A stretch of DNA of 64,000 nt. Origin: Acidimicrobiia bacterium (lineage in GTDB: Bacteria > Actinomycetota > Acidimicrobiia > Spongiisociales > SHLN01). The translations under genes were made by a program, and so were the position numbers. The first letter of the stretch is position 1. The number at the start of each line of letters is the position of its first letter. The notes under the pieces were generated by a model. It did not search any database, was not told the origin of the DNA, and saw only the letters and a program-made list of their open reading frames with translations. The stretch lies in NCBI GenBank assembly GCA_041619515.1, contig JBFKDW010000003.1, forward strand, positions 18,828 through 82,827, read 5' to 3'. Below are positions 1-64,000 of the stretch, piece after piece.

Positions 1-1
1 C

Positions 2-898
2 GGCTCAGGCAAGTCGACGCTCCTCCGTGTGATTGCCGGCCTCGAGACGCCCGACCGGGGCTCTGTTTCGTGGGACGGAACCGACCTATCCTCCGTGCCC
101 CCTCACAACCGCAACTTCGGGCTCATGTTCCAGGACTATGCGCTGTTTCCGCATCGGGACGTGGCCGGGAACGTCGGGTTCGGGTTGCGCATGGCGGGAT
201 GGTCCCGCCCAGACATCAACCGGCGGGTCGGGGAGGTGCTGGAGCTGGTCGGTTTGGCCGGGGCCGAGCAGCGCCGCATCAACCAGCTATCCGGTGGGGA
301 GGCACAACGCGTGGCATTGGCGCGGACCCTGGCGCCTGCTCCCCGGATGGTCATGCTGGACGAGCCGCTCGGGTCACTCGATCGGTCTCTCAGCGAGCGC
401 TTGATCGTCGAGCTCGGTGAGATCTTCGCGCGGGTGGAGACAACGGTTCTGTATGTGACCCACGACCAGGAGGAAGCCTTCACGATCGCCGACCGGGTCG
501 CCGTCATGCGGGAGGGAGCGCTCGTCCAGGCGGCGACTCCCGAGCACCTGTGGGCGTCTCCTGCCGGCGTGTTCGTGTCCGATTTCCTCGGCTTCAGCAA
601 CCGCTTCGCAGCCATCGCGAAGGACGGCCGTGCCGATCTCGGATGGGCGACGGTGCCGGTCGACGTTCCCGACGGCCCCTGTCAGGTTGTGCTCCGCCCG
701 GATGCCCTGGTGGTGGACGATGCCGGAAACATCACGGTGACGGTGATCGGGTCGGTCTTTCGGGGCGACCACTATCTCGCCCGGGCAACCACCGAGTCCG
801 GATCTCAGCTGACCGTCTCGATGCCGGCCCGCCCTCGCCCCGGCGACCGCGTCCGCATCAAGCTCGACCCTGCCGGCGTGCTGGCACTCGTCGACTGA
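2..898 (+). CDS. ABC transporter ATP-binding protein, 5-prime truncated at window edge (PotA/FbpC-like importer ATPase with C-terminal TOBE-like domain)
   Basis: Frame stays open to base 2 (GSGKSTLLRVIAGLE = end of Walker A); ABC signature LSGGEAQRVALARTL; Walker B MVMLDEPL; H-loop VTHDQEEA. The track ORF 29..898 is its internal GTG-initiated remnant. Confidence 0.9.
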   Translation, partial: GSGKSTLLRVIAGLETPDRGSVSWDGTDLSSVPPHNRNFGLMFQDYALFPHRDVAGNVGFGLRMAGWSRPDINRRVGEVLELVGLAGAEQRRINQLSGGEAQRVALARTLAPAPRMVMLDEPLGSLDRSLSERLIVELGEIFARVETTVLYVTHDQEEAFTIADRVAVMREGALVQAATPEHLWASPAGVFVSDFLGFSNRFAAIAKDGRADLGWATVPVDVPDGPCQVVLRPDALVVDDAGNITVTVIGSVFRGDHYLARATTESGSQLTVSMPARPRPGDRVRIKLDPAGVLALVD

Positions 899-967
899 GC
901 GGGAACGCTGGGCTCCACCGATCGAAGCCGTGCCCGGCCCGATCCGGTGCAACGCGCCGGGTCCGGA

Positions 968-1429
968 TCAGCTCTCGGCGACCTCTTTGAGCGTGGCGAG
1001 GCCCGCTTCGAAGTCGGGACCGACCATCGCGTCCATGCTCTTGAAGATGCCCATGACCCTGGTCATGAGGGTCTTCCTACCGGTCATCGCCCACGTCACG
1101 CGTGTGCCGTCACCGTCCGGCGTCAGCTCGAGCGAAGTCGTGTTGCTCGCCTTGAACGGTTTCAAGAACTCGAGGGCCATCTCGACCTTGGAGTTCTCCT
1201 TGACGTCGGTGATCTCCATGCTGCCCTCGCCCACTTTGCGATTTCCCGCCCAGGAATACCGGGCACCGACGCCGGACTCGGCCCCGGAGTAGGTCTTCGT
1301 CATGTTGGGGTCCATCTTCTCCCAGGGCGACCAGGCCTCCATTTTGCGAAGGTCGACGATGTGGGCGTAGACCTGCTCGGGAGGTGCATCGATGGTGGCC
1401 GAACGCGAGACTGTGTATGTATCACTCAT
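968..1429 (-). CDS. SRPBCC-fold protein (polyketide cyclase/dehydrase or AHSA1-like)
   Basis: 153-aa ORF with a clean start; composition and length typical of SRPBCC/Bet-v1-fold proteins; convergent with the ABC gene. Confidence 0.7.
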   Translation of the reverse strand: MSDTYTVSRSATIDAPPEQVYAHIVDLRKMEAWSPWEKMDPNMTKTYSGAESGVGARYSWAGNRKVGEGSMEITDVKENSKVEMALEFLKPFKASNTTSLELTPDGDGTRVTWAMTGRKTLMTRVMGIFKSMDAMVGPDFEAGLATLKEVAES

Positions 1430-1480
1430 AGCGGCGAACCTAGCAACAATCGCCCGCTCTGGCGGCAGGAGAGGCGCTGC

Positions 1481-1852
1481 TCAGGCCCAGCCCAGCTCCC
1501 GCAGCCGCTCATCTGAGATCCCGAAGTGATGGCCTACCTCATGGATGACGGTGGTGGCGATCCGGTGTCGCAATCCGTCTTCTTCGTCGGTGATCCGGCA
1601 ATGCGGACCCTGGAAGATGGTGATCCGGTCCGGCATGACGGCCGTGTACGACATGGGCCCGCGCCGGGTGAGGCTCACCCCCTCGTACAGGCCCAGCAGC
1701 GTCCCGCCATGGCCGGCTTGCTGTCCCGGCGTCGGCCACTGCTGCACCACCACCGCCACGTTCTCCATGTAGCCGGCCAGCTCCTCGGGGATGGAGTCGA
1801 GCGCCTCACCGACCAGTTCTTCGAATCGCTCGCGAGAAACCTCGATCGCCAT
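1481..1852 (-). CDS. zinc-dependent metallopeptidase family protein (zincin-like, HExxH)
   Basis: HEVGHHFG (HExxH) zinc-binding motif in a 123-aa protein; the architecture of small actinobacterial metallopeptidase-family proteins. Confidence 0.75.
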   Translation of the reverse strand: MAIEVSRERFEELVGEALDSIPEELAGYMENVAVVVQQWPTPGQQAGHGGTLLGLYEGVSLTRRGPMSYTAVMPDRITIFQGPHCRITDEEDGLRHRIATTVIHEVGHHFGISDERLRELGWA

Positions 1853-1976
1853 GCTGTCAGGCTATGGCGCGCCGCCGACTGCGGGTCAGAAACCGTCTGC
1901 CATCGGGGCGACTATCTTGCGCCGACCGGTAGCATCCCGCCGGACCGCCTACCGACCCCACCGAGGAACTCCCGTT

Positions 1977-3083
1977 ATGCCACCTGAGGACTTGCTTACT
2001 CCTGTCGTGCTTCCCGCCGACACCGAAACGCCGGCGATGCCGGGCTCTTTGGATGCGCCCGGTGCGGGGCCGCCGCTCGATCCGGCTTCCCTGCCTGCCG
2101 GGCCCGACGACGAGCAGCAGCCGCGCCGGTGGCGCCTTCGCCGCGCCGTGATTGTGGTCCTGGCGTCGCTGGCCGTCGGATCGCTTCTCTGGGCATTGCT
2201 GTCGGTGTTCCTGCTCTCCAACGCCATCGAGCGAATTCCCGCCTCCGAGCTGCCCAGCCTGGACGCCCCCGGGGCGGGGCCGACCAACTACCTGCTGGTG
2301 GGAACCGACAGCCGGGAAGACCTCCCCGCAGAACTGGGCAACTTCTTCGGTGACTTCGGAGGCGAACGGGCTGATGTCATCATGCTGTTCCATGTTCACG
2401 ACGGCCGTCTCCAGATGGTCAGCCTCCCCCGCGACCTGCGGGTCGACATCCCAGGGCGCGGCGCCGACCGAATCAACGCCGCTTACGCCTACGGCGGGCC
2501 CGACCTGCTGGTGGCGACGGTCAAGGACGCGACGGGTCTCCCCATCCACCACTATCTCGAGGTCCGCTTCGGCGACTTCGCAGGGGTGGTAGACGCCCTC
2601 GGCGGGGTTCCGATCGAGTTCGCTCATGACGCCCGCGACGCCAAGTCCGGGCTGGCGGTAACGGCCGGAACGAAGAAGCTGGACGGAGCTCAGGCCGTCT
2701 CCTACGTGCGCTCTCGTGAATACCAGGAGTTGATCGACGGCACGTGGGTGGCCCTGGACCAGGGTGATATCGCACGCACCGCCCGTCAGCAACAGGTTGT
2801 GGACGAGCTCATGGCGTCACTCACACGCCCCACCCGGTTCCCGTCACTGCCGTTCGTAGCCGGTTCGCTCGGAAACAGCCTGCGCTCCGACGAAGGCCTG
2901 TCGACCGGCGCCTTGCTCAGGCTGGGCTGGTCCGTGGTGAGGGCCGGCGAGACAGAAACAGGGACGCTGCCCTCCCGCAACGCTCCGTCCAACGGCGTGG
3001 CCTATCTGGCGGCGGTCGAGCCCGACGCCTCCAACTTACTGGCAGCCTTCGCCACGGGGAGCTCCCTGGTCGCCGCCGAGTAG
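1977..3083 (+). CDS. LCP family (LytR-CpsA-Psr) cell-envelope phosphotransferase
   Basis: Core LCP block YLLVGTDSRED...ADVIMLFHV...VSLPRDL...RINAAYAYGGP. Start moved from the track ORF (1791) to an in-frame ATG at 1977 (MPPEDLL) to avoid overlap with the preceding minus-strand gene. N-terminal Pro-rich region, then a TM helix. Confidence 0.85.
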   Translation: MPPEDLLTPVVLPADTETPAMPGSLDAPGAGPPLDPASLPAGPDDEQQPRRWRLRRAVIVVLASLAVGSLLWALLSVFLLSNAIERIPASELPSLDAPGAGPTNYLLVGTDSREDLPAELGNFFGDFGGERADVIMLFHVHDGRLQMVSLPRDLRVDIPGRGADRINAAYAYGGPDLLVATVKDATGLPIHHYLEVRFGDFAGVVDALGGVPIEFAHDARDAKSGLAVTAGTKKLDGAQAVSYVRSREYQELIDGTWVALDQGDIARTARQQQVVDELMASLTRPTRFPSLPFVAGSLGNSLRSDEGLSTGALLRLGWSVVRAGETETGTLPSRNAPSNGVAYLAAVEPDASNLLAAFATGSSLVAAE

Positions 3084-3166
3084 GTGGGCACCCGCCGGCG
3101 GGTGGAGGATCATCCGAAGCGAGGCGGTTCGGGTAGCAAGAGACGCAACCTCGGTACGGTTGTGCT

Positions 3167-4171
3167 GTGACGATGCTCCCGAACCGCCGGGTCACGCTCG
3201 TGGAGCGCGGCCGAACCTGGGCCCGCGACGGCTACTCACTGGCCAAGGACACGGTGGTAGACACCCTGGAGGACCGCCTTCCCGGCCTGGCAGCCGAGGT
3301 GGCCTTCTACCTCGTCCTGTCGCTCCCCTCCTTGTTGCTGGTGGCACTCGGTCTGCTCGGGTACGTGGGAGACATCGGAGGGGCAGGAACGGTGGCCGAT
3401 ATCAAGGATCAGCTCCTCGGCTGGGCCGACAACATCTTCTCGGCTTCCACCATCGAAGAGACGGTCGAGCCGGCCGTCGACAGCCTCCTCAGGCGGGGCC
3501 GGGCCGACGTGCTCACATTCGGCGGGCTCATAGCACTCTGGTCCGGATCACGAGCCGCCCGCGTGATCGTCGACGCCGTCACCATCGCCTACGACCTCGA
3601 AGATCATCGGGACTTTCGGCGCAAGACCCTCGTGGGGCTGTGGCTGACGGTGGCCGGGATCCTGTCCATGACCGTGCTGATTCCCTTGCTGGTGGTAGGT
3701 CCCCGCTTCGGGGCGAATCTGGCCGACAACTTCGGGCTCGAATCGGCCTTCGAGACCATCTGGGCAGTCATGTATTGGCCGGTGGTGGCATCAGTCGGCG
3801 TCGTCCTGCTCACATGGGTCCTCCACATTGCCCCGCCCCATTCCACCCCGTGGCGCCGGGACGTGCCCGGCGCAGTCCTGGCGCTCGTGACATGGGCCCT
3901 CGGAAGCCTCGGCCTGCGCATCTACACGACCAGTTTCCTCGAAGCGAACTCGGCCTTCAGTCTCTTCACGGCCCCGCTGGCGGTGCTGCTGTGGCTCTAC
4001 GTGTCGGCGATTGCCGTGCTGCTCGGAGCCGAGCTCAACGCCGAGATCGAGAAGCGCTGGCCACACGCCCCGCCCGCCGAAGCAGCGACCGGCGTGACCG
4101 GAGCGGGAGCTGCGGACGCCGGAACCGCAACCGGCCGCCCGGCGGGCTCCGCCGGCGATCGCCGACCGTAG
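3167..4171 (+). CDS. YihY/BrkB (virulence factor BrkB/RNase BN-like) family inner-membrane protein
   Basis: 334 aa with multiple TM helices (VAFYLVLSLPSLLLVALGLLGYV, LVGLWLTVAGILSMTVLIPLLVV and others). Family-typical N-terminus, with a C-terminal Ala/Gly-rich tail. Confidence 0.8.
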   Translation: MTMLPNRRVTLVERGRTWARDGYSLAKDTVVDTLEDRLPGLAAEVAFYLVLSLPSLLLVALGLLGYVGDIGGAGTVADIKDQLLGWADNIFSASTIEETVEPAVDSLLRRGRADVLTFGGLIALWSGSRAARVIVDAVTIAYDLEDHRDFRRKTLVGLWLTVAGILSMTVLIPLLVVGPRFGANLADNFGLESAFETIWAVMYWPVVASVGVVLLTWVLHIAPPHSTPWRRDVPGAVLALVTWALGSLGLRIYTTSFLEANSAFSLFTAPLAVLLWLYVSAIAVLLGAELNAEIEKRWPHAPPAEAATGVTGAGAADAGTATGRPAGSAGDRRP

Positions 4172-4690
4172 CCGGACTGGCGCCTGCTCGCCGCCGGGCG
4201 ACCGTTGCCGGCCTGCTACACCTTTGTGTGCTCCCTGGTAGCTGCTCGTTCGACGGTTCGCACAGAGGTTGGAGCGATTGTCCTCCGCTCCGACCACCAG
4301 GCGAGCCCGAATGCAGCCAACGACACGAACCCACCCATGAACAGGTCCAGATGATCGATGTGAAGTCGACGGGTTTGAGCGTGTCGTAGTTGTCCAGGTT
4401 GTACTCGAAATTGGTCACGAGGCCATCGAAACGGCCCAGTGCCTCCGGCAGCGTGGACAGGGCGGTGGCGGTGGCCGGGAAGTTCGCTCCGAGGAAGCTC
4501 GTCGCCACTCATTCCCAGCTGTGCGGCCAGTGCGGGGAGCATCTCGGTTTGCATCTGCGTGCCCATCGCCGACACCGTGCCGAGGGCCTCCCCGGCCTGG
4601 GCGACCAACTCGGCGGTGTAGATCGGCTCGAGATTCTCGTTGAGTTGATCGGCGTCGGCCGACCAGGGCCGAATGGCCTAACGAACAGGC
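4035..4690 (-). pseudogene. possible frameshifted gene remnant (two overlapping minus-strand ORFs in different frames)
   Basis: ORFs 4216..4608 and 4035..4508 read as consecutive parts of one protein if a single frameshift near 4500 is assumed (...AMGTQMQTEMLPALAAQLGMS / ATSFLGANFPATATALSTLPEALGRFDGLVTNFEYNLDNYDTLKPVDFTSI...). The upstream frame closes at a TAG at 4690. No family assignment possible. Confidence 0.2.
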
Positions 4691-4728
4691 GGATGAGCCG
4701 ACACTCTGGGTCTCGTGACGGAGATGCC

Positions 4729-4760
4729 AGAAGGCCCGGGGTCGGCACCCCGGGCCTTCT
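4729..4760 (-). terminator. intrinsic-terminator-like hairpin downstream of pspA (13-bp perfect stem agaaggcccgggg / ccccgggccttct, 6-nt loop)
   Basis: Perfect 13-bp inverted repeat read directly from the sequence, 16 nt past the pspA stop (4776). No U-tract, as is common in high-GC genomes. Confidence 0.5.
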
Positions 4761-4775
4761 CTAGGTCGTGGCCGA

Positions 4776-5498
4776 CTAGGTAGTGAGGCCGAGCTCGGCT
4801 TTGAGCTCGTCCAGCTTCTCGTCTGCCTTGGCGAGCGAGACGGCCTCCCGCAGCTCCATCTCGGACCCCTCCGGGGTCGCCTCTCGCAGCTCGGCGTGGG
4901 CCATGGCTTCTGACTTGCGCTTCTCGATCTTCTCTTCGACTCGGGCCAGGCTGGGCACCTCGTCGTCGAGCGTTTCGGTCATGGCGTTTACCGCCTTGTT
5001 GACCGATTCCTGCATCTTGGCCTGCTGGAGCGCACCCAACAGCTCGAGGCGCCTGGCAGCCAGCTCCTGCAGGCGCATCGCGTTCTGGCTGACGGCCGAC
5101 TTGGCTTTCTCGGCTTGATCCATCGCAGTCTCATACTGCTTCTTGAGGCTGTCGAGGTTCGACTCGGATGCCTGCAGGCGCATCGCCAGCGACTGGGCCG
5201 AGCGAGTCCATTTCTCGGCTTCCTCCACGTTGCCGGCCGTCCGGGCTTCTTCGGCCTTCAGCAGGGCCTTTTTGGCAAGCTCTCGCGCCGAGCCCACGTT
5301 GTCTGCCGCGTCCTCGATCTTGGATTCGAGCTGGACTCGATGGGCCACAACTTTGGCCGCCTGATTCCGCAGCTCCTGGTCGCGCTTGCGTGCCTCCGAG
5401 ATCGCCTGCTCGATCTCGATCTCGGGGTCCATCGCTTTCTCAGCCGTGCTCTTGAACAGCTGCTTGATATAGCCCCAAAGGCGCTTCATGAAACCCAT
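4776..5498 (-). CDS. pspA: PspA/IM30 family protein (phage shock protein A / Vipp1-like membrane stress protein)
   Basis: 240-aa all-helical coiled-coil protein; N-terminal amphipathic MGFMKRLWGYIKQLF; characteristic PspA heptad-rich body (EIEQAISEARKRDQELRNQAAKVVAHRVQLESKIEDAADNVGSARELAKKAL...). Confidence 0.9.
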   Translation of the reverse strand: MGFMKRLWGYIKQLFKSTAEKAMDPEIEIEQAISEARKRDQELRNQAAKVVAHRVQLESKIEDAADNVGSARELAKKALLKAEEARTAGNVEEAEKWTRSAQSLAMRLQASESNLDSLKKQYETAMDQAEKAKSAVSQNAMRLQELAARRLELLGALQQAKMQESVNKAVNAMTETLDDEVPSLARVEEKIEKRKSEAMAHAELREATPEGSEMELREAVSLAKADEKLDELKAELGLTT

Positions 5499-5561
5499 TA
5501 CCTACACTCCATCCTCTCGGTCAGCTCATCATAGGGACGACTCAGGGGTCGAGCACGCCCG

Positions 5562-6863
5562 TCACCGGCGCCGCAGGCCCCGACGAGAGATCGAGCCCCC
5601 TCCGGCCTTGCGCCCGCGCGGGGTGCGGATGAGGCCGCGCCGGGCGGGACGCTTGGTAACCGGGACCTCGCGGCTGCGCGTATACCGACGGTTGCGGCGG
5701 GAATGTGGCGCCGCCCGGCCGACTCCCCCGAAACCTCCTGAAGCCGCCATGCCTCCCATGATGACTTCGAACATGTCCATGGTTCCGAATCCGCCGCCGC
5801 CATAGCTCTTGGGGGCCATCGGGGCGGGAATGGGACGGCCACCAACACTGATCTGACGGGGTTGGGGCTGCTGGCCGCGCAGCAGCCTCTGGGCATCTTC
5901 GGGACACACCTTGACCTCGCGATCTCCGGCACCGGTGCGCAGCACGGCGGTCTCGGTGGCGGGCGGGTGGGCAGGATCGAAGAAGCAGGTGGCGCGTTCG
6001 GCAACGGGTTCCGGCGGCACTTCTCTCCCGTCGCGCAGCGCTACCGCCGCCTGCAGCTGCCAGCGAGCCCGGTCGAGCGAGTCGGAGATGCTCTCGAGCT
6101 GCTGCAAGGTGGTGGTGCGGTCGTAGAGGTCGAGCGCATCGGCATACGCCTGGGAAGCCGCCTGCAAGTGCTCGGCAGCTTTGCGGTCCTCGGACACACT
6201 GATGGCATCGGTCTCCTCGAGGATGAGGTTGGCGATCTCGTCGAGCTGGTGCTTGATCTCGACCCGAGCCTCGGAGATGTCTTCGACCTTTCTCTGCTTT
6301 TCGGCCTTGGACTGGCGGCGAACCAGCACCACCACCACCAGTACCAGCCCGCCCACGATGAAGACCAGAGCCCACGGGAACCCGCCCCCGTTCCCTCCGG
6401 CGTCTCCCGCTCCCCCGGTGGCTATTCCCGGAACGAGGTTGTCGGCGAACAATGTGAAACCGTCGTTGACGTTGGTGCTGAACAAGTCGAGCGAGTCCTG
6501 TCCGGCCGCGGTGAGCTCTCCGATCGTGAACTCGGTCGAGTCGAATCCCAGTGCCGCCGGGCTCAGCACCACTACGGTGGATCCGACCGAGAACTGGTCG
6601 ACGATGGCACTTGCCAGGGCGTTGGCTCCCCCGCTGGGATCTTCGGCCAGCACAACCGCCACGAAGTTGTAGCCGCGGTCTTGCATCAAGCCGGCCAGCT
6701 CGATGAGCCCCTCCTCGCTGACCGGCTCCGAGCCCGGCTCAACGTAGTACCCCTGCACGGCGACGGCCTCGGCGATCTCGGCTGGAGTCTGGGCAACGGC
6801 GGGTGCTGCGGTGCCGGCGACGGCCAGTATGGCGAGAATGAACGGGACGAGGGCTCTGCGCAT
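5562..6863 (-). CDS. hypothetical bitopic membrane protein (signal peptide, extracytoplasmic domain, TM, cytoplasmic coiled coil, Cys pair, Gly/Arg-rich tail); co-oriented 64 nt upstream of pspA
   Basis: Signal peptide MRRALVPFILAILAVAGTAAPAVAQ; TM helix WALVFIVGGLVLVVVVLV followed by RRQSKAEKQRK; long helical segment; CFFDP...VKVCPED; Gly-rich GGGGFGTMDMFEVIMGGMAASGGFGGVG; Arg-rich C-terminus. The antisense ORF 5862..6884 is rejected. Confidence 0.6.
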   Translation of the reverse strand: MRRALVPFILAILAVAGTAAPAVAQTPAEIAEAVAVQGYYVEPGSEPVSEEGLIELAGLMQDRGYNFVAVVLAEDPSGGANALASAIVDQFSVGSTVVVLSPAALGFDSTEFTIGELTAAGQDSLDLFSTNVNDGFTLFADNLVPGIATGGAGDAGGNGGGFPWALVFIVGGLVLVVVVLVRRQSKAEKQRKVEDISEARVEIKHQLDEIANLILEETDAISVSEDRKAAEHLQAASQAYADALDLYDRTTTLQQLESISDSLDRARWQLQAAVALRDGREVPPEPVAERATCFFDPAHPPATETAVLRTGAGDREVKVCPEDAQRLLRGQQPQPRQISVGGRPIPAPMAPKSYGGGGFGTMDMFEVIMGGMAASGGFGGVGRAAPHSRRNRRYTRSREVPVTKRPARRGLIRTPRGRKAGGGSISRRGLRRR

Positions 6864-6993
6864 GCCGGCCCTAGGTTACGGTAACCTGCCGGCATCCACC
6901 ACCATCACCGGCGCCCCCGGCAAACAGCGTCAGCTTGGGTGGGCGGTCCCTGAACACGGTGGGCCGGCTCTTGGTACGAAGGAGAAACAGCGG

Positions 6994-7641
6994 ATGGGCC
7001 GCCGAATGCTCCACGTCCTTCGCGCCAACCTCGGCGTGGCGGGGACAGGTGCGGTTGTTGCGATGCTGGCGCTGGCCGTCTCGGCGCTCATCGGGCTGCC
7101 TCCTCTGTTCATGGCCGGATTGCTGGTGGCGCTTGGGCTAACCACCTGGGCGATCTATCGCCGCCGCACTCGGACGCTCGACCCGCGTCCGATGCGCGCC
7201 CCGGGGCGCGTGGTCGCCACCAGCAGCCTGGCAGCACTCGTCGTCGTGTTCCTCGCAGCCCAGGCGGTGCCGTACGGCCGGGACCATTCCAACCCGCCGG
7301 TCACCGGCGAGCCGGACTGGGCAACCCCCCAGACCCGTGAGCTGATGGTGCGAGCCTGCTTCGACTGCCACAGCAACCAGGTGGTGTGGCCGTGGTACTC
7401 GACGGTGGCGCCGGTCTCATGGGCACTCGCCAAGCATGTGGATGATGGCCGCAGCCGGGTCAACTACCAGGAGTGGGACCGGCCGCAGCGCAAGGCCGAC
7501 GAGTCCTGGCGTGAGGTCGAGAACGGTTCGATGCCGCCTGCGTACTACACCCTGGGCGGCCTGCATGGGCAGGCCAGGCTGTCGCCCGCCGAGCTGTCGG
7601 CCCTGCTCGACGGCCTCCAGGACACACCCGGCCTGTCGTAG
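6994..7641 (+). CDS. heme-binding-domain (Haem_bd-like) membrane protein
   Basis: CFDCHSNQVVWPWYSTVAPVSWALAKHVDDGRSRVNYQEW matches the conserved core of the haem-binding domain family. Start placed at the ATG at 6994 (MGRRMLHVL), preceded by ggagaaacagcgg, rather than the overlapping track start 6811. Two TM helices. Confidence 0.65.
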   Translation: MGRRMLHVLRANLGVAGTGAVVAMLALAVSALIGLPPLFMAGLLVALGLTTWAIYRRRTRTLDPRPMRAPGRVVATSSLAALVVVFLAAQAVPYGRDHSNPPVTGEPDWATPQTRELMVRACFDCHSNQVVWPWYSTVAPVSWALAKHVDDGRSRVNYQEWDRPQRKADESWREVENGSMPPAYYTLGGLHGQARLSPAELSALLDGLQDTPGLS

Positions 7642-7671
7642 CGGTGCCGTCGCCTCGCAGCGGCCCGACGC

Positions 7672-8493
7672 CTAGTCACTCTGCCGGGCGGCCGCTTCTC
7701 CCATCTCGCGGGAGCGCTGGGCGGCTGCTCTGACGGCATCCTCGATCGCCGCCCGGAAGCCACTCTCTTCGAGCACGTGCACGGCCGCCGCCGTCGTACC
7801 CCCCGGCGAGGTGACCTGCGCTCGCAGCTTGATCGGGCTCAGCTCGGTCTCCGCCAGCAAGGCTCCGGTGCCTTTGAGCGTCTGATCAACCAGCAGCTGG
7901 GCTGCATGACGCGGCAAGCCCTCACGAATGGCAGCATCGGTGAGGGCTTCGGCCAGCAGATAGACGTAGGCGGGGCCGGTGCCGGACACGGCGGTCACGG
8001 CGTCCATCAATGATTCTTCGAGCATGACCGTCTTGCCGATCGCCTCCATGACCGAGGCAACTTCCTTGAGAGCCTCCTCCGTCACGTGCGTTCCGGGGGC
8101 GTAGGCCGTAATGGCCTCGTCGACCAATGCCGGCGTATTCGGCATCGCCCGCACCACCGCCGCCTGTCCGAGCGACTTCTCAAAGACGGAGATCGGCACG
8201 CCGGCGGCCAGTGACAGCACCACCTGGCCGGACTCCAACGCACCCCGGATCTGTCCCAGCAAGGTTGGGACGTCTTTCGGCTTGACGGCTATGACAATCA
8301 CTTTCTTGCCGGCGGCGGCGGCAACCGGGTCGAGGTGACAGGCAACTGCCAGCCGCTCTGCCAGCTCGGCACAGCGCTCCTCCCTGCGGGCGGCCAATGC
8401 CAGGTCGGCGGGCGACCATCCGGCCCGCAGCAGCCCACCGGCGAGGATCTCGCCCAGCGCGCCTGCCCCGAGAATGGCAACCGTTGGTTTCAT
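7672..8493 (-). CDS. proC: pyrroline-5-carboxylate reductase
   Basis: N-terminal Rossmann VAILGAGALGEILAGGL; P5CR C-terminal dimerisation-domain motifs (SPGGTTAAAVHVLEESGFRAAIEDAVRAA); 273 aa. Confidence 0.9.
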   Translation of the reverse strand: MKPTVAILGAGALGEILAGGLLRAGWSPADLALAARREERCAELAERLAVACHLDPVAAAAGKKVIVIAVKPKDVPTLLGQIRGALESGQVVLSLAAGVPISVFEKSLGQAAVVRAMPNTPALVDEAITAYAPGTHVTEEALKEVASVMEAIGKTVMLEESLMDAVTAVSGTGPAYVYLLAEALTDAAIREGLPRHAAQLLVDQTLKGTGALLAETELSPIKLRAQVTSPGGTTAAAVHVLEESGFRAAIEDAVRAAAQRSREMGEAAARQSD

Positions 8494-8633
8494 GGCGCCA
8501 GTATCGCAGGCCGAATCGTTCAGGTGCCGATGGCGGTGACGGGGGTGGGTGAGTCGGTAGTGGTGTCGTTTCCGAGTTGGCCACCCGGGCCGGTTCCGGC
8601 CGATTGGCCTGCCCGGCGTCGTAGCCTTGTTCC

Positions 8634-9257
8634 ATGGGCTACCGACTTCCCATCTTCCCGCTCTCGAACGTCGTGTTCCCGTACATGCTCCTCCCGCTCC
8701 ACATATTCGAGGAGCGCTACCGGGCCCTGATGGTCGACCTGCAAGCGCATGACGAGCCCGAGTTCGGAGTGGTGCTCATCCAGCGCGGATGGGAGGTGGG
8801 GGGTGGCGAGGAACGCGCCGACCTCGGCACGGTGGTGCGGCTGCTCGACGCCGAGGAGATCGAAGGCGGCCGCTGGGTGGCAGTAACCGCCGGGACCCGT
8901 CGCATTCGGGTCACCAAGTGGCTGCCAGACGATCCTTATCCGATGGCGATTGTCGAGGACATCAAGGACCTCGAGGTGAGCGACGAGGGCGAAACGCTCC
9001 GCGACACCGTCTTTCAGCTCGTCCGCAAGGTTGCCGCCTTGCAGGCAGAGCTGGGCGAGCCGGGGGCGCCCATCGACTTCGACCTGGCTGCGGACCCGGC
9101 CATCGCCTCGTATCAGGCGTGTGCCCTCTCACCGATCGGCCCGCTCGACGCCCACCGCCTCCTGGTGATCGACGACCCGACGCGGCGCTTGTGGGAGCTG
9201 GCCGAGATGCTGCGCGATCAGATCGACTATCTCGAACTGCAACTGGCCGCCGGCTGA
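8634..9257 (+). CDS. LON substrate-binding (LonN) domain-only protein
   Basis: LPIFPLSNVVFPYMLLPLHIFEERYRALM is the canonical LonN-domain start; 207 aa with no AAA or protease domain. Confidence 0.8.
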   Translation: MGYRLPIFPLSNVVFPYMLLPLHIFEERYRALMVDLQAHDEPEFGVVLIQRGWEVGGGEERADLGTVVRLLDAEEIEGGRWVAVTAGTRRIRVTKWLPDDPYPMAIVEDIKDLEVSDEGETLRDTVFQLVRKVAALQAELGEPGAPIDFDLAADPAIASYQACALSPIGPLDAHRLLVIDDPTRRLWELAEMLRDQIDYLELQLAAG

Positions 9258-9273
9258 CCCGGCGAGTCGCGCC

Positions 9274-10104
9274 TCAGGCCAGCTGAAACACGGTGCCCAC
9301 CCGGCCGGGCACGAACTCGAACGAGTGCTCCGCTTCGGTGACCTCCCGGTTGAGGCGGTTGAGGTCCGCATCGGTGTGACCCGGATCGTGGTGGAAGCTC
9401 ACCAGCCTCCGTACGCCCGCCCGCTCGGCCAGCATCGTGGCGTGTGTGAAGCTGCTGTGACCCCATCCCACCCGTTCGACGTACTCCGAGTCGGTGTACT
9501 GAGTGTCGTGGATGAGCAAATCGGCATGCATCATCAGCGTATTTCCCGAGGTCCATTCGGGGGCGTCGGGAAACCGCTCCACCCCCAGCGCCGGCTCATG
9601 GTCGGGCAGATAGGCGACCGCGGCGAGCTCGGTATCGAGGCGATACCCCAGAGTCGTTCCCGGATGACAAACGAAGTCCGCCGTGACCGTGACCGATCCG
9701 ATCTCGAAGCCGCCGGGGCTCAGGTCGTGCACCTCGGTGTTGGGAAGCTCCCGCAGGCGAACGGGAAACAACGGTGGGGAAAGGTAGCGGCTGAGCCGCT
9801 CGGTCAGGCTGAGGGTGGTCGAGGAAGGGCCCCAGATATGGGTCTCGACGCCGGGGTCGAACAGCGGCGGGAAGAAGCCAAGGCCCTGGATGTGATCCAT
9901 GTGCAGATGGGTGAGGAGGATGTCGACCCGCCCGGCGCCGGCCACCGAACCGGAAACGAGGCGAATCCCGGATCCGGCATCGAGGAGGATCTCCTCGCCT
10001 TCCGGGCCGGTCACCTGGACGCACGAGGTGTCGCCCCCGTATTCGACGGTGTCGGGGCCGGCGGCTGCCACCGAGCCCCGCGTGCCCCACAATTCGACCC
10101 TCAT
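9274..10104 (-). CDS. MBL-fold metallo-hydrolase
   Basis: HxHxDH motif LLTHLHMDHIQG, distal His/Asp ligands (HDPGHTD). Start set at the ATG at 10104 (MRVELWGTRGS), whose ATGA overlaps the stop of the upstream PAS gene. The long N-terminal extension in the track ORF is rejected as low-complexity Arg/Gly junk. Confidence 0.8.
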   Translation of the reverse strand: MRVELWGTRGSVAAAGPDTVEYGGDTSCVQVTGPEGEEILLDAGSGIRLVSGSVAGAGRVDILLTHLHMDHIQGLGFFPPLFDPGVETHIWGPSSTTLSLTERLSRYLSPPLFPVRLRELPNTEVHDLSPGGFEIGSVTVTADFVCHPGTTLGYRLDTELAAVAYLPDHEPALGVERFPDAPEWTSGNTLMMHADLLIHDTQYTDSEYVERVGWGHSSFTHATMLAERAGVRRLVSFHHDPGHTDADLNRLNREVTEAEHSFEFVPGRVGTVFQLA

Positions 10105-10499
10105 CGCTGAGCAGACTCCCAGAACAGCGCCACCGCCCCCAGATCGCGGCCACCCTGTCCACGGATCGGAATGGCCGTGATCTCGATCTGACGCGACTGG
10201 CCCGTGTCGAGCGCCTGGATTCTCAACTCGCGATGCGCCGGATGACCTTCGGTGAGGGCGACCACCACCGGGAGCTCCTTGGTCGGGACCGGATGTCCGT
10301 CCAGGCCGGTGGTCACGAACCGGTCGGCGAGCTCCTCGGCGTTGATCTCGCCGGCCTCGTCGAACCGCCTCCCCAGGATGGCCTCGGCCGGCTCGTTGTA
10401 GAACACGAGATTGCCGTCCGCATCCATGATCCAAACTGGAATCGCGATGTGTTCCGCCCATTGCTTCAACAGAATCAGCTCGATCGGCTGCTGGGCCAT
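10101..10499 (-). CDS. PAS domain-containing protein (single-domain sensor)
   Basis: 132-aa protein MAQQPIELILLKQWAEHIAIPVWIMDADGNLVFYNEPAEAILGRRF... with a PAS-like fold signature. ATG at 10499 preceded by ggaaggag. Stop overlaps the MBL start (ATGA). Confidence 0.7.
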   Translation of the reverse strand: MAQQPIELILLKQWAEHIAIPVWIMDADGNLVFYNEPAEAILGRRFDEAGEINAEELADRFVTTGLDGHPVPTKELPVVVALTEGHPAHRELRIQALDTGQSRQIEITAIPIRGQGGRDLGAVALFWESAQR

Positions 10500-10634
10500 A
10501 CCCGCTCCTTCCAGACTCCCCCGATGGCTCGACATTACGCGCCCAACGAGCCCGATGCGAACGCACGAGGCCTGTGCGGGTTTGAATGTGGCCATGTCAC
10601 CCAGATTGCGCACCGGCGGCGTCACATCGGTGAG

Positions 10635-11090
10635 ATGACGGACAACGAAGATCTCTATCGCAAGCACGGCGACGAGTTGGTCCGGTTCGCCACCGGGCTG
10701 GTCGGGCCATTCGATGCTCAGGACGTCGTGACAGACGCCTGCTTGCGGGCCTTCCGATCGCGCAATTGGGCGGCGGTGACGAACCGTCGAGCCTATCTGT
10801 ACCGCTCGGTGCTCAACCAGGCACGATCGCATCACCGCAGCACCGTTCGGCGACGGATCCGGGAGCTGGCCACGGCGGTCCCGGGTACTTTCACCCCAAC
10901 GCTCATCGATATCGACGTCATGCGCGCCATCGACAAGCTGAGCGTGCAGCAACGGGCTGCAGTGTTTCTCACCTATTGGGAGGATCTCACGCCGGCCGAG
11001 GTCGCCGCCCGGCTCGATATCTCGGAAGGATCTGTCAAACGCCACCTCGCCCGCGCCCGGGCCCGACTCAAGGAGCTCCTCCATGACTGA
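10635..11090 (+). CDS. ECF-type RNA polymerase sigma-70 family factor
   Basis: Region 2 (DAQDVVTDACLRAFRS, YLYRSVLNQA) and region 4 HTH (LTPAEVAARLDISEGSVKRHLARARARLKE). ATG at 10635; earlier in-frame GTG starts are possible. Stop overlaps the start of the downstream gene (ATGACTGA). Confidence 0.8.
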   Translation: MTDNEDLYRKHGDELVRFATGLVGPFDAQDVVTDACLRAFRSRNWAAVTNRRAYLYRSVLNQARSHHRSTVRRRIRELATAVPGTFTPTLIDIDVMRAIDKLSVQQRAAVFLTYWEDLTPAEVAARLDISEGSVKRHLARARARLKELLHD

Positions 11091-12615
11091 CCAGATGGAT
11101 CGTCGCCTCGAAGAACTGGTCAACAAACTCGCCGACTCCGCTCCGGCGGCCCCGCCCTTTCCGCGGGCATCCGAGGCGGTGCCAACCCGCCGGGTACCCG
11201 CCTGGCTCCTGGCCACCGCGGCCGCAACCGTGGTACTGGTCATGATCGGGCTCCCGTTTCTCGTGTTCAGCGGCCGGAACGACGAGCCGGACGTGGCGAC
11301 GACAGCCGTCGATCCGACACCGACGACACTCGGCACCCCGACCACGACCCCCGAAGCCGCCGCCTGCACGCCGGCCGCCTTGAGCATCGACCCCCTCCAG
11401 GGAGACGGTGCCGCCGGCCATGTGGTCACCCCGTTGCGCTTCACGAACGTGGCAGAGAATCCCTGCATCCTGCAAGATCCGCTGGCGGTCACCGGGATCG
11501 GAACCGGTGGGGAGGAGATCACTGCCCAGCTAGGGACCTACATTCCCATCGGGAGCGACTCAGGCTCTCTGCTCCCGGCCGGGAGCTCTCGCACGCTGCT
11601 GATCGAAACCGGCACCGGATGTGTCGGCGGGTCACCGGTGGGCCCCGTGGCGGAGGCGGTCAGGATCACCCTCGCCGCCGGCACCGTGGAGGTCCCCTTC
11701 TCCGGCGACCTCGGCTGCATGTTCGCCCACTCGGGCTTCGGAGATTGGAGCGGCGAGATCAGCACACCCGCCTGTACCCCGGCTGGGCTCATCGTGTGGG
11801 CCCTGGGTGCTGAGACCGAACTCGACCGCACGGCGACTCCGTTCCGGTTCATCAATGTGTCGGGTGATCCGTGCCTCCTCGAGGGTCCCCTGGCCGTGAC
11901 CGGCATCGCCGACGACGGCCAGGAAATGCCCGCCCGACCGGGAACGTCCATCCCCATCGCCGACGACGCCGGCCCGCTGGTGGCGGCGGGCGACTCCCGT
12001 ACTGTGCTCGTCGAGGTAGGCACGGCGTGCAACGGCGGCCAGACGGTCGGACCACTCGCGCAGTTCGTGCGATTCTCGCTTCCCGGCGGTGAGGTCGTCA
12101 CGGAGTACTCGGGTGACCTCGGCTGTGACTTCGGGTTCTCCTCGTTCGGGGCGCCGACGCCCCCGGAGCCGCCCACTGCGGCAGAACGGGAGATCGTCGA
12201 GGCGCTGGTGGAGTTCGCACAGGACCCCTCCGCCACCCGCTTCGGCGCGCTGCCCCTGGCAGAGTCGGTGACGCTGACACTCGGGCCCGAGTTCGCCAGG
12301 GTGGAGTCTGCGGCCAGCCTGGCCGATCCGGGCTCGTGGGTGTTCGGTCGGCCGAGCGACGGATTCCGGGCCCGCACTGCACCGTTCTCGGCCCTCGCGC
12401 TGCTTGCCCAGCCCGGCATCAACGACATCACGGCCGGCCCGCACGATCACTGCGCCGGCCCACCCATGCCGGTTCACGACGACCTGGCCGGATTGCGGCA
12501 GATCAGCATCCAGCCGGCCGAAGCCAGCAGTTGCCTCGATTGGTGGGTGGTCGATGTGCTTCTCACCGATGGCGGCGACATCGCCGGAATCACTCTCGAC
12601 CTCTGGGAGCCCTAG
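11083..12615 (+). CDS. putative anti-sigma factor: cytoplasmic N-terminus, one TM helix, extracytoplasmic region with two tandem DUF4232-like Cys-containing repeats
   Basis: Overlaps the sigma gene stop. TM helix VPAWLLATAAATVVLVMIGLPFLVF. Two about-120-aa internal repeats (CTPAALSIDPLQGDGAAGHVVTPLRFTNV...NPCILQDPLAVTGI...GCVGGSPVGP and CTPAGLIVWALGAETELDRTATPFRFINVSGDPCLLEGPLAVTGI...ACNGGQTVGP), each ending in SGDLGC. Confidence 0.65.
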   Translation: MTDQMDRRLEELVNKLADSAPAAPPFPRASEAVPTRRVPAWLLATAAATVVLVMIGLPFLVFSGRNDEPDVATTAVDPTPTTLGTPTTTPEAAACTPAALSIDPLQGDGAAGHVVTPLRFTNVAENPCILQDPLAVTGIGTGGEEITAQLGTYIPIGSDSGSLLPAGSSRTLLIETGTGCVGGSPVGPVAEAVRITLAAGTVEVPFSGDLGCMFAHSGFGDWSGEISTPACTPAGLIVWALGAETELDRTATPFRFINVSGDPCLLEGPLAVTGIADDGQEMPARPGTSIPIADDAGPLVAAGDSRTVLVEVGTACNGGQTVGPLAQFVRFSLPGGEVVTEYSGDLGCDFGFSSFGAPTPPEPPTAAEREIVEALVEFAQDPSATRFGALPLAESVTLTLGPEFARVESAASLADPGSWVFGRPSDGFRARTAPFSALALLAQPGINDITAGPHDHCAGPPMPVHDDLAGLRQISIQPAEASSCLDWWVVDVLLTDGGDIAGITLDLWEP

Positions 12616-12670
12616 GCGGCCGCATCCCCGTTGACTTTTGACAGCCGGGCGGCCTCCGTAGCCTCCGGGC

Positions 12671-13594
12671 ATGCAGTCCGAGCCGACGGCGCGCAGCGCG
12701 TTCCTCTCCGGGTTGGTCGACTATGCCGGCCTGTTCCCTCCCGAAAGCCGCGACATGGAGGGTGCCGTCGAGGGCTACCGCGATGCCCGTGCCCTTCAAT
12801 CGTGGATGGTGAATCGCTTCATCTGCCCGGACCGCCGGCTCGAGGAGCTGGCCGGTCATCTGGGCGACGAGCCCGACCCGTGGCCCCTGTCGGTGGTGAT
12901 CACCCCCCCGTCCGGGCCGTGGAGCAAGGGCATCGCCGACTACGCCCGATCGCTGGCGGTCGTAGAGCTGGCGATGCGGGAGCGTGCCAGCTTCGAGGTC
13001 GCCGAGCTTCGCATTCCGCCCGAGCTGGTGGACGATCCGGCTCTATCGGCCATGCTTGCGAGCGTGCGGATCTCGTTGGGCGCCCTGTTCGACACCGTCC
13101 TCTTCGAAGTGTCCCTGTCGGGGAATTGGGAGGAACGGCTTGCCGTCCAGATGAGGGCCATCAGCGAATCCGGGGCCGGTGCCAAGATCCGATGCGGCGG
13201 CCGGGAGGTTGTCGACTTCCCCTCTGCCGACCAGGTAGCCACATTCATTGCCCTGGCGGCCCGTTCGGGGGTTCCGTTCAAGGCCACGGCAGGTCTCCAT
13301 CATCCCCTCCGACACTGGGACTGCGATCCCGGGGTCACTCGCCACGGCTTCCTCAACATCGTCGGGGCGGCGGTGTTCGCCCGGGCGCTCGACCTGGAGG
13401 TGTCCGAGCTGATCGAGATCGTCTCAGAAGACGAGGCCGAAGCATTCGAACTGGGCGACCTGGCCTTCCGGTGGCGGCACCGGGTGGCCACCGTCCCCGA
13501 GATCGCACGGACACGGGCAGAGCTGATGCTCGGCTACGGGTCGTGCAGCTTCACCGAGCCGGTCGCCGACCTGGTCGAATTGGGCATGCTGTAA
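12671..13594 (+). CDS. conserved hypothetical protein (no family recognised)
   Basis: 307-aa ORF with coding-like composition, no TM helices and a clean start. I cannot assign a family. Confidence 0.5.
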   Translation: MQSEPTARSAFLSGLVDYAGLFPPESRDMEGAVEGYRDARALQSWMVNRFICPDRRLEELAGHLGDEPDPWPLSVVITPPSGPWSKGIADYARSLAVVELAMRERASFEVAELRIPPELVDDPALSAMLASVRISLGALFDTVLFEVSLSGNWEERLAVQMRAISESGAGAKIRCGGREVVDFPSADQVATFIALAARSGVPFKATAGLHHPLRHWDCDPGVTRHGFLNIVGAAVFARALDLEVSELIEIVSEDEAEAFELGDLAFRWRHRVATVPEIARTRAELMLGYGSCSFTEPVADLVELGML

Positions 13595-13619
13595 CAGCCG
13601 CGCCGTCCCCCCAGAGAAG

Positions 13620-13826
13620 ATGGACGACATGACGAGACAGCAGCTGATCGACCGCAAACACGAGGTCTCGGGTCGCATTCGCAGCCTGCGGCCACGCGTC
13701 GAACGGGCTCAGCGGGAAGCCCGAACGCGACGCGACCGGGCCAACGCCGCCGCACTGCAACGGGAGCTCGAGTCGCTCATGGCTCGTGAGATGGAGCTGC
13801 GACGCCAAATCGACCGTACCCCGTGA
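13620..13826 (+). CDS. possible small coiled-coil protein (68 aa)
   Basis: Charged helical ORF (MDDMTRQQLIDRKHEVSGRIRSLRPRVERAQREARTRRDRANAAALQRELESLMAREMELRRQIDRTP) in the gap before the fumarylacetoacetase gene; weak support. Confidence 0.25.
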   Translation: MDDMTRQQLIDRKHEVSGRIRSLRPRVERAQREARTRRDRANAAALQRELESLMAREMELRRQIDRTP

Positions 13827-15126
13827 ACCGGCGGCGACGGGTACGCTCCACGGCGTGAACGCCGACCCCACCACCGATCCCCGGCTCCGAACGTGGGTCG
13901 AGGTGCCCGATGGCACGCCATTCCCCATCCAGAACCTCCCCTACGGGGTCTTCCGCCGACAGGGCGAGACAGCACGCGTCGGCGTCGCGATCGGGCAGTT
14001 CGTCCTCGACCTGGCCGCCCTGTGGGAGGCCGGCCTCCTCGAAACCGCCGAGCTCCCGGCGGGGAGCGTCCTGGCAGATTCACTCAACCCGCTTCTCGCC
14101 GGCGGTCGGCCGGTCTGGAGGCGACTGCGGGCCCGTATCTCCGAGCTTCTCGAGCTCGGCTGTCCAGAGTTGCAGGGCGTGCCCGGCCTCGCCAGACGGA
14201 GCCTCGTTCCCGTGCCTGATGTCGAGTTGCTGGCTCCCGTCGGGCCCGGGGACTACGTCGACTTCTACTCGTCACTGCATCATGCCACCAACCTCGGCAG
14301 GATGTTCCGGCCCGACGGCGATCCACTGCTCCCGAACTGGCGCCATATTCCCATCGGATATCACGGTCGTTCCTCTTCGGTCGTCGCCAGCGGCACCCCC
14401 ATCCAGCGTCCCTCCGGTCAGCTCAAGGCCCCCGACGGTCCTCCGCGGTGGGGTCCCACCGAGCGTCTCGATATCGAGTTGGAGGTCGGCTTCGTGACCG
14501 GAAACGCCAACTCACTCGGGACCAGTGTCCCGGTTGACGAGGCCGAGGATCACATCTTCGGCATCGTGCTGGTCAACGACTGGAGTGCCCGCGACATCCA
14601 GGCGTGGGAATACCAGCCGCTGGGCCCCTTCCTCGGCAAATCCTTCGCCACCTCGATCGGTCAGTGGGTCGTGAGCCTCGATGCGCTGGCGCCATATCGT
14701 GTGCCGGCCCCGCCCCAGGATCCCCCCGTCCTGCCCTACCTCACAGAGGAGAACCGGCAGGGGATCGACCTTCACCTGGAGGTGGCGCTCGCCGGCGCCG
14801 GGATGGCCAAGCCGGAAGTGATCAGCCGGGTCAACTTCTCAGAGATGTACTGGACGATGGCCCAACAGCTGGCCCACATCACCTCGAACGGCACCCCGGT
14901 GCGAGCGGGAGACCTCTATGCGTCCGGCACCGTCTCCGGTTCCGAGACCGGGACGTTCGGGAGTCTCATCGAGCTGACCAGGAACGGGACCGAACCCATC
15001 ACCCTGGCCGGCGGGGAAGAGCGACGTTTCCTAAAGGACGGCGACACCGTGATCCTCCGCGGGGAATGCGGTGGCGGCGATCGGCCCCGCATCGGCCTCG
15101 GCGAGGTCCGCGGAACCATCGTCTGA
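13786..15126 (+). CDS. fumarylacetoacetase (FAH)
   Basis: FAH N-terminal domain (FPIQNLPYGVF, cf. human FPIHNLPYGVF) and FAH-fold C-terminal domain (GTGSLIELTRNG..., DWSARDIQAWEYQPLGPF). The start may be the in-frame GTG at 13855. Confidence 0.85.
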   Translation: MRWSCDAKSTVPREPAATGTLHGVNADPTTDPRLRTWVEVPDGTPFPIQNLPYGVFRRQGETARVGVAIGQFVLDLAALWEAGLLETAELPAGSVLADSLNPLLAGGRPVWRRLRARISELLELGCPELQGVPGLARRSLVPVPDVELLAPVGPGDYVDFYSSLHHATNLGRMFRPDGDPLLPNWRHIPIGYHGRSSSVVASGTPIQRPSGQLKAPDGPPRWGPTERLDIELEVGFVTGNANSLGTSVPVDEAEDHIFGIVLVNDWSARDIQAWEYQPLGPFLGKSFATSIGQWVVSLDALAPYRVPAPPQDPPVLPYLTEENRQGIDLHLEVALAGAGMAKPEVISRVNFSEMYWTMAQQLAHITSNGTPVRAGDLYASGTVSGSETGTFGSLIELTRNGTEPITLAGGEERRFLKDGDTVILRGECGGGDRPRIGLGEVRGTIV

Positions 15127-15306
15127 AATCCACGGCAGCGGCGCCGTGCTGCCGGGATCGAGGATTTCATATCTGCATGCTGGACGTTTTGGTGCCGCAG
15201 GCCGCGGGCGTCGCAGCCGACGCCGTGGGACGGGTTCTGCCGACCGATCGGGCCCGGCGCGTGTTCCGCCGCCTCGACGTCCCAGGTTCCCGCTACATTC
15301 CAAGCC

Positions 15307-16047
15307 ATGCGGACAGCAGGGAGCGGTCGAGCCAACCAGTCCATCCAACGGCATCTGCTCGTTGCCACCACAGCCGCCGTCTCGGCAACGGTCCTCTTCT
15401 TTGTCCTCGACTTGTCTTCGGAGCTGTGGGTGGCCGAAGAGGCAGGGCGAAAGGCCGATGGAACACTCTGGCGCTACAACGTCGCAACCGGATCCATCGC
15501 GCTGCTTCTTCTGGCGGTGACCATGTCGATCGGCCCGATTCGAGTGCTCCGGGGCCGGCGCCGGCCGGCCGGTCATCTCCCGTGGCGCCGTGTGACCGGG
15601 ATCTGGACGGCCGTCTTTGCAGTGATTCATTTTCCAGGCGGGCTCGCCATTCACTCCAGCGGATGGAAGATCTGGCAGCCTTTCATGAGGATCTGGCCCG
15701 AGCCCGATCAGCTCGTGGATAGCTTCGGGGTCGCCTACTGGGCGGGGTTGGCGGCACTCGCATTCGTGATCGTTCTCGGTGTCACCTCTCGCGACGGCTC
15801 GATGCGGCGTCTGGGCGCCAAGCGCTGGAAGCGGTTACATCGGATTGCATACGTGGCAGTCGGCATGGTGGCGGTCCACAGTCTGGCGATGCAATACGCG
15901 GAAAGACGAGATCCTCGCCACGCGGCGCTGACCGCGCTGGTCCTCGTTGTCATGGTGGGGCTGCAACTGGCAGGCTTTGCCACCGTGCGGCGTCGTGCGG
16001 CCACGAAACCGGAGCCTTCCACGACGCGCCTATCGCCCCCTCAATAG
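15307..16047 (+). CDS. ferric-reductase-like transmembrane domain protein (MsrQ/YedZ-like heme b membrane protein)
   Basis: Six predicted TM helices with His in helices (VIHFPGG, VAVHSL) typical of FRD-like or MsrQ b-heme anchors. Start uncertain. Confidence 0.55.
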   Translation: MRTAGSGRANQSIQRHLLVATTAAVSATVLFFVLDLSSELWVAEEAGRKADGTLWRYNVATGSIALLLLAVTMSIGPIRVLRGRRRPAGHLPWRRVTGIWTAVFAVIHFPGGLAIHSSGWKIWQPFMRIWPEPDQLVDSFGVAYWAGLAALAFVIVLGVTSRDGSMRRLGAKRWKRLHRIAYVAVGMVAVHSLAMQYAERRDPRHAALTALVLVVMVGLQLAGFATVRRRAATKPEPSTTRLSPPQ

Positions 16048-16143
16048 CCGCTACCAGGGACCCGAAGGACGGTCGAGGCCATGACTGCTCCGAAACGGGT
16101 GACAACCCGGGGACCGCACCGGGCTCCAGCGCGGGGGTGAGGC

Positions 16144-17217
16144 TCAGCCCATGATCTCGTCGAGAGCGGCCAGCAAACGGTGGTTCTCCTCCTCGGCTCC
16201 CACCGAGATCCGTACGGCCCCTCCCACGTCACGAACGATGACCCCCCGCTTCTGGAGGGCTTCGAAGAGCTCGGTGGCCGGCATCGGGGGCCGGACGTAC
16301 ACGAAGTTCGCCTGGCTCTGAGCAGGCACGAGCCCGAGCCGGGACAGCCCGTCGACGATCAGCTGCCGTCCGGCGCGGTTCGCCTGCCTGCGCTCTGCCA
16401 CCAGGTCCTGGTGCTTGATCGCCTCGATGGCCGCCACCTGGGCCAGGCTGCTGACCGAGAAGGGCAACTGGATGCGGCGCAGCTCGTTGAGTGTTTCCGG
16501 CCGGCCGATGAAGTATCCGGCTCGCAGGCCCGCCAGACCGTAAGCCTTGGAGAAGGTGTGGGCGACCACCACGTTTTCTCGCCGCAGCGCCCACGGGCGG
16601 GCCGTGGAGAAGTCTCCGGCGGTGACGAACTCGTTATAGGCCTCATCGATCACGACGAGGACACGGCTCGGAACCGCCGCCACGAATGCATCGATTGCCT
16701 CGGCAGCGAGGTGCGTGCCCGTGGGGTTGTTGGGATTGCACACGTAGACCACGCTCGTGTCGGCTCGGATGGCGGCCAACATCTCATCGAGATCGTGGCG
16801 AAGCTCCGGGTCGAGGGGCACTTCGATGCCCTCGGCCATGGCCAGCCGGGTGGCGATCCGGTACAACCCGAAGCTGGGGGCGGCATAGACCGCGCTCGTG
16901 CCCGGCCCGCCCACCGCCAGCGCGGTGACATACATCAGCTCGTTGCTGCCCCCGCCCAGCCATAGCTGGTCTTCGGCAACGTCAAGGAAATCCGCCAATG
17001 CGGCCCGCAGATCGACGGTGCCATTGTCGGGATAGCGGTTCACTCCCGACGCCGCCCGTGCCACAGCCTCCACTACGGGCGGGAACGGCGGGTAGGGGCA
17101 CTCGTTGGAAGCCAGCTTGATCACCGTTTCGAGCCCGAAATCGCGCCGAACCTCGTCCGGGGTTCGTCCAGGCTGATACACGGGTATGGCGCCCAGATCT
17201 GGCCGAAACGTTGGCAC
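16144..17217 (-). CDS. hisC: histidinol-phosphate aminotransferase
   Basis: HisC N-terminus (PDLGAIPVYQPGR, KLASNECPYPP); PLP lysine motif FSKAYGLAGLRAGY; 357 aa. Confidence 0.9.
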   Translation of the reverse strand: MPTFRPDLGAIPVYQPGRTPDEVRRDFGLETVIKLASNECPYPPFPPVVEAVARAASGVNRYPDNGTVDLRAALADFLDVAEDQLWLGGGSNELMYVTALAVGGPGTSAVYAAPSFGLYRIATRLAMAEGIEVPLDPELRHDLDEMLAAIRADTSVVYVCNPNNPTGTHLAAEAIDAFVAAVPSRVLVVIDEAYNEFVTAGDFSTARPWALRRENVVVAHTFSKAYGLAGLRAGYFIGRPETLNELRRIQLPFSVSSLAQVAAIEAIKHQDLVAERRQANRAGRQLIVDGLSRLGLVPAQSQANFVYVRPPMPATELFEALQKRGVIVRDVGGAVRISVGAEEENHRLLAALDEIMG

Positions 17218-17331
17218 GGGTACCTCCAGCCGCGCAGCCTAACCGAGCGCCGGCGTCACCCGGCCCGAGGAGGGGTCAATAACCGCCATGCAGGTGCCGA
17301 TGAGAACCCCGAGCGAAACAAGGGCCTTTTC

Positions 17332-18987
17332 GTGACGACCCCGCCCGGCGAGCCGAACCGAGAGTCCAGGTTGGTTCAGGCCAACCTGGCGCTGCGCCGT
17401 GAGCTGGAAGAGCTGCGCCAGGATTTGGTTCGAGACCGGACCGCCCTCGAGACACGCCTCGGCCAGGCGATCGGCGAACGAGACCACGCCCTCGCCGCCC
17501 TCGACAAGAAGGCGGAGGCACTCGCCCACATGAGCCATGAGCTGCGCACTCCGATGAACGGAATCCTCGGGATGACCCGACTGGCACTGCAAACCGAGCT
17601 CTCGGAAAAGCAACGCGACTACCTCGAGGTGGTCAACTCGTCGGCGGATGCCCTGCTGACGCTCATCAACGACATCCTCGACCTGTCCAAGCTGGACGCC
17701 GGCAGGCTCACCCTCGAAGCCATTCCATTCGACCTGCGCGACACGGTCCACAATTCGCTCAAATCGGTCGGTCCGCTGATCGCCGAAAAGGGCCTGACGG
17801 TGGAGGTCACGATCGTCGAAGAGGTCCCGGCGGTTCTCGTCGGTGACCCGGGCCGGCTGCGCCAGATCATCCTCAATCTGGTCTCCAATGCCGTCAAGTT
17901 CACCGAAGATGGGACCGTTCGGGTGGCGGTCGAGCCACAGCAGGCAGCCGGCGAGGAGGTTCGCCTGCATTTCCGGGTCTCCGATGAGGGCATCGGCATC
18001 CCCGCCGGCCGTCTCGAAGCGATCTTCGAGCCATACCTCCAGGCGAGCGACAGCACGGCTCGTGAATTTGGCGGGACCGGGCTGGGACTGGCGATCTGCC
18101 GCGATCTCGTCGGCATGATGGGCGGCAAGATCTGGGCCGAGAGCGTGGAAGGCACCGGCTCGACCTTCCATTTCACGGCCCAATTCGGTTCGGCCGCTGC
18201 CGCAGGCGACGAGACGCTGGCCGCCATCGACGAGCTCGCCAACCTGCAGGTGTATGTGCTGGCTCCCGAGAGCGCAGCGTATGTGATCGCTCAGCAACTG
18301 GACCCGGCCGGCATCCGGCCGTCGCTGTTCCATAGCCTGGAGCCCGCTCTCACCGCCCTCGCCGGGCACAAGCCCGACATCGCCATCATCGATATCGATC
18401 AGCACTCGCTCGCTGAGGTCGCCAAGCTCGACCAAGAGATCCGTACCATCGTCGTGACGTCCTCGGGCCAGCGAGGGGACGCCGCTCGCTGCCGTCAGCT
18501 CGGTGTCGCCGCCTACCTCACCAGGCCACTCGGACCGCTCGACCTGCGCGATGCCGCCAGAGCGGTCATCAACCGGGCCGACGAGACGCTCATCACCCGC
18601 CACTGGCTACGCGAGCACCGGCCCCGGCTGCGGGTGCTGGCCGCCGACGACAGCGCCTCGAACCGGCTCATCATCACCCAGATGCTCGAGCTGCAGGACC
18701 ACGACGTGGTCACCGTCTCCGACGGCAGGGAGGCGCTGGATACCTACGACGACGGCCTCTTCGATGTGATCGTGCTCGACATGGAAATGCCGAACATGTC
18801 CGGGACCGAGGCCGCCAGAGCCTTGCGGGAGGCGGGTGTGGAGCTGCCGATCATCGCGCTCACCGGCCACTCGGCACCCGACCAGATTCAGAAGTGCCTG
18901 GATGCGGGAATGACCGCCCACCTCGGAAAGCCGTTCGAGTTCGACGAGCTGATCGACACCGTCGAGTCGGCAGTGAAGGCGGCGTGA
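17332..18987 (+). CDS. hybrid sensor histidine kinase/response regulator (HisKA + HATPase_c + receiver domains)
   Basis: H-box HMSHELRTPMNGILGM; N, G1 and G2 boxes (LVSNAVKFT, DEGIGI, GTGLGLAICRDLV); C-terminal receiver domain (RVLAADDSASNRLI...DVIVLDMEMPNMSG...KP). GTG start at 17332. Confidence 0.9.
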   Translation: MTTPPGEPNRESRLVQANLALRRELEELRQDLVRDRTALETRLGQAIGERDHALAALDKKAEALAHMSHELRTPMNGILGMTRLALQTELSEKQRDYLEVVNSSADALLTLINDILDLSKLDAGRLTLEAIPFDLRDTVHNSLKSVGPLIAEKGLTVEVTIVEEVPAVLVGDPGRLRQIILNLVSNAVKFTEDGTVRVAVEPQQAAGEEVRLHFRVSDEGIGIPAGRLEAIFEPYLQASDSTAREFGGTGLGLAICRDLVGMMGGKIWAESVEGTGSTFHFTAQFGSAAAAGDETLAAIDELANLQVYVLAPESAAYVIAQQLDPAGIRPSLFHSLEPALTALAGHKPDIAIIDIDQHSLAEVAKLDQEIRTIVVTSSGQRGDAARCRQLGVAAYLTRPLGPLDLRDAARAVINRADETLITRHWLREHRPRLRVLAADDSASNRLIITQMLELQDHDVVTVSDGREALDTYDDGLFDVIVLDMEMPNMSGTEAARALREAGVELPIIALTGHSAPDQIQKCLDAGMTAHLGKPFEFDELIDTVESAVKAA

Positions 18988-19013
18988 GCCCGCCGGCGGC
19001 AGCACGACGACGC

Positions 19014-20315
19014 CTAGGTCGCTGAGAGCTCGGGCGCCTCGGTCCGGAGGCCGTACACGAACACCGGCATGCCGATGTCGATTTGCGGTATCAGCCAATC
19101 CTGATCATCGATTCGGGTGCGAATGCATCCGTGGGAGGCCGGGTAGGCGGGCACGCTGTTGGACCCGTGAATGGCATACCCACCCCGGAAGAAGAACGGG
19201 TGGTACATGCGGCCGAGGTAGGACCGGTACCACCCACCTTCTTCCCGGTAGAAGCTGAACTCGCCCTCCGGGGTCCGAGCCGTTGCCGTATTGCCGTTCC
19301 AGCTGGTGTAGGTGGCACCGTTGGCCGAGGAGATCGGGATGATGCCGGCCGGCTGATGACCCAGCACCAGGGTGAGGATCTGGCGGCCGAGGTCGACTTC
19401 TAACCGATCCGGGATGTCCGCCCGGTAGGGGATGGCAACGGCGGCGTCGAGCAGCTGCCAGTTGTCGGCTTCGAACACACCATCCCGCTCGAGCCCGTGG
19501 TACTTCTCGAAAGCGATGACGGCACTGCTGATCACAGAGTCGTACGTCGATCCCTCTCCGGGCCGGAAACCGAGCTCGCTCAGCCGCAGGCGCAGCTCGC
19601 TCACCCAGGCACCCTCGTCCCCGACGCGAAGCGTCGGCCGGGTGTCCGCGCAGGTCGTGCACGGGATGCCGTAGTTGCCGGCAACCGGGGTCATGCGATC
19701 GAGAGCGTGGGCGGCGGCATATTCGGCGAGCTCTCGAACCTCGAAACCGTCGTAGAAGAGGCTTCCCGCCGCGCCGGCGGCGGTTCCGACGTCGTCCAGC
19801 ATCAGCAGGCCCGATTCGGTTCGGAAGCCGGCGATCTCGTCCCGAGCGTCTCCGTCGAGGTCGGTCACGATGGGGATGCCAGAGACCGAAAACTCCCGCC
19901 ATGTGACGTGAAGCCCAAGGCGGTCGGCGGCATACACGGTTGCCTCCGATGGGCGGAAGACGGCCACCGTGTCACACCCGTCGCCGTTCCAGTCCCCAAC
20001 CAGTGGGCGGTCCCCGGGCACGCCGAAATGGAAGGCCACGTCGGGATCGCCGGCGCTGCTGGCGTTGCGCAGGTAGAAGAATCCGTCCGCCCGAAAGCGG
20101 CCCGGGGTGTCGATGCCGTTGCAGTCCCAGTCGCCGCTGATGGGGACGTCCGAGGGGGCCCCGTAGACGAAGCTGGCGATTCCTCCCGAGCCGTGCGGCA
20201 CGTACCAGCGCCCGTCGGACGGGTCGACATACGCCACCCCGGTGGTGGCGGATGCCATCGAGGGAATCGCAGCCAGCGCGATCCCCATGGCGAGGGGAAG
20301 TAGGAAACGCCGCAT
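19014..20315 (-). CDS. L,D-transpeptidase family protein with peptidoglycan-binding domain and N-terminal repeat modules
   Basis: YkuD catalytic motif HGSNSVPAYPASHGCIRTRIDD; PG-binding-like region (GAWVSELRLRLSELGF...GVFEADNWQLL); N-terminal repeats (GDWDCNGIDTPG, GDWNGDGCDTVAVFRP). Signal peptide MRRFLLPLAMGIALAAIPSMASA, so the start is set at 20315. Confidence 0.8.
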   Translation of the reverse strand: MRRFLLPLAMGIALAAIPSMASATTGVAYVDPSDGRWYVPHGSGGIASFVYGAPSDVPISGDWDCNGIDTPGRFRADGFFYLRNASSAGDPDVAFHFGVPGDRPLVGDWNGDGCDTVAVFRPSEATVYAADRLGLHVTWREFSVSGIPIVTDLDGDARDEIAGFRTESGLLMLDDVGTAAGAAGSLFYDGFEVRELAEYAAAHALDRMTPVAGNYGIPCTTCADTRPTLRVGDEGAWVSELRLRLSELGFRPGEGSTYDSVISSAVIAFEKYHGLERDGVFEADNWQLLDAAVAIPYRADIPDRLEVDLGRQILTLVLGHQPAGIIPISSANGATYTSWNGNTATARTPEGEFSFYREEGGWYRSYLGRMYHPFFFRGGYAIHGSNSVPAYPASHGCIRTRIDDQDWLIPQIDIGMPVFVYGLRTEAPELSAT

Positions 20316-20450
20316 GTGCTTTCTGTAGACAGTGTTACCCAAAAGGCATATGACCATCCCACCACGGCGACCGCTCACTAGTCACCGAAACCGCTACCTG
20401 TTTTTCGCGCTCTCTGACCGTCCGTCACACCCGGGGGCTAGGTTTGGCTC

Positions 20451-21137
20451 ATGGCTACCACATACTTCAGCAAGGGAACCTTCGACTTCTTGAAAGACCT
20501 CGAGGCGAACAACAACCGGCCGTGGTTCAACGCCAACAAGGACCGCTACGAGGCGACGATCAAGGAGCCCGCCCTCGACTTCATAGAGGACTTCGCCACC
20601 CCGCTGGCGAGGATCAGCAAACACTTCGTGGCCGATCCCTCGCTCCAGGGCGGGTCGCTGTTCCGCATCTACCGGGACACGAGGTTCGGCGCAGACAAGA
20701 CCCCGTACAAGACCAACACCGGTGTCCACTTCCGGCACTTCATGGCCAAGGATGCCCATGCCCCCGGGTTCTATCTGCACATCCAGCCGGGCGAGAATTT
20801 CATGGGCGTCGGATTGTGGCGACCCGAGACGAAGATTGCCTACCAAATCCGCCAGCACATCGACGAGAACCAGGCGGAATGGAAGAAGGCGACCCGCTCC
20901 AAACGCTTCATCGATGTCTACTCCTTACGGGGTGAATCGCTCACTCGACCCCCCAGGGGCTACGACGAGGACCATCCGCTCATCGAAGACTTGAAGCGAA
21001 AGGACTTCATAGCCTCCACGAGGCTCACCCAGAAGTCGATCACGTCAGAGGGCTTCATGGCGGAGTTCACCGACAACTGCAAGCGGGCGGTGCCGCTGAT
21101 GAAGTTCCTCTGCGATGCGGTCGGGGTCCCGTTCTAG
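20451..21137 (+). CDS. DUF2461 (TIGR02453) family protein
   Basis: DUF2461 N-terminal signature FLKDLEANNNRPWFNANKDRYE; RIYRDTRFGADKTPYKT; 228 aa. Confidence 0.85.
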   Translation: MATTYFSKGTFDFLKDLEANNNRPWFNANKDRYEATIKEPALDFIEDFATPLARISKHFVADPSLQGGSLFRIYRDTRFGADKTPYKTNTGVHFRHFMAKDAHAPGFYLHIQPGENFMGVGLWRPETKIAYQIRQHIDENQAEWKKATRSKRFIDVYSLRGESLTRPPRGYDEDHPLIEDLKRKDFIASTRLTQKSITSEGFMAEFTDNCKRAVPLMKFLCDAVGVPF

Positions 21138-21185
21138 GGCTCAGGCAGCCGGCGTCAGGAGTTCCTGCCGACCAGCCTGCGAGCC

Positions 21186-22781
21186 TCAGGACGCCGCAGG
21201 CCGAGCTTCGGCCTGGACGAGCGCCGCTTCCACTCGGGAGAGCGCCTCTGCCAGCCGATCCCGGGCGGCGACGCTCTCGGCCAGTTGGTCACCGATCCGC
21301 TCCTGCAGCTGCGCCGCTATCGCCCGTTCCACCTCCGCACGGTAACGGCGGGCGCGGCGCCTTCCTGCCCGGACACCGCTGGCCCTCGCCAGCCGGCTGA
21401 GCAGAAGCCCGAGCGCCGCCGACCCTCCGATGAGGATGAGATTCCACGGGACCTCCCCGCGATCGATCCCGTCGACCCATACCCACGCAACCCCGGTGAC
21501 CAGGGCGGCGAAGAGGACGAGCTGGATGAGCCCGGCCGCCCGCCACCATCGGCGGGGGGCGGGGGGGCCGAGCTCCCCGGCCCCGGCGCGGGCTCCCTCC
21601 ACCGAACTGCGCACGGCGGTTTCGAGCCGCTCAGGGGAGAACTCGTCTCGAACCTGCCGACCCAGGCTCCCGCCCAGCTCGACCGACACGTCGGTGACCA
21701 TGCGGCTGAGCCCGGCCAGCACCTGCTCCAGCCCCGGCTGCGCCCACCACTCACCCACCGCCACCGCCTCAGGGGCCGCGCCCAGTGCCCGGCCGAGCCG
21801 GCTTCTCCGCAGCAGCGCCCCGATGCGTCCGACCGGTCCAGCCGAACGCGAGGTTGCGAGGCGTCCGCCGACCCGCTCGGCCTGGGTCATGACTGCCGGG
21901 CCCGCCACCAGATCTGCCAGACCCCCGACGGCGGCATGCCGGGCGTCCATCCACAGCTGCGGCAAGGGAACCTCGGGCCGCTCGGCAAGCCCGGAGGCAT
22001 CGGCGAGCAGCCGGTGAGCTTGCCGCACATCCTCGAGCAGTTTGGCGTGCACAGTCCGCTTGGTTTCGAAGCGATGGCCGATCATCTCGACGAGAGCCTC
22101 GGTGCCGCGAGACTCCCCCGAAGGGGGTCTGGCGGCCGTGGTCACGATCGTCGGGGCATTGAACCCCTCCGATTCGAGCCTGCCTTCGAAGTCGTCGAGC
22201 ACAGCCCGCAATCCGGCCTCGTCGAGCCTGTCTACCTGGTTGAGCACAAACAGGAATTGGCCCTGGTAGGAGACGAGCGGGACGAGATAGTCGCGATGCA
22301 TGGCGCGGTCCGAGTACTTCTGAGGATCGACCACCCAGATCACCGCGTCGACCCGGGGAATGAGTGCCTCGACGGTGGCACGGTGGTCGAATTCAACGCT
22401 GTCGTAGTCGGGCAGGTCGATTACTGCCACCGGCCGGCCCGACTCGTGCCCCACGCGGCGCTCGACACCCAGGTCGTCGAGCAGGCGGACAAGGCCCGGC
22501 TCCGGGTTCGCCGGTATCCAGGCGAGGGGTTCGGCGGTGGTCGGACGCAGCGGGCCGACCGGGCTCACCTCCTCGCCCGCCAGCAGGTTCAGCAGGCTCG
22601 ACTTGCCCGACCCGGTTCCACCGGCCAGGGCCACCACCACGGTGTCGCCGAGAAAACCCTGGCGCCGACCGATGGCGGCTGCCAGCTCCTCGGCAGGCGC
22701 CAGGTCCTCGGCGGGCACGAACGCCGCCGCCGCCTCGAGAGCCTCTGAGAGTGCAGATATTGTTTGCCCGAGATCAGCCAT
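21186..22781 (-). CDS. dynamin-like GTPase (DLP, IniA/IniC- or DynB-like), membrane-anchored C-terminus
   Basis: G1 ALAGGTGSGKSSLLN, G3 DLPDYDS, G4 LNQVD; helical stalk; C-terminal TM pair (LIQLVLFAALVTGVAWVWV...LILIGGSAALGLLL). ATG at 22781 overlaps the stop of the upstream DLP gene. Confidence 0.8.
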   Translation of the reverse strand: MADLGQTISALSEALEAAAAFVPAEDLAPAEELAAAIGRRQGFLGDTVVVALAGGTGSGKSSLLNLLAGEEVSPVGPLRPTTAEPLAWIPANPEPGLVRLLDDLGVERRVGHESGRPVAVIDLPDYDSVEFDHRATVEALIPRVDAVIWVVDPQKYSDRAMHRDYLVPLVSYQGQFLFVLNQVDRLDEAGLRAVLDDFEGRLESEGFNAPTIVTTAARPPSGESRGTEALVEMIGHRFETKRTVHAKLLEDVRQAHRLLADASGLAERPEVPLPQLWMDARHAAVGGLADLVAGPAVMTQAERVGGRLATSRSAGPVGRIGALLRRSRLGRALGAAPEAVAVGEWWAQPGLEQVLAGLSRMVTDVSVELGGSLGRQVRDEFSPERLETAVRSSVEGARAGAGELGPPAPRRWWRAAGLIQLVLFAALVTGVAWVWVDGIDRGEVPWNLILIGGSAALGLLLSRLARASGVRAGRRRARRYRAEVERAIAAQLQERIGDQLAESVAARDRLAEALSRVEAALVQAEARPAAS

Positions 22782-24477
22782 CGAAGGCCCTCGCCTGCAC
22801 CGAAACCGCCTCGGCCAGCTCCCGCAGCCCGACCGCCGCGTTGGGGTCGGCGCTGCGCCGCCGAGCCAGCTCGCCGAAACGGGCGCCGTCGGCCTGCAAC
22901 ACTCCCGCCAGCGCCTCACGCAGCCGCTCCCGCGCCGTTGCGATGAGGGTACGGGCGGCGGCGGAGCCGAACACATGCTCGAGCAGCTTCTGCTGGGCGG
23001 CGGCGGCGCTGGCCGTCACGCCCAGCTCAGCGCCGGTCAGACCCCCTGTGTGCAAGAAGACGCCGAGCAGAACCGTGACCGCCGCCGCGTTCAGGCCGTA
23101 CGAAGCCACCTGTGCGATCTTCTTCCGATCCCCGCCTTCCTCCTGGATGAGTGTGGTCACGAACCCGAGCCAGTCCTCGACCGCCCGCTGCGCCCGAGCG
23201 GGCGTGTCTGGTGCATGACGCCACAGCGCCCCCGATGCCTCTGCCAGCAGCTCGGATCCGGCGGCGTCGAGTTCCCAGGCCCCGGCGGCGGCGGTGGCGG
23301 CCAGGTCGGCCCGCCGCACCACCGCATCGACCAGCTCGCCGCGCGCTTCCCGCTCGACCTGCTCTACCCGCGGAGGGCCGCCGATAACCGTGCGGAGCCA
23401 GCGTCGCGCCCGGCTCGTGCTCTCCGCCAGCACTTGCAGGAGCTGGCCGGTTCCCACGAACTCCTGCCAGCGTGAAACGACCTCCGCCCGGATGAGGGCT
23501 CCGTCATCCAGAAGCCTGTCGACCTCGGCAATCTGGGCGAGATACGCAGCGCCGGCCGCCTCCGCCAGGGCAGCGGCCTCCGCCGCCTCATCTTCCACAG
23601 AGCCGGCCAGGGCCTCGACACCGAGCAGCACGTCGGCCAGCCCCCCGGCAACTGCCTCCCGTATCAGCTCCGCCCGCTGTGCAGGCCGGGCCAGCTGCTC
23701 GAGACGGTGGCGCAGCCCGGCAACAGCTGCCGCCGGCAGGCCGCCATGCTCGGACCCGATGGCCTGCTCGTCTATTGCCAGCAGCTCGGCCCAGCCGGCC
23801 AGACCAGCGGCATCCAGTCTGCTCCGATAGTCGGAGAGGATTACGTCGCGGTCGGAGGCAGGGATGCGATTGACGACGAACACGATAGGGAGCGCGCGTC
23901 GCTTCGCCCGGTCGAGAAACTCCCAGGGTACGGCGTCGGCGTAGCGCTGAGCGCTCGTGACAAACACGCACAAGTCGGCGACCGCCAGGAGATCGTCGGC
24001 CATCTCCCGATTCTGTTCGACAACCGAGTCGAAATCCGGCGAGTCGATCACCGTGACACCCGACAGCATCGGATCGTTCGACTCCCGCACCAGCAGCTGG
24101 CGCTCCCCGCCGGGAGCGTACCCGGCCAGATACTCGCCGGCATATCGAGCGGCGTGCTCGACGTGCGCCCATACGACGGGATTACGGGTCGTCGGCCGCA
24201 CCGGGCCGGGAGCGGATATGGCGTCCTGCGCGAGCGAGTTCACGAGCGTGGACTTGCCGCTTCCGGTCGAACCGAGCACGACCGCGACCGCCGGCGCATC
24301 CAAATCGCCGAGACGGGGCAGCAGATATTGGTCGATGGACCAGAGAAGATGTCGCTGCTCGCGGCGTCGGGCGCCGTGCGACGGTCCCGGGAGATCGAAC
24401 GCGACGGCTCGCACTCCGTCCCCCAGAGCGTGCAGTGCGGCCCGCAACTGGGCGGCCGGGGATATCTCCACCGTCAT
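22774..24477 (-). CDS. dynamin-like GTPase (DLP, IniA/IniC- or DynA-like)
   Basis: G1 VLGSTGSGKSTLVN, G3 DSPDFDS, G4 VNRIP; long helical stalk. Start at the ATG at 24477 (MTVEISP), or the GTG at 24495. Confidence 0.8.
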   Translation of the reverse strand: MTVEISPAAQLRAALHALGDGVRAVAFDLPGPSHGARRREQRHLLWSIDQYLLPRLGDLDAPAVAVVLGSTGSGKSTLVNSLAQDAISAPGPVRPTTRNPVVWAHVEHAARYAGEYLAGYAPGGERQLLVRESNDPMLSGVTVIDSPDFDSVVEQNREMADDLLAVADLCVFVTSAQRYADAVPWEFLDRAKRRALPIVFVVNRIPASDRDVILSDYRSRLDAAGLAGWAELLAIDEQAIGSEHGGLPAAAVAGLRHRLEQLARPAQRAELIREAVAGGLADVLLGVEALAGSVEDEAAEAAALAEAAGAAYLAQIAEVDRLLDDGALIRAEVVSRWQEFVGTGQLLQVLAESTSRARRWLRTVIGGPPRVEQVEREARGELVDAVVRRADLAATAAAGAWELDAAGSELLAEASGALWRHAPDTPARAQRAVEDWLGFVTTLIQEEGGDRKKIAQVASYGLNAAAVTVLLGVFLHTGGLTGAELGVTASAAAAQQKLLEHVFGSAAARTLIATARERLREALAGVLQADGARFGELARRRSADPNAAVGLRELAEAVSVQARAFDG

Positions 24478-24552
24478 GAGCCGCAATTCTCTCACACGTT
24501 TGGGCAGGAAGGCCCTGGCGGGAGCGATGGGGAAGACCGGTATGCTCGAATC

Positions 24553-25500
24553 ATGACCAACGAGTCAGCGCACTTTCGGCTTGAGGAGGTCGCACCCGGG
24601 GCTTGGGCAGCTGTGGCGGGTGTGACGGGAGCATGCGTTTCCAATGCCGGGATCATCGACCTCGGCGACCGCACGCTGATATTCGACACCTTCATGACGC
24701 CGCAGGCCGCCGAGGACCTGGCGCGGGCCGCCGAGAGTCTCACCGGAAGGGGAGCCGGCCTGGTGGTGAACAGCCATCACCACTCCGACCACGTCCGCGG
24801 CAATCAGGTGTTCGCCGGCGTCGAAATCCTCAGTACCGCCCGCACACGGGAGCTGATCGAAGCGAGCAGCCCCGACGACCACGAGGCGTACACGGAACGC
24901 CTCGAGAGTCGCATCGGGACTGTCCACGATCAGCTGCCCAACGCAGAGTCCGATACGACCGAGCGTCGAGATCTCGAGATGTCGATGGAGACCGCCCGGG
25001 CGGTGCTCAGCTCTCTGCCGCGCCTGAGCAGCACGCTTCCCAGCCGTTCCTACGACGACGCGCTGGTCGTGGAAGGGTCGGAGCGGGCCGCCCACATCCT
25101 CACCTACGGCGGCGGGCACACCGATAGCGACACCTTCGTGTTTCTTCCCGACGCATCGGTCGTGTTCGCAGGCGACCTGCTCTGGGTCGCAAACCATCCG
25201 TGGGGAGGCGATGGCCATCCCGACGAATGGATCAACATCATCTACCGGATCGAGGCGCTCGGGCCCGATCTCGTCGTGCCCGGTCATGGCAATGTGGCCA
25301 GCTTCGAATACGCCCGCGTGTTCACTCGCTACCTCACCCACATGTGCGACGTGGTCAGGCAGGCCGAGGCAACCGGGACCTCCACGACCAAGCTGGCTGC
25401 GAGTCCGGTACCCCCGCAGTACGCCGATTGGGGCGAGGCCAACCGTTACGCACAGACGCTGGAGGCTCTCGGCAGGAGGGTGGGGCTGCCGCCGGATTGA
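24553..25500 (+). CDS. MBL-fold metallo-hydrolase
   Basis: VVNSHHHSDHVRGN (HxHxDH); downstream His/Asp ligands (GGGHTDSDTFVF, PGHG). Only the 3-prime 315 codons of the 597-codon track ORF are credible; the rest is antisense to the dynamin gene. Confidence 0.75.
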   Translation: MTNESAHFRLEEVAPGAWAAVAGVTGACVSNAGIIDLGDRTLIFDTFMTPQAAEDLARAAESLTGRGAGLVVNSHHHSDHVRGNQVFAGVEILSTARTRELIEASSPDDHEAYTERLESRIGTVHDQLPNAESDTTERRDLEMSMETARAVLSSLPRLSSTLPSRSYDDALVVEGSERAAHILTYGGGHTDSDTFVFLPDASVVFAGDLLWVANHPWGGDGHPDEWINIIYRIEALGPDLVVPGHGNVASFEYARVFTRYLTHMCDVVRQAEATGTSTTKLAASPVPPQYADWGEANRYAQTLEALGRRVGLPPD

Positions 25501-25596
25501 CCAGGCGGTGTCCGCCAGACTCGACGATCGAGCCGGGCTGCGGGAGGCGCAGCTGTTCCGGCAGCACAAGGGCTCGTTGCGACTGCGAGCGGGCGC

Positions 25597-26082
25597 CTAC
25601 CCCACCGCCAGATCCTCGATGACCTCGGCACCGGGCAGGCGCTCGAGGACACGGGGGTCGGCTTTCACCTTCATCGACCTGCTGCCGCCGCCGAGAATCA
25701 CCCAGTCGTGCGCCATCACCGCCGCATCCACCCACAGCGGGAGCCCCTCGGGCAGCGCGAACGGCGTGACTCCACCCATCAGCATCCCGGTGATCTCGGC
25801 GGTGAGCTCGGGGGCGGCAAACGAGAGCTTCTGCACCCCGAGCAGCCGGCGCACGCGCTTGTTGACGTCGAGGCGGTGGGTGGCCAGCACCACGCAGGCG
25901 GCGAACCGGCCCTCCGGTTTGCGCGACGCCACCACGATGGTGTTCGCCGACCGCTCCAGCGGGAAGCCGTAGTGGGCGCAGAACGCCGCGGTATCGGCCA
26001 GGTCGGGATCGCACGGTATGAGCTCGAACGCCAGACCGGTGCTCTCGAGGATGGCAACCACCCGGGATTCGATCTCCTCCAC
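25597..26082 (-). CDS. YbaK/ProX-type aminoacyl-tRNA deacylase domain protein
   Basis: Only the C-terminal 161 codons of the 533-codon track ORF look real; I read them as a YbaK/EbsC deacylase fold (FELIPCDPDLADTAAFCAHYGFPLERSANTIVV...FAAPELTAEITGMLMGGVTPFAL). GTG start at 26082. Confidence 0.65.
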   Translation of the reverse strand: MEEIESRVVAILESTGLAFELIPCDPDLADTAAFCAHYGFPLERSANTIVVASRKPEGRFAACVVLATHRLDVNKRVRRLLGVQKLSFAAPELTAEITGMLMGGVTPFALPEGLPLWVDAAVMAHDWVILGGGSRSMKVKADPRVLERLPGAEVIEDLAVG

Positions 26083-26205
26083 CCGCCTATGTAACCGCCA
26101 AACCGGCCTCGGGACCAACCCGCCGGTGGCGTCGAACCGCCGGGCGTGAGCCTGCCGAGCGCTCCCCCCGGCATTCGAGCCCGGCTCAGTAGCTAGCGTG
26201 GGCGA

Positions 26206-26559
26206 ATGAGCAACCAATTCGACTACATCGAGCTGCGGGTCGGCGATTCCGAGCAGCTGGCCCGTACCCGCGATTTCCTCACCGACGTGTTCGGTTGGTC
26301 CTACAAGATGTGGGGCGACGGCTATGCCGACACCTCTGATAGCGGCGTGGTGAGCGGCATCAACGTCGATGAACGGGCCCGAGTTATCTCGCTCCCCGCC
26401 GTCCAAACCGATGATCTCGAAGCCATGTACGACCGCGTGCAGGAGGCAGGCGGTGAGATCACCCACGAGATCTGGAGTTTCCCGGGGGGGCGGCGCTTCA
26501 GCTTCCGCGAGCCGTCGGGCAACGAGCTCGCGGTCTGGACCGAGGAGCCCCTCGAGTGA
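26206..26559 (+). CDS. VOC family protein (glyoxalase/bleomycin-resistance fold)
   Basis: 117 aa; FDYIELRVGD start and HEIWSFPGGRRFSFREPSGNELAVW C-terminus typical of a single VOC module. Confidence 0.75.
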   Translation: MSNQFDYIELRVGDSEQLARTRDFLTDVFGWSYKMWGDGYADTSDSGVVSGINVDERARVISLPAVQTDDLEAMYDRVQEAGGEITHEIWSFPGGRRFSFREPSGNELAVWTEEPLE

Positions 26560-26754
26560 GACCGCACGTGACCAGCGGGCGGCTCTAGCGCCGGATCTTC
26601 CCGCCAAGACCGCCCATCTCAGCAGCAAGCCGGCCTCGCATTGGATGTCTCGCGCCCGCCTGTGCCATCCCAAAACCGTGCCGTCAACCAGCCCGACCGG
26701 CCGCCGCATCGGGCGGCCGTGGCCGCAGTGCAGCCGACTACCCTCCCAACAGTC

Positions 26755-27876
26755 ATGGACCTCCTGGAACTTCTCTCTGCTTGGTATCGGCACGCTCACG
26801 GGCACCTCCCTGCGGGGGTACCGGTGTGGGATGCCCACAGCCACACCGGCGACATGGATCCAGACGGCGTGATCGGCCATGTGGACGAGCTGCTCGCCGC
26901 CCTCGAAGAGGCGGGACACGCCGGAGCGGTGGTGGCATCCAATCACAACCCGGGCGGATACCGAGAGGCCAACGATCGGATATTGGCGGAGTCGGAGGCC
27001 GCCGGAGGGCGATTGATCCCCTTCCTGCGGGTCGACCCCTCCGACGCAGGTGCCGTCGCCGAGGTCGAGCGCAGCCTGCAGGCGGGCCATCGCGGCATCA
27101 AGCTGCATCCGCGCGCCGAGGCGTTCGATCTGGAGCATTCCACCCTCATCCCCATCGCTCGTCTGGCGGCTGCGGCCGGAGCCCCGCTGCTGTTTCATGC
27201 CGGGCGGGGCATTCCCTCACTCGGTGACGGCGCCGTGCAGCTCGTCGACCGGGTCGACGACCTCAACGTGATACTGGCCCACTGCGCCATCAGCGACCTT
27301 GCCTATCTCGGCCCGATCGCGTCTGAGCACCCCGGGATCTTCTTCGACACCTCATGGTGGAACGTCACCGACGTCATCGCCCTCATGTCGTGGGTGCCGC
27401 CCCAGCGAATCGTCTACGCCTCGGACACGCCCTACGGCCATCCGATGATGTCATTCATCATCACGATGCGGCCGGCAGTTGCCGCCGGCTACACCGAGGA
27501 GCATCTGACGGCGCTGTTCTCGACCACCTTGACGAGCCTGGTATCCGGCCGCCGGCCACAGCGCATCGATGCGGGCCCGGGCGACGACTTCTTCTCGCAC
27601 ACCGCCGGGCTGTTGCGCGTTCACAGCAACCTGCACGGGGCGGTCGTCCGCATGTTCAGCGGACAGGACCCGACCCAGCCGCTGTCGCTGGCCCGCCTGG
27701 CCTGCAATGTGCGGCCGGCGACATCGCACTCGAGCGTGTACGAGGCGATCGCCCGCTCGATCGACGCAGTCGAGTCCCACATCTTCGACCCCCAGCTCAG
27801 CCGTCTCGTCATCGGAATCCTGCTGGCGTGCACGGCCGCCGCCCTCACCCCCGATGTCGGGGTACCGGCGCTGTAA
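26755..27876 (+). CDS. amidohydrolase-2 family (TIM-barrel metal-dependent hydrolase)
   Basis: VWDAHSHTGD His-x-His metal site, HPRAE, conserved Asp near the C-terminal strands (YASDTPYGHP). Start at the ATG at 26755 (MDLLELL). Confidence 0.7.
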   Translation: MDLLELLSAWYRHAHGHLPAGVPVWDAHSHTGDMDPDGVIGHVDELLAALEEAGHAGAVVASNHNPGGYREANDRILAESEAAGGRLIPFLRVDPSDAGAVAEVERSLQAGHRGIKLHPRAEAFDLEHSTLIPIARLAAAAGAPLLFHAGRGIPSLGDGAVQLVDRVDDLNVILAHCAISDLAYLGPIASEHPGIFFDTSWWNVTDVIALMSWVPPQRIVYASDTPYGHPMMSFIITMRPAVAAGYTEEHLTALFSTTLTSLVSGRRPQRIDAGPGDDFFSHTAGLLRVHSNLHGAVVRMFSGQDPTQPLSLARLACNVRPATSHSSVYEAIARSIDAVESHIFDPQLSRLVIGILLACTAAALTPDVGVPAL

Positions 27877-27979
27877 GGGGGCCGTCGCCGGCCGGTGCGA
27901 GGCCTGGTCACTGCCGTGGGGGAATTCCCCGTGCACGAGCGCGGTTACCTAGCCCGACAACCAACCAGGAGTATGAGAC

Positions 27980-28738
27980 ATGACGACGACGGCGCAGCGT
28001 GGGCGAGTGCGAATCGAAGACGGCCAGAAACGGGTGCGCGTGTTCCTCAACGGTGAGTGCGTAGCCGACAGCTCCCGGGTCACACTCGTTTGGGAGAAGC
28101 CCTACTACCCGGTCTACTACTTCCCGCAAGCGGACGTCCGAATGGACCTGCTGACCCCTTCCGGCGAAGAGAAGCGCTCGCCCAGCCGGGGCACCGCTTC
28201 GTATTTCAACGTCAAGGCAGGGAGCACCGAGGCCGTCAATGCCGCCTACACGTACCCCGAGCCCAAGATCGAGGACCTGGAAGGGCTCATCGCCTTCCAC
28301 TGGGCCGCGATGGATGCCTGGTTCGAGGAGGACGAGGAAGTGTTCGTGCACGCCCGCGACCCGTATACCCGGGTCGACGCCCTCTCGAGCTCTCGCCACG
28401 TCGAGGTCAAGATCAACGGAGTGACGGTCGCCGATACCCTCAAGCCCACGCTGCTGTTTGAGACCGGGCTGCCGACTCGCTACTACCTGCCGCTCACGGA
28501 CGTACGCATGGACCTGCTGCGCGACAGCGACACGGTCACACAATGCCCCTACAAAGGCGAAGCGAACTACTACTCGGTCGAGCTCGACGGCGAGGTCATC
28601 GAGGACATCGCCTGGTATTACCGGTATCCGGTGGAGGAGAGCGCTCGGGTCGCCGGGCTGGTGAGCTTCTACAACGAGAAGGTCGACATCTACGTCGACG
28701 GCGAGCCCGAAGAGCGTCCCAAGACGAAATTCAGTTGA
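27980..28738 (+). CDS. DUF427 domain-containing protein (tandem DUF427 modules)
   Basis: Two internal repeats of a motif that looks DUF427-like (YYPVYYFPQADVRMDLL / RYYLPLTDVRMDLL; TASYFNV / ANYYSV). Confidence 0.65.
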   Translation: MTTTAQRGRVRIEDGQKRVRVFLNGECVADSSRVTLVWEKPYYPVYYFPQADVRMDLLTPSGEEKRSPSRGTASYFNVKAGSTEAVNAAYTYPEPKIEDLEGLIAFHWAAMDAWFEEDEEVFVHARDPYTRVDALSSSRHVEVKINGVTVADTLKPTLLFETGLPTRYYLPLTDVRMDLLRDSDTVTQCPYKGEANYYSVELDGEVIEDIAWYYRYPVEESARVAGLVSFYNEKVDIYVDGEPEERPKTKFS

Positions 28739-28807
28739 GACCCCTATTGAAGGGGCGGGAGGGCGCAACGGCCTGCAACGTCGCCGACGGTTTCGGGGTT
28801 CTACCCG

Positions 28808-29362
28808 GTGATGACCCTCGATACAGTCGATCTCGTGAATCACCGTCTCGCCGCCGACCTAGATGAGGCCTTTCCGGATTTGATCCGGGAAACCCAACAC
28901 GGCATCTACTCGGGAATCCGTCGACTGGTGCCGTCGGCCGCCGACGCCGAGGACCTGGCGCAAGAGACGTTCATCCGCGCTTATCGGGCACTCTCGGCGT
29001 ATTCCACCGAACGGGTCCTCGAGCTCAAGCTGCGCAGCTGGCTGTGGACCATCGCACTCAACCTATGCCGCAATGCCGCCCGCACCCGCAGCCGCCGTCC
29101 CCGCACGGTGGTGCTCGACCGTGATGCGGTAGCACCAGGGTCGGGCCCGGAGGCTGAGGCATTGGCGGCAGACGAGAACGCCCGCTGGGCAGAGATCCTC
29201 GGCAGGCTTCCCGCCGCTCAGCACCACGCGGTCGTGCTGCGCCATGTGGTCGGGCTCACGTACTCGGAGATCTCCGCCGTCACCGGCCGCCCGGAAGGGA
29301 CGGTGAAGGCCGACGTGCATCGCGGCATCGCCAAACTCCAGGAGGCATCCCATGACCGTTGA
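28808..29362 (+). CDS. ECF-type RNA polymerase sigma-70 family factor
   Basis: Region 2 AEDLAQETFIRAYRAL..WLWTIALNLCRN; region 4 LTYSEISAVTGRPEGTVKADVHRGIAKL. Stop overlaps the next gene by 11 nt. Confidence 0.85.
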   Translation: MMTLDTVDLVNHRLAADLDEAFPDLIRETQHGIYSGIRRLVPSAADAEDLAQETFIRAYRALSAYSTERVLELKLRSWLWTIALNLCRNAARTRSRRPRTVVLDRDAVAPGSGPEAEALAADENARWAEILGRLPAAQHHAVVLRHVVGLTYSEISAVTGRPEGTVKADVHRGIAKLQEASHDR

Positions 29363-30116
29363 AGACAACCTGGCCGGGCTTGCCACCGAAGCCCCTCCGG
29401 CGCTGCTGCCACAGGTGTTGCTCGAGACCGGCTTGGCCGACGGCTACGTCAGCCACCCGGGCCCCACCGGAAACATGTTCGTAGCGTTCAACTCGCGCGG
29501 CATCTCCTCCATCTTCCTCGGCGACGACCCCTCTGATCTCGATGCCCGGTTCGAGGCCCAATTCGGCCGGCCGGCGTTTCCCGTCACCGGCCTGCCCTCA
29601 CGACTTGAACGGTCGCTGGATAGGAGCCTCCGCACCCGTCGCCTGGGAAACCTGCCGATCGACTGGACGGGCATGAGCCAGTTCCAGCAAGAGGTGCTGC
29701 GCAAGACCGCTGAGATCTTGCCGGGAGAAGTCCGCCCGTACTCATGGGTCGCGAAGGAGATCGGCAATCCTCGAGCCGTCCGGGCGGTCGGGACCGCCCT
29801 GGCGCGCAACCCGGTCCCGATCGTCGTTCCGTGCCACCGGGTCGTCCGTAACGACGGGCATCTCGGCAATTACTACTACGGGACGGAGGTGAAGCGGACC
29901 GTCCTCGAGGCAGAAGGCATGGACGTCGACACCCTGGAGATGCTCGCAGGTCGCGGAGTGCGACTCACCGGCAGCGACACCACGAATATCTTCTGCCACC
30001 CCACTTGCCGTGACGCCCGTCGGACGACGGCTCGCCATCGAGTTGAGTTCCGCAGCGAAACGGAGGCACGCGCCGCCGGGTATCGGCCGTGCCTGCACTG
30101 CCGACCGGCTGCGTGA
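29352..30116 (+). CDS. methylated-DNA-[protein]-cysteine S-methyltransferase (Ogt/MGMT) fused to a C-terminal Ada-type zinc methyl-acceptor domain; no HTH
   Basis: MGMT DNA-binding domain with active-site PCHRV (IVVPCHRVVRNDGHLGNYYYG). C-terminal FCHPTCRDARR...EARAAGYRPCLHCRP matches the Ada N-terminal Zn(Cys)4 domain (E. coli FCRPSCRA...ALAAGFRPCKRCQP). Translationally overlaps the ECF sigma gene. Confidence 0.8.
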   Translation: MTVEDNLAGLATEAPPALLPQVLLETGLADGYVSHPGPTGNMFVAFNSRGISSIFLGDDPSDLDARFEAQFGRPAFPVTGLPSRLERSLDRSLRTRRLGNLPIDWTGMSQFQQEVLRKTAEILPGEVRPYSWVAKEIGNPRAVRAVGTALARNPVPIVVPCHRVVRNDGHLGNYYYGTEVKRTVLEAEGMDVDTLEMLAGRGVRLTGSDTTNIFCHPTCRDARRTTARHRVEFRSETEARAAGYRPCLHCRPAA

Positions 30117-30155
30117 GGCTGGAGGGGGCGGGCTCGTCTAGCGTTTGGGCATCAC

Positions 30156-31322
30156 ATGCACCGCCGCACACTGTTGCTGAGCATCGTCACACTGTCGGTG
30201 CTTGCCGCCTCTTGTTCCGCCGGGTTCAGCCGGCCCCGGGCCCAGGCGCTGGTGGAAGGCGACGGCGCGATCTTTGCCCTGATCGATCCCGACCCCAATC
30301 GCAACACCGAGTCGACGATCGCTCGACTCCTGTCGACATCCGACGGCCGGGAATGGCAGCCAGTGGTGGCCGACGGGTCGCTGCCCGACGACGCCGCGGT
30401 GGGCCTCAACCTGGCCGGCGTCGCCCAGGAATGCGACGAGCAGACCCAGTCGTGCTACCGAGTTGTGTCGCCCGATGGGGGCATCAGTCTCGAGCAGTCC
30501 CGCGACGGCGGTGTTTCCTGGAGTGAGGTGTGGAGTATCAGCGCCGGGCGGCTCGACTTCCAGGACCGGTGCTGCGGGCGACGGCGCTTCGCGATTCTCG
30601 ACCTCGAGTACGTCCCTCAAACCGGGCTGGTGGCAGTGGCGCTCTCCGAATACGGTCTTCTCAGCCGGGGCCTCGACGCGGAAGTCCGGCTGGAGACGCT
30701 CGGCCGGCCCGTCCGGCCCGATTCCGGCCTCATGGTCGGCCTGTACGTGGAGCCGCTGTTCGCCGCCGTTCTCGCCCTGGTGGTCGGCTGGCTCGTGACC
30801 GAGCAGCGGCTGACCCGGGTGCGCAACGAGCTGGAGCAGCGATTCGGATCGGCCGAGCACACCTGGCTGACGAGCCGGGCTCGCCAGGCTCCGATTGTCC
30901 TCCCACTGGTCTTCTTCGTGGGTGTCGCCGCCATCGCAGCCTGGGCGGGGCGCGCCGGTCAAACCGCCCAGGCCGATCCAGCAAACGCCACCGGCTGGGT
31001 TTCTCTGGCTCTGGCGGCCATCCTGATCGCGGGGGTCTCGGCCGCCAACCATCGGCTGCATCGCCGCCAATGGACAGCAGACGAGGAGACTCGCGCTCGC
31101 TCACCGTTTGGAGCCGCCGCCGCCAAAGCCATCCGCGCGCAGGCGATTGGAACAGTGAGCGCGCTCCTGACCTTCGTGGCGGCACTGGTGCCGCTCATAC
31201 TGTGGACGACGGGGGTCATCGACGGCTTCGACGACGCGGTCAAAGCCAGCGTGGCCGCCACGGGTGTCATCGCCGCCGGCTTTCTCGTCTGGGAGGCCAG
31301 CAATCCGCCGCTCCCCGAATGA
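30156..31322 (+). CDS. hypothetical lipoprotein/membrane protein
   Basis: Signal peptide with lipobox (LSVLAASCSAG); soluble domain with a Cys pair (QECDEQTQSCY, DRCCG); at least four C-terminal TM helices. Confidence 0.5.
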   Translation: MHRRTLLLSIVTLSVLAASCSAGFSRPRAQALVEGDGAIFALIDPDPNRNTESTIARLLSTSDGREWQPVVADGSLPDDAAVGLNLAGVAQECDEQTQSCYRVVSPDGGISLEQSRDGGVSWSEVWSISAGRLDFQDRCCGRRRFAILDLEYVPQTGLVAVALSEYGLLSRGLDAEVRLETLGRPVRPDSGLMVGLYVEPLFAAVLALVVGWLVTEQRLTRVRNELEQRFGSAEHTWLTSRARQAPIVLPLVFFVGVAAIAAWAGRAGQTAQADPANATGWVSLALAAILIAGVSAANHRLHRRQWTADEETRARSPFGAAAAKAIRAQAIGTVSALLTFVAALVPLILWTTGVIDGFDDAVKASVAATGVIAAGFLVWEASNPPLPE

Positions 31323-31364
31323 CCCCAGCACCGTCGGCGGGCGCAACGAAGTAGCGTCTCCTTC

Positions 31365-31952
31365 ATGGACGCGATCGAATCGGGGCCGACGCTCCCCCAG
31401 CTCGTCCTGCGGGTCATGGGCGGGAGCCTCCTCTTCCTGTGGCTGATAGAGATCATCGACACCGTGGCATTCGACAGCCGGCTCCAGGCTCATGGCATCG
31501 AGCCGCGCCGGGTGGACGGGCTGGAAGGTGTCGTGTTCGCACCGGCCCTGCACGACGGCTGGGCCCACCTCATCTCGAACTCCATACCATTCGTGGTGCT
31601 CGGCGGGCTGGTCCTGGTGTACGGCTTCCGGCGCTGGATCACCGTCACCGCCTTCATCACCATCGTCGCCGGGCTGGCAACGTGGCTGCTGGCGCGGCGC
31701 GGCAATCACATCGGGGCCTCGATCCTCGTTTTCGGCTACTTCGGCTTCCTCCTGGGCATGGCATGGTTCGAGCGCAGCCTCAAGTCGATCGGCATCGCCG
31801 TGGTCGTGGCGATCTTGTACGGGGGCCTCATCTGGGGTGTGGTTCCCTCGGATTCCGGGGTTTCCTGGGAGGGGCACCTGTTCGGGGTCGTAGCCGGCGT
31901 GGCTGCAGCCGGAGTGGTGTCCGGCCGGCGGCGCACTGCGGAGCGCAGCTGA
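31365..31952 (+). CDS. rhomboid family intramembrane serine protease
   Basis: Six TM helices; catalytic Ser motif GASILVFGYFG (GxSG) in TM4 and His in HLFGVVAG (TM6); HLISN. Confidence 0.75.
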   Translation: MDAIESGPTLPQLVLRVMGGSLLFLWLIEIIDTVAFDSRLQAHGIEPRRVDGLEGVVFAPALHDGWAHLISNSIPFVVLGGLVLVYGFRRWITVTAFITIVAGLATWLLARRGNHIGASILVFGYFGFLLGMAWFERSLKSIGIAVVVAILYGGLIWGVVPSDSGVSWEGHLFGVVAGVAAAGVVSGRRRTAERS

Positions 31953-31954
31953 CG

Positions 31955-32956
31955 ATGGCCTCCGAGACGCACCTCGATATCGAGGGCGGGCCGTTCCGGA
32001 TTTCCAGCCCGGAGAAGATCATGTTCCCGGAGCAAGGCTGGACCAAGCTCGACGTCGCCCGCCATTTCCTCACCACCGGCGAAGGTGCGTTGCGGGGAGT
32101 GTTCGGCCGGCCGACCATGCTCAAGCGCTGGCCGAACGGAGCGGGAGGCGAGCCCTTCTACAACAAGCGGGCCAAGCCCGGGGATGTGATGGAGACCGTC
32201 GAGATTCGGTTTCCGTCGCAGCGGCCCGGCCTCATGCGGGTTCCCCGCACCGTCACCGACATCATGCGGATGGCGCAGCTGAATTGCCTCGATCTGAACC
32301 CGTGGAACGCCCGGGCCGAAGACATCGATCACCCCGACGAGATGCGCATCGACCTCGATCCCACCCCGGGCGTCCCGTTCGCCGACGTGCGCACCGTCGC
32401 CGCCTGGTGCCGGGAGTTCCTGACGGGCCATGGTCTCACCCCCTGGCCGAAGACGTCCGGCTCTCGCGGGATCCATGTGTACGTTCGGCTCGAGCCGGAG
32501 TGGGATTACTTCCAGGTGCGACGGTGCGTGCTGGCGGTCGCCCGGGAGGCACAAGCCGCCCTCGATGGGCTCGCCACTACCGCCTGGTGGAAGGAAGAAC
32601 GGGTCGGGGTGTTCATCGACTACAACCAGAACGCCCGCGACAAGACCATCGCCTCGGCGTACTCGGTGCGTCCCTCCGGTTTCGTGTCGGCGCCGTTTCG
32701 CTGGGACGAGCTGGACGACATAGAGATCGAAGCGTTTCCCATGGCCGGCTTCGAGCGGCGTTGGAACGACCTCGGCGACCTGACCGAGGGGATCGACGAG
32801 AGCGCCGGTCGGCTGGAGAGCCTGCTCGAGCTGGTGGCGGCACACGAGGACGCAGGCATGGGTGACGCCCCGTGGCCGCCCCACTACCCGAAACAGCCGG
32901 GCGAGCCACCCCGGGTGCAGCCATCGCGGCAACGCCGGCCCGACGACGAGTACTAG
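31955..32956 (+). CDS. NHEJ DNA polymerase/primase domain protein (LigD Pol domain, stand-alone)
   Basis: Archaeo-eukaryotic primase fold motifs: FDLDP-like MRIDLDPTPG, KTSGSRGIHVYVRL (SGxRG, HVY). ATG at 31955, 2 nt after the rhomboid stop. Confidence 0.85.
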   Translation: MASETHLDIEGGPFRISSPEKIMFPEQGWTKLDVARHFLTTGEGALRGVFGRPTMLKRWPNGAGGEPFYNKRAKPGDVMETVEIRFPSQRPGLMRVPRTVTDIMRMAQLNCLDLNPWNARAEDIDHPDEMRIDLDPTPGVPFADVRTVAAWCREFLTGHGLTPWPKTSGSRGIHVYVRLEPEWDYFQVRRCVLAVAREAQAALDGLATTAWWKEERVGVFIDYNQNARDKTIASAYSVRPSGFVSAPFRWDELDDIEIEAFPMAGFERRWNDLGDLTEGIDESAGRLESLLELVAAHEDAGMGDAPWPPHYPKQPGEPPRVQPSRQRRPDDEY

Positions 32957-32963
32957 GGCCGGG

Positions 32964-33989
32964 CTAGGACGCAACTACATCGGCAAAACCCGGTCCTCGC
33001 GGGCGCTCGAGCTGGTCCATGGTGCAGGCGTCTGGATCTTTGTCGGGACGCCACCGCTCCAGGCGGGTGGCGTGGCGGAACCGGTTCTCGGTGAGCTGGT
33101 CATAGCTCACCTGCACGACCACGCCCGGCTGCACCGGCGTCCAGGACAGGTCCTTGCCGGCCGACCAGCGGCTCTCTCCCCCCGGCATCCGTGCCTCGAG
33201 CCCAAAGGACTCGCCGGACTTGAGCTGCTCGAACTGCTCGAGCAACGCCGTACGGTCGTGATCGGAGAACCCGGAGCAATGCCCGATGAAATGCAACTCG
33301 CCCTGATCGTTGTACAGGCCGAGCAGCAGGGAGCCGATCTTCCCGCCATCCTTGTGCTCGCGGTAGCCGCCGACCACACAGTCGACCGAGCGACGATGCT
33401 TCCACTTGATCATCTCGCGCTTGCCCTCGACATACGGCGTGGCGGCGCCCTTACAGACGATGCCGTCACACCCGGCGGCCTCGAACTCGTCGAACCACCT
33501 CCTGGCGACATCCAGGTCGTCAGTCGAAGGGGTCAAGTGCCACTGGTCGCCCAGCGATCCGAACAGCTTTTCGAGATGCCGGCGTCGCTCCGTGAAGGGC
33601 TCTGCCCGGAGGTCTTTGCCCTCGATCGCGAGGAGGTCGAAGCCGACCAGGCTGGCCGGGATCTCCTCGGCGAGGAGCATGATTCGGCTCTCGGCCGGGT
33701 GGATGCGCAGTTGCAGGGAATCGAAGCTGGTTCTGTCGTCGATCACGACCAGGATCTCACCATCGACGACGGTGCCGCCCGGGAGCTGCCGCAGGGCCGG
33801 TTCGAGCTCCGGAAAGTACCGCAGCAGCGGCTTCTGGTTGCGGCTGTCGAGCCGAATATCGTCGCTCCAGGACACGGCCCGGAAACCATCCCATTTGGGC
33901 TCATACCGCCACCCGGGCGGATCCGGCGGGGTCTCCTTCACCCGCGCCTCCATCGTGGCGATCGGCGGAGAGAACGGCCAGCTCGTCAT
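32964..33989 (-). CDS. ATP-dependent DNA ligase (LigD ligase domain / LigC-like)
   Basis: Adenylation motif I YEPKWDGFR (KxDG); motifs III-V (DGEILV, LLGLYND, DGIVCKG); OB-fold C-terminus. Convergent with the Pol-domain gene, with 7 bp between the stops. Confidence 0.85.
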   Translation of the reverse strand: MTSWPFSPPIATMEARVKETPPDPPGWRYEPKWDGFRAVSWSDDIRLDSRNQKPLLRYFPELEPALRQLPGGTVVDGEILVVIDDRTSFDSLQLRIHPAESRIMLLAEEIPASLVGFDLLAIEGKDLRAEPFTERRRHLEKLFGSLGDQWHLTPSTDDLDVARRWFDEFEAAGCDGIVCKGAATPYVEGKREMIKWKHRRSVDCVVGGYREHKDGGKIGSLLLGLYNDQGELHFIGHCSGFSDHDRTALLEQFEQLKSGESFGLEARMPGGESRWSAGKDLSWTPVQPGVVVQVSYDQLTENRFRHATRLERWRPDKDPDACTMDQLERPRGPGFADVVAS

Positions 33990-34076
33990 GGGCGAACCCT
34001 ACCCGGGTGTTGCCACACGACTCTCCGCACCGCCACCACCGGAATATCTGAGCGCCGAGCCGGTTGGAGTTCGGAC

Positions 34077-34340
34077 ATGGCGCATCCCGAGGTCACCATC
34101 TACTCCACCGCGTGGTGCGGCTGGTGCGAGCGCGCCAAATCCCTGCTTCGCTCCAAGGGCGTCGTCGAGTGGAACGAGATCGATGTGGGAGCGCTCGCCG
34201 GCGGCCGCAGCGAGCTGCGGGAGCTCACCGGTGGAAGCACCGTCCCCCAGATCTATATCGGTGACCGTCATATCGGCGGATTCGACGATTTGGCGGCGCT
34301 CGACCGGGCCGGCCGCCTCGATTCTCTGCTGGAAGGATGA
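34077..34340 (+). CDS. glutaredoxin-like protein (CGWC active site; mycoredoxin/GrxC-like)
   Basis: VTIYSTAWCGWCERAK thioredoxin-fold active site; TVPQIYIGDRHIGGFDDL glutaredoxin GSH-binding motif. Only the last 87 codons of track ORF 32862..34340 are credible. Confidence 0.8.
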   Translation: MAHPEVTIYSTAWCGWCERAKSLLRSKGVVEWNEIDVGALAGGRSELRELTGGSTVPQIYIGDRHIGGFDDLAALDRAGRLDSLLEG

Positions 34341-34419
34341 CGGTCGGGGTCGGCCCGACGCGAAAGCGCCCGTCGGCCTGCTGCGGAGCTCCCGCCTGGC
34401 CATCGACGAGAATGTGGTG

Positions 34420-34830
34420 ATGCGTTACGAGGTCATCGACCATACCGCCGACACGGGCATCGTCGCCTACGGCGTGACACCGCACGAGCTGTTCGAAAAC
34501 GCCGGGTGGGGCATGTTCGACCTCATGTTCGACCTCAGCGGGCTCGACCCGATGCGAGACGTGCCCGTCATCGCCGGCGGCGATAGCCTCGATGAGCTGC
34601 TGTTCAACTGGCTCTCGGAGCTGCTCTACCATGCCGACTCGCTCGGGCTGGCCCTCTGCTACTTCACGGTCGACCGGCTCGAGGAGGGGGGGATCCAGGG
34701 ATCGGCGGGCGGAGTCCCCGTCGCCGGCCTCGAGTTGCGAGGACCTCCCATCAAGGCCGTTACCTACCACGACCTGGCCATCGTGGAAAACCCGGACACG
34801 TGGTGGGCGCGAGTGTTCTTCGACGTCTGA
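34420..34830 (+). CDS. archease (RtcB activator)
   Basis: MRYEVIDHTADTGIVAYG matches the archease N-terminal HTAD(I/T)G motif; 136 aa; immediately upstream of rtcB. Confidence 0.8.
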   Translation: MRYEVIDHTADTGIVAYGVTPHELFENAGWGMFDLMFDLSGLDPMRDVPVIAGGDSLDELLFNWLSELLYHADSLGLALCYFTVDRLEEGGIQGSAGGVPVAGLELRGPPIKAVTYHDLAIVENPDTWWARVFFDV

Positions 34831-34842
34831 CAGACTGGGGGT

Positions 34843-36264
34843 ATGAAATGGCGCCGAACCGGCAGTGACGTGTGGGAGGTCGACCCGCTCGGCGCCATGC
34901 TGGTGCCCGGCCGCGTGTACGCCTCCCCCGGCCTGTTCGAGCAGGCCGAATCGAACCGGGCCCTCGGTCAGGTCATGAATGTCGCCCATCTACCCGGCAT
35001 CGTCGAGGCCTCCATCGCAATGCCAGACATTCATTGGGGGTACGGCTTTCCGATCGGGGGTGTGGCCGCCACCGACATTTCGGCCGGCGGGGTCATTTCT
35101 CCCGGCGGCGTCGGGTTCGATATCTGCTGTGGAGTCCGCCTCCTCAGCAGCGGGTACACCCGGGCCGATTGGGTGGCGCGCGGGGAACGAGTGATGAACG
35201 AGTTGAGCCGCCGCATCCCGCGCGGGCTCGGGGCAGGATCCGTCGCCGGAGGCGACCTCATGTCCCAGGTGTTGGAAACCGGGGCCGCGGCCGTGCTGGG
35301 CGCAGGCTACGGGACGCCACGCGATCTCGACCGGTGCGAGGAGCGGGGGACCTCGCCCGGAGCCGACCCGGGCGCCGTCTCCGAGCGGGCCCGGAAGCGG
35401 GGACGCAGCCAGCTCGGCTCGCTGGGGGCCGGGAATCACTTCCTCGAGGTCCAGCTCGTCGAGCGCGTCTTCGACGAGGCTGCCTCCGTCTTCGGGTTGG
35501 AGGAAGGCATGGTGGCAGTCATGATCCACTGCGGCAGTCGCGGTCTCGGCCATCAGACATGCACCGACCAGCTGCAGGCGATGGGCCCCGCCATGGCACG
35601 GTACGGCATCTCGGTGCCGGATCGCCAGCTGGCGTGCGTGCCGGTCGATTCTCCCGAAGGGCAGCGCTACCTCGGCGCGATGGCAGCAGCCGCCAACTTC
35701 GCCTGGGCAAATCGGCACGTACTCGCCCACGAGGCGCGGGCCGCCTTCGCAGCCGGATTCGACACGGTGCCGCAAGACACGCGAATGGATCTGGTGTTCG
35801 ACGTGGCACACAACCTCGCAAAGATCGAAACCCATCAGGTAGGTGAGCACAGCCGGTCGTTGTGCGTTCACCGCAAGGGCGCCACCCGGGCCTTCGGGCC
35901 GGGTCACCCTGAGCTGGCGCCCGACTTGCTCCCGGTGGGCCAGCCGGTCCTCGTGCCCGGCTCCATGGGCACCGCCTCGTGGGTATTGAAGGGGATGGCG
36001 GAGAATCCGGCCTTCGGATCGGCCGCCCACGGGGCGGGAAGAGTCATGAGCCGCCGACAGGCGAAAAAGAAGGAATCGGGGGCGGCGGTACGGGATGCGC
36101 TCGAGTCCGCCGGTATCGCGGTTCGACCCGGGTCGGTTGCGCTGCTATCCGAAGAAGCTCCGTACGCCTACAAGGACGTTGACGAGGTCATCGAGGTGTG
36201 CGCCCGCACTACGCTGGCGGAAAAGGTGGCCCGCATGGTCCCCCTCGGGGTGGTCAAGGGGTAG
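34843..36264 (+). CDS. rtcB: RNA-splicing ligase RtcB
   Basis: RtcB motifs: [43 protein letters not shown]; His for guanylylation ([11 protein letters not shown]). 473 aa. Confidence 0.9.
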
Positions 36265-36304
36265 CCGCCTACAGACCAATCGAACGCTGGCCGATGTCTC
36301 ACTA

Positions 36305-38287
36305 ATGGCTCGTAGACCACTGCACCTGCGCTGGATCTATGTCAAGGATCACGCGCCGCTGTTCGTCGCCCTGGCGGCGGCGCTCGCCCTCGCCCTCGTA
36401 GCGGCGGCCTTTCTGGCGAGCGACCCCTGGCGCGGGCTGCTCATCGGCGCCCTGCCGATGGTGTTCGCGGTGGTGGTTTGGGCAATCACGAACCATGCCG
36501 GATATCCCAGCCGGGTACCGGATTCGCTCGCACATGAACGCCTCGGCGGACCGTTCGCCGCCCCGCCGGTCGCACCGACCGGGTCACAAGGCCGGCCGCA
36601 AGCCTCGCCGGGAGTAGCCGGATCGAAACCACCCGGGCCCGTGCCGTCTGCGAGCGGTGACCCGTTTGCCCCTTCTCCCGCCACTGCATCGTCGACCTGG
36701 GGCTCCCCGCCGAAGGCTCAAAACAGAGCAGCCACCCCGGCCGGGGCGGCAACTGGTTCCGATACCACCACGCCGGGTCCCAAGTCCTCCCGGTCCGGGC
36801 AGGATGGCCGGAATCTGAGCGGAGCCAAACCGCCGAGCCCTCCCAAGGAGGCTCCCTCGAGTGCGAGGACTCCACAGCCGGACGGTCGAAGCCGATCGGC
36901 CCCGTCACAGCCCGCCGCAGGAGCCACCCAACCCGGCGAGGCAGCCGCACCCGAGGACACGACACCAGCTTCGGCCCGGGCGCCACGGCCATCGCAGCTC
37001 TTCGCCGCCTCCGCTTCCGGCACGGCATCTGCCGAGGCGACATCGGGACGATCGGGGAAGGAGGGAGGAGCGATACCGACCGCATCTCCCGATCCCGCCC
37101 GTCCCGGGCAAGCAGGTGCCGGGACCGGGAAGGAACCAGTGCCGGCGGCCACCGGAGACCGTGGACCCCAGAAGGACGCGCAGGCGGGGCCACGGGCCGG
37201 CGGATCGTCGCCGCGCCCCGCTGAGGGGGGGTTCGGCGCCACGGCGAGCGGACCGCCCGGGCAGGCCGCCGAGGAGCACCAACCCCAACCTGACCAGCCC
37301 CAGGAGCCGAAGACCCAGAAGACGCAGAAGACCCGTCGGGCTCGCCGCAGCGCTGCCAAGGTGCCGTCGGGGATGCCGGATAAACCAGCCCCGGCCGGTA
37401 CCGCCGCCGGCGCGGGAGGGGACACACCGACCCCACCTGCCAAAACCGCCCAACCGCCCTCACCGCAGCCCAAGAAGCCCCCCAGTCCCGCCGTCAATCC
37501 TGGACCACCCGAAGCCCCGGCCGACACCGTCGCAGACACACCCCCGGCCGGTACCGGCGCCGGACGGGACACACCGACCCCACCCGCCAAAACCGCCCAA
37601 CCGCCCTCACCGCAGTCCAAGAAGCCCCCCCGTCCCGCCGTCAACCGCGGGCGGCTCGAGGCTCCGGCAAATGCAGCCTCGGGGCCGCCGGATCAACCAG
37701 CAGCGGCCGCCACCGGCGCCGGCGAGGGACGAGACAAAGCAAATCCACCTGCCAAGACGGCCCGCCAGCCTGCGCCGCAGCCCAAGAAGCCCCAGAGTCC
37801 CGCAGTCAACCGCGGGCGGCTCGAGGCTCCGGCGGATGCAGCCTCGGGGCCGCCGGATCAACCAGCCGCGGCCGCCACCGGCGCCGGGCGGGACATACCG
37901 GCCCCACCCGCCAAACCGCCCAAAAAGGCCAAGCGCCAAGCCGCCACCAGCCGCCACTCCGAGGCTCCGCCCGATACGCCCGCCGGCTCGCCGGATGAGC
38001 CGCCTCGCCCGCGCCGCCGGTCCTCACGTCAGGCTGCGTCGAAACCGACCCCTGATCCGCCCCGGGGCCCGGTCGCTGCCGGCAAGCCGGCGGCCGCTCG
38101 AGACCAGGGAGCGCCCGGCTCGGATCGGCCCACACCACCCGCCGAGGCGGCCCGCCTCGCCGCCGGGGACGACCTGCCCGACCAGAGCGCCGAGCATCTC
38201 TCTCCGGCAGAGGCTGCCATCCGGGCTGCCGCCGAGCGCAAGCGCACTTCTCGCAAGCGCGGCGGCCAGGCCACCTCAGGCGACTGA
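36305..38287 (+). CDS. intrinsically disordered Pro/Ala/Gly-rich membrane protein with tandem repeats
   Basis: ATG at 36305 (MARRPLHLRWIY). Two N-terminal TM helices, then about 550 aa of low-complexity P/A/G/T/K sequence containing three to four degenerate 51-55-aa repeats (TPTPPAKTAQPPSPQPKKPPSPAVN...). Codon periodicity maintained. Confidence 0.6.
   Translation: MARRPLHLRWIYVKDHAPLFVALAAALALALVAAAFLASDPWRGLLIGALPMVFAVVVWAITNHAGYPSRVPDSLAHERLGGPFAAPPVAPTGSQGRPQASPGVAGSKPPGPVPSASGDPFAPSPATASSTWGSPPKAQNRAATPAGAATGSDTTTPGPKSSRSGQDGRNLSGAKPPSPPKEAPSSARTPQPDGRSRSAPSQPAAGATQPGEAAAPEDTTPASARAPRPSQLFAASASGTASAEATSGRSGKEGGAIPTASPDPARPGQAGAGTGKEPVPAATGDRGPQKDAQAGPRAGGSSPRPAEGGFGATASGPPGQAAEEHQPQPDQPQEPKTQKTQKTRRARRSAAKVPSGMPDKPAPAGTAAGAGGDTPTPPAKTAQPPSPQPKKPPSPAVNPGPPEAPADTVADTPPAGTGAGRDTPTPPAKTAQPPSPQSKKPPRPAVNRGRLEAPANAASGPPDQPAAAATGAGEGRDKANPPAKTARQPAPQPKKPQSPAVNRGRLEAPADAASGPPDQPAAAATGAGRDIPAPPAKPPKKAKRQAATSRHSEAPPDTPAGSPDEPPRPRRRSSRQAASKPTPDPPRGPVAAGKPAAARDQGAPGSDRPTPPAEAARLAAGDDLPDQSAEHLSPAEAAIRAAAERKRTSRKRGGQATSGD
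37391..37930 (+). repeat. in-frame tandem DNA repeats (periods about 153 and 165 bp) inside the Pro-rich protein gene
   Basis: Near-identical copies, e.g. ccggccggtacc...acaccgaccccacc[t/c]gccaaaaccgcccaaccgccctcaccgcag[c/t]ccaagaagcccccc at 37391 and 37544; gtcaaccgcgggcggctcgaggctccgg...gggccgccggatcaaccag at 37640 and 37805. Confidence 0.7.
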
Positions 38288-38418
38288 CCACCATCCGACC
38301 CGGCGGACGCGCATGTCGCACAGATTCCTCGCGTTTGGCTCATCGTCGTCGAACAGGCCCCTCTCACCCTGAAGGAGAGATGACCGCAATCGGCGGTCCG
38401 GGACAAGAGGAGCGAGAC

Positions 38419-38898
38419 ATGTCGAAGCGACTGATGATCGTGATGGGGGTCGTGGCGGCCGTGGTGCTGGGAGGCGCCGTGGCCTTTGCCCAGACGGACG
38501 GCTCAGAAGCCGCCCGTTCCAGCCTGAGCGGTACCGGCTTCCTCCGGGCTGCGGGCAGCGGCTCCGTCGACCTGGAGGTGAACGGAACCCTCCGGATGGC
38601 GGCCGAGGGCGACGTCGTGATCGTCGACCGGGCGGGAGACGCCAGAATCCGTATTGCCGCAGACGGCGCCGGCCCCGGATCGGGCGAGGCTCTCACTCGA
38701 GACACGACCTACCAGCTGGATGGGTTTCAGGGCCTCGTTCACGTGGCCGGCTCCGACTTCACCGTCGCAGTCGACGGCTTCAGCGCCTTCCGAGCCCGCG
38801 GGGAGGGCACGGCCGGGCTGGTTGGCGAAGGTGTCTGGAAGACCCGCAACGACTGGGGTTTCTGGGACGAGGGATCGGCCCTCAGCCTCGAAGGCTGA
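38419..38898 (+). CDS. hypothetical secreted protein
   Basis: ATG at 38419 preceded by aggag; signal peptide MSKRLMIVMGVVAAVVLGGAVAFAQ; Gly/Ala-rich 159-aa protein. Confidence 0.5.
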   Translation: MSKRLMIVMGVVAAVVLGGAVAFAQTDGSEAARSSLSGTGFLRAAGSGSVDLEVNGTLRMAAEGDVVIVDRAGDARIRIAADGAGPGSGEALTRDTTYQLDGFQGLVHVAGSDFTVAVDGFSAFRARGEGTAGLVGEGVWKTRNDWGFWDEGSALSLEG

Positions 38899-38911
38899 GT
38901 CGATGCACCTG

Positions 38912-38939
38912 GGAGGCTGAGAGGCGACTCTCAGCCTCC
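38912..38939. terminator. bidirectional terminator hairpin between convergent genes (12-bp perfect stem ggaggctgagag / ctctcagcctcc, loop gcga)
   Basis: Perfect inverted repeat read from the sequence. It overlaps the stop codon (38931-38933) of the minus-strand CAP gene and lies 14 nt after the plus-strand stop. Confidence 0.55.
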
Positions 38940-39755
38940 AAACACGTGGGTGGTCCAGATCTTGCCACCGTCCTCGACCCACACTCCGACCCCGATGTGC
39001 GTGAAGTTGGAGCTGGTCAGGTTGGCGTAGTGACCGGGGCTCTCCATGAGTGCATTGTGCATCGAGCCGACCGACCAGCCGTAGGCGATGTTCTCGCCGA
39101 CGGTGCTCCACGTTCCCAGCAGTGAGCCGATGTTGCTGTGCTGGAAGCTGTTCGTGTCGGACATGTAGAAGGTCCAATCCCGTGCGTATGAGCTGAGCGA
39201 TGAGCTGACGGTCAGGGCGGGGACACCGAGGTCGGCCCGCACGGCGTTGATGAGCGACACGAATTGGGATTCCTTGGATGGGGAGAAGGAACCGCCCGAC
39301 GGCGCCGTGGTCGTGCTGGTGGTTGCCGGCACGGTCGTGGTGGTCGTGGTCGGCGCCGCAGTGGTCGTGGTCGTGGCGGGAGCCTTCGTCGTGGTGGTTG
39401 TCGGCGCCCTGGTGGTAGTGGTTGTGGGAGCGGCAGCCGTCGTGGTGGTGCTGGACGGGGAGGCACTCGGCGCGGTCGTGGAGGTTGGTCCGGCCGGTGG
39501 GCGGGTCGCAACCGGGGGCGCCGCCGGTGTCAACGAAGCCGGCTGAGTCCGGTCGCCCGCCTCGGGCGCAATGAGCGTCACCAAGCCCGAATACACGACG
39601 GTCGAGGTCGTCGTGCCTTCCCGAACGGCAGGAGAGTCGGCGTCGTCGCTCACCGCCGGGCTGGGCGTGAACTGGCTGCCGACGGCGAGAGCGGTGCCGC
39701 CGATGACGAACGTGGCAACGACCATCGCCAGGATGGTGGTCGTTCGCGTGCTCAC
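38931..39755 (-). CDS. CAP (SCP/PR-1-like) domain secreted protein with Thr/Pro-rich linker
   Basis: C-terminal CAP domain motifs (GENIAYGWS, HYANLTSSNFTHIGVGV). N-terminal TM/signal TTTILAMVVATFVIGGTALAVG. Poly-Thr/Ala/Pro linker. GTG start at 39755, preceded by gagaggagctat. Confidence 0.7.
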   Translation of the reverse strand: MSTRTTTILAMVVATFVIGGTALAVGSQFTPSPAVSDDADSPAVREGTTTSTVVYSGLVTLIAPEAGDRTQPASLTPAAPPVATRPPAGPTSTTAPSASPSSTTTTAAAPTTTTTRAPTTTTTKAPATTTTTAAPTTTTTTVPATTSTTTAPSGGSFSPSKESQFVSLINAVRADLGVPALTVSSSLSSYARDWTFYMSDTNSFQHSNIGSLLGTWSTVGENIAYGWSVGSMHNALMESPGHYANLTSSNFTHIGVGVWVEDGGKIWTTHVFGG

Positions 39756-39913
39756 ATAGCTCCTCTCGCCGGGCACGCGAACATCGTCACAAGGAGCGTT
39801 TTTCTTGACCGCCGACAGTGTCGAGGATTGCTTCTCTGTCGGATTGCTGACATTTCCCGGTCCGGAGCCTCCCGGCCGTCGTTGATCCCCGTACACGACC
39901 ACCAGCGAGACAC

Positions 39914-41182
39914 ATGACCCGCGGACCGCTCATCGCTATCACCGGCGCGATCGCAGTTGTCATCGCGGTGGTCATCGGCGTCGCCGTGGTGCCCAACGGT
40001 GAGCCCGGCGACCCGGGGGAGGCGATCGCGACGAGCACGACCGCAGCGACCGAGCCCACCCCAGCCACCAGCCCTCCCGAGGGCACGGTGGCGGGTTTCG
40101 ACCGGAGCCGGCTGCCGGACGACCTCGCCAGGGTCAGCGAGGACTGGGCCACGGACTTCTCTCGCACCACGATCGAGTACGACGAGTTGCTGATCGGGAT
40201 CCGGGCCATGCCGATCAGAGATCGGATTCCACCGATCGACAACCCCCGTTTCGAGCCCGCCGCCGGGGCCGAGCATGTATCCGGACGCGAGCCGGGCCTG
40301 TCGCTCGACCTCGAGGGTGACGCCAGGTTCTACCCCCTGTCGATTCTGACCGCCCACGAGATCGTCAACGACGTCGTCGCCGGCCGGCCGGTGGCGGTGA
40401 CCTACTGCCCGCTCTGCAACAGTGCCATCGTGTTCGACCGGGTGTTCGAGGGACAGGAGCTTCGATTCGGCGTCTCCGGGCTGCTGCGCAACAGCGATCT
40501 CGTCATGTGGGACGACGCCACCGAGTCATTGTGGCAGCAGCTGACAGGGGAGGGCCTGGTCGGCAGGTTTGCCGGTTCACAGCTCGAGTTCCTTCCCTCC
40601 GCCATCACGAGCTTCGAGGATTTCACCCGACTGCACCCGGACGGACAGGTGCTCGGGCCCGATCAAGGGTTTGGGCGGGTGTACGGGTTCAACCCCTACA
40701 TCGGATACTCATCGCGCGCCGTTCCCTATCCGTTCTTCGACGAGGAAGCGCTCGATGATCGGTTCCCGGCCCTGGAGCGGGTGGTGAACGTGACCGTCGA
40801 CGGCACCGCCAAGGCCTACCCGTTCCCGGTGATCGAGTCCGCCAGGGCCGTGAACGACTCCGTAGGAGGTACCGACATCGTGGTGTTGTGGGGCGGCGAC
40901 ACCGCCGACGCCCTCGACGCAAACGAGATCGTTGAGGCGCGAGGAGTCGGCACCGGAATCGCGTTCAAGCGCACCGTCGACGGACAAGTTCTCACGTTCA
41001 GCCCGACCGGGGCAGATGAGTTCACCGATGCCGAAACGGGCTCGGTATGGGATCTCAACGGGACGGCCCTGTCGGGCCCGCTCGCCGGAGCCCAATTGGA
41101 GCCGGTGGTCCATGGCAACGAGTTCTGGTTTGCGTGGGCCGCCTTCCACCCCGACGCAGCCGTCTACGACGGATCGGCCTGA
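39914..41182 (+). CDS. DUF3179 domain-containing protein
   Basis: N-terminal TM helix; DUF3179 core with the VAVTYCPLCNSAIVFDR motif. Confidence 0.8.
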   Translation: MTRGPLIAITGAIAVVIAVVIGVAVVPNGEPGDPGEAIATSTTAATEPTPATSPPEGTVAGFDRSRLPDDLARVSEDWATDFSRTTIEYDELLIGIRAMPIRDRIPPIDNPRFEPAAGAEHVSGREPGLSLDLEGDARFYPLSILTAHEIVNDVVAGRPVAVTYCPLCNSAIVFDRVFEGQELRFGVSGLLRNSDLVMWDDATESLWQQLTGEGLVGRFAGSQLEFLPSAITSFEDFTRLHPDGQVLGPDQGFGRVYGFNPYIGYSSRAVPYPFFDEEALDDRFPALERVVNVTVDGTAKAYPFPVIESARAVNDSVGGTDIVVLWGGDTADALDANEIVEARGVGTGIAFKRTVDGQVLTFSPTGADEFTDAETGSVWDLNGTALSGPLAGAQLEPVVHGNEFWFAWAAFHPDAAVYDGSA

Positions 41183-41232
41183 CCCGGTCGCAGGCTCGGG
41201 GCATCGGCTCGGGACCGACCCCCCACAGCCTG

Positions 41233-41260
41233 GAGGGAAGCGGGGCGGGCCCGCCCTCCC
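41233..41260 (+). terminator. GC-rich palindrome/hairpin downstream of the DUF3179 gene (gggcgggcccgccc core)
   Basis: 14-nt perfect palindrome flanked by ggaggg/ccctcc, 50 nt after the stop; weak call. Confidence 0.35.
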
Positions 41261-41343
41261 CACAAGCGGGCATCCAGAACGACTGAAAACCATGTCGGCT
41301 AGCTTGGCCCCGGCCGCTACCGTGCCGAGAGGAAGGAGCGGTA

Positions 41344-42996
41344 GTGGCACACATTTCCATCCCGGGCCGACCGGGCGCAATCATCCTTGCCCTCGTACTG
41401 GCCGCCCTCCTGCTCCCCGGCGCTGGAGCTTTCGCAGCGGCCGACATTCCGGACGGTCGCTACGTGGCGCTCGGTGACTCGTACTCGTCGGGCAAGGGAG
41501 TGGAGCCCTACGAAACCGTGAACGGCGAGGTCGGGCCCTGCTACCGGTCACCGGGGGCCTATCCCTCGCTACTGGCAGACCGGGTGGCGGCGACCCGCTT
41601 CGAGTCGTGGGCCTGCTCGGGTGCACACGTCTTCCAGCTTTCCTCCCGGACCGTCAGCACAGACGAGCCGCCTTTCGACGACCCGGCGCGCGTCCCTCCG
41701 GGCACGCCGTACCAGTCCTATCTCGACCGGCTCGACGGCGGCGTATCGCTCGTCACCCTCACCATCGGCGGCCACGACGCCGGCTTCGGAGACGTGATGT
41801 TCGACTGTGTCCAACCGTTCTGGCTGGGGACCTGTGACGATCTCGACCCGGAGGTCCAGGACGATCTGGCCCGCCTGCCGAGCCGGCTCGTGCCGCTGTA
41901 CCGTTCGATACGGGCCAAGGTCCACCCCGAGGCGCGGGTGCTGGTGCTCGGCTACCCCCAGTTGTTCCCCGACGACCCGGGCGGGGTCTGCGTCGATGGA
42001 GGGTTCATCAACGCCGACGAGCGCCGGTGGCTGAACGAGATAGCCATCCAGCTCAATACGATCATCGCCGAATCCACCGGCGCGGTCCCCGGCGTCGAAT
42101 TCGTCAGCGTGCGGGATGCCTTCGAGACCCATGAGATCTGCGGCAGTGAGGAGGCCTATCTCATCGGCGCCAGCTTGCAGCACCCCGGCAACAGCTACCA
42201 CCCCAACTACAAGGGCCATCGGGCCTTGGCCGACGCGGCGCTGAGTCACCTCGAAACCGTGCCGTCACCGGTCGAGCCGCCACCACCTCCGCCCCCTCCC
42301 CCTCCCCCGGCGACAGTCGATTCCGTCGGAGTGTTCGATCCCTCGACGGGCCGCTGGGCGCTCGCCTACCCGGACGGACACGTCGACGAGTTCTACTACG
42401 GGATACCGGACGACGTGCCACTGATGGGTGACTGGGATTGCGACGGTATCGACACCGTTGCCATGTACCGGCCGAGCAGCGGCTTCGTCTACCTACGCGA
42501 ATCCAACGACTTCGGGGTTGCCGACCGCGACTTCTATTACGGCGTTCCCGGTGACCGGCCGCTCGCCGGTGATTGGAACGGCGACGGCTGCGACACGCTC
42601 GCCATCTTCCGGCCGTCCGAAGGGAGGATCTACGTGAGCAACCTGCTCGGCACCCGGCCCGCCGATTTCTCGTTCCGATACGGCTCCGCATCCTCTGTTC
42701 CGTTCGCGGGCGACTTCGACGGTGACGGACGCGATTCGGTCGGGTTCCTCACCAACACTGGGGCGATCGTCCACAAGAACGATCTCGCCTCGGGATCGGA
42801 TGACTTCTGGGCCTACTACGGCAGGCTGTTTCACCGGTTCGTAGCGGGAGACTGGGACGGCGACGGTGTCGACACCCCCGGTGCCTACGCCGCCGACGGG
42901 AGCGTGATGCTCTGGAACACCTGGGACCTCGGAACCCCCGACCAGGTGGCGTCGTTCGGATCGAATCGCCTTCCCGTGGCCGGCGCGATCGGCTGA
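41344..42996 (+). CDS. SGNH/GDSL hydrolase family protein with poly-Pro linker and C-terminal repeat modules
   Basis: GTG start preceded by aggaaggag. Signal peptide. GDSYSSG block I, GGHD block III, catalytic His near the C-terminal end of the domain (YHPNYKGH). PPPPPPPPPPP linker. Repeats GDWDCDGIDTVAMYRP / GDWNGDGCDTLAIFRP / GDFDGDGRDS / GDWDGDGVDT. Confidence 0.8.
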   Translation: MAHISIPGRPGAIILALVLAALLLPGAGAFAAADIPDGRYVALGDSYSSGKGVEPYETVNGEVGPCYRSPGAYPSLLADRVAATRFESWACSGAHVFQLSSRTVSTDEPPFDDPARVPPGTPYQSYLDRLDGGVSLVTLTIGGHDAGFGDVMFDCVQPFWLGTCDDLDPEVQDDLARLPSRLVPLYRSIRAKVHPEARVLVLGYPQLFPDDPGGVCVDGGFINADERRWLNEIAIQLNTIIAESTGAVPGVEFVSVRDAFETHEICGSEEAYLIGASLQHPGNSYHPNYKGHRALADAALSHLETVPSPVEPPPPPPPPPPPATVDSVGVFDPSTGRWALAYPDGHVDEFYYGIPDDVPLMGDWDCDGIDTVAMYRPSSGFVYLRESNDFGVADRDFYYGVPGDRPLAGDWNGDGCDTLAIFRPSEGRIYVSNLLGTRPADFSFRYGSASSVPFAGDFDGDGRDSVGFLTNTGAIVHKNDLASGSDDFWAYYGRLFHRFVAGDWDGDGVDTPGAYAADGSVMLWNTWDLGTPDQVASFGSNRLPVAGAIG

Positions 42997-43005
42997 CCGC
43001 AAGCT

Positions 43006-43023
43006 CCCGCCGAAAGCGGCGGG
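43006..43023. terminator. hairpin between convergent genes (cccgccg-aaag-cggcggg)
   Basis: 7-bp perfect stem with a 4-nt loop, 9 nt after the SGNH stop and 31 nt after the LLM stop. Confidence 0.4.
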
Positions 43024-43054
43024 CCCCTCGAGAGGCATCGAAGTGAGGGTTCCG

Positions 43055-44056
43055 CTACCGGAAGGCCGGGATGATGGTCTCGCCGTAGTGGTGCAGGGTT
43101 TCCTCCTGCTGGTCGTGCATGAGATACACGCAGAACTGATCGACGCCGACCGCTTCGAGCTGGCGGATCTTCTCGATGTGCTGCTCGGCCGGGCCGAGCA
43201 CGCAGAACCGGTCGACCACGTCGTCCGGCACGAAATCGGTGGACGGATTGCCGACGACACCGTGGTGGGCGTAGTCGTAGTCCTGGCGGCCCTTGATGTA
43301 CTCCGACAGCGCAGCAGGAACCTTCTCGGGATCGTCACCGTAGCGCTCGACCAGGTCGGCCACGTGGTTGCCGACCATGCCTCCGAACCATCGGACCTGG
43401 TCGCGCTGGTGGGCGAGATCGTCGCCAACGTAGGCGGGAGCCGCCACGCACACCTTCACCTCGCCCGGATCCCGGCCGGCCTCGTCGGCGGCGTTTCGCA
43501 CGAACTTGGACGTCCACTCCACGAGATACGGATCGGCCAGCTGGAGTATGAAACCGTCGGCGATGCGTCCCGTCATGGTCAGCGCCTTGGGGCCGTAGCC
43601 CGCCATCCAGATCGGGAGGTCGTGGCCCTCACGCACCCAGTTGATCTTCAGCTTCTGTCCGTTGTAGTCCACTTCCTCGCCGGCAACGAGGCCCTTGATC
43701 ACCTTGATCGCGGCTTCGGTCGAAGCGAGAGTGGCCGGCTTCTTACCGATGTAGCGGAGGGCGGAGTCTCCCCGGCCGATGCCACAGACCATGCGGTCGG
43801 CGAACATCTCGTCCAGCGTGGCGAACAGGGAGGCGAGCACCGTCCAGTCGCGCGTGCCCGGGTTGGTGACCATGGGCCCCACCCTCATGCGCTCGGTTCC
43901 CTCCAGCATGAGGGTGAAGATCACGAACGGCTCCTGCCAGAGGATGTGTGAGTCGAAGGTCCACCCGTAGGTGAAGCCCATGTCCTCGGCCAGCCTGGCC
44001 AGCCGTACCACTTCCCGTGCGGGCGGGTTGTTCTGCAGTACCACTCCGAATTCCAT
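43055..44056 (-). CDS. luciferase-like monooxygenase (LLM) class flavin/F420-dependent oxidoreductase
   Basis: 333-aa protein MEFGVVLQNNPP...GFTYGWTFDSH...GPKALTMTGRIADGFIL...IIPAF with the bacterial-luciferase TIM-barrel signature, closest in style to the F420-dependent Mer/FGD subclass. ATG at 44056 preceded by aaggag. Last gene of the hyd-mmsA-LLM operon. Confidence 0.85.
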   Translation of the reverse strand: MEFGVVLQNNPPAREVVRLARLAEDMGFTYGWTFDSHILWQEPFVIFTLMLEGTERMRVGPMVTNPGTRDWTVLASLFATLDEMFADRMVCGIGRGDSALRYIGKKPATLASTEAAIKVIKGLVAGEEVDYNGQKLKINWVREGHDLPIWMAGYGPKALTMTGRIADGFILQLADPYLVEWTSKFVRNAADEAGRDPGEVKVCVAAPAYVGDDLAHQRDQVRWFGGMVGNHVADLVERYGDDPEKVPAALSEYIKGRQDYDYAHHGVVGNPSTDFVPDDVVDRFCVLGPAEQHIEKIRQLEAVGVDQFCVYLMHDQQEETLHHYGETIIPAFR

Positions 44057-44082
44057 GCCGCCGTCTCCTTTGCTCCTGTTGC

Positions 44083-45576
<1,494 letters not shown>

Positions 45577-45605
45577 GTCCCGGCCTCCTGTTCCGTATCC
45601 GGTTG

Positions 45606-47033
45606 CTAGACGAGATACTGGTTCATGCCCCGTTTCAGGTACTGCCCGTGGCCCTTGGTGCCAACATAAGCGTCGCCTTCCACAATCACGGTGCCGCGGG
45701 ACAACACGGTATCTACCTTGCCCTCGATCTGCATGCCGTCGTAGGCCGTGTAGTCGATGTTGCCGTGAATGGTGTCGGGCCCGTACACAAACGACGTATT
45801 CGGGTCGTAGATGACGATATCGGCGTCGGAGCCCACCGCAATGGTCCCCTTCTTCGGAAACATGCCCATCATCTTGGCGGGGGCAGTGCAACACAGCTCC
45901 ACCCAGCGGTTGAGGCTGAACCGGCCCTCCACCACCCCGCTCTGGTACATCACCTGAAACCGCTCTTCGACCCCGGGAAGGCCGTTGGGAATGAGTGTGA
46001 AGTTGCCCTCACCGAGGCGCTTCTGGCGGCCCATCGTCTCGTCGTCGTCGTAGAAGAAGTCGGCATGGTCGGTCGAGACAACCTGTAGATCTCCGCGAAT
46101 CAGCGCCTCCCACAGTGCCTCCTGGTGGCCTTCGGAGCGGAACCGGATGGGCGTGGAGCACACGTACTTCGCTCCCTCGAAGCCCGGGACGTCGATGTCG
46201 TCCTCAACCGACAGGTGCATGTAGTGCGGACAGGTCTCGCCGAAGGCGTTTTGTCCGCGATCCCGGGCCAGGGTCAGCTCGGCCACTCCCTCCTTCGCCG
46301 ACATGTGCACGATGTAGAGCGGCACCCCGGCGACCTCGGCCAGGGCCAGCGAACGGTGAACGGCTTCGGACTCGGTTTGTGGCGGCCGCGTGATCGTGTG
46401 GTACTTGGGGTCGGTCTCACCCCTGGCGACCGCCTGCTCCCGCAGAACGTCGATGGCGATGCCATTCTCGGCATGCATCATGATCATCGTGCCGTCCCTG
46501 GCGGCCTGTTGCATGGCCCGGAAGATCTCGCCGTCGTCGGAGTAGAGCACCCCGGGATAGGCCATGAACAGCTTGAAGGTGGTGACACCGTCGTCGATGA
46601 TGGCCTGCATCTCTTTGAGCGAATCGTCGTTGATGTCACCGACGATCATGTGGAAGCCATAGTCGATGGCGCAGTTTCCCTCCGCTTTCGCCATCCAGTT
46701 GTCGAAGCCGTCCCGGATGGTCTCACCCTTGATCTGGACGGCGAAGTCGACCACGGTGGTGGTGCCCCCGTAGGCGGCCGCCCGGGTGCCGGATTCGAAG
46801 TTGTCCGACACATAGGTGCCGCCGAACGGCAGCTCGAAGTGGGTGTGGACGTCCACTGCACCCGGGACCACATACTTGCCGGTCGCGTCGATCACCCGGT
46901 CGGCACCTTCTGCCCAGGTATCACCGCTTCCCTGGGCGATGGCCACCACTTTCCCGCCGTCGATGAGGACGTTCGCCTGCATTGTCTCGGTGGCGGTTAT
47001 CACAGTCCCGCCCCTAATCACCGTGGTCATCAT
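45606..47033 (-). CDS. dihydropyrimidinase / D-hydantoinase (cyclic amidohydrolase)
   Basis: Metal-binding HxH VDVHTHFELPF; carboxylated-Lys region and D-hydantoinase-family gate loops (GGTTTVVDF, STDHADF); 476 aa from the ATG at 47033 (MMTTVIRGGTV), preceded by aggagg. Confidence 0.9.
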   Translation of the reverse strand: MMTTVIRGGTVITATETMQANVLIDGGKVVAIAQGSGDTWAEGADRVIDATGKYVVPGAVDVHTHFELPFGGTYVSDNFESGTRAAAYGGTTTVVDFAVQIKGETIRDGFDNWMAKAEGNCAIDYGFHMIVGDINDDSLKEMQAIIDDGVTTFKLFMAYPGVLYSDDGEIFRAMQQAARDGTMIMMHAENGIAIDVLREQAVARGETDPKYHTITRPPQTESEAVHRSLALAEVAGVPLYIVHMSAKEGVAELTLARDRGQNAFGETCPHYMHLSVEDDIDVPGFEGAKYVCSTPIRFRSEGHQEALWEALIRGDLQVVSTDHADFFYDDDETMGRQKRLGEGNFTLIPNGLPGVEERFQVMYQSGVVEGRFSLNRWVELCCTAPAKMMGMFPKKGTIAVGSDADIVIYDPNTSFVYGPDTIHGNIDYTAYDGMQIEGKVDTVLSRGTVIVEGDAYVGTKGHGQYLKRGMNQYLV

Positions 47034-47100
47034 TCCTCCTGACGGTTCGCACACTCTGGCGGAGTCACAAGCCAAAGCTAGTCGGACAATTCCGAGTGGG
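47034..47100 (-). promoter_or_regulatory. candidate promoter/operator of the hyd-mmsA-LLM operon containing elements GAGTCACAAG and CAAAGCTAG
   Basis: Element caaagctagtcgga at 47073..47086 and gagtcacaag at 47062..47071; the same two elements recur upstream of the aminotransferase and ureidopropionase genes. Confidence 0.3.
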
Positions 47101-47153
47101 ACACCGTCACCGATCCGCCCGGCTCCGCCGGGCCGCCGATCTGGCGCCGCCGG

Positions 47154-48131
47154 TCAGCTCACCTCGAACCGGGAACCGATGGCCCCCGGGGGGTCACTCC
47201 GCAGGATGGCTCTCAAGAACGGGTAGCGGTCGAGCCACCGCAACAACGCCTTCCAGTTGACGATCACCAGCACCAGGATCATGGCCGGGAACGGGATGCT
47301 GGGCAATACCTGCGCGAGGTTGGGGAACTCCGGGACGAGGTTGAGCGCAAAGGCCTGCAGGGCGCCGAAGAGGAGGACGCCGAACGCCGCCCGCAGCGGA
47401 TGCCAGCCGCCGAAGATCACGATCGCGAGCACGATCCAGCCGAGATTCCGGGTGGGCCGGTCCGACCAGCCGAGTTTGAGGTCGAGCGTGAACGCGGCAC
47501 CCCCGATCCCGATCAGGGCACCCCCGAGGGCAGTGTAGAGGTAGCGAAGCCGGTTGACGGCGATGCCCCGGGCATGGGCAGCCTCGGGACGTTCGCCGAC
47601 TCCCTGCAGCTCCAGGCCCCGGCGGGTGCGGTACATGAACAGGTATGTGGCGACAACCGTCACGTAGGCGAGATAGACGATGAGGTTGTGCTGAAACAGC
47701 ACGCGCCCGAAGAAGGGAATGGAGCTGAGGCCCGGGATGTCCCAGGCAGGCACGGCCTCGCCGGGACGGCCGACGTAGGAGTCACCGAGGAACCTGCTGA
47801 GCTCGGTGCAGAGGGCAAACAACACGAACCCAACCGCAACCTGGTTGAGGCTCAGCCGGATGCTGCCGAACGCCACCACAAGCGCGGCGGCCATCCCCAC
47901 CGCCGCCGCCGCCGGGAAGCCGAGCCAAACGCTGCCGGTCTGGAGGGCAACCACGAAGCCGGCCAGCGCCGCCAGCATCATGCTCCCGTCGACCGACAGG
48001 TTGATCACTCCGGCCTTCTCGCTGATTGTCTCCCCCATCGTGGCGAACAGCAGCGCCGAAGCCCCGGCCACGATCGAAGCGATGGTGGCGGTGTCGAACA
48101 TGTCTACGAGGGCATTGATGAATCCGCTCAT
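47154..48131 (-). CDS. ABC transporter permease (BMP/nucleoside-type uptake system, subunit 2)
   Basis: 8-10 TM helices; overlaps the upstream permease gene by 4 nt (ATGA). Confidence 0.85.
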   Translation of the reverse strand: MSGFINALVDMFDTATIASIVAGASALLFATMGETISEKAGVINLSVDGSMMLAALAGFVVALQTGSVWLGFPAAAAVGMAAALVVAFGSIRLSLNQVAVGFVLFALCTELSRFLGDSYVGRPGEAVPAWDIPGLSSIPFFGRVLFQHNLIVYLAYVTVVATYLFMYRTRRGLELQGVGERPEAAHARGIAVNRLRYLYTALGGALIGIGGAAFTLDLKLGWSDRPTRNLGWIVLAIVIFGGWHPLRAAFGVLLFGALQAFALNLVPEFPNLAQVLPSIPFPAMILVLVIVNWKALLRWLDRYPFLRAILRSDPPGAIGSRFEVS

Positions 48132-49195
48132 CCGACCTCCCCGTCGTCGACGGGCGATTCACGAGCGGCGCGGAGCGCCGCCCAGCCGAGGCCGAAGATG
48201 GTGGACAGCACGAGAACGCCTTGCAGCACCCCTCCCAGGCTCGGGTCGACATTCAAGCGGAGGGAGAGGCTCGAGCTGCCGACGGCAATCATCGCAAAGA
48301 AGAACGAGATCGGGATCACCCAGAAGGGTCGGAAGCGAGCGAGCAGAACAACCAGGATCGCCAGGAACCCATAGTTGCCGGAGATGGTGGGGATCAGCTT
48401 CTGGTGAAACCCGGTTGCCTGAGCGGTCCCGGCGATGCCCGCCAGCGCCCCGCAGATCACAAACGCACCGAGCAGATAGCGGTCGGTGGGAATGCCCATG
48501 AGAAACGACGAGGGGCGGTTGCGTCCGACCGCCTTGAGTTTCAGCCCGTACATCGTCCCCCGAAACAAGAGCCAGACACCCGCGATGGCGAGGAGAGTTA
48601 TGCCGACGGCGAGGGGAGACAGCCGCGTTCCACCCACCGACGGGAGGAACGAGTCCGCCGGAAAGATCTCGGTGCCGCTCGTGGAGGCCACTCCCGGCCG
48701 CTTCCAGGGCCCAATGACCAGATAGGTGGTAAGCGACAATGCGACGAAGTCGAGCCCCAGACCTCCGAATATCTCGTTGACGCCACCGGCGGTGCGCAAG
48801 ATCCCCACCAGGAGGCCCCACAGCAGGCCGCCGGCGGCACCCGCCACGATCGTCAGGAGCACGAGGAGCGGACGGGGCGCAGACACCTCTCGCGCCACCA
48901 GCGCAGCCGCAATCGCTCCCATGATGATCTGACCCTCGATGCCGATGTTCCACATCCCGGCATTGAAGGTGACAATGAGCCCGGCTGAGGCGAGGGCGAT
49001 TGGCACCCATACCATGAAGGTGTCCCCGACCTTGTTCGCCGATCCGCTCTCGAACGGCGGCCAGCCGAGAGAGCCCTGGATGATCAACCTGATCGGCTCC
49101 CAGGGGTTGGTGCCGGCCGCCAGCAGCAGCGCCACCACCGACACCAGCACGACCAGGGCGGGAAGCACAATGAAGTTCAGCCGGCTCCGGGTCAT
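48128..49195 (-). CDS. ABC transporter permease (BMP/nucleoside-type uptake system, subunit 1)
   Basis: Multi-TM protein with Gly-rich permease core (NIGIEGQIIMGAIAAALV); overlaps the ATPase gene by 4 nt. Confidence 0.85.
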   Translation of the reverse strand: MTRSRLNFIVLPALVVLVSVVALLLAAGTNPWEPIRLIIQGSLGWPPFESGSANKVGDTFMVWVPIALASAGLIVTFNAGMWNIGIEGQIIMGAIAAALVAREVSAPRPLLVLLTIVAGAAGGLLWGLLVGILRTAGGVNEIFGGLGLDFVALSLTTYLVIGPWKRPGVASTSGTEIFPADSFLPSVGGTRLSPLAVGITLLAIAGVWLLFRGTMYGLKLKAVGRNRPSSFLMGIPTDRYLLGAFVICGALAGIAGTAQATGFHQKLIPTISGNYGFLAILVVLLARFRPFWVIPISFFFAMIAVGSSSLSLRLNVDPSLGGVLQGVLVLSTIFGLGWAALRAARESPVDDGEVG

Positions 49196-50676
49196 GCCGG
49201 GGCCTCCTCACGGCCGGGTCGGCGCCCGCCGATCAGCAGCCCGATCTCTTCGACGTCGGTGTCGGCCGCCTCCAGCTCGCCGATGACGCGACCCGAGAAG
49301 AACACGAGGATGCGGTCGCTGTAGCGCAGCAGCTCGTCGAGATCTGCCGATGCGAAGACGATCGACGTTCCATCCGCCCGGCGGGCCAGCAGCTGCTCCC
49401 ACACCCAGTCTGCCGATTCGATGTCGAGGCCACGCGTCGGATGCTCCATCAGGAGGGCCGCCAGGTTGGCCGGCAGCATCGCCAGGAGAAGGCGCTGCTG
49501 ATTGCCGCCGGAAAGCGACCCCGCCGTCGAAGCTTCCGTGCCCTTTATGGAATAGCGATCGATCTGATCCTTGGCCAGGCGGCGGGCCGCCTCCCAATCG
49601 ATGAAGAACCCTCCCCGATCTCCGGTGAGGATGAAATGCTCCGTGATGGTGAGGCCATCGATGAGACCCTCCTCGAGCCGTCCCGCCGGCAGGTACTTCA
49701 CCTTGGCCGCCAGGAAGTCCCGGTAATGCCTGCCGGTGAGATCGCGGCCATCCACGGTCACCGTGCCTTCCCGAGGCGCCCGCATGCCTGCGCAGATTCG
49801 CAGGAACACGTCCTGGCCGCTTCCCTCCATGCCCGCCAGACCGATCACCTCGCCGGTCTTGACCTCGAGCGACAGTGGTTCCTCGCTGAGCAGCCCGGAG
49901 GCATTCCGAACCGAGTCGAGGGCGAGGCGGGGAACACCCAGCTGGACGTGGTCGCGGTCACGGATCTCGACCGCTTGACCGAACATCATCTTGACGAGTT
50001 GCTGCGGCGGCACCGGCATGTCGGCCTCTCCGACCACTCGCCCCCGGGTCATCACGGTGACCCGCTCGCACAGGTCGGCGATTTCCTCCAGCTTGTGCGA
50101 GACGAAGATGACGCTCATCCCCTCGGCCGCCAGCGCCCTGAGAGTTTCGAAGAGCTTGATCCGCTGGTCGGCCGAGATACCGGTGGTGGGTTCGTCCAGA
50201 ATGAGAACCCGGGCTCCCAGCCACAGCAGGCGGAGAATCTCGAGCTGCTGGCGCTCACCCACCGTGAGCAGGCGCACCGGGGTATCGGGCTCGAGACGAA
50301 AGCCGTACCGGTCGCACATCTCCGCCAGTTCATGGGCCGCCCGGCGGCGGTCCAGCCGCCGGCTTCCCGGGCTGGCCAGCACGAAGTTGTCGATCACGCT
50401 GAAGGGCAGGAAGACCAGCGGATCCTGGTGCAGCATGCCGATGCCGGCGGCGATGGCATCTGCCGGTGAAGCCAGGCTGATCGTCTGCCCGTCGAGCACG
50501 ATCTCACCGGAATCGGCCGAGTGGAACCCGGAGAGAACCTTCATGAGCGTGGACTTGCCCGCACCGTTTTCTCCGAGCAGGCCGTGCAGGGTCCCGGTTT
50601 CTACCGTGATGCTGATGCCGTCGTTGGCGTGCACGGGGCCGAAACGCTTGTGGATGTCCCGCAACTCAAGGCCCAT
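49192..50676 (-). CDS. ABC transporter ATP-binding protein with two fused ATPase domains (sugar/nucleoside-type)
   Basis: Two Walker A motifs (GENGAGKST in the N-terminal half, second NBD later); two ABC signatures; 494 aa. Confidence 0.9.
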   Translation of the reverse strand: MGLELRDIHKRFGPVHANDGISITVETGTLHGLLGENGAGKSTLMKVLSGFHSADSGEIVLDGQTISLASPADAIAAGIGMLHQDPLVFLPFSVIDNFVLASPGSRRLDRRRAAHELAEMCDRYGFRLEPDTPVRLLTVGERQQLEILRLLWLGARVLILDEPTTGISADQRIKLFETLRALAAEGMSVIFVSHKLEEIADLCERVTVMTRGRVVGEADMPVPPQQLVKMMFGQAVEIRDRDHVQLGVPRLALDSVRNASGLLSEEPLSLEVKTGEVIGLAGMEGSGQDVFLRICAGMRAPREGTVTVDGRDLTGRHYRDFLAAKVKYLPAGRLEEGLIDGLTITEHFILTGDRGGFFIDWEAARRLAKDQIDRYSIKGTEASTAGSLSGGNQQRLLLAMLPANLAALLMEHPTRGLDIESADWVWEQLLARRADGTSIVFASADLDELLRYSDRILVFFSGRVIGELEAADTDVEEIGLLIGGRRPGREEAPA

Positions 50677-50734
50677 GGCTCCCTGAGGCTAGAGAATCGA
50701 CCCCGCCGATGTCGATCGGGCTGTGAGCAAGAAA

Positions 50735-50760
50735 GAGGGGAGGGCGGCGGCCCTCCCCTC
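50735..50760 (-). terminator. intrinsic-terminator-like hairpin downstream of SBP gene 1 (11-bp stem gaggggagggc/gccctcccctc), followed on the minus strand by TTTCTT
   Basis: Perfect inverted repeat, 20 nt after the SBP stop and upstream of the ATPase gene; a likely intra-operon attenuator. Confidence 0.5.
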
Positions 50761-50780
50761 TCCTCTGTGCGGCCGGTTGC

Positions 50781-52016
50781 CTAACCGAACACGTTCACAC
50801 CCGTGCATGCCCCTTCGATGCCTTGCAGGCATTGCGGCGAGTACCAGATCTGGAAGTCGGTGGCGACTTCCCCGTCCCCCAGCCATTGCGAACCGTCCTG
50901 CCAATTGAGCGGGCCTTCGAACAGCTCGATCGATCCGTCGGCAAGCCCGTCGATGAACTCATCGAGGACGGCGGCGTTCTCGGCAGACAGGCCCTGGCCG
51001 TTCAGGAACCCGACCACGCTGGTGTCGGGATCGTTGATGTCGTCCCAGTCGGGCTCATACCAGGTCCACGTGGCCGTGAAGTCCCCGTCGATCACCGCCT
51101 GAGCCGCCTCCAGGTACGCCGGTCCCCAGTTGAAGTAGGGAACGCCGATGCACACTTCCGGAGCCTCGTCGCAGGCACCGATGTAATCGTACGGGATGGC
51201 CTTGACCGCCTCACCGCCGTCGGCACGCTGGCCGGTTCTGATCAACGCGAAGTTCTGGTCGATGCCCGACAGTGTCACGTCGGCTCCGCCGTCGATGAAG
51301 TCGTTGACGACCAGCGTCGCGTCGAGTGTCAGACCCGGGATCTCGAACCAGAAGCCGATGAACGTGACGGTGAAGCCGAGATCGGCCGGATTCCCGCCCC
51401 GGTAGTTCTCCCAGCAATACTGGGCACCCCGATAGGCCGAGTTGACGAGACGCCGCGTTTCGTCGTTGGTGAGGGGCCCCAGGTAGGCCAGCTGGCCCGT
51501 CTCAGACTCCAGAGCCGCCGCGCAACCGGCGATCATCTTGGGGTAGATCATCTGACCCCAGACGTTGCTGAGGTTGGTGAGGTCTTCCTGATAGTCCTTG
51601 CCGTCTTCCCACGCACTGTCACCCGACACCCAGATCATGGGGACTTCGGGAAGCAGCCGGGCCGATTCGAAGGCGCCGTCGCGCTGATCATCCGAATTGA
51701 AGATGACCAGGTCGGCACCGAGGTCGACCATCTCCTGCGCGGTGTTGGTGAACGAGAGACCGGGAGTGTCACCCAGGTTGGCGGCCTCGAGAACGATGAC
51801 GTCGTCCTCGACACTGCCGCCCAGCTTCTCGATGGCATACTCGACGCCCTCGAGGTGGGCCTGGCTGTATCCCCGATCGCTCCCGGAGCCAACGAGGAGA
51901 ATCCCGATCTTGAAGTCCTCCCCCACGTCACCGCCTGAATCGTCACCGCAGGCGGCCGCTACGAGCGCGAACGCCAGCAGCAGGCTCATCGTGTGCACCA
52001 GTCGTTTCGAAAGCAT
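50781..52016 (-). CDS. BMP-family (basic membrane protein, nucleoside/purine-pyrimidine binding) ABC substrate-binding lipoprotein
   Basis: Lipoprotein signal MLSKRLVHTMSLLLAFALVAAACGDD. ATG at 52016 preceded by aaggag, chosen over the track start 52034. Overall composition and length fit BMP/PnrA-like SBPs. Confidence 0.85.
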   Translation of the reverse strand: MLSKRLVHTMSLLLAFALVAAACGDDSGGDVGEDFKIGILLVGSGSDRGYSQAHLEGVEYAIEKLGGSVEDDVIVLEAANLGDTPGLSFTNTAQEMVDLGADLVIFNSDDQRDGAFESARLLPEVPMIWVSGDSAWEDGKDYQEDLTNLSNVWGQMIYPKMIAGCAAALESETGQLAYLGPLTNDETRRLVNSAYRGAQYCWENYRGGNPADLGFTVTFIGFWFEIPGLTLDATLVVNDFIDGGADVTLSGIDQNFALIRTGQRADGGEAVKAIPYDYIGACDEAPEVCIGVPYFNWGPAYLEAAQAVIDGDFTATWTWYEPDWDDINDPDTSVVGFLNGQGLSAENAAVLDEFIDGLADGSIELFEGPLNWQDGSQWLGDGEVATDFQIWYSPQCLQGIEGACTGVNVFG

Positions 52017-52037
52017 GGTTCGGCTCCTTCTCACGTC

Positions 52038-52060
52038 ACCATGCCCTGGACTCTACGTCA
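52038..52060 (-). promoter_or_regulatory. conserved 23-nt promoter-proximal element (sense: TGACGTAGAGTCCAgggcATGGT) 31 nt upstream of SBP gene 1
   Basis: Identical 14-mer tggactctacgtca at 52047..52060 and at 56943..56956, the same distance upstream of SBP gene 2. It contains a TAnnnT -10-like hexamer (TAGAGT) on the sense strand. Confidence 0.4.
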
Positions 52061-52129
52061 GCGGAACATGCACGCGTCGATGCCGAACGGCCCTGCCGGG
52101 CTGGGAAAGGACTGTACGCGCCGCCGGGC

Positions 52130-52150
52130 GGTCTCTCCGAACGAGAGACC
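52130..52150 (-). terminator. weak hairpin (ggtctctc-cgaac-gagagacc) just downstream of the second ABC operon
   Basis: 8-bp stem, 8 nt after the permease stop at 52158. Confidence 0.3.
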
Positions 52151-52157
52151 CAGCCGG

Positions 52158-53111
52158 TCAGCGCTGTTCTCGGAAATACGGGATGGCGAGGGCGGCGGGG
52201 GCGCCGAGCAACCGGGCACGTTTGCCGCTCGTGAGAGCAAGCATGGCCACGATGGCGAGCACGAATGGGAGCATGGCGAGGATCGTCGAGGGTATGTCAC
52301 TCCACGGCTCTCCGAGGGTTTGCAGCGTGAACTGTATGCGGGTGGCGGCGCCGAACAGATAGGCGGCAAACACCGCCCGCCACGGCCGCCAGCTCGCCAG
52401 GATGACAAGTGCGATGGCAATCCACCCGGCCGCTCCGATCGGATCGTCCTGCCACGTGGGGACCAGCGCGAGCGAGAAGTAGGCGCCGCCGAGCCCGGCC
52501 AGTGCACCGCCCGCCATGACGTGGGCGTATCGGACCCAGGCAACGTTGACTCCGGCCGACTCGGCGCTGGCCGGGTCCTCACCCACAGCCCGCAACGAGA
52601 GTCCCATGCGGGTATGGAACACGTAATAGCTGGCTGCGCCGGCCACGACCCAGGCGACGTACACCATGATGTCGTGGCCGAACACGAGGGGCCCGATCAC
52701 CGGCCAATCGGCGATGCCGCTGGTGAGCATCGGGTCGAAGGTCTCACGGGCGGGCTCGCCGACCAGCGGATCAGATCCGGCTTTGCCGAGGAAACTGGCC
52801 AGCCCGGTCCCAAACAAGGTGAGGGCGAGCCCGGAAACGATCTGGCTCACCCGCAGCGTGATGGACGCAAACGCGTGGATCAGGGAGAACACTGCTCCGG
52901 CGATCATGGCGACCACCACCCCCAGGATCAGGCTGCCCGTCTCAAAGGTCGCCCAGAACCCGCTGACCGCGCCCACCAGCATGATTCCCTGCACTCCCAG
53001 GTTGAGGATGCCGGCCCGCTCGGTGATGATCTCACCAACCGTTGCGAAGATCAGCGGGGTCCCGAGGCTCATGGCCGCGAAGATCGTAAGGACGAGCTGT
53101 GTGTCGTTCAT
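52158..53111 (-). CDS. ABC transporter permease (second BMP-type system, subunit 2)
   Basis: The ATG at 53111 (MNDTQLVLTIFAAMSLG) overlaps the upstream permease stop (ATGA). Multi-TM. The rest of the 598-codon track ORF is rejected. Confidence 0.85.
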   Translation of the reverse strand: MNDTQLVLTIFAAMSLGTPLIFATVGEIITERAGILNLGVQGIMLVGAVSGFWATFETGSLILGVVVAMIAGAVFSLIHAFASITLRVSQIVSGLALTLFGTGLASFLGKAGSDPLVGEPARETFDPMLTSGIADWPVIGPLVFGHDIMVYVAWVVAGAASYYVFHTRMGLSLRAVGEDPASAESAGVNVAWVRYAHVMAGGALAGLGGAYFSLALVPTWQDDPIGAAGWIAIALVILASWRPWRAVFAAYLFGAATRIQFTLQTLGEPWSDIPSTILAMLPFVLAIVAMLALTSGKRARLLGAPAALAIPYFREQR

Positions 53112-54217
53112 GCCGCTTCCAATCCCGCCACGCCGGCCGGCGCCTTCTCGGGCCGGCGGAGCCGGTTGGCGATGAAGAACTCGCCACCCACCGCAAAGAT
53201 CAGGATCGCCCCCTGCAGCATGATGACGATCTCGGGTGGCACGCCGATGGACTGGAGCGAGGGTCCCGAGTTGTTGAGAGCGCCCATGAGGATTCCGACC
53301 GGGATCACCGCCACCGGATTGAGGCGGGCCAGCGCGGCGACGATGATGCCCGTGAACCCGAGGCCGAGATCGAGCGACCGGGGGTCGAGCGCTCCCACCG
53401 GACCGGCAACGTACAGGCCGCCGGCCAAACCGGCGAACAGGCCCGACAGGAGGAACACACCGAGAATCTTCCTGGGAACTCCAATCCCCGCATAGCGGGC
53501 GGTGTCTGGTGAGTCCCCCACTACCTGAACCTCGAAGCCCCAGCGCGTCTTGCCGATCAGGAACCACGCCACCAGCGCCAGCACCGCGGCGATGATGAAC
53601 CCGATGTCGAGCCGATTGAAGAACTCCGGCAACCGTCCCGAATCGGGAATCGGCCGTCCGGACGGGAACGTGCTCACGGCGGGGTCCCGCCATGGGCTGC
53701 TGCTTCCGAAGATGAGGTAGTTCATGAGGTTGAGAGCGATGAAGTTGAGCATGAGCGTCGTGATGATCTCGTTCACACCCAGGTACACACGGGGAATAGC
53801 CGAGATCGAAGCCCACAGAGCTCCCCCGATGCCGCCGGCGATGACCACGACGGGGACTACGACCACCGCCGGGGCGCCGTCGCCCATGGCGATGGCCATC
53901 CCCGACGAGAAGATCGCCCCCAGCAGGAACTGACCCTCTGCTCCGATGTTCCACACCAGCATCTTGAAGGCCACCGCAGCCGCCAGCCCCGTGAGGATGA
54001 GGGGGGTGGCGGAAATCAGAGTCTCACTGAGGCCGCGGGAGCTTCCGAAGGCAGTGTCGACCATGTGGCGATAGACACTGAAGGGGTTGTCGCCGGTCAG
54101 CGCCAGGAAGACGCCGCCCACGATGAGTGCGGCAAATACCGCCAGCAACGGGATGAGCAGCGTCAGTTGGATGGACGCGAGGCCCCGTGGCTCCACGATG
54201 AGGCGCCGGGCCGTCAT
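53108..54217 (-). CDS. ABC transporter permease (second BMP-type system, subunit 1)
   Basis: Multi-TM permease with GAEGQFLLGAIFSSG core; overlaps the ATPase gene by 4 nt. Confidence 0.85.
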   Translation of the reverse strand: MTARRLIVEPRGLASIQLTLLIPLLAVFAALIVGGVFLALTGDNPFSVYRHMVDTAFGSSRGLSETLISATPLILTGLAAAVAFKMLVWNIGAEGQFLLGAIFSSGMAIAMGDGAPAVVVVPVVVIAGGIGGALWASISAIPRVYLGVNEIITTLMLNFIALNLMNYLIFGSSSPWRDPAVSTFPSGRPIPDSGRLPEFFNRLDIGFIIAAVLALVAWFLIGKTRWGFEVQVVGDSPDTARYAGIGVPRKILGVFLLSGLFAGLAGGLYVAGPVGALDPRSLDLGLGFTGIIVAALARLNPVAVIPVGILMGALNNSGPSLQSIGVPPEIVIMLQGAILIFAVGGEFFIANRLRRPEKAPAGVAGLEAA

Positions 54218-55749
54218 CCTGGGCCGTCCCCGTGACCGGCCATGAGCAGGCCGAGGCGTTCGGCGGTGGCGTCATCGGCGGAGATCTCGCCGACGATCTG
54301 GCCCTCGTACATGACGACCAGGCGGTCCGACAGGGCGAGCAACTCGTCGAGATCCTCGGAGATGAGGAGCACCGCGGTGCCGCGCTCCCGCTCCCGCAGC
54401 ACCAGGTTGCGCACCGCCTCGGTGGCGCCCACGTCGAGACCGCGGGTCGGAGACCGGGCGATGAGTACCTTGGGCTTGAGCTCCACCTCGCGGGCAATCA
54501 GCGCCTTCTGCAGATTCCCCCCCGACAACAACCGGATGGGAAGTCCGGGTCGAACACCGCGGATGTCGTACTGCGCGATGAGCTCTTCACCGCGGTCACG
54601 GAAGGCGCTCCGCACCAGCCGGGGGCCTTGCGAGAACGGTGGATCGCGAAACGCCTTGAGCGCCAGGTTGTCGTCGGTGGCCAGCCCGGGGGCGAGCCCC
54701 ATGCCGAGCCGGCTCTGTGGCACGTAGGCCACCCCCTTGCGAATGTGGTTGAGCACATCGGTGCTGGTGACGTCGTCGTCGCCGATCAGGACCTGGCCTC
54801 CGGCGGGAGTACGAAGACCAACCATCCCGTAGGCCAACTCGCGCTGACCGTTGCCCGACACTCCGGCTATTCCCAACACCTCTCCGGCGCGGACCTCGAA
54901 GTTGATGCCGCGTACTGCCTCGAGACCGCGATCGCTCAAGACCCGCAGGTCGCGCACGATGAGCACGGGCGGGCCGAACCCCGCCGCCTCATCCCGGGTG
55001 GGCAGTTCGAGATCCCGCCCCACCATCATGCGAGCAAGATCGCGCGGCTCAGCGTCGGCGGTGGCCACACCTCCGACATTGCGGCCGCCCCGCAGCACGG
55101 TGACACGGTCTGAGACCTGCTTCACCTCGTGCAGCTTGTGTGAGACGAAAATGACCGAGCGCCCTTCGTCGGCCATCTGACGCATCGTCTTGAACAACTG
55201 CTGGCCCTCCTGGGGAGTGAGGACCGCCGTCGGCTCGTCGAGGATCAGCACCTTGGCCTGGCGATAGAGGAGCTTGAGGATCTCGACTCGCTGTTGTTCC
55301 CCCACCGAGAGCTGCCACACACGGGCCTTCGGATCAATGGGAAGCCCGTAGCTCTCTCCGAGCTCGGCAGCCTCCGCCTGCAGCTGCTTCTCGTCGATGC
55401 GAACACCGAGGTCGGGATGGCCGAGCGCCAGGTTCTCCGCCACCGTCAGGTTGGGGACGAGCCGGAAATGCTGATACACCATCCCGATGCCGGCGGCGAA
55501 AGCATCCTTGGGTGATTTGAAATGGACCGGCGACCCGTCGACCAGCATCTCGCCGGCGTCGGGCCGGTAGAGGCCGGCGAGAATGGAACAGAGGGTGGAT
55601 TTGCCCGCCCCGTTCTCACCGAGCAAGGCATGTACCTCGCCGCGCCGAAGCTCGAAGCTGACGTCCTCGTTTGCCTTGACCCCGTAGAAGGCCTTATCGA
55701 CGTTGCGGAGCTCGACGGCGAGGCTGCCGCGCTCGGAGGCTTCGGTCAT
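54214..55749 (-). CDS. ABC transporter ATP-binding protein with two fused ATPase domains (second system)
   Basis: GENGAGKSTL Walker A, LSVGEQQRVEILKLL signature, second NBD with LSGGNLQKALIAREV; 511 aa. Confidence 0.9.
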   Translation of the reverse strand: MTEASERGSLAVELRNVDKAFYGVKANEDVSFELRRGEVHALLGENGAGKSTLCSILAGLYRPDAGEMLVDGSPVHFKSPKDAFAAGIGMVYQHFRLVPNLTVAENLALGHPDLGVRIDEKQLQAEAAELGESYGLPIDPKARVWQLSVGEQQRVEILKLLYRQAKVLILDEPTAVLTPQEGQQLFKTMRQMADEGRSVIFVSHKLHEVKQVSDRVTVLRGGRNVGGVATADAEPRDLARMMVGRDLELPTRDEAAGFGPPVLIVRDLRVLSDRGLEAVRGINFEVRAGEVLGIAGVSGNGQRELAYGMVGLRTPAGGQVLIGDDDVTSTDVLNHIRKGVAYVPQSRLGMGLAPGLATDDNLALKAFRDPPFSQGPRLVRSAFRDRGEELIAQYDIRGVRPGLPIRLLSGGNLQKALIAREVELKPKVLIARSPTRGLDVGATEAVRNLVLRERERGTAVLLISEDLDELLALSDRLVVMYEGQIVGEISADDATAERLGLLMAGHGDGPG

Positions 55750-55764
55750 GGGACCACACTAGAC

Positions 55765-55794
55765 AGCGGGGCCCCGCCGTGACGGGGCCCCGCT
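55765..55794 (-). terminator. hairpin downstream of SBP gene 2 (11-bp stem agcggggcccc/ggggccccgct, 8-nt loop)
   Basis: Perfect inverted repeat, 20 nt after the SBP2 stop and before the ATPase start; a likely intra-operon attenuator, as in system 1. Confidence 0.5.
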
Positions 55795-55814
55795 GACAGC
55801 AGATTTCGCGTTTT

Positions 55815-56912
55815 CTAGCCGGTGGGGCTCCCGATGACGCCTTCGACGAAGTAGTCCATGATGAAGATGTCGCCCAACGGCCGCGAGTTCCCGTCCTGAT
55901 CAACGATCGGGTCGGGGAGGACCGAGAACGTGCCGGCGATGATCTCCGCCTTGCGCTCCTCGATCAGCGTCCGCGTGTCGGCCGACACCGCTTCACCGAA
56001 CGGAGCGATATCCACCATGCCATCGGCCATGTTGCCGTAGTAGGCCTCAGAGGTCCACGTTCCGGCGGCAACATCCTGCGCAGTCTTGAGGTAGAACGGG
56101 CCCCAGTCCCAAATGGAGGCGGTCAGCCAGGCAGTCTCGGCGAACTCCTCCATGTCGGTGTTGTAGCCGACCCACTTGGCGCCCGCCGCTTCGGCGGTCT
56201 GACCGGGAGCCGCCGAGTCCTGGTGCATGGCGATGACGTCGGCACCGGCGTCGAGCAGCGATTGCGCGGCCGTGCCCTCAGTGGGGGGATCGAACCAGGT
56301 GGAGGTCCACACGACCTGTACCTGCGCGTCCGGGTTGATTTCGCGAACGCCCAGTGTGAACGCATTGATGCCGCGCAACACCTCGGGGATCGGGAAGGCC
56401 GCTACGTAGCCGATGAGATCGGCCGTGGTGGCCGCGCCCGCCGCCATGCCGCTGAGGTACCTGCCTTCCTCGGCTGCGCCGAAGTAGTTCCCCATGTTCT
56501 CGGCGGTCTTGAAGCCGGTGGCATGCATGAAGGTGACATCCGGATAGTTGGCGGCCGCCGCCAGCATCGGATCCATGTATCCGAACGACGTGCCGAAGAT
56601 GAGCTCGTTACCCTGCGCCGCCAGATCCTCGAACACTCGCTGTGAATCCGACCCCTCGGGGATCGACTCGAGCGTCGTGATCTCGACGTTCATGTTGGAC
56701 TCGAGGTACTTCGCCCCCTGGTCGTGGGCCCACGACCATCCTTTGTCGGCCACCGGGCCGACGTGGACGAAGGCCACCTTCATCGGGTCTGCTCCTGCGG
56801 TCGTCGGCGTCCCGCCATCGGTAGTGGTGTCGGTACTGTCGTCTCCGCCGCACGCTGCGGCCACGAGTGCCAGCGCCAGCAATACAGCAAATACTCGTCG
56901 TTTTGAAAGCAT
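55815..56912 (-). CDS. BMP-family ABC substrate-binding lipoprotein (paralog of 50781..52016)
   Basis: MLSKRRVFAVLLALALVAAACGGDD lipoprotein signal, nearly identical to the SBP1 N-terminus; BMP-family-like overall composition. Confidence 0.85.
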   Translation of the reverse strand: MLSKRRVFAVLLALALVAAACGGDDSTDTTTDGGTPTTAGADPMKVAFVHVGPVADKGWSWAHDQGAKYLESNMNVEITTLESIPEGSDSQRVFEDLAAQGNELIFGTSFGYMDPMLAAAANYPDVTFMHATGFKTAENMGNYFGAAEEGRYLSGMAAGAATTADLIGYVAAFPIPEVLRGINAFTLGVREINPDAQVQVVWTSTWFDPPTEGTAAQSLLDAGADVIAMHQDSAAPGQTAEAAGAKWVGYNTDMEEFAETAWLTASIWDWGPFYLKTAQDVAAGTWTSEAYYGNMADGMVDIAPFGEAVSADTRTLIEERKAEIIAGTFSVLPDPIVDQDGNSRPLGDIFIMDYFVEGVIGSPTG

Positions 56913-56933
56913 GGTTCGGCTCCTCCTCAGGTA

Positions 56934-56956
56934 ACCATCAGGTGGACTCTACGTCA
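56934..56956 (-). promoter_or_regulatory. second copy of the conserved promoter-proximal element (sense TGACGTAGAGTCCAcctgATGGT) 31 nt upstream of SBP gene 2
   Basis: See 52038..52060. The 5-prime UTR from the start codon to the element is about 85% identical between the two operons; similarity ends immediately upstream of the element. Confidence 0.4.
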
Positions 56957-57029
56957 TTGAGTTCCGTCGGGGGGAAACCCGGCCGGCCCCCACCGCCGGT
57001 GCGGGTGCCAACGCTGCCATGGACAACAC

Positions 57030-58322
57030 CTAGCCGGCGTCTTCGATCGCCTTCTCCAGCTTGTCGAATCCCTCGTCGGCTTCGGCTTCGGTGAGGGTCA
57101 GCGGCGGGGCGATTCGCAGGACATTTCCGTACAGGCCGCCTTTGCCGATCAAGAGGCCGTTGTCCTTGGCGCTTTCCATGATCCTGGCCGTCGTCTCGGG
57201 GTCGGGCTCCTTGGTGCCCGGCTTGACCAGCTCGACGCCGATCTGCAGGCCTTTGCCGCGCACGTCACCGACCATCGAGCCCTCCTCGTCGGCCAGGTGA
57301 TCCAGTCGCGATTTCAAATGGTTGCCCACTTTCAGCGAGTTGGTCTGCAAGTCGTTCTCGATGAGGTAGTTGATGTTGGCCAGCGCCCCCGCCGCCGCCA
57401 GTGGATTGCCCCCGAACGTGGAGATCGAGTTCGCTTTGATGCAGTCCATCACATCGGCGCGGGCAATGACACCACCCATGGCGAGCCCGTTGCCGACGCC
57501 TTTTGCAAACGTGATGAGGTCCGGCGTCAGCCCGTGGGCCTGGTAGCCCCAGAAGTTCTCACCCGTCCGGCCCCACCCGGTCTGCACCTCGTCCGATATG
57601 TACAGAATCCCGTATTCGTCGAGGACCTCTTTGAATGCGCCGAAGAACCCGTCGGGCGGGGTCGTGAAGCCTCCCACACCCTGGATGGGCTCGGCGATCA
57701 TTGCGGCCACATCCCCCGCAGTGGCGACGTCGATCATGTCGCGCAGATCGGCGACGCAGGCGGCGATGAACTCGTCGTCGGGAAGGTGCCCGAACGGGCT
57801 CCGGTACTTGTATCCGTTGTGAATGTAGGTGACGGCGAGAGGGCTGAGGGCGGTCGGCGACCACGATCGGTTGCCGGTGAGCGACACCGCCGCAAACGAC
57901 CGCCCGTGATAGCTGTTGCGCAGCGCCAGTATCTGATTGGACTGGCGGTGGATGGTGGAGAGCATCATGGCGGCATCGTTGGCCTCGGTGCCCGAGTTGG
58001 CGAAGAAGACCTTGGCGTTGGGGATTCCCGAGAGGCCGGCGATCTTCTCTGCCAGCTCGATCTGGGCTTCGATGAGGTAGAGCGTCGAGCTGTGCATGAT
58101 CCGAGCAGCCTGCTGCTGTACGGCTTCGATGATCTCGGGGATGTTGTAGCCGGTCATGGTGGTGAGAATGCCGCCGAAGAAGTCGAGGTACTCCTTGCCC
58201 TCGGCGTCCCACACCCTTCGCCCTTCACCCCTCACCAGGGAGATCGGCTGCTCGTAATAGAGGGCCAGCCAGGACGGCAGCACCTCCCGATGGCGGGCCA
58301 GCAGCTCCTCGTGTGTCGGCAT
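57030..58322 (-). CDS. class-III (omega) aminotransferase, probable beta-alanine / beta-aminoisobutyrate:2-oxoacid transaminase
   Basis: PLP fold-type I class-III motifs: SGTEANDAA, DEVQTGWGRTG, PLP-Lys TFAKGVGNG; 430 aa. Confidence 0.9.
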   Translation of the reverse strand: MPTHEELLARHREVLPSWLALYYEQPISLVRGEGRRVWDAEGKEYLDFFGGILTTMTGYNIPEIIEAVQQQAARIMHSSTLYLIEAQIELAEKIAGLSGIPNAKVFFANSGTEANDAAMMLSTIHRQSNQILALRNSYHGRSFAAVSLTGNRSWSPTALSPLAVTYIHNGYKYRSPFGHLPDDEFIAACVADLRDMIDVATAGDVAAMIAEPIQGVGGFTTPPDGFFGAFKEVLDEYGILYISDEVQTGWGRTGENFWGYQAHGLTPDLITFAKGVGNGLAMGGVIARADVMDCIKANSISTFGGNPLAAAGALANINYLIENDLQTNSLKVGNHLKSRLDHLADEEGSMVGDVRGKGLQIGVELVKPGTKEPDPETTARIMESAKDNGLLIGKGGLYGNVLRIAPPLTLTEAEADEGFDKLEKAIEDAG

Positions 58323-58345
58323 TGATCCTCCAGTCGCGGTATACC

Positions 58346-58359
58346 CGAAAGCTAGTCGA
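58346..58359 (-). promoter_or_regulatory. CAAAGCTAG-type element (cgaaagctagtcga) 24 nt upstream of the aminotransferase start
   Basis: Shares the 11-mer aaagctagtcg with 47073..47086 upstream of the dihydropyrimidinase gene. The sense strand reads TCGACTAGCTTTCG, with a TAGCTT (TAnnnT) hexamer. Confidence 0.3.
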
Positions 58360-58437
58360 GCCGAGTGATCATCTTCCCCGCCGCGGGCACGGGCCGCGAG
58401 CGTTCCGGCCGCGTGCCGCTCGGGGAGGAAAACGGGT

Positions 58438-58896
58438 CTACTTTCGCTTCTTGGTCGCTTGCCGGGCTGCCTCGACCTCGGTCACGAAGGTATCGACGCT
58501 GGTCTCGCCGATCGCCCTGCCGATCAGCTCGAGCGGCAGGTCTTCGAGTGCCTTGAAGCGAACGCATGACTTGCCCATGTCCAGCCTCTTGCCGGTTGCC
58601 CGATACGCATCGAGAAACGCCGCCCGGGTCTCATCCTGGGCGTAGACCGCGGTGAGATACACGGCCATGTGGTTCTTCTGATTGGCCAGCGCCGCGTACA
58701 TCAGGGGCTTCCCGTTGTAGGTGTGCGGGTGGGTGTCGAGCGGCACCTGATAGCTGATCATCCCCCAATTCATCGCCTCCTCGTACCCGTCGGGGAGATT
58801 CGCCAGGATCTCGGCTCGGACCGCCTCGATGGCGGTGCGCCGGTCGGGCGGCAGCGAGGCGAGATACTCCTCGACCGTTTCGGCTCCCGATTGCAC
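58438..58896 (-). CDS. DUF1801 (YdhG-like) domain-containing protein
   Basis: Only the C-terminal 152 codons of track ORF 58438..59625 are taken, read as a DUF1801-like YdhG fold (AETVEEYLASLPPDRRTAIEAVRAEILANLPDGYEEAMNWGMISY...). GTG start at 58896, 6 nt after the ureidopropionase stop. Confidence 0.5.
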   Translation of the reverse strand: MQSGAETVEEYLASLPPDRRTAIEAVRAEILANLPDGYEEAMNWGMISYQVPLDTHPHTYNGKPLMYAALANQKNHMAVYLTAVYAQDETRAAFLDAYRATGKRLDMGKSCVRFKALEDLPLELIGRAIGETSVDTFVTEVEAARQATKKRK

Positions 58897-58901
58897 GGGA
58901 G

Positions 58902-59744
58902 TTACGGAGCAACCAGCGGTGAGTAGGCGTCGGGCCGGCGATCCCGGTAGAACGCCCAGGTCTTGCGGACCTCCTCGACCATGTCGAGATCGAGGTCGCG
59001 GACCACCAGCTCCTCCTCGGAGTCCGAAGCGGCCCCGTCGATGATCTGGCCACGCGGGTCGACGAAGTACGACGACCCGTAGTAGTCGTTGTCCCCAAAC
59101 GGCTCCTTGCCGACCCGGTTGATGGCGCCGATGAAGTATTCGTTGGCGACGGCGGCCGCCGGCTGTTCCAGGTTCCATAGATACATCGACAGGCCCCGGC
59201 TCGTAGCCGACGGGTTGAAGACGATCTTGGCGCCGGCCAGGCCGAGCGCCCTCCACCCCTCCGGGAAATGGCGGTCGTAACAGATGTAGACGCCGATGCG
59301 CCCAACGGCCGTGTCGAAGATCGGATACCCCATGTTGCCGGGACGGAAATAGAACTTCTCCCAGAAGCCGTTCACGTGCGGGATGTGGGTCTTGCGGTAC
59401 TTGCCGAGGTAGGTGCCGTCGGCGTCGACCACCCCTGCCGTGTTGTAGAAGAAGCCGTCGTCTTCTTTCTCGAAGATCGGAACGACGATGACCATGCCCG
59501 TCTCTTTGGCGAGGTCCTGCATCAGCCTGGTCGTCGGGCCGTCGGGAATCGGCTCGGCGTAGTCGAAATGCTCGTTCTCCTGGACGGAACAGAAGTACGG
59601 GCTGTAGAACAGCTCCTGAAAGCACATGACCTGGGCACCGTCGGCCGCCGCCTGCCTCGCATAGTCGACGTTCTTCTTCAACATCGAGTCCTTGTCACCC
59701 GTCCATTCGGTCTGGACGATGGCGGCCCGCACCACATTCCCCAT
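58902..59744 (-). CDS. beta-ureidopropionase / N-carbamoyl-beta-amino-acid amidohydrolase (nitrilase-superfamily C-N hydrolase)
   Basis: Nitrilase-superfamily catalytic triad context: VVRAAIVQTEW...MCFQELF (Glu), RKTH (Lys), GVYICYDRHFPE (Cys). ATG at 59744 preceded by aaggag. Confidence 0.85.
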   Translation of the reverse strand: MGNVVRAAIVQTEWTGDKDSMLKKNVDYARQAAADGAQVMCFQELFYSPYFCSVQENEHFDYAEPIPDGPTTRLMQDLAKETGMVIVVPIFEKEDDGFFYNTAGVVDADGTYLGKYRKTHIPHVNGFWEKFYFRPGNMGYPIFDTAVGRIGVYICYDRHFPEGWRALGLAGAKIVFNPSATSRGLSMYLWNLEQPAAAVANEYFIGAINRVGKEPFGDNDYYGSSYFVDPRGQIIDGAASDSEEELVVRDLDLDMVEEVRKTWAFYRDRRPDAYSPLVAP

Positions 59745-59769
59745 AGCTGCTCCTTCTTTGGCAGTCATG

Positions 59770-59789
59770 CAAAGTTAGCGGAAGTCACA
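59770..59789 (-). promoter_or_regulatory. CAAAGTTAG + AAGTCACAG elements 26 nt upstream of the beta-ureidopropionase start
   Basis: caaagttagcggaagtcacag resembles the caaagctag / gagtcacaag pair at 47062..47086, in the opposite order. Confidence 0.3.
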
Positions 59790-59954
59790 GCTGGGAGTGG
59801 GTCGTCGCCGGCGCCGGTGCGTCTTGGGTCCCGGCTCGTGGTTTCCCGAAATGAGATAGCGTTTGGGCGCGACGCGGCCATCCGGAAACAGGCTTGCCTC
59901 TCAATACCGCAGGACCCGATGTGCCCGGGACGCCGGCGGGGGAAAGGATCGGAC

Positions 59955-60437
59955 ATGACGAAAGACGCTCTCCGCACCCACGATGTGGCCAGTCTCCTTC
60001 ACGGCGCGTTCGGAGGGGACAGCTTCGGTCGCCGGGCCGAGAGTTTCGCCCGGTTCTTCGGGACCCCCCGGTTTCTCATCGCGCAGACGGTGTTGGTCGC
60101 GGCGTGGATCGCCGTCAACGCCGCGGCAGTGGCGTTGCGCTGGGACCCGTATCCCTTCATTCTGCTCAACCTGATGTTCTCTCTTCAGGCGGCATACGCC
60201 GCCCCTCTCATCCTGCTGGCCCAGACACGCCAGGCCGATCGTGACAAGGCTCTTTCCGACGCCGACAAAGCCCACCGTGAAGCCCTGGCCGGAGCCGCCC
60301 TCCAGCGTCAGGAGATCGCCGAGCAGCAGACCGCCGGGTTGCGGCGGCTGCTCGAGCAGAACACTCGCCTCACCGAGCAGGTCGAGCGCCTCACCATCGA
60401 GATTCACGGCCGGGTGGTCGGCCAGACCGGTATGTGA
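59955..60437 (+). CDS. DUF1003 domain-containing membrane protein
   Basis: ATG at 59955 (MTKDALRTH). Two TM helices (FLIAQTVLVAAWIAVNAAAV, PFILLNLMFSLQAAYAAPLILL), then a C-terminal coiled coil; consistent with DUF1003-type two-helix membrane proteins. Confidence 0.65.
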   Translation: MTKDALRTHDVASLLHGAFGGDSFGRRAESFARFFGTPRFLIAQTVLVAAWIAVNAAAVALRWDPYPFILLNLMFSLQAAYAAPLILLAQTRQADRDKALSDADKAHREALAGAALQRQEIAEQQTAGLRRLLEQNTRLTEQVERLTIEIHGRVVGQTGM

Positions 60438-60481
60438 TCGGCACCCACACACCAGCCCTCCCATTGGTCGGCCGGTTCTCC

Positions 60482-61672
60482 CTAGCGCCGGCGCCGAAAG
60501 AGGCCGTCCAAAAACCCGCCGAACCAGAGAACGGCGGCTCCCGCCAGGGCGATAACCGCAACCGCTGCTCCCAGCAGCAAGCCGGTACGAGAAGCCGGGC
60601 TCCCCTCGATTGTCAGCACATATCGGGCGACGTCCTGCACCTGGGTGGCATCGAGGACGCCTTCGAAGTCCGGCATTCGGCCTGCGTGAATACCGAACAC
60701 CTCCGAGACGATCTCGTTGGCCGACAGTCTCGTGCCGGCCAGCGACGGTCCTAATCCCCCGCCGGCGTCCAGCCCGTGACAGGCGGCACAGCTCGCGACA
60801 TAGACTTCCCTGCCGAGGGCCACCGCGGTCGGCGAATCCGCCCCTGCGTCCGACGCTCCGGTCGACTCCACGTACGCGACCAGCGCGGTTGTGTCGGCGG
60901 AAGTGAGGATCTCCGAGAAAGAGGGCATGTTGCCCCGACCGTTGCTAATGACCGAAACCATCTCCACATCGGTCAGCGCCGAGTGCTTGAGCGCTGGGCC
61001 AGACCCACCGGCGGCGTCGGGGCCGTGGCAGCGGGCACAATTATCGGCAAACAGGCCGGCACCCAGGGCCACGAGCGATGGCTGGGAGGTATCAGGGGGT
61101 TCGGCTCCGAGGCCTTCGACGAACGCTACGAGCGCGGCTACGTCATCCGGGGAGATCCGGTCGGCGAACCCGGGCATTGTGCCCTTGCCCTGATTAACCG
61201 CATCGGTCAACTCATCTCGGGAGAGCACCGCGGTCCTGAGATTGGGCCCGAGCCCACCCTCCCCGTCGGGACCATGACAGTTGGCGCAGCTCTCGGCATA
61301 GATGGCAGCGCCATCTGTCGTCGTCGCGCCGTTGGATGCGAGAGCACCGACAAAGGAGACCAGCTCATCGACCTGCCCCGGAGTAAGGGTCGGTCCGAAC
61401 GCAGGCATCAGACTCGAGCCGTTGGTGATGATCTCAATGAGATCGTCGCCCTCCATCTGGCTGCCGGTGAGCCCGGGACCGAAAGCGGTCCCTTCCCCCG
61501 CACGACCATGGCAGGCGGCACACAGCCGCGTGTAGGCCTCGCTCGGCTCGCCCGTCTGAGACACTATCGGAGCAGCCTGACCTCGCTCGGAGCCGAGCAG
61601 CACCGCAAGAACCAATAGCACCCCGACGCCAATCACTCGAACCAGCGATCTGCGTTCCGCCCATAGGGCCAT
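60482..61672 (-). CDS. membrane-anchored c-type cytochrome with four class-I cytochrome c domains
   Basis: Four CxxCH motifs (CAACHGRAGEG, CANCHGPDGEG, CARCHGPDAAG, CAACHGLDAGG), each followed by a Met-ligand MPxF motif (LMPAF, GTMPGF, GNMPSF, GRMPDF). N-terminal signal/TM and C-terminal TM helix. Its start overlaps the upstream stop (ATGA). Confidence 0.8.
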   Translation of the reverse strand: MALWAERRSLVRVIGVGVLLVLAVLLGSERGQAAPIVSQTGEPSEAYTRLCAACHGRAGEGTAFGPGLTGSQMEGDDLIEIITNGSSLMPAFGPTLTPGQVDELVSFVGALASNGATTTDGAAIYAESCANCHGPDGEGGLGPNLRTAVLSRDELTDAVNQGKGTMPGFADRISPDDVAALVAFVEGLGAEPPDTSQPSLVALGAGLFADNCARCHGPDAAGGSGPALKHSALTDVEMVSVISNGRGNMPSFSEILTSADTTALVAYVESTGASDAGADSPTAVALGREVYVASCAACHGLDAGGGLGPSLAGTRLSANEIVSEVFGIHAGRMPDFEGVLDATQVQDVARYVLTIEGSPASRTGLLLGAAVAVIALAGAAVLWFGGFLDGLFRRRR

Positions 61673-63042
61673 CAGCGGGCGGCTCCTGCTGCGATCCAGT
61701 CGACGATCACCCGGATGTCGGAGTCGGACAGGCTGCCGGCGGGCGGCATCAGGCTCCCAAAAGTCTGCGTGCCGAGGAGCTTCTGGACGAGGATGCTCCC
61801 CTCGGGATCGCCCGGGATCACCGCCGGCCCGTTGTCGCCGGAATTGAGGACAGAGTCATAGTCGGCTGCCGACCAGCCTCCGAACGTCCCGTGGCAACTC
61901 GAGCAGTTCGGCTGCAGTATTCCCTGAACATCAGCAAAGCCGGGGGTGGCGGCCGCGCCGGCCACCGTGGTCGTCGTGGTGGAGATTGGAGCGGAGCCAC
62001 CGTTGCCCACCGGCACCTCGTCGGCGAGCACGTCGCGAGCTTCGAGCAGGAAGGCGTGGATGGTGTCCAGATCGGCATCGCTGAGATCGCTGGCGGCGTA
62101 GGCGGGCATGCCACCGGGAAGGCCCGTCCGGACCACGGTCCCCAACCATTGTCTGGTGGCGAATACCGGCGACCTGGCAGAGGCAGCACCCTGGGCGTCG
62201 ATGCCATGGCAACCTGCGCAGCCGAGTTTCAAGAACTGGGCCCGGCCGTCGGCCACCGCATCACCGGTGAGCACAGCATCGTCGACGAGGCCAGGACCCG
62301 GGTAGACATAGGCAGCATCGAGGTACGCAACCGGCGAGCGGCTATAACCCTCCGGATCGAGATTGTGGTGTGTGTCGGGGCTCCGGATGAGCACAGCCAC
62401 GAGACCGACTGCGAGAAGCACCATGACTCCGGTTGCGATGGCCGCGACGTTGATGCGGCCCATTCGCCGACGTCCGTTCGGAGACTGCTCATCCTCAGGC
62501 GTCGTCGTGTCGTCATCTTCCTCCCGGTGGGTGCGGGATACCCGCATCATCCAGGACGCGGCCACGATCATGATCGCCCATACGACTGCGATTACCAGGG
62601 TCACCAACCATGATCCCAACCCGGGGATCTCCACGCCTGCCTCCGACGCCACAATCTGCGGACCGTTGTTCACGCCGATAGTGAGTCCGGCTTGCTGCGT
62701 TTCTGTGCCGTCGCCAACTTCCAGCCGCACCCGGTGAACTCCACGAACGCTGAACACGAGCGGAAAGGTGGCGACGCCCAGACCGTTCGTCACGACCGCG
62801 CCGAGCCGAATCTCGCCGCTGACGCCGGCAAAGAAGGAATCGGCAAAGAACACGACTGTTGCACCCGGCACCGGTGTGCCGTCCGCCAGGTGGACGCTGG
62901 CGCCAATCTCCAGCTCCTCGCCGACGATCACCTCCTGGGGTCCCGAGGCTTCGATCACGAGGTGGGCGGCGCCGGCAACGCCGGGGAGAGCGCCGATCGC
63001 CATTGCTGCCGCCAGCGTCACTGTGAAGAATCGTCGCATCAT
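61672..63042 (-). CDS. membrane-bound diheme c-type cytochrome with N-terminal Ig-like periplasmic domain
   Basis: Signal peptide MMRRFFTVTLAAAMAIGALPGVAGA; beta-rich domain; two TM helices; two CxxCH motifs (CAGCHG, CSSCHG) with GGMPAY / SLMPPAG Met motifs. Its ATG overlaps the NrfD stop (ATGATGA). Confidence 0.75.
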   Translation of the reverse strand: MMRRFFTVTLAAAMAIGALPGVAGAAHLVIEASGPQEVIVGEELEIGASVHLADGTPVPGATVVFFADSFFAGVSGEIRLGAVVTNGLGVATFPLVFSVRGVHRVRLEVGDGTETQQAGLTIGVNNGPQIVASEAGVEIPGLGSWLVTLVIAVVWAIMIVAASWMMRVSRTHREEDDDTTTPEDEQSPNGRRRMGRINVAAIATGVMVLLAVGLVAVLIRSPDTHHNLDPEGYSRSPVAYLDAAYVYPGPGLVDDAVLTGDAVADGRAQFLKLGCAGCHGIDAQGAASARSPVFATRQWLGTVVRTGLPGGMPAYAASDLSDADLDTIHAFLLEARDVLADEVPVGNGGSAPISTTTTTVAGAAATPGFADVQGILQPNCSSCHGTFGGWSAADYDSVLNSGDNGPAVIPGDPEGSILVQKLLGTQTFGSLMPPAGSLSDSDIRVIVDWIAAGAAR

Positions 63043-64000
63043 GTGACAGCCTCTCCGGAGGCCGGGAGCCGCGCCGCGGCCCGCACATCCTGCTCCTCGA
63101 CCATCTCGTAGACGGCCATGATCGGAAAGACCTTGACGAACAGGGTGACGAGGAGGGCAAAGAACGCAAAGCCGCCGGCGGTTATCGACCACTCGACCCA
63201 CGTGGGAGCGTAGTTGGCAGGCTCATAAGGCAGCAGCGGGGCCCGCAGACCCGTGACGACGATGAAGTACCGCTCCACCCACATCGCCAAGTCGACTAGG
63301 ACGGCCGCGCTGACGATGCCGGAGATCGTCCGCATCCGCGGGATGGACATGAGAAGGATCGGGATGATGAGGCCACCGATGAGATAGAACCAGAAGTAGG
63401 GGGCGAACTCGGCGACGAACAGCTGCCGGAAGATGAACTCAGACCCTTCCTCGAACTTGAAGCCGGCGGTCACGTACTCGGAGATATTGGCGTAGAGCAT
63501 CACGCCGGCCATCGCCGCCATCAAGAATCCGAGGTATTGGAAATGCTTCTCAGTCAGGAACTCCTCTAACCGGTACACGCGACGCAGGAGCGCCATCATG
63601 ATGATGAGCGTGGCGATCCCCGAGAAGATGGCGCCCGCTACGAAGAAGAAGCCGAAGATGGCACTATTCCACGCCTCTCGCAGCGTCATTGCGAAGATCC
63701 AGGACACAACGGTGTGCACGGACACCGCGATGGGAATGATGAGGATCATCATGATGGAGATCGACGAATGGAGCTGGCTCTTCTGGGTGTCGGTACCCTT
63801 CCAGTTGATGGCGAGGAGCCGATAGAGACCGCTCCTCCAGCGGGCCACCTTGCCTCCCAACCGATCGCGAAAGAACGCCAGATCGGGGATCATCGGCAGA
63901 TACAGGTACAGCAGGCTGGCGGTCAAGTAGGTGGTCACCGCCACGACGTCCCACACGATCGGCGATTGCCAGCGCCCGTGGGCGATCACAAGGAGAAACC
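63039..64000 (-). CDS. NrfD/PsrC-family polysulfide-reductase-like integral membrane subunit (5-prime truncated by window edge)
   Basis: At least eight TM helices with NrfD-like topology and composition. The ORF runs off the window end at 64000, and the first M in the track is not the true start. Confidence 0.75.
   Translation of the reverse strand, partial: FLLVIAHGRWQSPIVWDVVAVTTYLTASLLYLYLPMIPDLAFFRDRLGGKVARWRSGLYRLLAINWKGTDTQKSQLHSSISIMMILIIPIAVSVHTVVSWIFAMTLREAWNSAIFGFFFVAGAIFSGIATLIIMMALLRRVYRLEEFLTEKHFQYLGFLMAAMAGVMLYANISEYVTAGFKFEEGSEFIFRQLFVAEFAPYFWFYLIGGLIIPILLMSIPRMRTISGIVSAAVLVDLAMWVERYFIVVTGLRAPLLPYEPANYAPTWVEWSITAGGFAFFALLVTLFVKVFPIMAVYEMVEEQDVRAAARLPASGEAVT

Follow-up and report, generated by a model that had tools for sequence, protein, structure and literature searches.

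An association between an ECF sigma factor and an alkyltransferase gene has been catalogued before: group ECF122 (Casas-Pastor et al. 2021, summarised in PMC8999054) is described as an actinobacterial group with a conserved 6-O-methylguanine DNA methyltransferase neighbour and no anti-sigma, its mechanism being listed as unknown and its model protein being WP_057211282.1 of Cellulomonas sp. Root930. The group is not mentioned in the main text or the preprint of the ECF classification paper, and our literature searches found no experimental work on a sigma-alkyltransferase system. Among the proteins known to react with methylated DNA, E. coli Ada is switched on by methylation of a Zn-site cysteine (PMC10957082), and in Caulobacter Cada2 methylation of the MGMT-domain cysteine is the regulatory switch (Kamat et al. 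2024, PMC10957082). Caulobacter Cada1, which combines a Zn domain with an MGMT domain and has no HTH, is a non-regulatory repair protein (PMC10957082). It is an open question how methylation damage is sensed in bacteria that follow neither the Ada nor the Cada2 paradigm (PMC10957082), and the control of ECF sigmas without a recognisable anti-sigma is an acknowledged gap (PMC8999054); the two-gene module described here bears on both.

The locus lies in a 64-kb stretch of DNA, the window. The window and the family of loci to which it belongs share with ECF122, as that group is summarised, a PF01035 gene beside the sigma gene and no recognisable anti-sigma domain nearby. By gene neighbourhood and group description the sigma-MGMT association matches ECF122 and so is not new. 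The group summary in PMC8999054, as far as it extends, makes no mention of an Ada-type Zn tail, an N-terminal extension or a promoter motif, nor of spread into Chloroflexota, Dormibacterota and Acidobacteriota, all of which were observed here.

Two adjacent ORFs on the same strand make up the locus, one for a sigma factor and one for an MGMT with a C-terminal Ada-type Zn domain (MGMT-AdaZn; Table 1). An in-frame GTG at 28808 offers an alternative sigma start 5' of the ATG; the ATG is the start chosen by the gene callers and by a 99%-identical homolog (P0121), the gene calls of two other loci (L081 and L082) are concordant with it, and sigma homologs are 181-183 aa long. Pfam finds Sigma70_r2 (PF04542, E 4e-15) and Sigma70_r4_2 (PF08281, E 2.5e-12) and no other domain in the product, which scores 86.8 bits with TIGR02937 (sigma70-ECF) against a cutoff of 42.9; in the profile search, no specific equivalog or subfamily model rose above its own cutoff. 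We predict that the protein is a member of the ECF (group 4) sigma-70 family with regions sigma2 and sigma4 only. As the original prediction had it, the sigma gene ends 11 nt inside the next ORF, the shared stretch being ATGACCGTTGA, which in the sigma frame reads cat gac cgt tga.

Table 1. Features of the sigma/MGMT-AdaZn locus, in positions of the window.
Feature	Position	Strand	Extent or detail	Basis
Putative ECF-type promoter	28774..28801	+	-35 TGCAAC 28774-28779, 16-nt spacer, -10 GGGTTC 28796-28801	Motif conservation
Predicted ECF (group 4) sigma gene	28811..29362	+	183 aa from ATG	Pfam Sigma70_r2 and Sigma70_r4_2, TIGR02937 above cutoff, homolog lengths, gene calls
Sigma/MGMT-AdaZn overlap	29352..29362	+	11 nt; sigma stop codon over MGMT-AdaZn start; translational coupling	Sequence
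Gene for MGMT with C-terminal Ada-Zn domain	29352..30116	+	254 aa	Pfam, family alignment, AlphaFold, Foldseek
N-terminal extension	29352..29447	+	aa 1-32; two short helices	AlphaFold model, extension HMM
Predicted O6-alkylguanine-DNA alkyltransferase	29448..29918	+	aa 33-189, N- and C-terminal subdomains	Pfam, Foldseek 1SFE
PF01035 part of alkyltransferase	29679-29918	+	aa 110-189	
Cys161 codon	29832..29834	+	Predicted PCHR active-site methyl acceptor	[IV]PCHRV invariant, 80/80 loci
Ada-type Zn(Cys)4 domain	29964..30107	+	aa 205-252	PF02805, alignment to N-Ada structures, fold match
Cys215 codon	29994-29996	+	Equivalent of Ada Cys38	Alignment to Ada structures

The second ORF had been said to encode a complete MGMT (IVVPCHRVV) and, C-terminal to it, an Ada-type Zn(Cys)4 domain (FCHPTC...RPCLHCRP), and both motifs and both domains are indeed found in it. 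PF01035 matches with E 2e-29, TIGR00589 scores 98.7 bits against a cutoff of 46.4, and the best Foldseek match of the AlphaFold model (pLDDT 88.6, pTM 0.81) is the Ada-C/MGMT structure 1SFE (E 1.7e-13, 38% identity over 169 columns). As for the tail, PF02805 (Ada_Zn_binding) matches with E 7e-11; C215, C219, C247 and C250 pair with Ada C38, C42, C69 and C72 in an alignment to 1ADN, 1U8B and 1ZGW (E 1e-7), the four Zn-ligand cysteines being invariant across a family alignment with a mean column identity of 66%; and in Foldseek the tail of the model matches N-Ada (1WPK and 1U8B) with 40% identity over about 50 columns. In the model, the Zn domain is a beta-beta-alpha-beta-alpha core with a linker helix ahead of it, and because the PF02805 match spans only profile positions 18-64 of 65, the first (N-terminal) helix of N-Ada appears to be absent. 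Assignment of the tail to the NCBIfam 'sunset domain' was rejected (E 0.0018, 18.3 bits against a cutoff of 27), and a literature search on that name returned nothing relevant. The reversal of domain order relative to Ada is confirmed by the Pfam positions, and the equivalog model for E. coli Ada, NF011964, stays below its cutoff (121 bits against 345). The further claim that there is no AraC or other HTH holds only in its first half: a Pfam scan of the ORF gave no HTH_AraC match, and thus no sequence-specific HTH of that type, but the MGMT domain (Pfam DNA_binding_1) has a non-specific DNA-binding helix-turn-helix of its own, similar enough to sigma region 4 for MAFFT to align the two together. 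We conclude that the second protein is a predicted O6-alkylguanine-DNA alkyltransferase with all the catalytic hallmarks of the suicide enzyme, and that its tail is predicted to keep a Zn(Cys)4 methyl-acceptor site of the Ada Cys38 type.

The original prediction depended on the adjacency being more than sporadic, and this proved to be so. In a survey of the MGMT-then-Zn architecture, an ECF sigma gene lies immediately upstream in 50 of the 52 assessable genomes, and three loci with tail-less MGMTs likewise have a sigma gene directly upstream on the same strand. Carriers belong to Acidimicrobiia, Chloroflexota, Dormibacterota, Acidobacteriota, Eremiobacterota, Streptosporangiales and Streptomyces, and include the culturable Streptosporangium carneum, Actinomadura, Nonomuraea and Streptomyces himastatinicus. 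At least six lineages of phylum or order rank thus keep the pair as a unit, with varying flanks. A further nine contexts were retrieved by protein identity, six starting from the MGMT and three, as the reverse check, from sigma homologs chosen blind; the pair is present in every one of them, among differing neighbours. At the junction, the two genes share 4 nt in 31 loci and have another short overlap or gap in the remainder; in L092, L093 and L094 the overlap is 11, 4 and 4 nt, respectively. No anti-sigma domain was found among the window neighbours (Pfam, E <= 0.01) or, from precomputed Pfam annotation, among the neighbours in L081-L094, and the varied flanks of the family loci examined hold no other conserved partner gene. 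Conservation of neighbours was judged from called genes and Pfam annotation, six-frame ORF clustering being swamped by shadow ORFs at 66% GC. A 388-aa membrane protein, a rhomboid and a DUF427 protein encoded downstream were rejected as parts of the module because their conservation does not go beyond the two closest relatives. The pairing of sigma and MGMT-AdaZn is thus real and conserved.

An extension of about 30 aa, with the motif L..L...AP......VL...G.aDgY, is found only in sigma-linked MGMTs, and in alignment comparison it is not present in plain Ogt proteins. In the AlphaFold model it forms helices at residues 3-13 and 19-26 with a lower pLDDT of about 67. An HMM of the extension matches nearly all sigma-linked loci outside its training set, two tail-less ones (L049 and L052) included, and has no match in any of the 25 loci L056-L080. 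Its presence follows sigma linkage rather than the Zn tail, and it is a candidate sigma-contact element. Because tail-less MGMTs (L049, L052 and L054) are still sigma-coupled, the Zn tail is accessory and not essential to the linkage.

The promoter motif, TGCAAC-N16-G(G/T)GTTC, is conserved across the family and clade-specific. A strict regular expression places it at the same position in 35 of 48 upstream regions, with more recognised by eye; the family loci hold 41 matches in 482 kb, as compared to about 0.6 in shuffles, nearly all of them 8-11 nt upstream of the sigma start; and it recurs in 9 of 10 distinct loci fetched later, the exception (L091) having a run of N at that position. In the window, the -10 element ends 9 nt before the sigma ATG, so the mRNA would be leaderless or nearly so, and the motif occurs as a single perfect copy, with no further copies found in the 64 kb even under a relaxed pattern. 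A conserved ECF-type promoter directly ahead of the sigma gene implies autoregulation, and from this co-occurrence we infer that the promoter is recognised by its own sigma. An Ada-box-like operator was rejected, since the information profile around the -35 element, computed over -40 to +50, revealed nothing conserved upstream of -35; a GTAC[CG]GT element at -14 to -18 is confined to a minority of loci and does not occur in the window. In most loci the operon's own promoter is the only copy of the motif, and in most genomes the output seems to extend hardly beyond the operon. One genome, that of Streptomyces himastatinicus, has three extra promoter copies, in front of genes beside the module that encode an MFS transporter, an AMP-binding enzyme and an SDR. 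In another Streptomyces, a SARP regulator adjoins the module.

In ECF operons, the +1, translationally coupled position is the usual site of anti-sigma genes. An autoregulated ECF sigma with no extension of its own and no anti-sigma neighbour needs a negative regulator, and MGMT-AdaZn is encoded at that position. We therefore infer a regulatory role of MGMT-AdaZn over the sigma, most likely as a damage-consumed anti-sigma. One could envision MGMT-AdaZn as a non-canonical anti-sigma that is soluble, is produced 1:1 with the sigma and grips it by means of the N-terminal extension. Damaged DNA as methyl donor (from O6-methylguanine to Cys161, from methylphosphotriesters to Cys215), or direct methylation, would irreversibly convert and consume the protein; alkylated MGMT is destabilised. 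The freed sigma would then transcribe its own operon, and fresh, unmethylated protein would repair the DNA and recapture the sigma once the damage had been cleared. That the locus is such a self-contained, autoregulated two-gene module for the alkylation response, with MGMT-AdaZn as its damage-consumed anti-sigma, is a tentative reading to which we give a little under an even chance. The original prediction, in which the sigma is controlled or partnered by the MGMT-Ada protein, gains from the near-universal adjacency, the lack of an anti-sigma nearby, the operon's own promoter and the extension; what does not stand is an essential place in the linkage for the Zn domain as methyl sensor, given the tail-less variants.

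Alternatively, MGMT-AdaZn may be output only, that is, a bifunctional repair enzyme expressed by the sigma in the manner of Cada1, with the sigma controlled elsewhere by an unlinked anti-sigma, another transcription factor or proteolysis; this would make the locus an ordinary case. Because MGMT-AdaZn retains its full enzyme features, it could be no more than the regulated output: the catalytic residues are all intact, the fold is that of a standard MGMT plus N-Ada, Cada1 sets a precedent for a non-regulatory Zn-plus-MGMT protein without an HTH (PMC10957082), and ECF122 is listed, in the group summary, without an anti-sigma (PMC8999054). MGMT-AdaZn has no sequence match to known anti-sigma domains (class I ASD/zf-HC2, RskA and others; Pfam, E <= 0.01), nor does the model have a four-helix ASD fold N-terminally, only two short helices preceding the MGMT fold; this missing homology lowers the case for a known anti-sigma, not the case for a protein that acts like one. 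AlphaFold on a fused chain (P0241) gave no confident docking (pTM 0.58; extension helices at pLDDT 53-73), which is weak negative evidence because the block MSA was unpaired and there was no PAE. A concatenated-query search had returned two natural sigma-MGMT fusions. P0241 itself was rejected as a real fusion and is probably a frameshift artefact, since a Shine-Dalgarno sequence and TAATG sit just out of frame on a long-read contig; P0242, a singleton, is in-frame, has the MGMT N-terminal motif fused straight onto sigma region 4, and lends the sigma-MGMT link slight support. Against the output-only alternative, a linkage that is nearly absolute in both directions and keeps its stop/start overlap in distant phyla exceeds what co-regulation needs, a whole sigma for one enzyme gene would be unusual, and a dedicated N-terminal extension marks the sigma-linked MGMTs and is lacking in ordinary Ogt and Ada. 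Moreover, the sole conserved promoter is ECF-type and, if nothing held it in check, would run away, and the varied flanks offer no other conserved gene as partner. We consider this alternative rather unlikely.

Methylated Ada contacts region 4 of sigma70. By analogy, the methylated window protein, in which methylation at Cys215 would take away the negative charge of the Zn site or methylation at Cys161 would alter the conformation, could bind the sigma or its holoenzyme at the promoter and enable transcription by a sigma that is poorly active alone. Such a co-activator would likewise prevent runaway autoregulation; the Ada Cys38-equivalent site is conserved, and Ada and Cada2 are both methylation-activated positive regulators (PMC10957082). 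However, nothing upstream of -35 is conserved that could serve as an Ada-box-like operator, GTACCGT being restricted to a minority of loci and absent from the window, and MGMTs without the tail are still sigma-linked. ECF sigmas normally have no need of an activator, and 1:1 translational coupling is commoner in inhibitor pairs; a co-activator is thus quite improbable. SN2 agents can donate a methyl group directly to Ada Cys38, and the activated Zn-Cys4 and PCHR thiolates might sense small-molecule electrophiles or natural-product alkylators directly, in analogy to zinc-containing anti-sigmas such as RsrA, for a regulon of detoxification and efflux such as the S. himastatinicus promoters and the SARP regulator of another Streptomyces would suggest, but the Streptomyces pattern comes from one genome, in most loci the operon's own promoter is the only copy, and a full DNA-binding MGMT domain is conserved with all its DNA-repair residues, so that a signal other than DNA alkylation is highly improbable.

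Returning to the damage-consumed anti-sigma, its boldest form is that MGMT-AdaZn represents a new anti-sigma class, a suicide repair enzyme that would free a dedicated ECF sigma by methylating itself irreversibly at Cys161, Cys215 or both; this is possible, but we hold it at clearly less than an even chance. If it is true, the repair protein would, by being titrated, report how much damage is still unrepaired, and a third, sigma-based design of adaptive response would stand beside those of E. coli Ada and Caulobacter Cada2 in many Actinomycetota, Chloroflexota and related phyla. A repair enzyme that regulates its sigma would be a mechanistically new anti-sigma and an orthogonal alkylation-responsive switch for synthetic biology. 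The module is compact (two genes and one promoter) and widespread, and it offers one defined promoter, two cysteines as candidate acceptors, a candidate contact peptide of 30 aa and variants that naturally lack the tail.

Soluble partners whose genes directly follow that of an autoregulated ECF sigma, often with translational coupling, are familiar from the ZAS class (RsrA/ChrR) and from CnrY of class II. ZAS anti-sigmas sense through reactive Zn-bound cysteines, and CnrY binds its own sigma with only two short helices. The window protein differs from these in having no match to zf-HC2 or other anti-sigma domains. Its Zn site, unlike that of ZAS proteins, lies in a C-terminal Ada-type domain outside the proposed sigma-binding helices, and its proposed chemistry is irreversible S-methylation rather than disulfide formation. 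Cada2 is a classical transcription factor with its own B-box and RLHD DNA-binding domains, whereas the B-box (SPHFQR) and RLHD motifs are absent from the family alignment, and in the window protein the extension of about 30 aa leads directly into the MGMT N-subdomain. The Zn domain of Cada1 is N-terminal and that of the window protein C-terminal, and neither Cada1 nor Cada2 has the sigma linkage or the N-terminal extension that the window protein has. With E. coli Ada, the window protein shares both methyl-acceptor modules (the Cys38 equivalent and PCHR), and both operons are autoregulated, in the window presumably through the ECF-type promoter. Where Ada runs from the N-Ada Zn domain through an AraC HTH to the MGMT, the window protein has the reverse order without the AraC HTH and without the first helix of N-Ada, and its operon has no A/B-box operator. 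The module may thus be a sigma-based version of the classic Ada alkylation response, whose output would be a dedicated sigma rather than activation of the sigma70 holoenzyme.

The window carries an autonomous, translationally coupled two-gene unit behind an apparently autoregulatory ECF-type promoter, in which an ECF sigma gene is followed by the gene for an intact bifunctional suicide methyltransferase (MGMT-AdaZn, an MGMT domain with a C-terminal Ada-type Zn(Cys)4 domain) bearing an N-terminal peptide specific to sigma linkage. Both reading frames lie precisely where the original prediction had placed them, sharing 11 nt, ATGACCGTTGA. The sigma factor has Sigma70_r2 and Sigma70_r4_2 and no other domain; it clears the generic ECF model TIGR02937 and passes no specific sigma subfamily model. 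In the second protein, PF01035 (MGMT) matches aa 110–189 (E = 2e-29) and PF02805 (Ada Zn domain) aa 205–252 (E = 7e-11), the latter over profile positions 18–64 of 65 only, so that the first helix of N-Ada, the N-terminal Zn domain of E. coli Ada, is missing. Against the equivalog model for E. coli Ada the protein scores 121 bits, short of the cutoff of 345, and the domain search found no AraC HTH in it, in agreement with what had been read from the sequence; the companion claim, that the sigma is the operon's only DNA-binding element, holds for sequence-specific binding but not in general, as the MGMT domain has a non-specific DNA-binding helix-turn-helix.

AlphaFold, given an alignment of 18 family members, models MGMT-AdaZn with confidence (pLDDT 88.6, pTM 0.81). 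Over ~169 columns the model resembles MGMT structures, among them the MGMT part of E. coli Ada, Ada-C (1SFE, E = 1.7e-13, 38% identity), and its tail resembles methylated N-Ada (1WPK, 1U8B; 40% identity, ~50 columns). In a sequence alignment, the protein's C215, C219, C247 and C250 fall opposite C38, C42, C69 and C72 of N-Ada, which makes Cys215 the equivalent of the methylphosphotriester acceptor, and [IV]PCHRV and CxxxC...CxxC are kept in every family member. Judged by sequence, the MGMT-Zn proteins of this family look like real methyl acceptors rather than degenerate alkyltransferase-like proteins. The Zn tail (aa 208–246) also gives a sub-threshold NCBIfam match to the "sunset domain" NF051437 (E = 0.0018; 18.3 bits, cutoff 27), which may mean that the Ada Zn domain has relatives in a broader group of small Cys4 domains; a literature search on the term "sunset domain" turned up nothing relevant.

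Adjacency of the two genes overwhelmingly exceeds chance. One genome per GTDB species was scanned with the family alignment, and each of the best 80 loci was scored by comparing the window's sigma and MGMT proteins with six-frame ORFs. Among these 80, the MGMT→Zn order occurs in 55, three of them cut by a contig end, and an ECF sigma ORF lies directly upstream on the same strand in 50 of the 52 uncut loci (L044 and L056 are the exceptions); a sigma neighbour is absent in all 22 loci of the 80 with classical Ada (Zn-AraC-MGMT) or plain Ogt. Reciprocally, three sigma homologs (54–57% identity), picked solely for their long contigs, are each followed by a PF01035+PF02805 gene, with overlaps of 11, 4 and 4 nt, and the survey of co-occurrence that had been proposed thus came out decisively in favor. 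Stop and start codons overlap by 4 nt at the junction in 31 loci, the remainder having some other short overlap or a short gap; at three loci (L049, L052 and L054), the sigma-coupled MGMT is tail-less. The pair is found in Acidimicrobiia (relatives of the window at 78–80% identity), Chloroflexota/Limnocylindrales, Dormibacterota, Acidobacteriota, Eremiobacterota, Streptosporangiales (Actinomadura, Nonomuraea, Streptosporangium), and Streptomyces. Labelled an "uncultured Gammaproteobacteria" MAG, the closest genome locus, L001 (CAXMQV010000125.1), shares the window's flanking genes and is 80% identical in protein sequence; the other close relatives are all Acidimicrobiia, the DNA is 66% GC, and the contig is probably mis-binned or its label wrong.

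Called genes and Pfam matches in six diverse family members place the same pair in entirely different surroundings, with convergent genes directly after it in several and no anti-sigma domain among its neighbors. Of the flanking genes, those for the membrane protein and rhomboid (downstream) and for DUF427 (upstream) were rejected as module parts, being common only to the window and its two closest relatives; in distant loci the neighbors are unrelated genes. In the window, NHEJ and RNA-repair genes adjoin the alkylation-repair module in a nucleic-acid repair cluster directly downstream (31955–36264); the intervening rhomboid gene is syntenic in the closest relatives only. Several Acidimicrobiia-type loci have a SAM-dependent methyltransferase (Methyltransf_23/25/11) beside the module, and in two of these loci it is divergent from the sigma promoter; DNA glycosylases sometimes adjoin it (HhH-GPD in L088, UDG in L094). 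Dormibacterota-type loci (L091, L043, L045, L047) have a second ECF sigma gene, divergent from the pair and followed by two unannotated genes. In Streptomyces himastatinicus (L050), extra promoter copies precede genes flanking the module, near which lies a BBE/FAD oxidase, and L065, from another Streptomyces, has a SARP regulator directly upstream of the sigma and an IS transposase nearby; both loci hint at a tie to secondary metabolism or self-resistance.

Features of the module and its surroundings, in window positions unless a locus is named
Feature	Position	Strand	Remarks
Inverted repeat CCCCT-ATTGA-AGGGG	28741–28755		just past DUF427 stop, 18 nt before ECF -35
ECF-type promoter	28774–28801		sole perfect copy in window
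ECF sigma ORF	28808 (GTG) or 28811 (ATG) to 29362		ATG preferred by gene callers and 99%-identical homolog
MGMT-AdaZn ORF	29352–30116		254 aa
LigD primase-polymerase	31955–32956	+	Pfam
ATP-dependent DNA ligase	32964–33989	-	Pfam
Glutaredoxin	34077–34340	+	Pfam
Archease	C-terminal aa 341–474 of ORF 33406–34830		Pfam
RtcB RNA ligase	34843–36264	+	Pfam
SAM-dependent methyltransferase	L086 3730–4377	-	
SAM-dependent methyltransferase	L088 3578–4225	-	
SAM-dependent methyltransferase	L090 6438–6995	-	
Second ECF sigma gene	L091 2545–3108	-	
Extra promoter copy	L050 2227–2254	-	
Extra promoter copy	L050 6359–6386	+	
Extra promoter copy	L050 7729–7756	+	
SARP regulator	L065 3315–4202		

Most loci share TGCAAC(C)-N15/16-GG(T/G)GTTCT upstream of the sigma start, its -10 element ending 8–11 nt before the start codon. 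The strict pattern has 41 matches in 482 kb of family loci vs ~0.6 in shuffles, nearly all at the sigma-start position, and the motif recurs in nine of ten distinct additional loci, the exception (L091) having an N-run there; no second copy was found in the window, even with a relaxed pattern. The motif reads as an ECF-type -35/-10 pair co-occurring with this sigma clade across phyla, for which positive autoregulation with a leaderless or near-leaderless transcript would be the natural reading. Nothing 5′ of the -35 is conserved across family loci, which leaves no Ada-box-like operator there. In 6 of 54 strict promoters (L007, L015, L024, L028, L049, L051; by eye also L009, L012, L014, L027), GTAC[CG]GT precedes the ECF -35 at a fixed distance of 14–18 nt, vs 0.003 expected per 60 nt. 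The window lacks this element, which could serve as the TAnnnT -10 of a housekeeping promoter for basal expression, or as an operator. The window's inverted repeat, after which a half-copy CGCAAC lies 4 nt upstream of TGCAAC, may be a weak terminator insulating the module from the upstream gene; a consensus scan called no terminator there.

Sigma-linked MGMTs have ~30 additional N-terminal residues (L..L...AP......VL...G.aDgY), modelled as two short helices at lower confidence. An HMM of this extension picks up the start of the MGMT at almost every sigma-linked locus outside its training set, including tail-less L049 and L052, and has no match in the 25 loci L056–L080, home of the classical Ada and plain Ogt genes; the extension thus tracks sigma linkage, whereas the Zn tail does not. 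A concatenated sigma+MGMT query, built so that fusion proteins rank top, yielded two proteins. Compared with its close relative L043, P0242 (410 aa) has lost ~31 nt in frame, so that region 4 of the sigma runs straight into the N-terminal motif of the MGMT; this single observation looks genuine. P0241 (463 aa), from a long-read contig, was rejected as a true fusion and is most likely a frameshift error, given the Shine-Dalgarno sequence GAAGGAGG and TAATG stop/start overlap one frame off at its junction. Its AlphaFold model used a block alignment with correct sigma and MGMT blocks, one that matched region 4 of the sigma to the HTH of the MGMT having been dropped; with this unpaired MSA and no PAE, the domains are well folded (mean pLDDT 80.7; pTM 0.58), and the extension helices (pLDDT 53–73) are not confidently docked.

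Our leading, if tentative, reading is that the methyltransferase is a negative regulator of the sigma that is consumed by methyl transfer. It would be produced 1:1 with the sigma and hold it via the N-terminal extension; methyl transfer would irreversibly consume it, and damage would thus free the sigma, so that more sigma and more methyltransferase would be made. An ECF sigma under autoregulation has to be held in check, and MGMT-AdaZn occupies the position directly after the sigma, the usual place of anti-sigma genes; the want of another conserved partner, the linkage-specific extension, and the precedent of Ada and Caulobacter Cada2 for methylation switches point the same way. Alternatively, one could envision MGMT-AdaZn as the output enzyme only, with sigma regulation located elsewhere, which we consider rather unlikely. 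That it is instead a co-activator switched on by methylation seems improbable, given that no operator was found upstream of the promoter and that tail-less variants exist. Direct sensing of small-molecule alkylators is hardly probable, as S. himastatinicus alone points there, with its three extra promoter copies before MFS transporter, AMP-binding enzyme and short-chain dehydrogenase (SDR) genes. The MGMT-Ada/sigma partnership of the original prediction is partly supported: it stands as co-occurrence, and its functional coupling is a proposal. The mechanism can now be approached through its promoter, its two cysteines, a peptide of 30 aa, and the natural variants.

The observation is confirmed, the association is already catalogued, and the mechanism is an attractive question. 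A 2022 review of non-canonical ECF sigma factors (PMC8999054, citing the 2021 reclassification) places ECF122 among the groups without a cognate anti-sigma, with "6-O-methylguanine DNA methyltransferases" as conserved neighbors, a model protein from Cellulomonas sp. Root930, and a mechanism listed as unknown; the genomic association is thus in the literature. We liken the window's module to ECF122 by description (MGMT neighbor, no anti-sigma); the Zn tail, extension and promoter go unmentioned in that review. Our literature search found no experimental study of a sigma/alkyltransferase system. Two characterised systems come closest. In Caulobacter, Cada2 is switched on by methylation of its MGMT-domain Cys, and Cada1 is a Zn-domain + MGMT repair protein without an HTH (PMC10957082); Cada1 and Cada2 involve no sigma factor. 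E. coli Ada shares both acceptor modules with MGMT-AdaZn, but in the opposite order and with an AraC HTH of its own.
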